The notes under the pieces were generated by a model. The model had not been told where the DNA came from and ran no database searches. It saw only the letters and a list, made by a program, of their open reading frames with translations. Shown here piece after piece: positions 1-34,570 of a DNA stretch of 34,570 nucleotides. The stretch's first letter is position 1. Each line of letters starts with the position of its first letter. Source of the stretch: Synergistaceae bacterium (GTDB lineage: Bacteria > Synergistota > Synergistia > Synergistales > Aminobacteriaceae); assembly GCA_017394925.1 (NCBI GenBank), contig JAFPWQ010000058.1, forward strand, positions 1-34,570. Reading direction: 5' to 3'. Position numbers and translations under genes: made by a program.

Positions 1-118
1 CATCGCACATCGCACATCGCACATCGCACATCGCACATCGCACATCGCACATCGCACATCGCACATCGCACATCGCACATCGCACATCGCACATCGCACA
101 TCGCACATCGCACATCGC
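1..118. repeat. Perfect heptanucleotide tandem repeat (CATCGCA)n: 16 full copies plus a 6/7 partial copy, running off the left window edge
   Basis: Read directly. The unit CATCGCA repeats without mismatch over 1-112, and copy 17 (113-118) is followed by C instead of A. The unit length of 7 is not a multiple of 3. There is no stop codon in any of the six frames, so coding status cannot be decided from this window. Confidence 0.95.
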
Positions 119-177
119 CTTAATTATTTCCTTTTAGCAGACAAAATTTTTCTTCGTGAGTCATCTTCCTTCGTTAC

Positions 178-213
178 GATTCATTCTTCTATTCATTCTT
201 CGATTCATTCAAT
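178..213 (+). repeat. Three tandem 12-bp direct repeats (GATTCATTCTTC / TATTCATTCTTC / GATTCATTCAAT) abutting the Shine-Dalgarno sequence of the MBOAT gene
   Basis: Read directly at 178-189, 190-201 and 202-213. GGAGG follows at 214-218 and the ATG is at 226. Confidence 0.85.
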
Positions 214-225
214 GGAGGAAGCGTG

Positions 226-1599
226 ATGTTATTCAATTCTTACGGATTCATTTTCGTTTTTCTTCCTGTTGTCTTAGCCGGTTATTTCAGAATCACGAAC
301 TGCACACTCTCTTCACTCTGGCTTCTCGTGTCGTCATTAATATTCTATTCAATGCTGAGTGTGAATTATCTTCCTGTTCTGATTATTTCAGTATGCATGA
401 ATTACTTTGTGAGCAGAAGAATCGAATCAGGACATGCAAAAAGATTATGGCTCATGCTGGGAATAGCTTTCAATTTCATTATGCTTGGATATTTCAAGTT
501 CACGGGAACATTGCCGCCTGGAATATCATTCTTTACGTTCACGCAGACAGCATATATCGTGTGTGTCTTCAAGGGCAGCGCAAAAACAGAATCATTCATG
601 AAGTATTCAGAGTATGCCGCATTCTTTCCGTATGTAATATCTGGCCCTATTTCAGATTACAGAGATATAATGCCTCAGCTCAAAGACGAATCGAAACGCA
701 GAGTAAACTATGATAATCTTGCATTAGGAATAACGCTTTTCATTCTTGGACTCTTCAAGAAAGTATATATTGCCGACGGTCTTGCACCTGTTGTGAATAA
801 TCTTTTTGCGAATTCAGGAGGGCTTACGTTCTTTGAGGCATGGTTTGCGGCTCTCAGTTACTCAATGCAGTTATATTTTGATTTCTCAGGGTATTCTGAC
901 ATGGCCGTAGCTATAGCTCTTATGTTCAACATAAAACTTCCCGTAAATTTCGATTCACCGTATAAATCCCTTAGCATTATAGACTTCTGGAGACGCTGGC
1001 ATATTTCACTTGGGAAATGGATTCGTGATTACGTGTATATTCCTTTGGGAGGCAGCCGTGAAGGTGAAGTGAAGAAAATCCGCAATGTGATTCTTGCAAT
1101 GCTGTTTACGGGGTTATGGCACGGAGTCGGATTCACATTTATATTATGGGGATTGCTTCACGGACTCATGCTTGCGGTCAATCATCAGTGGCGGAGGCTG
1201 AATGTGAAAATTCCTTCTCTGCTCTCATGGTTCATAACGTTCATATGCGTAGTGTCATGCTGGATCATATTCAGGTCTGAGAGCGTGAATGATGCAGTGA
1301 ATATTCTTGCGGCCATGTTCGATGTCAGGAATATAGTTCTGCCTGAGAAGCTCATCAGGTATGCAGGATTTCTTAAAGCATACGGCATTACGTTTGGGAA
1401 TTTTCTGATGAACAATACAGCTAAAAATTTTGCGTTCCTTCTGGTTATATTCGTTATGTCTGTCTTATTTCCGAATACTAATCAGATAATATCGCGCTTT
1501 AAACCCAGAATAATTTATGCAGTTCTGATTTTCATTATAGCTGTGATGTCCATGATGAAATTTTCGGGCATATCGGACTTTCTTTATTTCCAGTTCTGA
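226..1599 (+). CDS. MBOAT-family membrane O-acyltransferase (AlgI/DltB/PatA-like)
   Basis: Polytopic membrane ORF with the MBOAT signature DFWRRWHISLGKWIRDYVYIPLGG and the conserved-His region LWHG. The ORF track starts at GTG 223. ATG 226 has better spacing (7 nt) from GGAGG at 214-218. Confidence 0.85.
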   Translation: MLFNSYGFIFVFLPVVLAGYFRITNCTLSSLWLLVSSLIFYSMLSVNYLPVLIISVCMNYFVSRRIESGHAKRLWLMLGIAFNFIMLGYFKFTGTLPPGISFFTFTQTAYIVCVFKGSAKTESFMKYSEYAAFFPYVISGPISDYRDIMPQLKDESKRRVNYDNLALGITLFILGLFKKVYIADGLAPVVNNLFANSGGLTFFEAWFAALSYSMQLYFDFSGYSDMAVAIALMFNIKLPVNFDSPYKSLSIIDFWRRWHISLGKWIRDYVYIPLGGSREGEVKKIRNVILAMLFTGLWHGVGFTFILWGLLHGLMLAVNHQWRRLNVKIPSLLSWFITFICVVSCWIIFRSESVNDAVNILAAMFDVRNIVLPEKLIRYAGFLKAYGITFGNFLMNNTAKNFAFLLVIFVMSVLFPNTNQIISRFKPRIIYAVLIFIIAVMSMMKFSGISDFLYFQF

Positions 1600-1612
1600 G
1601 AGGTGAAGCATA

Positions 1613-2683
1613 ATGAGTTCAAGAAAGTATGTTATATGCGTAACGTCATTGCTGTATGTGTTTATAATTCTGAATTTCACACTGTGGCACTGTATCACCA
1701 GACAGGCATTTGCTCAGAAAGATCTTAATCGTCTGGGCACTCTCATAAGCACAGAGTCTTTAACTCAGAATGTGAAATATTCAAAGCATCACACAGAATT
1801 CAAAGACTATATATCATCAGGTATGAAAGAATCATTTGATGTAATTACTATCGGTGATTCATTCTCTAACGGAGGAGGTTATACTTACTATCAGGATTAT
1901 CTTGAAGATAAATACGGAATTAAATGCCTGAACGTTCGCTTTGTTTACAATTGTCTTGATGACTTATACATTCTCATTAACTCAGGTATGCTTGATAAAA
2001 TTAACCCCAAAGTTGTTATCCTTGAGAGCGTAGAGCGTTCTGTACAGGGCAGTCTTGGAATTAATAAAATAGATTCAGAATCAATTTCTGGTCAAAAGGC
2101 AAATAATTTCATGCACAGAAAAAATGAACAGAAAAAATTGAGGGCTTTATCTTCTGGTATCTTTTCTTCTTTAACTGTACAGGCCAATATGGACTTAATA
2201 TATAACAAGCTGTATCACATAGTGAATAACGAACGCTTAAGCCCCGAAGTATATATCACTGAGCTTAACCGAAACGTCTTCACAAATCCGGGATATGAAC
2301 ATACATTGCTTCATTATTACTTTGATTTGAACTATATGACTGCTCCCGTAAACGCAGAGACAGTAAACATGAATCTGAACAATGCCGCAAGAATTCTACG
2401 TGAAAAAGGCATCATGCTTATATTCATGCCGTGTGCTGATAAATATGATTTGTATTATCCTTATGTCATCAATCATAATGGCAGACCAGAAAATAATTTT
2501 TTCCCTGAGATGCGCAGAGTTTCGCCGAAAGAGTATGTATTCATAGACACGATGAAGATATTACGTGATGCACTTGAACGCGGCGAACAGGACATATATT
2601 GGTTCGGGGATACGCACTGGTCATGGAAGGGTGCGGAGCTTGTATGCGATGAGCTTGTGAAATATTTTGACTGGTTGAATTAA
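1613..2683 (+). CDS. AlgJ/AlgX/PatB-like SGNH-fold O-acetyltransferase partner (DHHW-type protein)
   Basis: N-terminal membrane anchor, an SGNH block I motif (ITIGDSFSNGGG) and a C-terminal GDTHWSWKG motif (Asp/His block V, the D-x-H-W signature of AlgJ-like proteins). It starts 14 nt after the MBOAT stop, with a GAGGTGA RBS. Confidence 0.7.
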   Translation: MSSRKYVICVTSLLYVFIILNFTLWHCITRQAFAQKDLNRLGTLISTESLTQNVKYSKHHTEFKDYISSGMKESFDVITIGDSFSNGGGYTYYQDYLEDKYGIKCLNVRFVYNCLDDLYILINSGMLDKINPKVVILESVERSVQGSLGINKIDSESISGQKANNFMHRKNEQKKLRALSSGIFSSLTVQANMDLIYNKLYHIVNNERLSPEVYITELNRNVFTNPGYEHTLLHYYFDLNYMTAPVNAETVNMNLNNAARILREKGIMLIFMPCADKYDLYYPYVINHNGRPENNFFPEMRRVSPKEYVFIDTMKILRDALERGEQDIYWFGDTHWSWKGAELVCDELVKYFDWLN

Positions 2684-2761
2684 GCGTGATAATTACGATA
2701 AAATTTAAGCACGTAATTTTCAATCTCAAATTTAAACTTCACAAAGGAGGTAATTAGTTTT

Positions 2762-4693
2762 ATGGCCGGCAATATAAGACATGGAGTTTCACCGATAACT
2801 GACTACGATATATACATGTTCAAGCAGGGAACGCATTACAGGCTCTATGAGAAGATGGGAGCACAGAAATTTGTTGACGAGTCCGACGGAGCAGAAGGTG
2901 TAGCATTCAGTGTATGGGCACCCAATGCGCAGGAAGTCAGCGTGATCGGAAATTTCAACGACTGGAATCCCGGAGCACATCCGTTAGCTGCACGCTGGGA
3001 CGGTTCAGGAATATGGGAGGGATTTATTCCTGGCCTCAAGAAATGGGAGCTGTATAAATTCCACATCAAGAACTCACACGGCGAATACAAAGACAAAATG
3101 GATCCGTTTTCGCGACTCTTTGAAGTTCCTCCGAGAACATCATCAATAACTCACTGGCCCGAATACGAATGGGGAGATTCAGAATGGCTTGCAAGACGCG
3201 GTGAAAGAATGAACATGTCAGCACCGTTAAGCGTCTATGAGGTTCATATGGGTTCATGGAGACGGCACTGGGACGACGGACTCTCGCTTTCGTACAGAGA
3301 AATGGCCGAAGAACTTCCAGATTACTGCGCAGACATGGGATTCAATGCCGTAGAATTCCTGCCCGTAATGGAACATCCGTTTTATGGCTCATGGGGCTAT
3401 CAGACACTGGGATATTTTGCGCCGACATGCAGATACGGAACGCCTGAAGACCTGATGAAGTTGATCGATGAACTTCACAAGAGAGATATTGCAGTCATAC
3501 TTGATTTCGTTCCCAGTCATTTCCCGACTGATGACTTCGGACTCGCACGCTATGACGGCACAGCATTATACGAGCATGAAGACCCCCGCAAGGGTTATCA
3601 TCCTGACTGGGGCAGCTACATCTTCAATTACGGACGCAATGAAGTACGCAGCTTCTTAATCTCAAGTGCGGCATTCTGGGTTGACCAGTATCATGCTGAC
3701 GGATTACGAATCGATGCGGTAGCCTCAATGTTATATCTCGATTACTCACGCAGAAACGGCGAATGGATTCCGAACATTTACGGCGGACGTGAAAACCTCG
3801 AAGCGATTTCATTATTGCGCGACATGAACAGCGAATTATTCGGACGTTTCCAGACGATTCAGACAGTCGCAGAAGAAAGTACAGACTGGCCGATGGTAAC
3901 TCGTCCTGTATTTTTGGGCGGCTTAGGTTTCGGAATGAAATGGAATATGGGCTGGATGCATGACACGTTAGACTACATGAGTCTTGAGCCTATTTATCGT
4001 TCATGGCATCAGAATCAATTAACGTTCTCAATCTGGTATGCGTTCAGTGAGAACTTCATGCTGCCGTTATCGCATGACGAAGTAGTTCACGGAAAAGGCT
4101 CGCTCATCAACAAGATGCCCGGCGACTGGTGGCAGAAACGCGCGAATCTGAGACTGCTTTACGGTTACATGTGGGCTCATCCTGGCAAAAAATTATTGTT
4201 CATGGGCGGAGAGTTTGCGCAGGGCCTCGAATGGAATCATGATTCGGCACTCGAATGGCATTTGCTTCAGAAAGATGATTTCAAAGGGATTCAGAACTGG
4301 GTACGCGATTTGAATCACGCACTGAAAGAATACGCTCCTCTTCATGAACTTGATTTCACGCCTGACGGATTCAAATGGATTGACTGTTCAGACTGGCATC
4401 AGAGCGTCATTGTCTGGTTACGCAAGGGCAAAAGCAACGACGAATATATTCTTTGCGCCGCGAACTTTACACCTGTTCCGAGATACGGCTATCGAATCGG
4501 AGTCCCACGTTCGGGATTCTGGAAGGAGATTCTGAATTCCGATTCAGTGAAGTACGGCGGAGGCGGCATAGGCAACTGCGGAGGCATGGAGTCAGATATG
4601 ATTGAGAGTCATGGCTACCCGTATTCATTGCCCTTAACACTTCCTCCTCTGGCAATCGTGATGTTCCATTTCAGCACTAAGAACGAACAGTAA
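2762..4693 (+). CDS. glgB: 1,4-alpha-glucan branching enzyme
   Basis: 643 aa. It has GH13 catalytic motifs (DGLRIDAVASM, EESTDWP, LSHDEVVHGKGS) and the N-terminal carbohydrate-binding region typical of GlgB. AAAGGAGG RBS at 2744-2751. Confidence 0.93.
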   Translation: MAGNIRHGVSPITDYDIYMFKQGTHYRLYEKMGAQKFVDESDGAEGVAFSVWAPNAQEVSVIGNFNDWNPGAHPLAARWDGSGIWEGFIPGLKKWELYKFHIKNSHGEYKDKMDPFSRLFEVPPRTSSITHWPEYEWGDSEWLARRGERMNMSAPLSVYEVHMGSWRRHWDDGLSLSYREMAEELPDYCADMGFNAVEFLPVMEHPFYGSWGYQTLGYFAPTCRYGTPEDLMKLIDELHKRDIAVILDFVPSHFPTDDFGLARYDGTALYEHEDPRKGYHPDWGSYIFNYGRNEVRSFLISSAAFWVDQYHADGLRIDAVASMLYLDYSRRNGEWIPNIYGGRENLEAISLLRDMNSELFGRFQTIQTVAEESTDWPMVTRPVFLGGLGFGMKWNMGWMHDTLDYMSLEPIYRSWHQNQLTFSIWYAFSENFMLPLSHDEVVHGKGSLINKMPGDWWQKRANLRLLYGYMWAHPGKKLLFMGGEFAQGLEWNHDSALEWHLLQKDDFKGIQNWVRDLNHALKEYAPLHELDFTPDGFKWIDCSDWHQSVIVWLRKGKSNDEYILCAANFTPVPRYGYRIGVPRSGFWKEILNSDSVKYGGGGIGNCGGMESDMIESHGYPYSLPLTLPPLAIVMFHFSTKNEQ

Positions 4694-4702
4694 TAAAATT
4701 TT

Positions 4703-4740
4703 TCCCCCTTGCTGAAACGGTGAGGGGGATTTTTTTTTTT
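4703..4740 (+). terminator. Rho-independent terminator after glgB
   Basis: Stem TCCCCCT (4703-4709) pairs with AGGGGGA (4723-4729), followed by an 11-T run at 4730-4740. Confidence 0.85.
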
Positions 4741-4813
4741 CACAGACTGCAAGACAAAACAGCTCCGTAAAACTATAATCACACGTATAAACTTTTCACA
4801 AGGAGCTGACTAT

Positions 4814-5968
4814 ATGAAACACTTCATTAAAATTTTCATCGGCATTATCATACTCGCAGCTGTATGCTACGGATTAAACACGTTCAGGCAGCAAAGAGAA
4901 TCAGAACCAGAACCCGAAATCATAAGACCCGTAAGGACTATAATACTTCAGGGCGGAAATGATTCGATGACACGAAGATATTTCGGAACTGTTCAGGGAG
5001 GAAAGAGAGCAGATTTATCTTTCAGGGTATCGGGAACACTCAACAAGATAAACGTTGAGAAGGGAGCAGCCGTTAAGAGAGGAACATTGCTTGCAACGTT
5101 AGACCCGAGAGATTTCAATACACGAATCGCTCAGGCACAAAGCGCATTGTCTCAGGCAGAAGCACAGCATAAAAATGTTCAGGCAGATTTCAGACGCTAT
5201 GAGAATCTCTACAAGCAAAGGGCAATATCGAAATCACAGTATGATGCATACAAAACGCAGGTTGATGTCGCAAGATCAAATGTGAATTCAGCAAGCGCGA
5301 ATCTGAAATCAGCACGTGATGCCTTACGTGATACTGAACTCCGCGCACCGTTCGAAGGAATTATCGCAGACAGAAAGATTGAAAACTTTCAGGACGTAAC
5401 AGCAAAGCAGACGATATTCTCACTTCAGGATTTGAGCACTCTTGAGATAGTCTTCAACATTCCGGATAACGATGTTCTGCTTGCACCAGTCCCGAACGTT
5501 AAGAGCCTCAGTGAATTACGTAACGCCTCAGAATTTTTCAGAATGAACGCGCGTTTTGAGGCCATGCCCGAACAAACATTTCCGCTTTCACTCAAGGAGA
5601 TTGCAACTCAGGCTACAGCCGCTAACACATATCCAGTTACCGCCACGATGCCAAGACAGAATGACCTTCGCATACTTCCGGGAATGGCAGTTACAGTTGA
5701 AGTTGATTTCTCAGATGAGAATGCGAAAACTGATTCGCTCAGCAAATATTCAGTGCCTTTAACCGCAATTCTGAATCAGGACGGCAAAACTTATGTCTGG
5801 AGATTCAATAACGGCAGCGTGTCTAAAATTCCAGTTAATGCAGGAACTATTCATAACGATGCGTTAATTGAAATAGACGGTGCAGATTTGCATAACGGTG
5901 ATGTGATTATCACTGCGGGCGTTTATTTCCTTCGTGAAGGTCAGCACGTCAGAATTATGGAGGAGTAA
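4814..5968 (+). CDS. Efflux RND transporter periplasmic adaptor subunit (MFP/HlyD family)
   Basis: N-terminal anchor, a lipoyl-like motif (VSGTLNKINVEKGAAVKRGTLLATLDPRD), a coiled-coil hairpin and ELRAPFEGIIA. AAGGAG RBS. It lies directly upstream of an RND permease. Confidence 0.88.
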   Translation: MKHFIKIFIGIIILAAVCYGLNTFRQQRESEPEPEIIRPVRTIILQGGNDSMTRRYFGTVQGGKRADLSFRVSGTLNKINVEKGAAVKRGTLLATLDPRDFNTRIAQAQSALSQAEAQHKNVQADFRRYENLYKQRAISKSQYDAYKTQVDVARSNVNSASANLKSARDALRDTELRAPFEGIIADRKIENFQDVTAKQTIFSLQDLSTLEIVFNIPDNDVLLAPVPNVKSLSELRNASEFFRMNARFEAMPEQTFPLSLKEIATQATAANTYPVTATMPRQNDLRILPGMAVTVEVDFSDENAKTDSLSKYSVPLTAILNQDGKTYVWRFNNGSVSKIPVNAGTIHNDALIEIDGADLHNGDVIITAGVYFLREGQHVRIMEE

Positions 5969-5971
5969 TTC

Positions 5972-8900
5972 ATGGACACCGCAAGAGCAAGCATAAAACG
6001 ATTCAGAGTCGTATTGTTCATATGCGTTTTAACACTCGTAGGCGGTATCATGGCCTATGTCGAGATCGGCAAGCTCGAAGATCCTTCATTCACGATTAAG
6101 ACGGCAGTAGTGAGTGCATTATATCCCGGTGCAAGCGCATATGAAGTTGAGCAGGAAGTAACATCAAGAATCGAAGATGCTATTCAGGCAATGGGAGAAA
6201 TAAAGCACATACGTTCACGTTCAACGCCGGGCATGTCAATCATATACGTTGATATTAAGGACGAATACACATCGAAAGAGCTTCCGCAGGTGTGGGACAA
6301 GTTAAGGCAGAAGGTCAACGATGCACAAGTATATATGCCATCAGGGACAACGATAATCATCAATAACGATTTCGGAGAAGTCTACGGTCAGTATTACTCG
6401 CTTGTCGGGGACGGCTACACAATGAAAGAATTATATGACTATGCAGATTTCCTGAAGAAGAATCTAGTTTTAGTTGATGAAGTTGCGAGCGTAAAAATTC
6501 TCGGAGAACAGACAGAAGGAATTTATATTGAGTTCTCAGCCTCACGAATGAACGCACTCGGCATATCTCCGTTGATTGTCTTCGCGGCTCTGACACAGCA
6601 GAATACTCTCACTGAGACCGGCAATATCACCTTAGGCGACAGATATATACGCATATCACCGACGAGCGCAATATTATCTGTTGAGGACATAAGCGATTTA
6701 GTGATAGGGAGTTCGGGAGGAAATTTAACGCGCTTACGTGATGTTGCAACAGTCAGACGTGATTATGTTGACCCTCAGACATTCAAGCTCAAATTCAATA
6801 ACCGTCCTGCACTCGCAATCGGAATCTCAACAGTTGAGGGCGGAAATGTCGTTAATATGGGCCGTGCAGTGTCGAAGAGACTTAAAGAGCTTGAAGCATT
6901 TCGTCCTGTTGGGATTGAGCTTAACGAGATATATATGCAGTCAGAACAGGTTGTGAAATCCACGAATGACTTCATCATAAATCTTGTCGAAAGCCTTGCA
7001 ATTGTCGTAGGCGTTCTCTTAATCTTCATGGGATTACGTTCGGGATTAATCATCGGTCTCGTGCTGCTTATCACAGTTGCAGGGACATTCGCGATCATGA
7101 ACTGGATGAACATAACACTTCAGATAGTATCACTTGCGGCATTGATTATTGCGCTGGGTTCACTTGTCGACAACGGGATAGTCGTAGCAGAAGGAATGCT
7201 TGTAGGAACGGAACGCGGAATGTCAATCGAAGACGCAGCGAGCGAATCAGTTGAGGGCTCTAAATGGGCCATGCTGGGCGGAACTTTTATCGCCGTAATG
7301 GCATTTGCTCCCGTCGGACTGTCAAACGTACAGGCCGGTGAATTTCTGCGTTCACTCTTTCAGGTCGTAGCAATCTCAATGTTCTTAAGCTGGTTTGCGG
7401 CATTAATCCTTGCGCCCGTTCTGGGAAAAGTTATGCTCAAGCCCTCAAAGCATGAAGGAGATCCTTACGACACATTTTTATTCAGGACTTACAGAGCGAT
7501 ACTTGAAGGCTGTTTGCGTAACAGGACATTGACGGTCATAATCGTGATTGCAATGTTCGGAGCTTCAATGTATATCTTCTCGACTATGCCGACATCATTC
7601 TTCCCTGATGCCGAGACCGTATATTTCAACGTTGATTTGTGGAGTCCCGAAGGAACATCGCTTGCTGGTCAGGAGAAGGTAACGCAGGAGCTCGTAGATT
7701 ATATTTCATCACAGCCCGAAGTGAAAAATGTCTCACAGTTCATAGGCGGAGGAGGATTAAGATTCATGCTTACGTATTCGCCTCCTGAAAACAATACTGC
7801 ATTCTCTCAGTTAATGATTGAGATGAAAGACGGAAAAGATACGCGGCCTATGCTGCTTAAGACACAGGCATATATTGATGAACAGATGCCCTCGCTTGAA
7901 GGCTATTGCAGATTATTCGCACGGGGAAGCGGAATGAGTGAGAAAATCGGCGTGAGATTTTACGGTGAAGACCCTCACACGCTGAGACGCATAGCAAATC
8001 AGGCACTGCGAATCATGGAAGAAGACCCCTCAGCAAAATTCGTTCGTGATAACTGGCGTGAACCTGTTGAAGTGATTCGTCCTCATATCCTGAAGGATCA
8101 GATGCAAAGTCTTGGGCTTGGACGGCCGTTAATCAATCTTGCAATGCAGACAGCAACAACGGGTTATCCAATCGGGGCATTCAGGGACGGGGATAAATCG
8201 CTGGCAATATACGCCGCTTTCAAACCAGAGGAACGAAATAACATTGAGCTTCTGAGTTCTATGCCGGTATGGTCTCCTGCCGCAAATAAATCTGTGCCGT
8301 TGGGTACAGTCTTCTCGAATCTTGAGACCGCCTTTGAAGATAATATTATCATGCGCAGGGACAGAAGCAGATATATCTCTGCAATGAGCGAGGTAAAACT
8401 CGGAACTAATGCCGATGCCATGATTGCACGCATAAAGCCCAAAATCGAAGCTATAGACTTGCCATTGGGATATACGCTTGAATGGGGCGGAGAGCATGAA
8501 CTCTCTGATGAATCACTTGCGGGAATGGCTGTAGCTTTTCCTGCCGCAATATTAATCATGTTCATCATAATGGTATTTTTATTCAACGGATTCAGACAGA
8601 CGATAATAATTTTTCTTTCATTGCCGCTAATCTTAATCGGTGTTGTCGGAGGCTTATGGCTTGCAGGTATGGACGTGAGCTTTATGGCAATCGTAGGTCT
8701 GTTATCACTCGTGGGAATGCTGGCGAAGAATTCAATCGTTTTGCTTGACCAGGTGAGCGCAGATTTTGCCGCAGGACGTGATAAGTATGAATCAATCGTA
8801 GAAGACGGTATAGCGCGATTAAGACCGGTTGCAATGTCAGCACTAACTACAGTTCTGGGAATGCTGCCGTTAATCTGGGATGTTATGTTCGGTCCGATGG

Positions 8901-9013
8901 CCGTTACTATCATGGCCGGTCTCACAGTGAGTACGATATTAACTCTTCTGGTTATTCCTGTTATGACTGCAATAGCATATAACGTTAAATGTCCTGAACC
9001 TGAAGACGCATAA
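5972..9013 (+). CDS. Efflux RND transporter permease (AcrB/HAE family)
   Basis: 1013 aa with a 12-TM, two-large-loop architecture and a typical RND N-terminus. The ATG lies 3 nt after the adaptor stop. Confidence 0.92.
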   Translation: MDTARASIKRFRVVLFICVLTLVGGIMAYVEIGKLEDPSFTIKTAVVSALYPGASAYEVEQEVTSRIEDAIQAMGEIKHIRSRSTPGMSIIYVDIKDEYTSKELPQVWDKLRQKVNDAQVYMPSGTTIIINNDFGEVYGQYYSLVGDGYTMKELYDYADFLKKNLVLVDEVASVKILGEQTEGIYIEFSASRMNALGISPLIVFAALTQQNTLTETGNITLGDRYIRISPTSAILSVEDISDLVIGSSGGNLTRLRDVATVRRDYVDPQTFKLKFNNRPALAIGISTVEGGNVVNMGRAVSKRLKELEAFRPVGIELNEIYMQSEQVVKSTNDFIINLVESLAIVVGVLLIFMGLRSGLIIGLVLLITVAGTFAIMNWMNITLQIVSLAALIIALGSLVDNGIVVAEGMLVGTERGMSIEDAASESVEGSKWAMLGGTFIAVMAFAPVGLSNVQAGEFLRSLFQVVAISMFLSWFAALILAPVLGKVMLKPSKHEGDPYDTFLFRTYRAILEGCLRNRTLTVIIVIAMFGASMYIFSTMPTSFFPDAETVYFNVDLWSPEGTSLAGQEKVTQELVDYISSQPEVKNVSQFIGGGGLRFMLTYSPPENNTAFSQLMIEMKDGKDTRPMLLKTQAYIDEQMPSLEGYCRLFARGSGMSEKIGVRFYGEDPHTLRRIANQALRIMEEDPSAKFVRDNWREPVEVIRPHILKDQMQSLGLGRPLINLAMQTATTGYPIGAFRDGDKSLAIYAAFKPEERNNIELLSSMPVWSPAANKSVPLGTVFSNLETAFEDNIIMRRDRSRYISAMSEVKLGTNADAMIARIKPKIEAIDLPLGYTLEWGGEHELSDESLAGMAVAFPAAILIMFIIMVFLFNGFRQTIIIFLSLPLILIGVVGGLWLAGMDVSFMAIVGLLSLVGMLAKNSIVLLDQVSADFAAGRDKYESIVEDGIARLRPVAMSALTTVLGMLPLIWDVMFGPMAVTIMAGLTVSTILTLLVIPVMTAIAYNVKCPEPEDA

Positions 9014-9015
9014 AA

Positions 9016-9048
9016 GAGAGGGGTATTTCTGCCCCTTCTTTTTTTTTT
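9016..9048. terminator. Terminator hairpin between the convergent RND permease and binding-protein genes
   Basis: AGGGG (9019-9023) pairs with CCCCT (9032-9036), followed by a T10 run at 9039-9048. The U-tract on the opposite strand is weaker. Confidence 0.75.
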
Positions 9049-9056
9049 CACTTAAC

Positions 9057-10268
9057 TTAATACGAAGGCACATAAACAAGTCCGCGTGTGTTCACTACAT
9101 CGAGATTTGAATATTCGCGGTTACGGACTTCAACTATATAAACGTCTCTCTGATATGGTCTGTGAAGACTGGGTGATATGTTCAGAACCTGATTCCCAAA
9201 CGGAATTGCCTGAGTGCGTGATAAATTGCGCAATAATTCAGCTCTGGGCATGTTATCCACAGGCTGAGGCATAATATCTACTGCGCGTTTCAGCCATTCA
9301 TAAAGTGCAATAGCTCTTCCTGCCGCAACATTATCATCAATTCTCATTGCGCGCGTCCGCCATAAGAGTCTCTTTGTCTCAATGAATCCTCCGAGTGAAT
9401 CAAGTAATACATTCTGATCTGCAAAAATCATTCCGCGACATGAAAGATATGTGCTGTCCGGCTCTGATACGTTCCATAACCGCCATGATGAACGCAGACG
9501 CATAAAATTACGCCATATTTCGCGTGCTCCCATTCCGCCCATGAATGAAATTACTACTCCGGCCTTCTCTCCTTCATAGCTTTCGATCTCTTCCGACATC
9601 ATTCTGAATGTGTCATGAACAGATGCGTCCGCCCAGTAAGGCATAGGCATAAATCCTGCGTTATCGAGCATGGCATAGCATATCTTAGCTTCACGTTCCT
9701 GATTCACTGTGAAACGGCTTGCGGCTAATGCGATTCTCTTCTCTTTGTCGTTAGCATAAATTCTCTTCGCATATTCGGCAAACGCAGCGCACCTGTAATC
9801 ACGGTATAGATCAAGTGCAAAAATATTAACAGCAGGACGGCCGCCCCTGTCTATTAATACATTTTCTCCTCCGGCTATCATTAACGGAATTTCATGGCCT
9901 GAGAGACGCGCAACAAGAATTCTGTCTGCTTCGGGTGAAAGTGCAAAGCTCATTATTGCTATCGTGTGAGAATCAAAATTCAATCTCACAGTACGCATAA
10001 TATCTGCATCACCTGAGATATTTATCTTCGTGAACTTCACATCATGGCCGCCTATGCCGTTGCTGCTTTCTGAAATTTCACGCTCACACCATGACAACGC
10101 AGTACTGATTGATTTTCCTGGTTCAGATTCCCAGCCGCTTAACGGAGGTACGACTAAGACGTTCCATACCCAGTCATGATTTTGAGTCTGAATCTGAGAC
10201 TGAGCACAGAACGCCGTAGTATTCGATGTGCATAAAAAAATTACGAGTAACGCAAAAATTTTACGCAT
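9057..10268 (-). CDS. Secreted periplasmic-binding-protein-like protein (type 1 PBP, LivJ/LivK-like fold suspected); orphan, with no adjacent ABC permease or ATPase
   Basis: It has a signal peptide (MRKIFALLVIFLCTSNTTAFCAQ). The overall pattern resembles Leu/Ile/Val-type binding proteins, but the assignment rests on weak pattern recognition only. Confidence 0.4.
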   Translation of the reverse strand: MRKIFALLVIFLCTSNTTAFCAQSQIQTQNHDWVWNVLVVPPLSGWESEPGKSISTALSWCEREISESSNGIGGHDVKFTKINISGDADIMRTVRLNFDSHTIAIMSFALSPEADRILVARLSGHEIPLMIAGGENVLIDRGGRPAVNIFALDLYRDYRCAAFAEYAKRIYANDKEKRIALAASRFTVNQEREAKICYAMLDNAGFMPMPYWADASVHDTFRMMSEEIESYEGEKAGVVISFMGGMGAREIWRNFMRLRSSWRLWNVSEPDSTYLSCRGMIFADQNVLLDSLGGFIETKRLLWRTRAMRIDDNVAAGRAIALYEWLKRAVDIMPQPVDNMPRAELLRNLSRTQAIPFGNQVLNISPSLHRPYQRDVYIVEVRNREYSNLDVVNTRGLVYVPSY

Positions 10269-10287
10269 TTGGATTAACGCGATTAAA

Positions 10288-10746
10288 TTATTTCTTTTTC
10301 GATAACTGCTGAATTACGTCCTGAGTAATATCAACTCCGCCGATTAACACTACGAATTTATCAAGCACAAGCGTTAATTTTTTCTTCACTGCAACTTCAC
10401 GAACTGCCTGCTCGCAATCACGATATATCGGAGCCATTAATCTCTGCTCTTCCTGTGCAAGTTCCATTCTCTTCTGCTGAACTGCCTGTGCCTTTTTCGC
10501 TGTGTCAGTCTCTTTGTCTGCCGCTGCTTTGGCTTCGTTCTCTTTCTTTCTCGCTATTTCTGATAACTGCTGACGTACCTGATTCAGTCTCGGATGATTA
10601 TTGAGAATATCTCCCCTGTCGACTATGCCAACGAAATCTGCTCCTGAAGGTGCTGCTGGTTTCTTTGCGGCGGCATATGCGGGTGAAAAACTGAGAACTG
10701 AAAGAGACAACATGATGACGAGTGATAATACTTTCTTAAATGACAT
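10288..10746 (-). CDS. skp: OmpH/Skp-family periplasmic chaperone
   Basis: 152 aa with a signal peptide ending AYA and a long charged helical region (typical Skp size and composition). GGGAGG RBS. Confidence 0.75.
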   Translation of the reverse strand: MSFKKVLSLVIMLSLSVLSFSPAYAAAKKPAAPSGADFVGIVDRGDILNNHPRLNQVRQQLSEIARKKENEAKAAADKETDTAKKAQAVQQKRMELAQEEQRLMAPIYRDCEQAVREVAVKKKLTLVLDKFVVLIGGVDITQDVIQQLSKKK

Positions 10747-10859
10747 TATAATAATATTCCTCCCTAAAATGTTAAAACAAAACTGCTTTTGAAGTTACGC
10801 AAATTTTTTTGTGCTGAATTCTAGCATTCACTGTTTGAGCCTTAAAACGTCAAGATTAC

Positions 10860-11330
10860 TTAATAGTCCCTGCTTATTATATTCTGACGCTCAAGTATCT
10901 TCATTAACGGCACCCCAATTATATAACATGCTCCGGCCTCACCAAGTCCCACGTAAATGCATGTCGCAATCAGCGGAACATTAATCAGAACATGCAGCAT
11001 AGTTCCAATTATGACTGCATTCGAGAGTACAGGCCATAATGCCGCGATGTATATATTCTTTGACTTGTGCGTTAAGATTGCAGCTATGAGTGTCGCTAGT
11101 GATCCGAAGATTATATCCGTGAGACCATAACCCCCGAAGAAATTCGAGACTATACAGCCGGCAAGTAATCCGGGTATCGCTTCGGGCATGTAGTAAGGCA
11201 ATAACGTTAATGCTTCCGAGACTCTGAACTGTACAGGGCCGTATGATATTTCCGCAAGTGAAATTGTCAGAACTGCATAGAGTGCCGCAATTAATGCTCC
11301 CCTTGCTAATTTTCTGTTGAATGTGTTGAT
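10860..11330 (-). CDS. queT: QueT-family queuosine-precursor transporter (ECF S-component-like), apparently with a non-canonical start codon
   Basis: The ORF track gives only 10860-11201 (TTG start). The frame stays open up to the TAA at 11364-11366. The upstream codons encode the conserved QueT N-terminus (KLARGALIAALYAVLTISLAEISYGPVQFRVSEAL). There is no ATG, GTG or TTG in those 54 codons. AAGGAG lies 9 nt upstream of ATC at 11328-11330. Confidence 0.6.
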   Translation of the reverse strand: MNTFNRKLARGALIAALYAVLTISLAEISYGPVQFRVSEALTLLPYYMPEAIPGLLAGCIVSNFFGGYGLTDIIFGSLATLIAAILTHKSKNIYIAALWPVLSNAVIIGTMLHVLINVPLIATCIYVGLGEAGACYIIGVPLMKILERQNIISRDY

Positions 11331-11332
11331 GT

Positions 11333-13063
11333 CTATTCGCTCCTTAATTTTATTCTGAGGGATTTATCTGCTCTTATTCTGAAAAGCTCAGGCACATTCT
11401 TTAATTCATCAAGACTATTCACATTCACATAAAGAGGCTGTGAGTCTTCTCCTGGATCCATAACGAATATACCTGCTTCATCGAATGCCTGTATTATTTC
11501 CCCACGCTTTATTGTACTACATTCAATCTCAATGATATAACCGTAAGGAGGCTGCATGTATTCTTCGCGCTGTTTTAATTCATCGGTAATAAATTTCTCC
11601 CAGCCCTGAGATAAAAAATTCGCGAGCTTCATTCCTGCTTTGCGTGCCTGAATTAATATTTTCCTCTGCGAATCTCTTTTGCGTCCGCGCCAGTATGATT
11701 CATAAAGCATGTTGAAGACGTTATAACGCGTATTGTAATCCGGTCTCCATAACTCTAAATCTAAATCGAGCCACGCAATTAATTCCGGCTGAATCTTACT
11801 GCATAATTCAAGCCCTCTGTGAGTACTCAGAATAAGGCCGTGCATTTGTGTTTTCTTCATGCCCTCCGCGTAAATGTGAACATCGTTGTAATATTTCTTC
11901 ACGATTTGAATTAACGCATCAAGTCCCGGCCTCCTGCCCTTAAAGAACGCATAACCGCAGTTCTCACACTTTAACGGGAATTCTCTGCTCTTTCTGCATG
12001 TCTCGCACCACAAAATATTACCGTCATCCATGCTCTTCATGACACGTCCGCACTTGTCGCACTTAACTGAATGTCCGCAGTTCTCACAGAATACTTCAGA
12101 TGATTCGCCCAGCCTGCTTAATATCCAGATGACATTATGATTTTGCATTAGTGCCTTATACGTTCGCTTAATCAGTGAGAATGTCAAAGGGATAGTGCCT
12201 TCAATGCCGTGAATTTCTTCGCGCTTTGAATTATGAATATCCGCGAGAATAATATTTTTTCGTTCGGGCTTTACGCTTTCTTTTGGTCTGGTGCGTATAT
12301 ATGTCTTTAGTGATGGCATTCTTCCTGCTGTGATTAATTCTGCTCCGAGTGAAACGGCTCTGTGTCCTGCAAGACTTCGGGCTGAGATATTCAGACGCGG
12401 AATAATATAATTCATGCTTGCTTCGTCTTCGATGATTATGCGTTCGGGGCTTAAAGGCGCAAATACTCCGGCAGGTGATGCAATTACGATTCTGAATCGC
12501 TGAGTGTATGCAGACATCCATGACGCGAATAACTTATTGCCCCGTGAATACAGCAATGATTCATTCTTTATGTGTTCAGGCAGATTTGAATAGAAATTCT
12601 TTGCATATTCACTTGTCGGAAATAATATCAGTGTTCGTTCAGGTCTCTCAAGTTCATTCACGAAAAAATTAACCCGCTCATCATCAAACGGGTTAAAATA
12701 ATTTCTCTCGTGAAAATTCTTCTCTGCATTCACAATTTCAGGCGGAGGGTTTATCTTTGCACCGTCAGTTAATGCTCTGGGCAATATCACTCTCAGTGCC
12801 TCACCAGCTCCGCAGAAACATACGCGCCCTGCATACATGACCATGTTCCATATGTCATGAGGGATAATGCACCTGTCATCGATTACGCCTGCAATATGTT
12901 TAACCGCAAAATTAACAGGCGATTCATGTTGGCCGGTAACGAATCCGACATGCATATGATTCTGAACAGGCACAATCACACGTACACCCGGATTTAATTT
13001 CACCGGGCATTCATACGTGAGCGAGCTTAAAGACATTTCCGGGACTGCAACATCAACCAGCAA
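11333..13063 (-). CDS. priA: Primosomal protein N' (PriA) homologue with degenerate helicase motifs
   Basis: PriA-type N-terminus (VDVAVP...LTY..P..L.PGVRVIVPV) and a four-CxxC zinc-binding insert (CENCGHSVKCDKCG...CETC...CENCG). It sits after coaBC as in the conserved rpoZ-coaBC-priA order. No GxGKT Walker A is present, and DEAS replaces DExH. The TTG start overlaps the coaBC stop. Confidence 0.8.
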   Translation of the reverse strand: MLVDVAVPEMSLSSLTYECPVKLNPGVRVIVPVQNHMHVGFVTGQHESPVNFAVKHIAGVIDDRCIIPHDIWNMVMYAGRVCFCGAGEALRVILPRALTDGAKINPPPEIVNAEKNFHERNYFNPFDDERVNFFVNELERPERTLILFPTSEYAKNFYSNLPEHIKNESLLYSRGNKLFASWMSAYTQRFRIVIASPAGVFAPLSPERIIIEDEASMNYIIPRLNISARSLAGHRAVSLGAELITAGRMPSLKTYIRTRPKESVKPERKNIILADIHNSKREEIHGIEGTIPLTFSLIKRTYKALMQNHNVIWILSRLGESSEVFCENCGHSVKCDKCGRVMKSMDDGNILWCETCRKSREFPLKCENCGYAFFKGRRPGLDALIQIVKKYYNDVHIYAEGMKKTQMHGLILSTHRGLELCSKIQPELIAWLDLDLELWRPDYNTRYNVFNMLYESYWRGRKRDSQRKILIQARKAGMKLANFLSQGWEKFITDELKQREEYMQPPYGYIIEIECSTIKRGEIIQAFDEAGIFVMDPGEDSQPLYVNVNSLDELKNVPELFRIRADKSLRIKLRSE

Positions 13064-14249
13064 TTATTTCACTCCAGATGTCATATGCAATTTCATTCTT
13101 GAGACCTGAGATAATTTTTTCGGGCTTCGATTCATCACGCGGAATCAATCTAATTGTGTTCATGTCAGATGCAAAGCCGGAATTTTCAGCAAGAACATCA
13201 TTTGCGAGTATGTAATCTAAATTCTTGCGCTCAAGTTTTAAGCGTGCGTTGCTTTCAATGTCATCTGTTTCTGCCGCAAATCCAACGAGAATTTGATTCT
13301 CACGTTTCACCTTTCCGATTTCAGCAGCTATATCTGGATTCTGAATCAGCTCAACCGTAAGTGTGTCTTTATCTCCGCGTTTAATCTTGCGTTCATGAAT
13401 CTCTTTCGCTCTGTAATCCCCTACAGCCGCAGCCTTGATGATATAGTCAGACCATTCAAGATTATTCATGACGGCATTGAGCATATCACTTGCGCTCTTA
13501 ACGTGAATCACATCAAGCCCGTACGAATCAATCTCAACCGGCCCGGCAATAACTCTCACGTCCGCACCTCTGTACCATGCTGTACGTGCCATTGACGCGC
13601 CCATTTTACCCGTTGAAGGATTCGAGATGTAACGCACAGGGTCTATATACTCGTGAGTCGGTCCGGCAGTAACGAGTACATGCTTTCCGGCCATGTCGTG
13701 AAGTGGGCATAATGACCTGAATATCTCATGCATAATTTCTTCAGGCTCAGGCATTCTTCCCTTTCCTGAATCACCGCAGGCCAATGCTCCGGTTAAAGGC
13801 TCCGCAATGTGAATATTACGCTCACTGAGTATGCGAATGTTCTCCCGTGTCGAAGGATTATCGTACATGCGTTCATTCATCGCAGGAAAAATTATCACGG
13901 GACATTTTGCGGCAGAGAATGCAGAAGTGAGAAGATTATCGGCGATTCCGTGTGCAAGTTTCGCGAGCGTGTTGGCTGTGCATGGTGCAATCACTAAGAC
14001 TTCGGCCCATTGCGATAATTTTATGTGAGGGATTCGGAAGTCAAAATCTTTATCGCGCCATACTTCATGGCCTGAAAGAGTTGAAAGCGTCATAGGCGTA
14101 ACGAAATTTGATGATGCTTCCGTCATGATGATTTCAACTTCACAGCCTGCCTTCTTTATCAGCCTCACCAGTGAAGGAATCTTATACGCCGCTATTCCTC
14201 CCGTAATGCCGAGCAAAATTTTCCGTTCAGTCTTCCAGTTATTGCTCAT
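13053..14249 (-). CDS. coaBC: Bifunctional phosphopantothenoylcysteine decarboxylase / phosphopantothenate-cysteine ligase
   Basis: 398 aa with an N-terminal flavoprotein motif (LGITGGIAAYK) and a C-terminal CoaB domain. Synteny with rpoZ and priA. Confidence 0.93.
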   Translation of the reverse strand: MSNNWKTERKILLGITGGIAAYKIPSLVRLIKKAGCEVEIIMTEASSNFVTPMTLSTLSGHEVWRDKDFDFRIPHIKLSQWAEVLVIAPCTANTLAKLAHGIADNLLTSAFSAAKCPVIIFPAMNERMYDNPSTRENIRILSERNIHIAEPLTGALACGDSGKGRMPEPEEIMHEIFRSLCPLHDMAGKHVLVTAGPTHEYIDPVRYISNPSTGKMGASMARTAWYRGADVRVIAGPVEIDSYGLDVIHVKSASDMLNAVMNNLEWSDYIIKAAAVGDYRAKEIHERKIKRGDKDTLTVELIQNPDIAAEIGKVKRENQILVGFAAETDDIESNARLKLERKNLDYILANDVLAENSGFASDMNTIRLIPRDESKPEKIISGLKNEIAYDIWSEIIAG

Positions 14250-14251
14250 TA

Positions 14252-14458
14252 TTATTCTTTATGTGCGTTAATTGGGCTTTTACCTTCTTCGATTTCAAGC
14301 AGGACGTTTGAAATAAATCTTTCATTGCCCGGATTGCTTTTATCTATGGGAGTCTCTTCGCTTTCACGTCTGGCCTCTGCTGCAACTTTGGCTGTGATTT
14401 CGTATTTGTTATCAGTTCCGCATTTCTCTGCAAGCCATTCAAGATCATAAAATTTCAT
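14252..14458 (-). CDS. rpoZ: DNA-directed RNA polymerase subunit omega
   Basis: Small protein with an NKYEITAKVAAEARR motif (compare NRYxLvxxAakRAR). It lies immediately upstream of coaBC. The preferred start is ATG 14458, preceded by AGGAGG; the ORF track start at 14488 is probably too long. Confidence 0.75.
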   Translation of the reverse strand: MKFYDLEWLAEKCGTDNKYEITAKVAAEARRESEETPIDKSNPGNERFISNVLLEIEEGKSPINAHKE

Positions 14459-14503
14459 TGTGTTTATTCCTCCTGTTGTGTAATGCATTATATTTTAGCG
14501 CAT

Positions 14504-14537
14504 AAAAAAATTCCCTCTGCCTTAACGACAAAGGGAA
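14504..14537 (-). terminator. Rho-independent terminator after the TerD pair (minus strand)
   Basis: TTCCCT (14511-14516) pairs with AGGGAA (14532-14537). The A7 run at 14504-14510 gives a U-tract on the minus strand. Confidence 0.75.
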
Positions 14538-14603
14538 CATAATTCACTCTAATCTGAATCTCAAAAGCTGATTCATTAATGCCCGGTTGCATATTATGTT
14601 CCG

Positions 14604-15194
14604 TTATCTGAATCTCGCGGCTAATTCCTCAATACTTGCGTCTTTCGTACCCTGACCGATAGCGTTGAATTTCCATTGTCCATTGCGTAAATATATTTCA
14701 CCGAATACCATTGCGGTCATGCCCTCATAATTTTCAGTTAAATTATATCTGCAAAGCTCGGTGTTACTTTCAGCATCAATGATTCGTATAAATGCATTCT
14801 GAATCATTCCGAAGTTCTGATTACGTTCATGAGAGTTATAGATGTTCACGACAAATATAATTCTGTCATATTCTCCCGGAAGTGCATCAAGATTAACAAA
14901 TATCTGTTCGTCATCGCCTTCTCCATCGCCGGTTAAGTTATCGCCCATGTGAGTGATACATCCGCTCTTATGTTTCAGATTGCCATAGTAAACAACATCA
15001 TCATTGCTCATGAGTTTTCCGTTTCTGCACACAAAGACCGTAGCATCACAGTCAATGTTATGAGTTCTGCGCGAAAAGAAGCCTCCTGAAGTTTTAGCCG
15101 CGTCCCAGCCCAGACCAATCATGACTCGTCTCAATGTACTTCCGTCTGATTTCCTGAGTTCTACTTTCTGACCCTTCTGCAAATTCACCGCCAT
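14604..15194 (-). CDS. TerD-family stress protein (TerD domain)
   Basis: 196 aa. MAVNLQKGQKVEL...GLGWD...[15 protein letters not shown] is the canonical TerD calcium-binding signature. Confidence 0.9.
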   Translation of the reverse strand: MAVNLQKGQKVELRKSDGSTLRRVMIGLGWDAAKTSGGFFSRRTHNIDCDATVFVCRNGKLMSNDDVVYYGNLKHKSGCITHMGDNLTGDGEGDDEQIFVNLDALPGEYDRIIFVVNIYNSHERNQNFGMIQNAFIRIIDAESNTELCRYNLTENYEGMTAMVFGEIYLRNGQWKFNAIGQGTKDASIEELAARFR

Positions 15195-15770
15195 TTACAC
15201 ATTCACTCCGAAATTCTGACATAACGCCCTGAGTCCGCCCTTAAAGCCCGAACCTATTGCGTTGAATTTCCATTCTGAACCCTGACGATATAATTCACCG
15301 ACAACTACAGCTGTCTCAATCGAAAAGTCTTCGCCCAAGTCATAGCGGATTAACTCAGCATTCTTTGCCTCATCAATGATTCGTATATATGCGTTCGAGA
15401 CCTGACCGAAATTTTGTTTTCGCTCTTCGGCCTCATGAATCGTGGCGGTGAATGCAATCTTATCGACATTAGCCGGAACTTTTGAGAGTTCGACTTTGAT
15501 TTGCTCATCGTCTCCTTCTCCTGCTCCAGTCAAATTATCTCCCATGTGCTGAACTGCCCCTGATGAATGTTTCAGGTTGTTGTAGAACACGAAATCAGAA
15601 TCAGCTCGTACTTTTCCGTTTGTGCCGAGCATAAACGCTGCTGTGTCCAGATCAAACGCCGAGCCTCCGTCATATTTATTCACGTCCCAGCCAAGCCCGA
15701 CGATTATTTTTGAGAGTCCCGGATTACCTTTCGTTAAGTCAACCTTCTGGCCTTTGAATAAACTTATCAT
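15195..15770 (-). CDS. TerD-family stress protein (TerD/TerE-like)
   Basis: 191 aa. [14 protein letters not shown]...GLGWD...[15 protein letters not shown]. Its TAA stop directly abuts the ATG of the downstream paralogue. Confidence 0.9.
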
Positions 15771-15863
15771 GTGAAAAGATACCTCCCTGAGAAAAAAATT
15801 TCGGTCATTATAGCAAGATTAAATATAAAATATATGAACATGAAAGTATGAAAGGCGGTACAC

Positions 15864-17132
15864 ATGGAACAGAAATTATTTACTGAACTTCGCACTTTGT
15901 ATCAGTCAGGAAAAGACAATGCAAGCGTGATTCGAATCCATATGCGCATGAGTGATTCAATAGAGCCGGATGCATTTCGTCATGCCGTTAATATGACTAT
16001 GAAACGTTACCCGTATTTCTGTGTTGAGTTGCAGAACAAAGAAGGCAGTTACGTTTTTGCTGAAAATCACAGGCCCGTTATCATCACAAATTCTCTTCGC
16101 GGCGTTGATTTAAATTCTGAGGAGTCTAATTTTCACATGATCGCTTTTGCATGGCATGATGACAAAATCATTCTCGATGTCTTTCACGCTCTGACTGACG
16201 GTACAGGCGCATATGAACTTCTCCGCACACTCTTATATTATTACTGCTCAGAACGTTATCATGCTGAATTAAATCGTGATGGCATTCGTCTTGCAGGTGA
16301 TGATATTCCTATTGAAGAATGGAATGACCCCGTTTTAACTGCCTCAGAACTTCCTGTTCCAACACATACAGATATATCAAAAGCTCTCAATCCAGCCGAA
16401 TATGTCCGGCATGAGAGCGATAACGTCAGGACTGTATACAGCGTATCTATTTCTGAATCTGAATTCATGCGCTTCGTTACACAGCATAACGGTACTCCCG
16501 GAACAATGACGGCTTTGTTTCTGAGCAGGGCAGTCGCAAAGTTATATCCTGATTCAGAAGACGCAATACGAATAGCTTTGTGTGTCAATCAGCGCAAGGC
16601 ACTTCATGCTCCTCTTGCACATCAGACATTAGTCGGCGGTGTCATGCTTGAATATAAAGACAAAATGCGGAACTGGCCTCTTGAGAAGCAGGTAACAGCT
16701 TATCGCGGAATGGTCATCGTACAGACACAGGAAGAAAAAGTGCTTGCAGGTGTGAATAGTCTTAAGGGCATTAATCAATTGCTGCTCTCAATGAAAAATG
16801 ACAATGAGAGATTAGCACTTGCAGGTAAAATTATCGCTCACACATTCGGCATTCTGACCGCAACTGTCAGTTATGTGGGAAAAGGGGACTTCAAAGAATC
16901 TGAAAAATATATACGTGATTTTCATTTATGGACATATCCGGGAGGCGGTGCAATCTTAATCGAAATATCTGCGGTCAGCGGACGATTTACTTTCGATATT
17001 ATGCAGCACTTTTCAAGCCCGGTTTATGTGAATGCGTTTCTTAAGGAGCTTGAAGATAACGGCATAAATTATGATTTCCAGAGTGTGAATAAACTTGAGC
17101 TGCCAAAAGTAAAATTATCCTGGAATATGTAA
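15864..17132 (+). CDS. Stand-alone HxxxD acyltransferase of the condensation/CAT-like superfamily (PapA5/WS-DGAT-like)
   Basis: 422-aa soluble protein with a catalytic-type motif FHALTDGTGAYEL (HxxxDG). No other domains were recognised. Family placement is tentative. Confidence 0.5.
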   Translation: MEQKLFTELRTLYQSGKDNASVIRIHMRMSDSIEPDAFRHAVNMTMKRYPYFCVELQNKEGSYVFAENHRPVIITNSLRGVDLNSEESNFHMIAFAWHDDKIILDVFHALTDGTGAYELLRTLLYYYCSERYHAELNRDGIRLAGDDIPIEEWNDPVLTASELPVPTHTDISKALNPAEYVRHESDNVRTVYSVSISESEFMRFVTQHNGTPGTMTALFLSRAVAKLYPDSEDAIRIALCVNQRKALHAPLAHQTLVGGVMLEYKDKMRNWPLEKQVTAYRGMVIVQTQEEKVLAGVNSLKGINQLLLSMKNDNERLALAGKIIAHTFGILTATVSYVGKGDFKESEKYIRDFHLWTYPGGGAILIEISAVSGRFTFDIMQHFSSPVYVNAFLKELEDNGINYDFQSVNKLELPKVKLSWNM

Positions 17133-17210
17133 TGAATTCATGTGAGTTTATATGATACTATTTACTCATCCCATTTAAATTATTTTTTCACAAAGAGGAG
17201 ATGTATCATT

Positions 17211-18146
17211 ATGAACTTTCTTCGCAAACTTAGTGATTCTCTTGGGCAATTCATGGCCGTTGTCGTAATAATTGCCGCTGCATTAGCGTTGTTCGTTCCT
17301 TCGAGTGCATCATGGATTCAAACTGAATGGATTAATCCGATATTAATGATAATCATGTTCGGAATGGGATTGAATCTCAGTCTGGATCATTTCAAGCTGC
17401 TGTCTACGAAGCCTCTTCATATTCTTCTCGGAATAATCGCACAGTTCGCAATCATGCCTGCACTCGCATTATTTTTATCTTTACTCTTCAAACTTGATGC
17501 TGATTTAATGACAGGAGTTGTTCTTGTCGGAACATGTCCGGGAGGAGTAGCAAGCAATACAATAACGTCAATGTCAAAAGGAGATACAACTTTGAGTGTT
17601 GAGATGACGAGCATAAATACAATTCTTGCTCCTTTCGCCACGCCTGCAATAACGTCCATGCTTCTGAATATAAGAGGAATTGAAGTTGATACTTTTGCGA
17701 TGACCTTCTCAATCATTCAGGTAGTAATCATTCCAATAGTATTGGGCTTAACCGTCAGCAAAATCTTTCCGAAAATCAATGATGCTCTCTCTGATGTTTC
17801 AAGGATTGTATCAATGATTGCAGTATGCTTAATCGCTATGTCTGTCATCTCCCGTAATGCAGAACAGATTCTTTCATCCGGTCTGTTAATCTTCACTGTA
17901 GTTATACTTCATAATCTTCTTGGATATGTCTGCGGGTTCATGCTTGGCAGTGCAATCGGAGTCAGCGATGCAAGAATCAAGGCACTCTCAATTGAAGTCG
18001 GGATACAGAATTCGAGTCTTGCTGTCAGTCTCGCAGAAAATATTTTTCCAGGTCTGGCAATGGCAGCTGTACCCGGTGCATTATTCACTGTGTGGCATAA
18101 CATATCGGGTGCATTATTAGCTTTATTATACAGACAATGGGAATAA
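17211..18146 (+). CDS. Bile acid:sodium symporter (BASS/SLC10) family transporter
   Basis: Polytopic membrane protein with a BASS-like pattern (FGMGL.L, GLILVGTCPGGVASN-like VGTCPGGVASNTITS, IEVGIQNSSLA). The preferred start is ATG 17211 after GAGGAG at 17195-17200; the ORF track start at 17142 is probably too long. Confidence 0.8.
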   Translation: MNFLRKLSDSLGQFMAVVVIIAAALALFVPSSASWIQTEWINPILMIIMFGMGLNLSLDHFKLLSTKPLHILLGIIAQFAIMPALALFLSLLFKLDADLMTGVVLVGTCPGGVASNTITSMSKGDTTLSVEMTSINTILAPFATPAITSMLLNIRGIEVDTFAMTFSIIQVVIIPIVLGLTVSKIFPKINDALSDVSRIVSMIAVCLIAMSVISRNAEQILSSGLLIFTVVILHNLLGYVCGFMLGSAIGVSDARIKALSIEVGIQNSSLAVSLAENIFPGLAMAAVPGALFTVWHNISGALLALLYRQWE

Positions 18147-18327
18147 AACCCAGAATTCAGACATAGATTAATTACACCGTGTAACTTACAGCATAAAATC
18201 ATCTCGTAATTTTGACTGGCTTTTAACCAGTTATACGTGTATAAACTAAGGCTGTTTGTTAAAATTTTGCGGTTATTATAGAATTATCGCCATAAAAATT
18301 TTCACACATTAAAGGGAGGATACGTTT

Positions 18328-19644
18328 ATGTTCAGAAAAACAGCAATGCTCATGCTGGTAATGATGCTGCTGTCGGTCTCATTGTCATGGGCTGATGAAC
18401 CCGAAGCTGCACCTGCAGTAACAGAATCAGAATCAGAGTCATTACAGGAAGTTGCGAGTGCAGACTCAGAACCAGAACAGCCCGATGAACTTACGCTGAG
18501 GGAAAATGCAGTGAATGCTAAAGCCGCAGAACTCGAAGCATTAGAGGCATCACTGAAGGCCCGCGAGGAATCATTAAGAGATCAGGAAACTAATTTTGCA
18601 CCCAGAGCGGCCAGACTCGCGCAGTTGAATCGTCAGCACAACGCAGAATCGGCTTTACTCGGAGGACGTGAGAATCAGATTAAGGACCGTGAACTTGCAT
18701 TGATGAGACGTGAAGCGGAACTTGCCAGACGTGAGAAGGCATTTGCGGAAGCCAGCCAGAAATTTACGACAGCAACGGAAGCACTTGCAGGACGTGAGGC
18801 AGATTTAGCGAAAAGAGAGTCAGAGCTTGCCGGACGTGAGAGTGAACTCAACGCAAAAATTTCGGCCAAAGAAGCAGCAGACAAACTCACAGAACGTGAA
18901 GCGGAATTAGTGAAGCGTGAGACAGCATTAACAGAACGTGAAGCAACCGGCAATCGTTTAAGCGCATTAGAGTCAGAACTCAGCGAAAAGGATTCGGCAC
19001 TGAAGGCACGAGAAGAGGCAGTAACGGCGCGTGAGGCAAATGCGAAATCACAGGAAGAAAAATTATCTGAGCAGTCAAAAGAGATTGCATCACATGAGGA
19101 GGCACTCTCAAAGAAGGAAGCAGATTTAACAGCACGTGAATCAGCACTTGCGAATGAGAACAAAAAGCTCGCAGAAGTTTCAACATCACTGAATGAAAGA
19201 GAATCGGCATTAATCAACCGTGAAGTCGAAGCAAACATGAAAGCTAACGAAGTTGCAGAGATGGAGACGCTGATAAAAGAACTTCCTGCATTTGACCCGG
19301 ACAACTCAACGGAAGCGGCCATGATATTAACGTACAAACTTCCGGCGGCAAGAAGACGTGAGTTAATTGCAATGCAGAGAGCAGCATATCAGAAGTACAG
19401 CTCAAACAGAATCACTCAGGCATTCGAGGATTATTCAGCGGCGGCAGAAGCAGAACCGAATGTGAATTATCTTGCGGCATACTGGGCAGGACTTGCGGCT
19501 GAAAGATTACGCAACAGAAGAGATGATGCGCTTACATGGGCGAATAAGGCACTTGAAATCAACCCGAACTACAGACCCGCACAGGAACTTAAACGCAGAC
19601 TTGAATCGCATTCATCATCACAGCAGAGAAGACGCTCGCGTTAA
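18328..19644 (+). CDS. Secreted coiled-coil repeat protein with a C-terminal TPR-like module
   Basis: It has a signal peptide (MLMLVMMLLSVSLSWA), an acidic linker and about 15 iterations of an R-E-x-x-L/A heptad-like motif (REAELARRE, RESELAGRESEL, REAELVKRETAL and others). The C-terminus is AYWAGLAAERLRNRRDDALTWANKALEINPNY. GGGAGG RBS. Confidence 0.7.
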   Translation: MFRKTAMLMLVMMLLSVSLSWADEPEAAPAVTESESESLQEVASADSEPEQPDELTLRENAVNAKAAELEALEASLKAREESLRDQETNFAPRAARLAQLNRQHNAESALLGGRENQIKDRELALMRREAELARREKAFAEASQKFTTATEALAGREADLAKRESELAGRESELNAKISAKEAADKLTEREAELVKRETALTEREATGNRLSALESELSEKDSALKAREEAVTAREANAKSQEEKLSEQSKEIASHEEALSKKEADLTARESALANENKKLAEVSTSLNERESALINREVEANMKANEVAEMETLIKELPAFDPDNSTEAAMILTYKLPAARRRELIAMQRAAYQKYSSNRITQAFEDYSAAAEAEPNVNYLAAYWAGLAAERLRNRRDDALTWANKALEINPNYRPAQELKRRLESHSSSQQRRRSR

Positions 19645-19668
19645 TCATCACAGGGATTTGATATTTAT

Positions 19669-19703
19669 TCCCCTCTGTTGATATTAGCGGAGGGGATTTT
19701 GTT
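19669..19703 (+). terminator. Rho-independent terminator after the coiled-coil gene
   Basis: TCCCCTC (19669-19675) pairs with GAGGGGA (19690-19696), followed by TTTTGTTT. Confidence 0.8.
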
Positions 19704-19729
19704 TAACATTAAGGAGGTGCTTTAACAGT

Positions 19730-20863
19730 TTGGAAGATTTGTATGAAATTCTCGGAGTCCCAAGAGATGCATCACAGGCGGACATAAAGAAGGCATTCAG
19801 GAAACTTGCGCATGAATATCATCCTGATTCACATCCCGGCGACAAGGCAATAGAAGACAAGTTCAAGAAGATAAATGCGGCGTATTCAGTTCTGAATGAC
19901 CCGGAGAAACGCGCCCGTTATGACCAGTTCGGAAGTGCGGACGGCAATGCGAATCCTTTCGGCGGTATGGGAGGCGTAGATCTCGGCGATTTATTCGGTG
20001 ATTTATTCTCGCAGGCATTCGGAGGCGGTTTTGGGGGCTTCGGAGGTTCACGGAGAGCGAATCCCAATGCACCGCGTCAGGGTGAAGACATTGAACAGGT
20101 CATGAAGATAACGCTTCTCGAAGCCAGCACAGGAATCACACGCGATATTGACGTAATGCGTTCTGAGAAATGCCAGCACTGTAACGGAACAGGAGCAAAG
20201 CCGGGTACGAAAGCTGAGACATGCCCGACGTGTAAAGGTCAGGGTCAGGTGAGACAGGCACAGCAAAGTTTATTCGGTCAGTTCGTGAGCATAACTACAT
20301 GCCCTGACTGCAAAGGCAAAGGAAAAATCATTAGGGATAAATGCGATGAATGCCACGGGCGCGGAATGGTGCGTAAGAAACATACGATTGAAGTTAAGAT
20401 ACCTGCGGGAATTGAACGGGGAATGCGTTTAAGAATCCCTCATGCAGGCGAGGACGGAATAAACGATGGGCCTTCGGGTGATTTATATCTCATGATTGAC
20501 GTTGAGAAACACCCGGACTTTGAGCGCGACGGGCCGGATTTACACACGAATTTGATTCTCACATATCCGCAGGCAGTTCTGGGTACGACCGCAAAGATTA
20601 ACACGCTTGACGGATCCGTAACTGAGATAAATATTCCGGCCGGGACGTATCAAGGGCAGGTGTTCAAGGTTAAGGGTAAGGGAATGCCTAAAATTAATTC
20701 TCTCAATGCAAAGGGAGATTTATACGCTCATGTTTACATTGAGATTCCGAAGCAATTGACCGAAAAACAGCGCGAGTTGATTAAGGCACTTGCTGACGAA
20801 ATGAAAACGCCGGTTAATAGTGAACAGGGATTTTTCGACAAAGTAAAAAATTTATTCAGCTGA
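19730..20863 (+). CDS. dnaJ: Molecular chaperone DnaJ
   Basis: J domain (YEILGV...HPD), a G/F-rich linker and four CxxCxGxG zinc-finger repeats (CQHCNGTG, CPTCKGQG, CPDCKGKG, CDECHGRG). Apparent TTG start 12 nt after AAGGAGG. Confidence 0.92.
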   Translation: MEDLYEILGVPRDASQADIKKAFRKLAHEYHPDSHPGDKAIEDKFKKINAAYSVLNDPEKRARYDQFGSADGNANPFGGMGGVDLGDLFGDLFSQAFGGGFGGFGGSRRANPNAPRQGEDIEQVMKITLLEASTGITRDIDVMRSEKCQHCNGTGAKPGTKAETCPTCKGQGQVRQAQQSLFGQFVSITTCPDCKGKGKIIRDKCDECHGRGMVRKKHTIEVKIPAGIERGMRLRIPHAGEDGINDGPSGDLYLMIDVEKHPDFERDGPDLHTNLILTYPQAVLGTTAKINTLDGSVTEINIPAGTYQGQVFKVKGKGMPKINSLNAKGDLYAHVYIEIPKQLTEKQRELIKALADEMKTPVNSEQGFFDKVKNLFS

Positions 20864-20877
20864 GGTGATTTTATATT

Positions 20878-21681
20878 ATGGTGATTCATATGGAAGATAT
20901 TAGCTCAATTATTTCTGGGCTTGGTTCGGTTGCTGTTGCGCTATTCTTTTTGCTTATCGTACTTTCAATGGCGATTCGTGTTGTTCCTGAATACAGAAGA
21001 CTCGTGTTATTCAGACTTGGCCGTCTTGTTGGCAGTCGCGGACCTGGAATCGTATTCATCATGCCGTTCATCGACAAAGCAATCACGGTTGACCTGAGAA
21101 TCTTAACGCTTGATGTTCCAGTTCAGGAAGTAATCACGAAAGACAACGTAGCAATCAAAGTTAATGCTGTAGTTTACTTCCGTGTACTTGAGCCTGCAAA
21201 ATCAGTTGTCGAAGTTGAGAACTATATCGTAGCGACAAGTCAGCTTGCACAGACTACGTTACGCTCTGTTGTGGGATCCGTTGAACTTGATGAAGTGCTT
21301 TCGTCCAGAGAGAAAATCAATCAGGAATTGCAGAAGATAATTGACGACCGCACAGATCCGTGGGGTATTAAGGTTAGCGCGGTTGAAGTGAAAGAGCTTG
21401 AACTCCCGGAAGGAATGAAGCGGGCAATGGCACGTCAGGCAGAAGCAGAACGTGAGCGCAGAGCAAAAATCATTGCCGCAGAAGGTGAGTTACAAGCCGC
21501 CGAAAAATTATCGGAAGCCGCTCACAAAATGGAAAGTTCACCCGTAACATTGCAGCTGAGATATTTGCAGACGATTCGCGAGATTGCCGGTGAGAGAAAC
21601 ACGACAACATTTTTCCCGATTCCTGTTGATTTAGTACAGCCGTTTATAAATAAGCTGACGGGCAAAAAGGAGAATGCATGA
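20878..21681 (+). CDS. SPFH/band-7 (stomatin/slipin-like) membrane protein
   Basis: N-terminal TM segment followed by an SPFH core ([14 protein letters not shown]...[20 protein letters not shown]...) and an [10 protein letters not shown] coiled coil. No NfeD partner gene is adjacent. Confidence 0.88.
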
Positions 21682-24326
21682 TGAAATACAGAAGTGCCGC
21701 TGAACTCCGCGATATGTTCATAAAGTTCTGGGAGGAAAAAGGCTCAAAGCATCTCGAAAGTTTTTCGCTCGTCCCTGATGACCCTTCATTACTTTTCACG
21801 ATTGCCGGAATGGTTCCGTTAAAGCCATATTACTTGGGCATAAAAGAACCTGAATATCCCAGAGTCGTAACGAGTCAAAAATGCGTTCGTACAAATGACA
21901 TTGAGAACGTCGGAAGGACTGCAAGACATCATACATTCTTTGAGATGCTCGGAAATTTCACGTGGGGAAGTTACTTCAAGCATGAGGCTATAACATGGGC
22001 GTGGGAATTCCTGACTGAGAGAGTCGGACTTGACCCCGAAAGATTATACGCAACTATATATCTTGATGATGAAGAAGCATTTGACGTGTGGCATAATGTC
22101 GTGGGACTTCCCAAAGAGAAGATATATCGTTTCGGCGAGAAAGATAACTACTGGTACATGGGCGACACAGGGCCGTGCGGGCCATGCAGTGAGATATATT
22201 ACGACAGAGGCGAAAAGTATTCGTGCGGAAAAGAAACTTGCGGCGTTGGCTGTGATTGCGACCGTTACATGGAAATCTGGAATCTCGTGTTCACCCAGTT
22301 CGACAGACAAAAGGACGGAAGTTTGCCCTTACTGCCCCACAAGAATATCGATACAGGCATGGGACTTGAGAGACTTGCATCAGTTGTTCAGAATGTAGAT
22401 ACGGATTATGAGACGGATTTATTCACGCCGTTAATCGAACATACATGCAAACGTGCAGGTATAAAGTACGGGAATGATTCGAAAAATGACATGGCCGTAC
22501 GTGTGATTGCAGATCATGTTCGCAGTGTTGCCTTCATGCTTGCTGACGGTGTTTTACCCTCAAATGACGGTCCCGGTTATGTCCTGAGAAGATTATTGCG
22601 CAGAGCTGTAAGATTCGGGAAATTGCTCGGCTTTGATGATATGTTCCTGTGTGAATACATGCCCATATTGATTGATATTATGGGTAATCCTTATCGTGAA
22701 CTTATTACGCAGAGGCCGGTAATCGAACAGATAATCACGCTTGAAGAAGAGAAGTTCAATAAGACGCTCAAACAGGGAACAGAATTATTTGATGCAGAGA
22801 TTGCGAACCTCAAAGCACAGAACAAAAACGAAATTCCCGGTTATGTTATATTCACACTCTATGACACATACGGATTTCCTCCTGAACTCACCAGAGAAAT
22901 GGCAAGTGAACAGGGCTTCACTCTCGATGAAGAAGGCTTCACGCGTTCAATGACTGAGCAAAGAGAACGTGCAAGGTCATCAAGCAAGCAGAAAAGAAGC
23001 GCATTAGCCGGAGATATATACACTGAACTTGAGAATGAGACAGGCAGAACGAAATTTACGGGCTATGAATCAGATTCAGGGACAGGAAAGATTATCGCGC
23101 TGATTGATTCAGAGGGCAGAACCGAAAGCGTAACAGGTCCGTGTGAATGTGAGATCGTTTTAGACGTAACACCTTTCTATGCTGAACGCGGCGGCGAGAT
23201 CGGCGATACAGGCATAATGATGATTGCAGGCCATGAAGTGAAAATCATAAACACTATACCTCATGGGAATATTATCGTTCATACGGCAAAACTTGAATCA
23301 GGATTCACAATCAACGTTGGAGATAACGCAGAATGCCGTATTGACGATGAAAGACGAAGTGCAATCAGACGCAATCACACGGCAACGCATTTACTGCATG
23401 AGGCACTCGGACGCGTACTTGGCCGTCATGTCAGGCAGGCGGGTTCACTCGTTACGGATGAGTTTTTGAGATTTGACTTCACGCATCATTCTGCAGTTAC
23501 TGATGAAGAAATAGCACAGGCCGAAGAGATAATTAACCGTGAAATCCTGAATAATATTGCGGTTGATATATCAGAACATTCAAAGGAAGAGGCTCAATCA
23601 CTCGGAGCTAAGGCACTCTTCGATGAGAAATACGGCGATGTTGTTAGAGTCGTAAATGTCGAGGGATTCTCAATGGAATTATGCGGAGGCTTGCATGTCG
23701 AACGTACGGGTGATATTGGCAGCTTTAAGATTCTTCGTGAAGAGAGCATTGGCTCAGGCACAAGAAGAATACTTGCGGCTACGGGCATGAATGTACTTGC
23801 GATTCTTCAGAAATTATTCACACTCAGACGTTCAATGACAGCGTTACTCTCAACCGATGAAGATAATCTCAATGAGAAAGCAAAAGCACTTGTCGAAGAG
23901 TTAAAGACGATGAAGAGTCAGATTCAGGCGGCGAAATTACGCGATGTTCTCGAAAACTCAGAGAGATTTTTAGAACGTGAAGAAATTAACGGTGTACTCG
24001 TTCAGACAGGAAGATTCATTGATATTCAGCCCAACATGTTACGCGATATAGGCGACAAGGCAAAGGCACGTCCAGAACCAAATGTAGTTATTCTTGCATC
24101 ACGTAACACTGAAGATGATTCATGCCAGCTTGTTGTGATGTCGGACGATAAAGCCGTGAACATGGGAGTGAATGCGGGCGCGCTAGTGAAGGAAGCGTGC
24201 GCTGTTCTCGGCGGTAAAGGCGGAGGCAGAAAGAATATTGCGCAGGGCGGAGGTCGTGAAGGCTCAAAACTCGAAGATGCACTGAAACACATTCACGCAA
24301 TGATTAAATCTCAGGTGTCAAAGTGA
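21678..24326 (+). CDS. alaS: Alanine--tRNA ligase
   Basis: 882 aa. It has a class II core ([12 protein letters not shown]), an editing-domain HTATHLLH motif and a C-terminal DHHA1-like GGKGGGR. Its start overlaps the SPFH stop (ATGATGA). Confidence 0.95.
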
Positions 24327-24742
24327 GTTCGGGACGCGTACTTGCACTTGATATCGGCACAGTGAGAATCGGAGCGGCAATTTCAGACTCTAACCGCATA
24401 ATCGCACAGCCGTTAGACACATGGAACGCAGAAAATGATTCATGGCTTAATGATTTTGATTCTGCACTCGCAAAATATAATCCTGCAATTATAGTTGTTG
24501 GTCTGCCTTTACGGACTGACGGCAAAAAGAGCGAGGCCGGAGAAAAAATTCTTGCACTTGTCGATGAACTTCGCAAAAAATATCCTGAACGTGAATTTGT
24601 TACGCACGATGAGAGATTTACGACGGTGATAGCACAGCAGGTTCTGATTGGTGCAGATGTATCACGAAAACGAAGACGCAAAAGTGTAGATAAGATTGCG
24701 GCGGTGTTAATTCTCGAAAGCTGGTTAGAATCGAATCGTTAA
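24323..24742 (+). CDS. ruvX: Holliday junction resolvase-like protein RuvX (YqgF)
   Basis: 139 aa. RVLALDIGTVRIGAAISD is the YqgF N-terminal motif. The GTG start overlaps the alaS stop (GTGA). alaS-ruvX synteny is classic. Confidence 0.9.
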   Translation: MSSGRVLALDIGTVRIGAAISDSNRIIAQPLDTWNAENDSWLNDFDSALAKYNPAIIVVGLPLRTDGKKSEAGEKILALVDELRKKYPEREFVTHDERFTTVIAQQVLIGADVSRKRRRKSVDKIAAVLILESWLESNR

Positions 24743-24748
24743 ATACAT

Positions 24749-24777
24749 TCCCTCTCTGAAAACGGGAGGGATTTTTT
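24749..24777. terminator. Terminator hairpin after ruvX, shared with the convergent vapC remnant
   Basis: TCCCTCTC (24749-24756) pairs with GGGAGGGA (24764-24771), followed by T6 at 24772-24777. The stop codon of the minus-strand PIN gene (24776-24778) lies in the T-tract. Confidence 0.8.
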
Positions 24778-25200
24778 ATTTGCCGAAAGTGAAGACATCA
24801 GCAAAATATTCTTCAGGTGTTAATGCTTTCACTTTGCTGTTCTGATAATCTTTTGCGTTTCTCGTGATTATATAGTCCGCATTGAGGCGTTCTGCTGTTA
24901 CGCTCTGTACTGCGTCTTCGTAATCATGCCATTTCATATTTGCGGCCTCTTCAACATCCGAAAATTTAAAAGATCCGCAAACCTGAACGCTAAAGCCAAT
25001 GCCATAAATATCTCCTGCATACGGTCAGGAGTTAATTCTTTTCTCATGATGTAGGATATATTAATCAGGCTCATAGCAGAGATATAACCTTCAATGTAGT
25101 TATCCTCACAGTATCCCCACACTTTGAGAGCTTCATCAAGATACGGTTCTCTCTCCTGCAGCACATCAAGCAGTACGTTTGTGTCAATCAGCAATCTCAT
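24776..25200 (-). pseudogene. PIN-domain toxin (VapC-like) interrupted by a 1-nt frameshift in an A4 run
   Basis: The N-terminal 80 codons (MRLLIDTNVLLD...FADLLNF) are in the 24934-25200 ORF frame. The C-terminal 61 codons (SDVEEAANMKWHDYEDAVQSVTAERLNADYIITRNAKDYQNSKVKALTPEEYF...) are open in another frame down to the TAA at 24776-24778. One extra A in AAAA at 24961-24964 joins them into a 141-aa PIN protein. Confidence 0.8.
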
Positions 25201-25426
25201 ATTTCTTCCTCAACATTTCTTCTCTTACTTTGGCAGCATCAATCTCTTTGCTGAGAATTCCCTTGAGCCTTTCACCTATAAGTGTTACAACTTTGCCTCT
25301 TGGAAGAAACCGGCCTATCTCTTTTCCGTTCTTCGTCATGATGATCTCCTCGCCGTTTTCCATCATGTCAAGATATTCGCTTATGTGTTCCTGAATCGTG
25401 TCCCTTGTTGCTATTGAACTGAGCAT
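25184..25426 (-). CDS. Phd/YefM-type antitoxin
   Basis: About 80 aa. MLSSIATRDTIQEHISEYLDMMENGEEIIMTKNGKEIGRFLP matches the Phd/YefM N-terminal fold pattern. ATG 25426 lies 9 nt after GAGGAGG. Its 3' end overlaps the PIN gene start by 17 nt. Confidence 0.7.
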   Translation of the reverse strand: MLSSIATRDTIQEHISEYLDMMENGEEIIMTKNGKEIGRFLPRGKVVTLIGERLKGILSKEIDAAKVREEMLRKKYEIAD

Positions 25427-25495
25427 AAATATATTCCTCCTCAAAAAATTTAATTCTGTTCCTCACAATTTTAACATCAGGGGGAACTGAATTAA

Positions 25496-26025
25496 TTATA
25501 CAATTACTTCACTCTCAATTATCTTCATGGCCTCACGCTCAAGCACATACGCTTCGTATCTCTTCGTATTTGCCTCAAGCGCAAGTGAATTTATGCGGCT
25601 CTGAATCTCTTTGTCCTTCAGCAATGGAAACGGAACCTGCTGCATATGCTCATCTCTGATTTCTTTAACGACTCCTCCGCAGGAATAACGTTTCACAAGT
25701 TCACATCCATAATCAGAAGCAAAGAATGTATACGTGTAGCCTGCAATATCATCTGAAACAGGAACTACCCTCATAACGTTCTGGCTTACTGTCCACCCTT
25801 CCCAATGCTTTGGAACAATAGTTGCTTTTCCAACTGTGCCGATGCATGTTACAAGAATCATATTCTCATGTATTGTCAGCACATCACGAATCAAATTCTC
25901 ATGCTTTGAGAATGCAAGATATTTTTTCTCTGACGGGTCAAGCTCACTAATCTGTTTGCCTCCGATAAATACAGCTCCATATCCTTCATCAACGTATACT
26001 CGCTTAAATATTCCAGGCAGAATTA
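25496..26025 (-). CDS. Specificity (HsdS-like) module, second target-recognition domain plus helical spacer; it has no start of its own, and its frame is continuous with the upstream ORF if the T7 tract were T8
   Basis: The frame is open from the T7 tract: IILPGIFKRVYVDEGYGAVFIGGKQISELDPSEKKYLAFSKHENLIRDV...TCIGTVGKATIV...EIQSRINSLALEANTKRYEAYVLEREAM. That is a TRD followed by a conserved coiled-coil helix. The ORF track lists only 25496-25894. Confidence 0.7.
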
Positions 26026-26955
26026 TTTTTTTCTCACTCTTGAATCTCCGACAGTCAGAACTTCTTCTGCATGTTCTCTCAGGTGATTTATAATCGCATT
26101 GAACAGCGGCGAATGAAACGAGGCCTCAAACCGCATTGAGCTTAAGAAATCCGCACTGTTAACCGTGAATGTCATCGTATTATATTTATGCTTCATATCA
26201 TCAATCGGCGGAAGTTCAAGCTCACGGATCATTAATGCTTCTGCCTCGTCAATCATTGAATTAGATTCATCACGAAGAGCATATGACTTTATGACGAGTT
26301 CATGAATCCTTCTGCGCAATTCCTTCGGCGCATTGGGAACGGGAATATCATTCAGGTGTTCAGGGTTAATGTGCTTAACAACCGCTCCGAATTCAAGAGA
26401 ATGCAAAAGTTTCTGACCCTCTGAGCTTTTGAGATACGCATAAATATATCCGGCATCATCTGAATCTCTGCAGTCGATTCGAATCATGTCAGGACTCAAA
26501 TATTTTCCGTCAAGCGTTTCTGATACATATGTTACATTTCCTATTGTGCCTGAACGCGATAACAATAGCTGCCCTTCATGTATCATCAGTTCATCAATTT
26601 CTGACTGTTTACGCGAATACAAATATCCGTCTGCTTGAGGCTTTATGTCAGTAACACTTGAGGGCTGGAAGAAGGGATACGGAGATTTCGAGCGCATGAG
26701 TTTAACTGAACGGCCGAACATATACGAATTCGCAAACTCTTCAAACCTTACAGCCGGATATTTCCCGTTCTCAATTGACGATGATATATCTTCAGCCTCA
26801 CGGTTATATGCTCCTGCCTCAAGACGCATATTTTTATCCGCAAGAATATCTTTAATCTCAATAACTGATATTCCAGTCTCCCCAGAAGAAAGCCGTTTTT
26901 TTTTTCCCCCGCCATTCCTCAAATACAGCAGGAAGTTCAATCGTCTGATCGTCAA
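26023..26955 (-). CDS. Specificity (HsdS-like) module, first target-recognition domain plus helical spacer; the annotated start overlaps the methylase gene by 98 nt
   Basis: ISVIEIKDILADKNMRLEAGAYN...SRSGTIGNVTYV...RRRIHELVIKSYALRDESNSMIDEAEALMIREL is a TRD plus a central conserved helix. The ORF ends at a TAA created right after the A7 (plus-strand T7) tract at 26026-26032. Confidence 0.7.
   Translation of the reverse strand: MTIRRLNFLLYLRNGGGKKKRLSSGETGISVIEIKDILADKNMRLEAGAYNREAEDISSSIENGKYPAVRFEEFANSYMFGRSVKLMRSKSPYPFFQPSSVTDIKPQADGYLYSRKQSEIDELMIHEGQLLLSRSGTIGNVTYVSETLDGKYLSPDMIRIDCRDSDDAGYIYAYLKSSEGQKLLHSLEFGAVVKHINPEHLNDIPVPNAPKELRRRIHELVIKSYALRDESNSMIDEAEALMIRELELPPIDDMKHKYNTMTFTVNSADFLSSMRFEASFHSPLFNAIINHLREHAEEVLTVGDSRVRKK
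26026..26032. repeat. T7 homopolymer at the junction of the two specificity-module ORFs
   Basis: Read directly. On the coding strand, AGA AAA AAA TAA becomes AGA AAA AAA ATA ATT CTG (RKKIILPG...) with one extra A. Confidence 0.9.
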
Positions 26956-28846
26956 CAGTCCTTACGGGCATTCCGTCGTCATTGCGTTCAATTATTTCAT
27001 TGCCGGCTTCATCACGAATGTAAATCGTATTGCCGCGTCTGTCATGTCCGACTCTGTCTATGCTGGCCATGAATACAGGGTAATTCGCAATGTGATTCGC
27101 AATTGCCTCATTCGTTTTCTCACGTTCGGTCTTCTTCTGAAGAATGAGTATCGATGTCTGCGTTCCGTTGTTGGGCTGAAATGTATCAGGCGTTAAATCA
27201 AGACTCGCCGCTGCAGTGTGATTCGTGAGAATCCATTGACGTATATAGCCCAGTCCAGGCGATCCCAAAATCGAATCAGGAAGTATAATCCCCATTCTGC
27301 CGCCCTCTTTCAGTAACTGCGTGCACCTCTCAATGAATAATATCTCAGGAGGAACTGATGACTGCAATTTATTCTGCATTTCCCATGTATTTGAATCTTT
27401 GCCGCGTTTCCACATGTGAGCGAGTTCAAATTGTTCGAGTATATATTCATCTTTTATCGGGATTTTGCTTCCGAACGGAGGATTCGTAACTATCACGTCA
27501 AAGAGTGCAATGCTTTTATGATTCCTGATTGATGATGCCTTTATGCCTAATGCCTTTGCAATATGCTCTTTGAATTCTTCCGGCCACATGTGCGGCGGTA
27601 AAAGTGAGTTCACCTGTAATATATTTCCGCTTCCGTCGTTATTCATGACCATATTCATGCGTGTTGCCTTTGCGAGATCCGGATTCAGGTCAAACCCGAA
27701 ATACTGACGTGATGCAATCTCTTTCACTCTGTCATCATATTCTCTGAGCTGTGAGCTGTTCCATTTATCTTTGGGAATTCCGAAATCTTTCTCGAACATG
27801 GCCTGAAGATTATCAAGCGTGTGAGTCATGGCCGCAACGATGAAGCCTCCCGTGCCGCATGAACTGTCAAGAACTTTTTCGTCAAAGCCCGGGTTAATCA
27901 TCTCGACGGTCATCTTCATAATATTTCTGGGCGTGAAGAATTCTCCTCTGTCCCCTCTGAGATTCGCACCGACAATTTCTTCGTATGCCTTGCCTTTTAT
28001 ATCTATATCTGTGTTCAGGAGGCTGTAACTCTGAAGGGCACTTACGACATAAGCGAGGCTTCTGGGACTGAGATTTATTTTGTCATTCGGGTCAAATATT
28101 TCACTGTATGCAGCTTTCACTCTGTCAAAAATTTTACCGATTCGATTCGCCGCTTTTATCTGGCCGTCAAGACTTTTGCGTTCATTTGATGTCGCGTAGA
28201 ATTCAAGCTCGTTAGGCCGGTTCTTTTCGTCCTGAATCTTGCAGAATATTATCTTGAGGAATTCAAAGAATGCAGGTTGTTTGTGTAACCCGTCATTAGC
28301 GTAGATATGATTATGGCATGTCCTGAATACGAACAGCAAATTATCATCTGAGGCATTGCGCAAAGTGCTTCGCTTTGGTCTGTCGATCTCATCAATTTTT
28401 CCGTTGGCCGCAGGTATGTCATTATATTCAATGAAATCTGTTACGCCTTCTGAATCAATAATTTTTCTGAATACGAATCTGGCCATGCTGTTAGTCCACA
28501 TTCCCCACTCACAATTTGGACATACGGACATGTAAGATTTCAGCTGTTCGATTCCGTCCTTTGAGCTTTCAGCATTAATTGAAGACTTTTTGCATTCGAT
28601 TATGATTTTTGCGTTTTCCTGAGTGTGTTCATCTCCTGAGTTCCATATTACAATGTCTGCTCTTGGGCGTGAACTTCCAGTTTTGATTCCGAATTCAATT
28701 TTTATCTGTTCGCGTTTATATTTCAGTTCATTGATTAATCTTTTCTCGATCGTCTGACGCACATATTCTTCGGGAGTATCATTTCTTTGCTGTCCGTCAA
28801 CAAAATCAAGAATTTTACCCTCCTGTACAGATATAGAATTTTGCAT
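26858..28846 (-). CDS. Fused restriction endonuclease (PD-(D/E)xK, HSDR_N-like) and gamma-class N6-adenine DNA methyltransferase (BcgI-A-like / Type IIB-IIG R-M subunit)
   Basis: The N-terminus has PEEYVRQ...RADIVIW...AKIIIECKK (a D...ExK nuclease core). The centre has GEFFTPRNIMKMTVEMI...VLDSSCGTGGFIV (motifs X and I) and VIVTNPPFGSKIP (NPPF, motif IV). GAGGTGA RBS 7 nt before ATG 28846. No separate HsdR gene is present. Confidence 0.8.
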   Translation of the reverse strand: MQNSISVQEGKILDFVDGQQRNDTPEEYVRQTIEKRLINELKYKREQIKIEFGIKTGSSRPRADIVIWNSGDEHTQENAKIIIECKKSSINAESSKDGIEQLKSYMSVCPNCEWGMWTNSMARFVFRKIIDSEGVTDFIEYNDIPAANGKIDEIDRPKRSTLRNASDDNLLFVFRTCHNHIYANDGLHKQPAFFEFLKIIFCKIQDEKNRPNELEFYATSNERKSLDGQIKAANRIGKIFDRVKAAYSEIFDPNDKINLSPRSLAYVVSALQSYSLLNTDIDIKGKAYEEIVGANLRGDRGEFFTPRNIMKMTVEMINPGFDEKVLDSSCGTGGFIVAAMTHTLDNLQAMFEKDFGIPKDKWNSSQLREYDDRVKEIASRQYFGFDLNPDLAKATRMNMVMNNDGSGNILQVNSLLPPHMWPEEFKEHIAKALGIKASSIRNHKSIALFDVIVTNPPFGSKIPIKDEYILEQFELAHMWKRGKDSNTWEMQNKLQSSVPPEILFIERCTQLLKEGGRMGIILPDSILGSPGLGYIRQWILTNHTAAASLDLTPDTFQPNNGTQTSILILQKKTEREKTNEAIANHIANYPVFMASIDRVGHDRRGNTIYIRDEAGNEIIERNDDGMPVRTVDDQTIELPAVFEEWRGKKKTAFFWGDWNISY
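26896..26910. repeat. T10C5 homopolymer pair at the methylase / specificity-module junction
   Basis: Read directly. The coding strand is GGGGG AAAAAAAAAA. Both overlapping frames run through it (...EEWRGKKKTAFFWGDWNISY* and ...RNGGGKKKRLSSGETGISVIEIK...). A9 (or A12) would fuse the methylase frame to the specificity frame. Confidence 0.9.
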
Positions 28847-28922
28847 TGATGAATCACCTCGTGAAAGAGATCATGAAAATTGAATTTAAAAGTTTAAATC
28901 AGTATACCAGAATCAAAAAGGC

Positions 28923-28958
28923 AAAAAAAATTCCCCTCATCATTAGCGACAAGGGGAA
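28923..28958 (-). terminator. Rho-independent terminator after the acidic-protein gene (minus strand)
   Basis: TTCCCCT (28931-28937) pairs with AGGGGAA (28952-28958). The A8 run at 28923-28930 gives a U8 tract on the minus strand. Confidence 0.8.
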
Positions 28959-28980
28959 TAAATATTTTTTTCATAATATC

Positions 28981-29969
28981 CTAATCTCCGAATAAGCCAA
29001 GTATGTCTGAAAGGTCTACCGAATCATTTTCTTCTTCTACGCGTGTCTTGATTGCTGCTGTCTCATCTTCGAGTTTCTTTCTTGCCTCAAGAATACTTTT
29101 CGCCTGTTCGAGTCTCTTAATCGCCGTATCACGATAGCCGTTATCATAAAGAATCATGGCCGCATTCGTGATGTACCCTCCGAGAAACGCTTCGTACTTT
29201 TTCGCATCCGATTCTGCCCTGTCGAAATCACCCTGAAACTTTCCCGTGAACTGTTTTGCGAACTTTTCAACTTCATGTGATAGTAATTCTCCGCTGATTG
29301 CGCCTAACTCATCAAGCATTTTGTCAAATTCAGTTTTGGTTGATACTGAATCTACATAGCGTTCGCCTGATGTGAAATCATATTTGAGTTTGAATTCTCC
29401 TGGTTCGCCTTCAGACTCAGACTCAGATTCATTTTCGCTTTCATGTTCTGCATTTTTGTTTTCTGATTCAGATTCAGGCTCATGCTCTGTAGGTTCTATT
29501 TGTTCGGGCTCATTGACGGATTCAAATTCGGCTTCAGATATAAATTCCTGCTCATGAGTATCTAGCGTCTCTTCATGTTCAGCTTCGGATTCTATTTCTG
29601 GTTGTGATTCCTGTTGTGATATTATTTCCTGTATTTGTTCAGGTTCATTTTCTTCTGGTTCTTTTTGTTCTGCTGATACTTCCTGTTCCTGCTCCGATTC
29701 AGATTCAGTTTCAGTTTCAAGTTCTGATGTTGGCTGTTCCTGTTCAGATTCAGATTCTAATTCAAGTTCTGCTGTTAATTCCTGCTCTGATTCTAATTCT
29801 ACTTCTTGTCCTGATTCTTTTTGCTGTTCTTGTGCATCTTCCTGAACCGCCGAAACATTATCACTGTCAGAATCACTTTCAGGAACGCAAATATTCTCAG
29901 TATTATCCGAAAGAGTTTCAGATTCATCAAAGTGTTCAAGATTTTCGTTATCCAGTCCAGCGTTTTCAT
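28981..29969 (-). CDS. Extremely acidic Glu/Ser/Gln-rich protein with a structured C-terminal domain; as assembled it has no in-frame canonical start (ATG 29967-29969 is off by one base)
   Basis: I translated 28981-29970 codon by codon. The frame is open for 329 codons from the TAA at 29971-29973, with no ATG/GTG/TTG until MLDELG at 29319. The ORF track therefore reports only 28981-29319. The only ATG just upstream of the open frame (29967-29969) comes into frame if the T4 run at 29963-29966 were T5. Confidence 0.55.
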
Positions 29970-29988
29970 TTTATTTTTCTTTTTCTTT

Positions 29989-30174
29989 TTATTCAAAGAG
30001 TTTTTTTTTCTCGTCAATCAGACTAAGAAGATTTTCAATTCCGGAAAATTCTCCGGCTTCAGGTTCAGACTCAGAATCAGATTCAGATTCAACAGCAACG
30101 ACAGGAGGCAGTAATTTTTCTTCCTCTTTTTGCTTTGCTTTCTTCTTAAGCAGTGCTGCTCTCAGGAACGGCAT
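29989..30174 (-). CDS. Small 61-aa ORF translationally coupled to htpG, in the same frame as the downstream acidic ORF
   Basis: The ATG lies 3 nt after the htpG TAA. It has a basic N-terminus (LLKKKAKQKEEEK), then VESESDSESEPEAGEF, and ends in EKKK (an A9 tract) LFE-TAA. A second in-frame TAA follows 15 nt later. Confidence 0.45.
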   Translation of the reverse strand: MPFLRAALLKKKAKQKEEEKLLPPVVAVESESDSESEPEAGEFSGIENLLSLIDEKKKLFE

Positions 30175-30177
30175 TTT

Positions 30178-32049
30178 TTATTTCACCAGTGCAAGCGTCA
30201 TCAAGTCATCAATGCGCTTCACAAAATCTGCGGGGTCATCAGGAGCAACACCCTCAAGAATCATTGACTGGTCATATAACAGTCTGAGAATGTCATAAAC
30301 TTTTTCGTCATTATTCTTTGACATTTCAAGCAGTTTCTTTATGACGGGATGATTAGCGTTAAGTTCAAGAATGCGTTTCTGTGCAGGAGGATTCTGACCC
30401 ATTGCACGCAGAGTATATTCAATCTGAACGGACATTCCGCCGGATGAATCACGGATACATGCCGGTGAATTCGTGAGAGTCAGTGAGGGCTTCACGTTTT
30501 CGAGCTTATCTCCGAGAATCTCCAGTGCTTTCTTTTTCAGCGTCTCAAATTCTGAATCAAGAGCCTTAAGTTTATTTTCATTCTCTTTCTTCTCGTCATC
30601 ACTGTACGGACTGACTTCATCACTCGCAATGTTAAGCAATTTCTTCGAGCCTTCCGGGAGAATAAAACCTGCCTGCGCTAATATCCACGAATCAACCGTA
30701 TCTGTCATCAATAGAACTTCAAGATTCTTTTCGGTGAATGCTTCAAGTTTTGGTGATGCCTTCAATGCTGAAAGATTATCACTGCCCGTTAAACAGTATA
30801 TGCCTTCCTGATCCGGCTTCATGCGCGATTCATATTCAGCTAACGTTGTCCAGTCGTCATTATTAGTTGTCCTGAATAACGCTATTTCAAGTATATTCTT
30901 TGCATATTCTGAGTCTCTGATTATTCCCTCTTTGAGAATCCTTCCGAATGATGACCAGAATTTAATATATTTTTCGCGGTCAGACGATAATAATTTTTTC
31001 AGCTCAACAAGTATTTTTCTCTGCGTACTCTTCCTGATTACGCGCGTTACTGGTTCGTCCTGCAGAATTTCACGTGAAATATTCAGCGGCAGATCTTCAG
31101 AATCAATTACGCCTCTGACGAATCGCAAGTATTCAGGGATTAATTCTTTGCAGTCATTCATGATGAATACGCGGTTGATATATAGACTTATGCCGCCCGC
31201 TTCGGGATTCATGAACATATCATACGGAGCTTCTGACGGAATAAATAACAGGCCTTTAAAATTCGTGGCACCTTCTGCGTTAATCTTTATGTGCGTTAAA
31301 GGGTCGCGCCAGTCATGCGTCAAATGCTTGTAGAATTCATTATATTCTTCCTCTTTGATTTCACTGTCCGGCCTCTGCCATATTGCCTTCTGTGAGTTAA
31401 TTACTTTATCCTTAAAGACTACAGGCCATGAAATAAAATCCGAATACTTTTCGATTATTTCGCGTATAACCCATTCATTTGAATAATCTTTGAATTCTTC
31501 TTCATTACTGTCATTATGCCTGAGGTATAACGTTACTGTAGTTCCGCATTCACTTCTCTGTTCTGCATCTTCAATCGTATATGAGCCGTCGCCGTCCGAA
31601 ATGAATTTATACGTCTCAGATGACCCTAATTTGCGCGTGAGAACTTCAACTTTATCTGCTGCCATAAAGACAGAATAAAATCCCACGCCGAACTGACCGA
31701 TTAATTCATTCTCGTGATTCTCATTCTTTGCGGCCTTGAGGAATTCTTTCGTTCCTGACTTCGCAATCGTACCAAGATACGCAATCAAATCATCGCGCGA
31801 CATTCCTATTCCGTTATCGCTGACTGAGAGAATCTTTTTCTCACTGTCTGACGTAATTAATATCTCTGGTTTAGTGTTCTCTGCTAATTCTGAATCTTTG
31901 AGGCATTCAATGCGCCTTTTGTCTAATGCATCAGAAGCGTTTGATATAAGCTCACGCAAAAATATATCCCTGTTTGAATACACAGAGCTTATCATCATTT
32001 TCAGTAATTCTGCGGCTTCTGACTGGAAATAAAATTTTTCTTCACTCAT
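30178..32049 (-). CDS. htpG: Molecular chaperone HtpG (Hsp90 family)
   Basis: 623 aa. The N-terminal GHKL ATPase motifs FQSEAAELLKMMISSVYSNRDIFLRELISNASDALDK and DNGIGM are present. Confidence 0.95.
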   Translation of the reverse strand: MSEEKFYFQSEAAELLKMMISSVYSNRDIFLRELISNASDALDKRRIECLKDSELAENTKPEILITSDSEKKILSVSDNGIGMSRDDLIAYLGTIAKSGTKEFLKAAKNENHENELIGQFGVGFYSVFMAADKVEVLTRKLGSSETYKFISDGDGSYTIEDAEQRSECGTTVTLYLRHNDSNEEEFKDYSNEWVIREIIEKYSDFISWPVVFKDKVINSQKAIWQRPDSEIKEEEYNEFYKHLTHDWRDPLTHIKINAEGATNFKGLLFIPSEAPYDMFMNPEAGGISLYINRVFIMNDCKELIPEYLRFVRGVIDSEDLPLNISREILQDEPVTRVIRKSTQRKILVELKKLLSSDREKYIKFWSSFGRILKEGIIRDSEYAKNILEIALFRTTNNDDWTTLAEYESRMKPDQEGIYCLTGSDNLSALKASPKLEAFTEKNLEVLLMTDTVDSWILAQAGFILPEGSKKLLNIASDEVSPYSDDEKKENENKLKALDSEFETLKKKALEILGDKLENVKPSLTLTNSPACIRDSSGGMSVQIEYTLRAMGQNPPAQKRILELNANHPVIKKLLEMSKNNDEKVYDILRLLYDQSMILEGVAPDDPADFVKRIDDLMTLALVK

Positions 32050-32056
32050 TATCTCA

Positions 32057-32401
32057 TTACCTTACTGGTTCGTAATCTATCTCTGACTCGTTTTCTGTTG
32101 CTTCAAGTTTGAATATTACGGGTCTCAGTCCGTCATTGCAGGAACATATTGCAACTCCCGGTTTGCGTATCCAGTCCCCATAATAAAACAGTTCACGCCC
32201 TGAGCCATGCGCAAGAGCAAATGCATACTGATATATTGCCTTCCATGCCTCATCGCAGAAACCTTCAGGCTTCGCATAATCCGCGTAAAATACCTGACCT
32301 TCCTTGAGCATCGGACACGCTCCGAGTCCATCAATGCCGTATTCCTGCGCTAAGTCTTCATTAAGCATGGTCTTAAGAACCGTAATTTTTACTTTCTTCA
32401 T
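32057..32401 (-). CDS. Small Cys-containing protein resembling the TIGR04076 family
   Basis: 114 aa. MKKVKITVLK...GACPMLKEGQVF...PEGFCDEAWKAIY... matches my recollection of the TIGR04076 pattern. Its stop lies 7 nt upstream of the htpG start. Confidence 0.5.
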   Translation of the reverse strand: MKKVKITVLKTMLNEDLAQEYGIDGLGACPMLKEGQVFYADYAKPEGFCDEAWKAIYQYAFALAHGSGRELFYYGDWIRKPGVAICSCNDGLRPVIFKLEATENESEIDYEPVR

Positions 32402-32421
32402 TCTGTTCTCATATTCACAAA

Positions 32422-32454
32422 GCCGGAGAATATGCTGCTATACATTCCTCCGGC
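32422..32454 (-). terminator. Hairpin downstream of rpmF (possible weak terminator or attenuator)
   Basis: GCCGGAG (32422-32428) pairs with CTCCGGC (32448-32454). The minus-strand trailing tract is only TTTGTG. Confidence 0.4.
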
Positions 32455-32480
32455 CTTCGTTAATATCTCATTGACTGCTT

Positions 32481-32681
32481 TTAGCTTGCTGCTTCTTCTG
32501 ATTTGACCTTCACAACCTGACGATTACGATAGTAACCGCATGACGGGCACGCATGATGAACGAGCGTAATTTCACCGCAGTGAGGGCAGCTCATAGTTTC
32601 TGGTGCGCTCAAAGCTCCGAGCCAGTTTGCTTTACGCTGGGCTGTACGCGCATGAGATACTTTTCTTTTCGGTGTTGCCAT
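32481..32681 (-). CDS. rpmF: 50S ribosomal protein L32
   Basis: 66 aa with MATPKRKVSHARTAQRKANW and the zinc-ribbon motifs CPHCGE...CPSCGYY. Confidence 0.93.
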   Translation of the reverse strand: MATPKRKVSHARTAQRKANWLGALSAPETMSCPHCGEITLVHHACPSCGYYRNRQVVKVKSEEAAS

Positions 32682-32711
32682 GATTAAAAATCCCCCTGTG
32701 TAATTTATTAT

Positions 32712-33293
32712 TCAATCTTGAAATTTGAAATTTTTCAGTGCTTCAAGTCTCGGATCTATATTCTCTTTTTTGCATGAACATGGCCCTTCGTTTAAATCTT
32801 TTCCGCATTCTGGACATAAACCTTTGCAGTCATCACGGCATAAAACTTTCGTGGGAAGCAAAGTGTAAATGCTCTCTTCAATCTGCGGCATGACATCAAG
32901 AACATGACCGAAATTATTCACTTCAACGGGCATATAGTCATCAAGTTCATCAAGACCTTCTGCACTATGCGAATAATAAAGATACATTAATTTATCGGAT
33001 ATTTCAAGATTCGCAGGTTTAAGACACCTCGCACATTCACATACTATATCAGCATTAACATTAAGCTCAAGAATCAAAACGTCATCTTCAAGCCAGTGTG
33101 CTAATGCCTCAGCGTGAAATCCATTCGGGAACACGAAAACCTGACCCTCGAAATTTAATACTCCTCCCTGAAAATTGAACTCAGAAAAAATTTCTGTCTC
33201 ATTGTCTCTTCTGGGAGGAAGATTTATTACTGCCTTTAATCCTTCGTGAAATAAATTTTTATGCAAATGCGATTCGCTTCGTCTCTCTTGCAA
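32712..33293 (-). CDS. yceD: YceD/DUF177 family protein (large-subunit rRNA accumulation protein)
   Basis: It sits directly upstream of rpmF. It has the paired Cys motifs CECARCLKP and CKGLCPECG typical of DUF177. The start is uncertain: TTG 33293 overlaps ackA by 35 nt, and the TTG at 33266 is an alternative. Confidence 0.75.
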   Translation of the reverse strand: MQERRSESHLHKNLFHEGLKAVINLPPRRDNETEIFSEFNFQGGVLNFEGQVFVFPNGFHAEALAHWLEDDVLILELNVNADIVCECARCLKPANLEISDKLMYLYYSHSAEGLDELDDYMPVEVNNFGHVLDVMPQIEESIYTLLPTKVLCRDDCKGLCPECGKDLNEGPCSCKKENIDPRLEALKNFKFQD

Positions 33294-34455
33294 TCATAAG
33301 CTCTTCATTCGTCGGGCATACTACAACTTTCACCTTTGAATCATCCGTGCTTACAATCGCTTCTTTTCCGCGAATGTTATTCTTGTCATGATCAATCTTT
33401 ACGCCCATGAACTCAAGTTTTTTACATACAGCCTCACGGGTTGATGCGCTGTTCTCGCCAATGCCTGCCGTGAAGACCAGAACATCGAGACCGCCCATTG
33501 CAACAGTGTAAGCTCCGACATATTTGCTGATTCCGTATTCAAGCATTTCAATTGCAAGTCTGGCTCTGTCATTGCCCTTTGCGGCTGCGTCTTCAACATC
33601 ACGTAAATCACTGCTGACTCCTGAAATGCCGAGTAAACCGCTCTTCTTGTTCATGAAGTTATTCATTTCGTCTGCGCTGTACTTCGTAATATTCTGTACG
33701 AACGGCACACATGCAGGATCCATATCACCCGTTCTTGTTCCCATGAGGACACCGGCAAGAGGCGTTAATCCCATTGATGTATCAATGCATTTTCCGTTTT
33801 TGACGGCACTGATTGAGCTTCCGTTTCCTAAATGGCAGGTTATCATCTTAAGCTCGCTTAACGGCTTTCCGAGAATCTCAGCAGTTCTCAATGCCACAAA
33901 ATGATGGCTCGTTCCGTGCGCACCGTAACGTCTGACTCTGTGCTTCTCGTAGAACTCCCAGGGAAGTCCGTACATGTATGCGTAATCGGGCATGGTCTGA
34001 TGAAATGCTGTATCGAATACTACGACATTCGGCAGTTTCGGCAGTGCGTGCTGAATCGCTTCGATTCCCATGATATGACCAGGATTATGAAGAGGCGCAA
34101 GAGGTATGCACTGTCTGAGACCGTCCATGACTTTATCGTCAACGAGAACTGACTCCTTGTATAAATCTCCGCCTGACACTATGCGGTGCCCTGCCGCTGA
34201 AATTTCATCAAGTGAGCTCAATACTCCGTGATCCTTATCGAGCAATGCATCAAGTACAAGTTTCATTGCTACTTTGTGATCTTTAATCGGGGTCTCAACT
34301 TTGAATGCATCTGCTCCTGTTTTCCTGTGCGTTAAGTTTGAGCCGTCTATGCCGATTCTGTCTACAAGACCCTTTGCACTTACTGATTCATCTTCCATGT
34401 CGAATAACTGATACTTGAGGGATGAACTTCCGCAGTTGATTACGAGAATTTTCAT
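33259..34455 (-). CDS. ackA: Acetate kinase
   Basis: 398 aa with MKILVINCGSSSLKYQLF, the HRIVSGG region and the TAGIGEN motif. Confidence 0.95.
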   Translation of the reverse strand: MKILVINCGSSSLKYQLFDMEDESVSAKGLVDRIGIDGSNLTHRKTGADAFKVETPIKDHKVAMKLVLDALLDKDHGVLSSLDEISAAGHRIVSGGDLYKESVLVDDKVMDGLRQCIPLAPLHNPGHIMGIEAIQHALPKLPNVVVFDTAFHQTMPDYAYMYGLPWEFYEKHRVRRYGAHGTSHHFVALRTAEILGKPLSELKMITCHLGNGSSISAVKNGKCIDTSMGLTPLAGVLMGTRTGDMDPACVPFVQNITKYSADEMNNFMNKKSGLLGISGVSSDLRDVEDAAAKGNDRARLAIEMLEYGISKYVGAYTVAMGGLDVLVFTAGIGENSASTREAVCKKLEFMGVKIDHDKNNIRGKEAIVSTDDSKVKVVVCPTNEELMIARETKRIAFA

Positions 34456-34488
34456 GACGTTATTATTTTACCTGCCTTCGTGTAAAAA

Positions 34489-34570
34489 TGGCGGAGACGT
34501 AGAGATTCGAACTCTAGGAACAGCAAGCTGCTCAGTTGATTTCGAGTCAACCGCCTTCGACCGCTCGGCC
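34489..34570 (-). tRNA. tRNA-Ser (anticodon CGA), with the 5' end truncated by the window edge (about 8-9 nt missing)
   Basis: The reverse complement reads GGCCGAGCGGTCGAAGGC (D arm), GTTGA-CTCGAAA-TCAAC (anticodon arm, CGA), a long variable arm (GAGCAGC-TT-GCTGTTC), TAGAG-TTCGAAT-CTCTA (T arm) and CGTCTCC-G-CCA (3' acceptor, encoded CCA ending at 34489). Confidence 0.85.

Follow-up and report, generated by a model that had tools for sequence, protein, structure and literature searches.

A conserved A9/A10 run at the junction of the nuclease-methylase and specificity modules of a Type IIB-like restriction-modification locus in rumen Synergistaceae

Type IIB restriction-modification (R-M) systems are known both with a nuclease-methylase polypeptide and a separate specificity subunit (RM+S) and as a single chain (RMS), and R-M genes switched by homopolymers are known in Helicobacter, Campylobacter and Neisseria, with tracts of this kind in the phase-variable genes cj0031 of C. 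jejuni and hsdS of NgoAV in N. gonorrhoeae. The tracts of phase-variable R-M genes are runs of G or C with documented length variation between isolates, whereas the run described here is a poly-A that is invariant among the assemblies of the species under study. In BcgI (A2B), BsaXI ((RM)2S) and Hpy99XXII/HP1471-72 the RM polypeptide combines an N-terminal PD-(D/E)xK nuclease with a gamma-class m6A methylase, as in the present locus, and these two-subunit Type IIB enzymes also share with it an HsdS-like subunit with two target recognition domains (TRDs) and the lack of a translocase. However, the break between RM and S here falls within a conserved poly-A and the closest relatives are single-chain. 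By layout (nuclease - methylase - TRD1 - helix - TRD2 - helix, about 1,100 aa) the locus resembles AloI, TstI, PpiI, CjeI and HaeIV.

In the BcgI-like HP1471/72 of H. pylori a stop codon follows RM, S lacks a start and a homopolymer is placed inside S (PMC3936762); that tract is a poly-G within S while here it is a poly-A at the junction. The Type IIG gene JHP1272 carries two homopolymer tracts, one for on/off switching and one changing the specificity (PMC3936762), and in JHP1272 and HP1353-54, as in the present locus, the length of a coding homopolymer decides if the longer R-M polypeptide is made, but the second break found here is not a tract change as in such two-tract genes. In an engineered M-S fusion of EcoKI ("Type IMS") the removal of one frameshift gave a working fused enzyme (PMC3510504), indicating that the C-terminus of M adjoins the N-terminus of S and that either form, fused or split, can replace the other. 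EcoKI is however of Type I, with HsdR as a separate subunit, its fusion is a laboratory construct, and M and S naturally overlap by 1 nt instead of meeting at a homopolymer. Runs of nine or more A where two frames meet and overlap, with run and ORF layout both conserved as in the present case, are found in dnaX of T. thermophilus (A9), in mxiE of Shigella and in IS-element transposases. Genes of the dnaX type do slip, whereas the locus described here is a candidate for slippage; no R-M example of transcriptional slippage was found in the literature examined.

Layout of the locus and its predicted products

The sequence identifies the locus as a chromosomal Type IIB-like R-M system of a rumen Synergistaceae species, located on the minus strand of the 34.5-kb stretch of DNA that was analysed (the window; Table 1). 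The flanking genes are housekeeping genes, with an acidic-protein gene by htpG on one side and a VapBC-like pair by ruvX/alaS on the other, and since a hairpin followed by a T-run ends the upstream acidic-protein gene the locus is probably its own transcription unit. One neighbouring gene contains two nonsense codons in the window strain.

Table 1. Positions of the features of the R-M locus in the 34.5-kb window
Feature	Position	Strand	Basis or remark
RM gene, 662 aa	26858..28846	-	ORF; ends with the short frame-0 tail KKKTAFFWGDWNISY and stop
Nuclease domain, residues 25-145 (D64, E84-x-K86)	28412..28774	-	Pfam PF13588, E=5e-26
Methyltransferase domain, residues 280-579 (FFTPR, DSSCGTGGF, NPPFG)	27110..28009	-	Pfam PF02384, E=1e-28
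T1, coding-strand G5A10 at the RM/S junction	26896..26910	-	G5 26910-26906, A10 26905-26896
S module, first half: TRD1, central helix, first strand of TRD2	26023..26895	-	ends at a TAA that arose through the T2 deletion
TTG, candidate S start	26953..26955	-	sequence
ATG (MRLEAG...), S start according to gene callers	26827..26829	-	gene calls of 444 and 268 aa
T2, A7 (26032-26026) followed by TAA	26026..26033	-	C of conserved Ser codon AGC lost directly 5' of the run
S module, second half: TRD2 and C-terminal helix	25496..26031	-	ORF in the RM frame, orphaned by T2; Pfam Methylase_S
Terminator-like hairpin and T-run	28930..28959	-	end of upstream acidic-protein gene

The nuclease-methylase ORF described in the initial annotation was confirmed by the ORF itself, by Pfam matches (HSDR_N_2 and N6_Mtase, together with Eco57I) and by residues invariant in 15 homologues, namely R62-A63-D64, E84-C85-K86, DSSCGTGGF and NPPFG. 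As in Type IIB enzymes the active sites of the nuclease, PD-(D/E)xK, and of the methylase, gamma-class N6A motifs I and IV, are located on one polypeptide. The top match of RM in PADLOC is MTase_II (517 bits) and in PDB it is RM.BsaXI (E=2e-47), the latter likeness being restricted to the methylase core, residues 176–580. No ATP-dependent translocase, HsdR, helicase or ResIII was found in RM by Pfam or elsewhere in the window, in agreement with the HsdR gene having been reported absent.

A search among the NCBIfam profiles gave models of MADS (methylation-associated defence system) as top matches, MAD2 on RM with 627 bits and MAD5 on S with 324 bits. A MADS defence system was nevertheless rejected since neither score reaches its equivalog cut-off (720 and 400, respectively) and no other mad genes are found nearby; in PADLOC the generic models MTase_II and Specificity_II rank above the MADS models and the neighbouring genes have no defence-family matches. 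The MAD5-type S-subunit profile matches residues 667–1114 of the fusion with its positions 10–460 out of 461, a nearly full-length match that bears out the two-TRD specificity module proposed downstream of RM. Pfam Methylase_S matches residues 992–1085 of the fusion and the AF2 model suggests, with low confidence, long helices at 841–876 and 1079–1115. The HsdS-like order TRD1-CR1-TRD2-CR2 can be recognised, broken at T2 in the window but whole in the same-species loci L001-5.

When analysing the frames of the 3,351-nt region, the 310-aa ORF at 26955..26023 was found in the +1 frame relative to the RM ORF, and the RM frame is open again from ~26031 to 25496. The only homopolymers of at least 7 nt are the A10 and the A7, each exactly on a frame junction, and both the coincidence and the readings of the two runs had been correctly described. 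Removing one A from A10 (giving A9) would join RM to S, and when A7 is also changed to A8 the 1,116-codon ORF predicted earlier was reproduced. The AF2 model around the junction shows a C-terminal helix of RM, residues 638–648, followed by a low-confidence linker, 649–658, with T1 just past the helix. A continuous R-M-S ORF, for which the window needs two frame corrections, is found in L011, L018-L025 and P0001-P0049, the last being orthologues of 1,093–1,129 aa with exactly the single-chain RMS layout. Dozens of homologues of this size align with the fusion from end to end at up to 81% identity, so that the proposed colinearity with single-chain enzymes held, and the split layout resembles the RM+S of BcgI/BsaXI, as the earlier comparison to BcgI A/B had it.

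The A-run at the RM/S junction in related genomes

The window was compared with ten other assemblies of the same species (98.4–99.6% nt identity, several samples and assemblers), revealing A10 in 11 out of 11 together with an in-frame G2/G5 indel adjoining the run. An uninterrupted A9 or A10 run was further identified at the same site, in fused as well as split genes, in at least 15 diverged lineages of Synergistaceae and Selenomonadaceae (the window species, L011, L012-14, L015-16, L017, L018, L019/L178, L020, L021, L022, L179-L180, L023, L024, L025, L026 and L099), the M genes of which are only 64–84% identical at the nt level. AAA makes up a fraction of 0.35–0.79 of the Lys codons, just 7 of 42 other KK+ runs in the genes examined are all-AAA, and the A-run survives in different codon phases, as KKK or as xAA-AAA-AAA-Axx; its conservation thus exceeds Lys codon bias. 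No A-runs longer than 7 were found elsewhere in M in the genes examined.

The locus L019, with A9, is a fused gene of 1115 aa and L178, with A10, is split; the alignment of the two spans 5,576 nt at 99.785% identity and contains one gap, the RM of L178 being 667 aa with the C-terminus QKKNYFCGQ followed by a stop codon. The same difference is seen between L022 (A9, fused) and L179/L180 (A10, 655+436 aa), 91.6% identical, and the syntenic orthologue of the window locus, L011 (A9, fused), has near-identical flanks of the run. Comparison of these sequences shows that fused and split forms have been converted into each other by one-A slippage in this clade. S lies in frame M+1 in the split forms with A10 (window species, L178 and L179) and in frame M+2 in those with A9 (L012, L015, L017 and L026), and from the alignments slips in both directions have occurred at the run. 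The A9-split relatives have S genes with independent start codons, and the tail of their RM (KKTAYVWAWKWNR) is conserved; they are stable two-gene operons without need of the run.

As in contingency loci, a slip-prone repeat is placed exactly where the frame from RM to S is decided. A polymorphism in repeat length was found when comparing L019 with L178 and L022 with L179 but was not seen among the assemblies of the window species. Of the homopolymer switching initially suggested, the conserved T1 and the separation of fused and split relatives by A9/A10 are upheld, whereas the window species is uniformly A10; likewise the expected length polymorphism in related genomes is seen for the two pairs above and for the window species and L011, though not within the window species. 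In the sister species the split allele makes up ~1/14, which also fits recurrent loss of function at a mutational hotspot.

The second break and the state of the S module

The intact allele at T2 reads GAG-C-AAAAAAA and the window is without the C while the length of its A-run is unchanged (GAG-AAAAAAATAA in the window and L006, GAGCAAAAAAATAA in L001-5 and GAGCAGAAAAATAA in L008 and L009). In relatives the A7 run is missing and the residues at this position are RVSSK, RVSRD or RISSA. T2, earlier read as an A7/A8 tract change, is by this comparison a plain strain-level frameshift in which one base has been deleted where TRD2 begins, present in 2 of 9 strains, the window and L006 from a different sample. 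With the flanking C deleted and the A7 absent in relatives, the proposal of two tracts gating one enzyme in four states fails, and due to the deletion in TRD2 a repair of T1 alone would yield RM fused to half an S, ~940 aa.

In the window species seven out of nine strains have an intact S; the first half of S is 100% identical across all same-species loci and the second half 99–100% identical to the intact alleles. The dN/dS against L011 is 0.25 for S and 0.09 for M, and TRD2 has been exchanged for a different allele within the species. Together these observations indicate that S remains under constraint. Other truncated forms of S are seen in relatives.

No canonical S-frame start was found near the junction in the window species. 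Ahead of the conserved N-terminus of S the TTG at 26955 is the sole canonical start; it overlaps RM by 98 nt as previously noted and has an AAGGA 3 nt upstream, making it a possible alternative initiation site for S. A start at the ATG would drop ~20 conserved N-terminal residues of S (GISVIEIKDILADKN), and the independent S starts of relatives are situated 13–20 codons upstream of LRLEAG.

Switch, slippage site or decaying gene

Taken together, the locus is probably a Type IIB-like R-M system with a selected A9/A10 junction that interconverts RMS and RM with an out-of-frame S, the S of the window needing frame restoration. The polypeptide with PD-(D/E)xK nuclease and m6A methylase would be followed by the two-TRD S module, selection would keep the run uninterrupted where they meet, and slippage by one A would convert a single-chain RMS of AloI/TstI architecture into RM and an out-of-frame S, similar to BcgI/BsaXI, and back. 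Since A10 is fixed and no canonical S start is present near the junction, we infer that in the window species the production of S requires the frame to be restored, which could be through slippage during replication that leaves a minority of the cells with A9 or through slippage of RNA polymerase or the ribosome on A10. RM alone would then constitute the bulk of the protein and, without S, could not find DNA. Our verdict from the conserved slip-prone junction is that it represents either a contingency switch or a site of transcriptional slippage. The window strain itself appears locked in the split state with S truncated besides, and most likely has a system that is off or in decay; at best this might, speculatively, form a half-S variant acting as a dimer on a symmetric site.

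Programmed slippage instead of a DNA switch, with RNA polymerase stuttering and/or the ribosome sliding so that every cell contains both RM and RMS, much as for Thermus dnaX tau/gamma or Shigella mxiE, is conceivable though rather unlikely. Such a mixture would supply two RM units per S module, as the cores of Type IIB and Type I enzymes need and as the compositions of BsaXI and BcgI illustrate. Fused and split genes both retain the run, even the stable two-gene forms that would gain by its loss, and the locus shows what Baranov et al. (2005) use as comparative criterion for slippage, an A/T run of at least 9 at an ORF overlap with a conserved layout, here an A9 run with conserved overlapping ORFs in non-identical homologues (PMC1088944). 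The A9 of T. thermophilus dnaX gives ~50% short product, and the engineered EcoKI M-S fusion is inactive in vitro unless free M is added (PMC3510504). A10 in all assemblies together with a constrained S frame also fits constitutive slippage better than switching. However, the out-of-frame tails of the fused forms are not conserved, and the single-chain Type IIB enzyme TstI needs no separate RM subunit, being active as a homotetramer (PMC4027205). By analogy one may, with considerable doubt, picture RM and RMS made in a set ratio from one gene and an active (RM)+(RMS) heterodimer that corresponds to the (RM)2S core of BcgI/BsaXI; this would account for the retention of the run in both fused and split genes, for the S of the A10 lineages doing without a start codon and for A10 being fixed in the window species while S stays selected.

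Plain decay, where the A-run is a mutational hotspot in a Lys-rich linker and the fixed frameshift has left a pseudogene gathering lesions such as T2, is unlikely. The uniform A10 with an S lacking a start, the second frameshift in 2 of 9 strains, the truncated S forms in relatives and the two nonsense codons beside the locus all speak for it, but RM is whole with all catalytic motifs present, S shows the intactness, low dN/dS and TRD2 allele exchange described above, and conservation of the run at this divergence is unexpected for a neutral hotspot. An ordinary BcgI-like operon, with S translated from the TTG or the ATG and the run without a role, is improbable: RM+S is the common architecture in the wider family, in clade B (L029-L097) with a start/stop overlap ATGGTAA, and the S proposed by gene callers, 444 aa, begins at the ATG, but the TTG would add ~20 out-of-frame residues with a spacer of only 3 nt, the ATG removes ~20 conserved residues kept by every independent S, and the closest orthologue is one continuous chain. 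A homopolymer miscall or assembly artefact, a reservation made in the initial annotation, is hardly credible. The window does have odd strain-unique changes in another A-rich stretch, but ten independent assemblies agree on A10 and L006, from another sample, has the T2 deletion too, which effectively refutes it.

For the favoured reading, a selected junction that interconverts the fused and split forms, what looks new from the comparison is a poly-A exactly at the joint of RM and S, conserved in at least 15 diverged gut and rumen lineages of Synergistaceae and Selenomonadaceae, and a run that appears to have repeatedly flipped the same gene between RMS and RM+S in both slip directions. For annotation, an "N-6 DNA methylase, 662 aa" followed by a startless S ORF should lead to a check of the run before a pseudogene or an ordinary operon is called. 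Should the run be used as a contingency switch or for transcriptional slippage, it would show how restriction barriers are modulated in anaerobic gut commensals and would offer a natural system in which to ask where a single-chain Type IIB enzyme gets its required second RM unit.

The nuclease-methylase-specificity locus

The restriction-modification (R-M) locus consists of a nuclease-methylase gene (M gene, encoding RM) followed by a two-TRD specificity module (S), and the only homopolymers of at least seven bases in this 3,351-nt region, a coding-strand A10 at the RM/S junction (T1) and an A7 inside S (T2), are each located exactly at a frame change. With one A removed from A10 and one added to A7, the computed reading is one continuous ORF of 1,116 codons. 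The initial annotation was correct throughout, in its coordinates and peptide readings as well as in the 98-nt overlap and the length it counted.

Positions of the R-M locus and other features in the window
Feature	Position	Strand	Remarks
RM ORF	28846..26858	-	662 aa
S-frame ORF	26955..26023	-	310 aa, +1 frame relative to the RM ORF
RM frame open again	~26031 to 25496	-	
T1	26905-26896	-	A10, preceded by G5
T2	26032-26026	-	A7, TAA directly after
GGG indel	26906-26910		directly 5' of A10
RM segment compared between strains	26911-28846		
TRD1-CR1	26060-26895		
Acidic Glu/Ser-rich protein gene	28981-30174	-	upstream of R-M
A-rich stretch in acidic-protein gene	29970-30010		contains T9 at 30001-30009
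PIN-domain toxin, VapBC-like pair	24776-25200	-	downstream of R-M
CATCGCA tandem repeat	1-118		contig start
T11	4730-4740		intergenic
T10	9039-9048		intergenic

Pfam matches in the fusion, the conceptual 1,116-aa product with the frame restored at T1 and T2, were HSDR_N_2 (residues 25–145), N6_Mtase (280–579), Eco57I and Methylase_S, and both the nuclease triad (D64, E84-x-K86) and the methylase motifs I and IV (DSSCGTGGF, NPPFG) are invariant across 15 homologues. Among solved structures the best match is RM of BsaXI, a Type IIB enzyme (E=2e-47, over the methylase core). The top-ranked PADLOC models were a generic Type II methylase and a Type II specificity protein, and the top named NCBIfam matches were the MADS models MAD2 (627 bits, cut-off 720) and MAD5 (324, cut-off 400); MADS membership was rejected since both scores fall under the cut-offs and no other mad genes are present at the locus. 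No HsdR or helicase was found within the 34.5-kb window, the remainder of which is housekeeping chromosome (alaS, ruvX, htpG, dnaJ, coaBC, ackA and an AcrB-type pump), and near-identical proteins are labelled "Synergistaceae bacterium" with ruminant-gut MAGs as source.

A search with the fusion revealed dozens of real proteins of 1,093–1,129 aa covering 99–100% of it, with identities of 81% for P0001, 65–68% for P0002-6 and 54–59% for P0011-49, so that the proposed colinearity with single-chain R-M-S proteins (RMS) was borne out. The same search also gave many RM-only proteins of 648–678 aa. Known Type IIB architectures are RMS, as in AloI/TstI, and RM+S, as in BcgI/BsaXI (PMC4027205, PMC11997821), and both therefore occur in this R-M family.

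Some neighbouring genes in the window are also irregular. The acidic-protein gene, 393–401 aa in other strains, contains two in-frame TAA codons found only in the window (GAA in every other strain) and a C-to-A change creating an A9 run; all three window-only changes lie within ~40 nt of A-rich stretch and would represent either a pseudogene or a local sequence error. The PIN-domain toxin gene forms two ORFs, of 88 and 53 aa, in the window and the same-species loci L001, L004 and L005 but is unbroken (138–140 aa) in L002 (7763-8179) and L003 (7075-7497), another strain-level gene break adjoining the R-M locus. The contig starts with the heptanucleotide CATCGCA repeated perfectly in tandem (x 16.9), directly upstream of an MBOAT acyltransferase ORF; the repeat could be real or an artefact of the assembly end.

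The poly-A run at the RM/S junction

All 10 further loci of the window species (98.4–99.6% nt identity, from several samples and assemblers) carry A10, and the run is thus real and without length polymorphism among the assemblies of this species. Five of the 10 have G2 in place of G5, an in-frame 3-nt indel giving an RM of 661 instead of 662 aa, and this indel separates two strain groups. From the run to GISVIEIKDIL, the conserved N-terminal strand, the S frame lacks any ATG, GTG or TTG, and the sole start candidates are a TTG at 26955 in the RM gene, giving the 98-nt overlap, and an ATG at 26829 which would cost ~20 conserved residues. A mediocre AF2 model of the fusion (pLDDT 65, pTM 0.53, 15-sequence alignment), used only to place T1, suggests that the run lies in a linker after helix 638–648. 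The only other homopolymers of at least 10 bases in the window are intergenic, which leaves T1 as its only long run within conserved coding sequence.

Scanning species-representative genomes yielded 80 loci, which form two groups, clades A and B. In clade B, mostly Firmicutes, RM is 673 aa long, the run is missing, and RM and S form an ordinary operon in which stop and start overlap as ATGGTAA; nearly all matches in a scan of metagenome contigs were to this run-less Firmicutes clade. In clade A, comprising Synergistaceae/Fretibacterium and Selenomonadaceae with M genes mutually only 64–84% identical at the nucleotide level, there is always a run of nine or ten A, unbroken by other bases, at a fixed position directly after the C-terminal helix ...F-x-E-W, retained even where the codon phase differs. 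AAA makes up 35–79% of the Lys codons in these genes, other runs of two or more Lys are all-AAA in 7 of 42 cases, and no M gene has another A-run longer than seven; T1 is thus conserved beyond what codon bias would give.

State of the RM/S junction in clade A loci
State	Run	Loci	S
Fused	A9	L011 (syntenic orthologue), L019, L020, L022, L024, L025	in frame
Fused	A10	L018, L021, L023, L099	in frame; tenth A is first base of next codon
Split	A9	L012-14, L015-16, L017	at M+2, own ATG/GTG start; conserved RM tail KKTAYVWAWKWNR
Split	A9	L026	at M+2, without start
Split	A10	window species, L178, L179/L180	at M+1, without start

An A10-split gene is an A9-fused gene plus one A and an A9-split gene is an A10-fused gene minus one A, and since both split forms are present, slips have occurred in both directions. 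Toggled pairs were found by a cluster look-up of short members in otherwise fused clusters at ≥90% identity. L178 (A10; RM of 667 aa ending QKKNYFCGQ*) and the fused L019 (A9) are 99.785% identical over 5,576 nt with one gap, L179/L180 (A10; 655 + 436 aa) and the fused L022 (A9) are 91.6% identical, and the window and L011 are syntenic over htpG / acidic-protein / R-M, their junctions differing by essentially one A. These contrasts show at least three independent gene splits by one-A changes, the split allele having reached fixation in the window species but being a minority (~1/14) in the sister species.

General dual coding, that is a hidden conserved RM tail in the fused genes, was considered but such a tail is found only in L011, close to the window, while the out-of-frame tails of the other fused genes are short and unrelated. 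The W-rich tail was likewise rejected as a sign of an ancient split in the window, as it belongs to the A9-split group, in which S is at M+2 with its own starts; the window slip went in the other direction (M+1) and its tail therefore resembles this one only partially. The Trp-rich RM ends of the A9-split group follow KK(T/M)AY(V/I)WAW(K/I)W(NR) (L012:4062-4105, L015:5913-5947, L017:2061-2104) and the RM ends of clade B ...EWK(R/K)QEGL(S/G)W*, so that selection appears to act on the very C-terminus of free RM.

The break at T2 and the constraint on S

At T2 the loci L001-5 read AGA GTG AGC AAA AAA ATA ATT (RVSKKIILPG) and L008 and L009 AGC AGA AAA ATA, while in the window and L006 the C of AGC is missing, giving AGA GTG AGA AAA AAA TAA. 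The A7 is equally long in broken and intact alleles and homologues keep the Ser (RVSSK, RVSRD, RISSA) but not the A-run, which makes T2 an ordinary deletion of one base where CR1 meets TRD2. It is present in two of nine strains and is recent, the downstream TRD2 still being 99–100% identical to intact alleles. A_AAA_AAA before TAA has the form of a slippery heptamer, but a slippage tract or programmed -1 site was rejected since it is the flanking C that differs, A7 is invariant and the run is absent in relatives. Neither break is an assembly or homopolymer artefact, as 10 other assemblies share A10 and L006 shares the T2 deletion. The relatives P0056 and P0060 have S truncated at other positions.

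S is intact in seven of the nine strains spanning T2, S and M have dN/dS values of 0.25 and 0.09 against L011 (dS 0.7–0.9), and in L008 and L009 TRD2 is another allele, with only 84% nucleotide identity from the exact T2 position onward. This exchange is TRD reassortment with its breakpoint at the CR1/TRD2 boundary, typical of a live system. Together these features argue against simple decay and imply that S is probably expressed somehow. The alternative TRD2 (L008:3408-3650, L009:3408-3569, corresponding to window ~25800-26060) is similar to TRD2 of P0001, P0004 and P0005. TRD1-CR1 is 100% identical across 11 strains over ~840 nt and RM differs by 0.4–1.1%, which suggests a recent sweep or a transfer of the S segment; the window RM itself looks recombinant, its 5' part resembling L001-5 and its 3' part L006-10.

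Related systems and possible expression of S

The closest known systems are the BcgI/BsaXI-type RM+S enzymes and the AloI/TstI-type RMS enzymes of Type IIB, together with the homopolymer-switched R-M genes of H. pylori, in which a BcgI-like pair has a stop after RM and an S that lacks a start codon but contains a poly-G tract, and the Type IIG gene JHP1272 has one tract for on/off and a second for specificity (PMC3936762). With these precedents the concept is established; in the literature searched, no description was found of a poly-A run that lies exactly at the RM/S joint, is conserved over two bacterial lineages and flips one gene between both canonical Type IIB architectures.

In A10 genomes without a start for S, S would be translated only once the frame is restored, either by replication slippage to A9, giving a contingency switch, or by transcriptional or translational slippage on A10, giving a constitutive product mixture; the DNA-level and RNA-level routes would not be mutually exclusive. 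Runs of nine A are well-documented transcriptional slippage sites, an A9 run in T. thermophilus dnaX giving ~50% short product and Shigella mxiE being fused via slippage (PMC1088944), and the R-M locus shows the comparative signs of functional slippage named in that study, an A9 run and an overlapping-ORF layout conserved in non-identical homologues. The appeal of the RNA-level reading is that two RM (or M) per S are required in the cores of Type IIB and Type I enzymes, as in BsaXI, (RM)2S, and BcgI, A2B; free M was also needed for the activity of an engineered EcoKI M-S fusion in vitro (PMC3510504).

Of the phase-variable Type IIB/IIG enzyme gated by two tracts, as proposed in the initial annotation, the T1 junction stands as real, conserved and slip-prone but without visible variation in the window species, while T2, where A8 would indeed restore the frame, is a plain mutation with no sign of tract use. 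Restoration of T1 in the window strain would still yield only RM fused to half of S. Truncated HsdS can dimerise and recognise symmetric sites, as known from work on EcoR124I, EcoDXXI and NgoAV. The simplest reading is that the system of the window strain is off.
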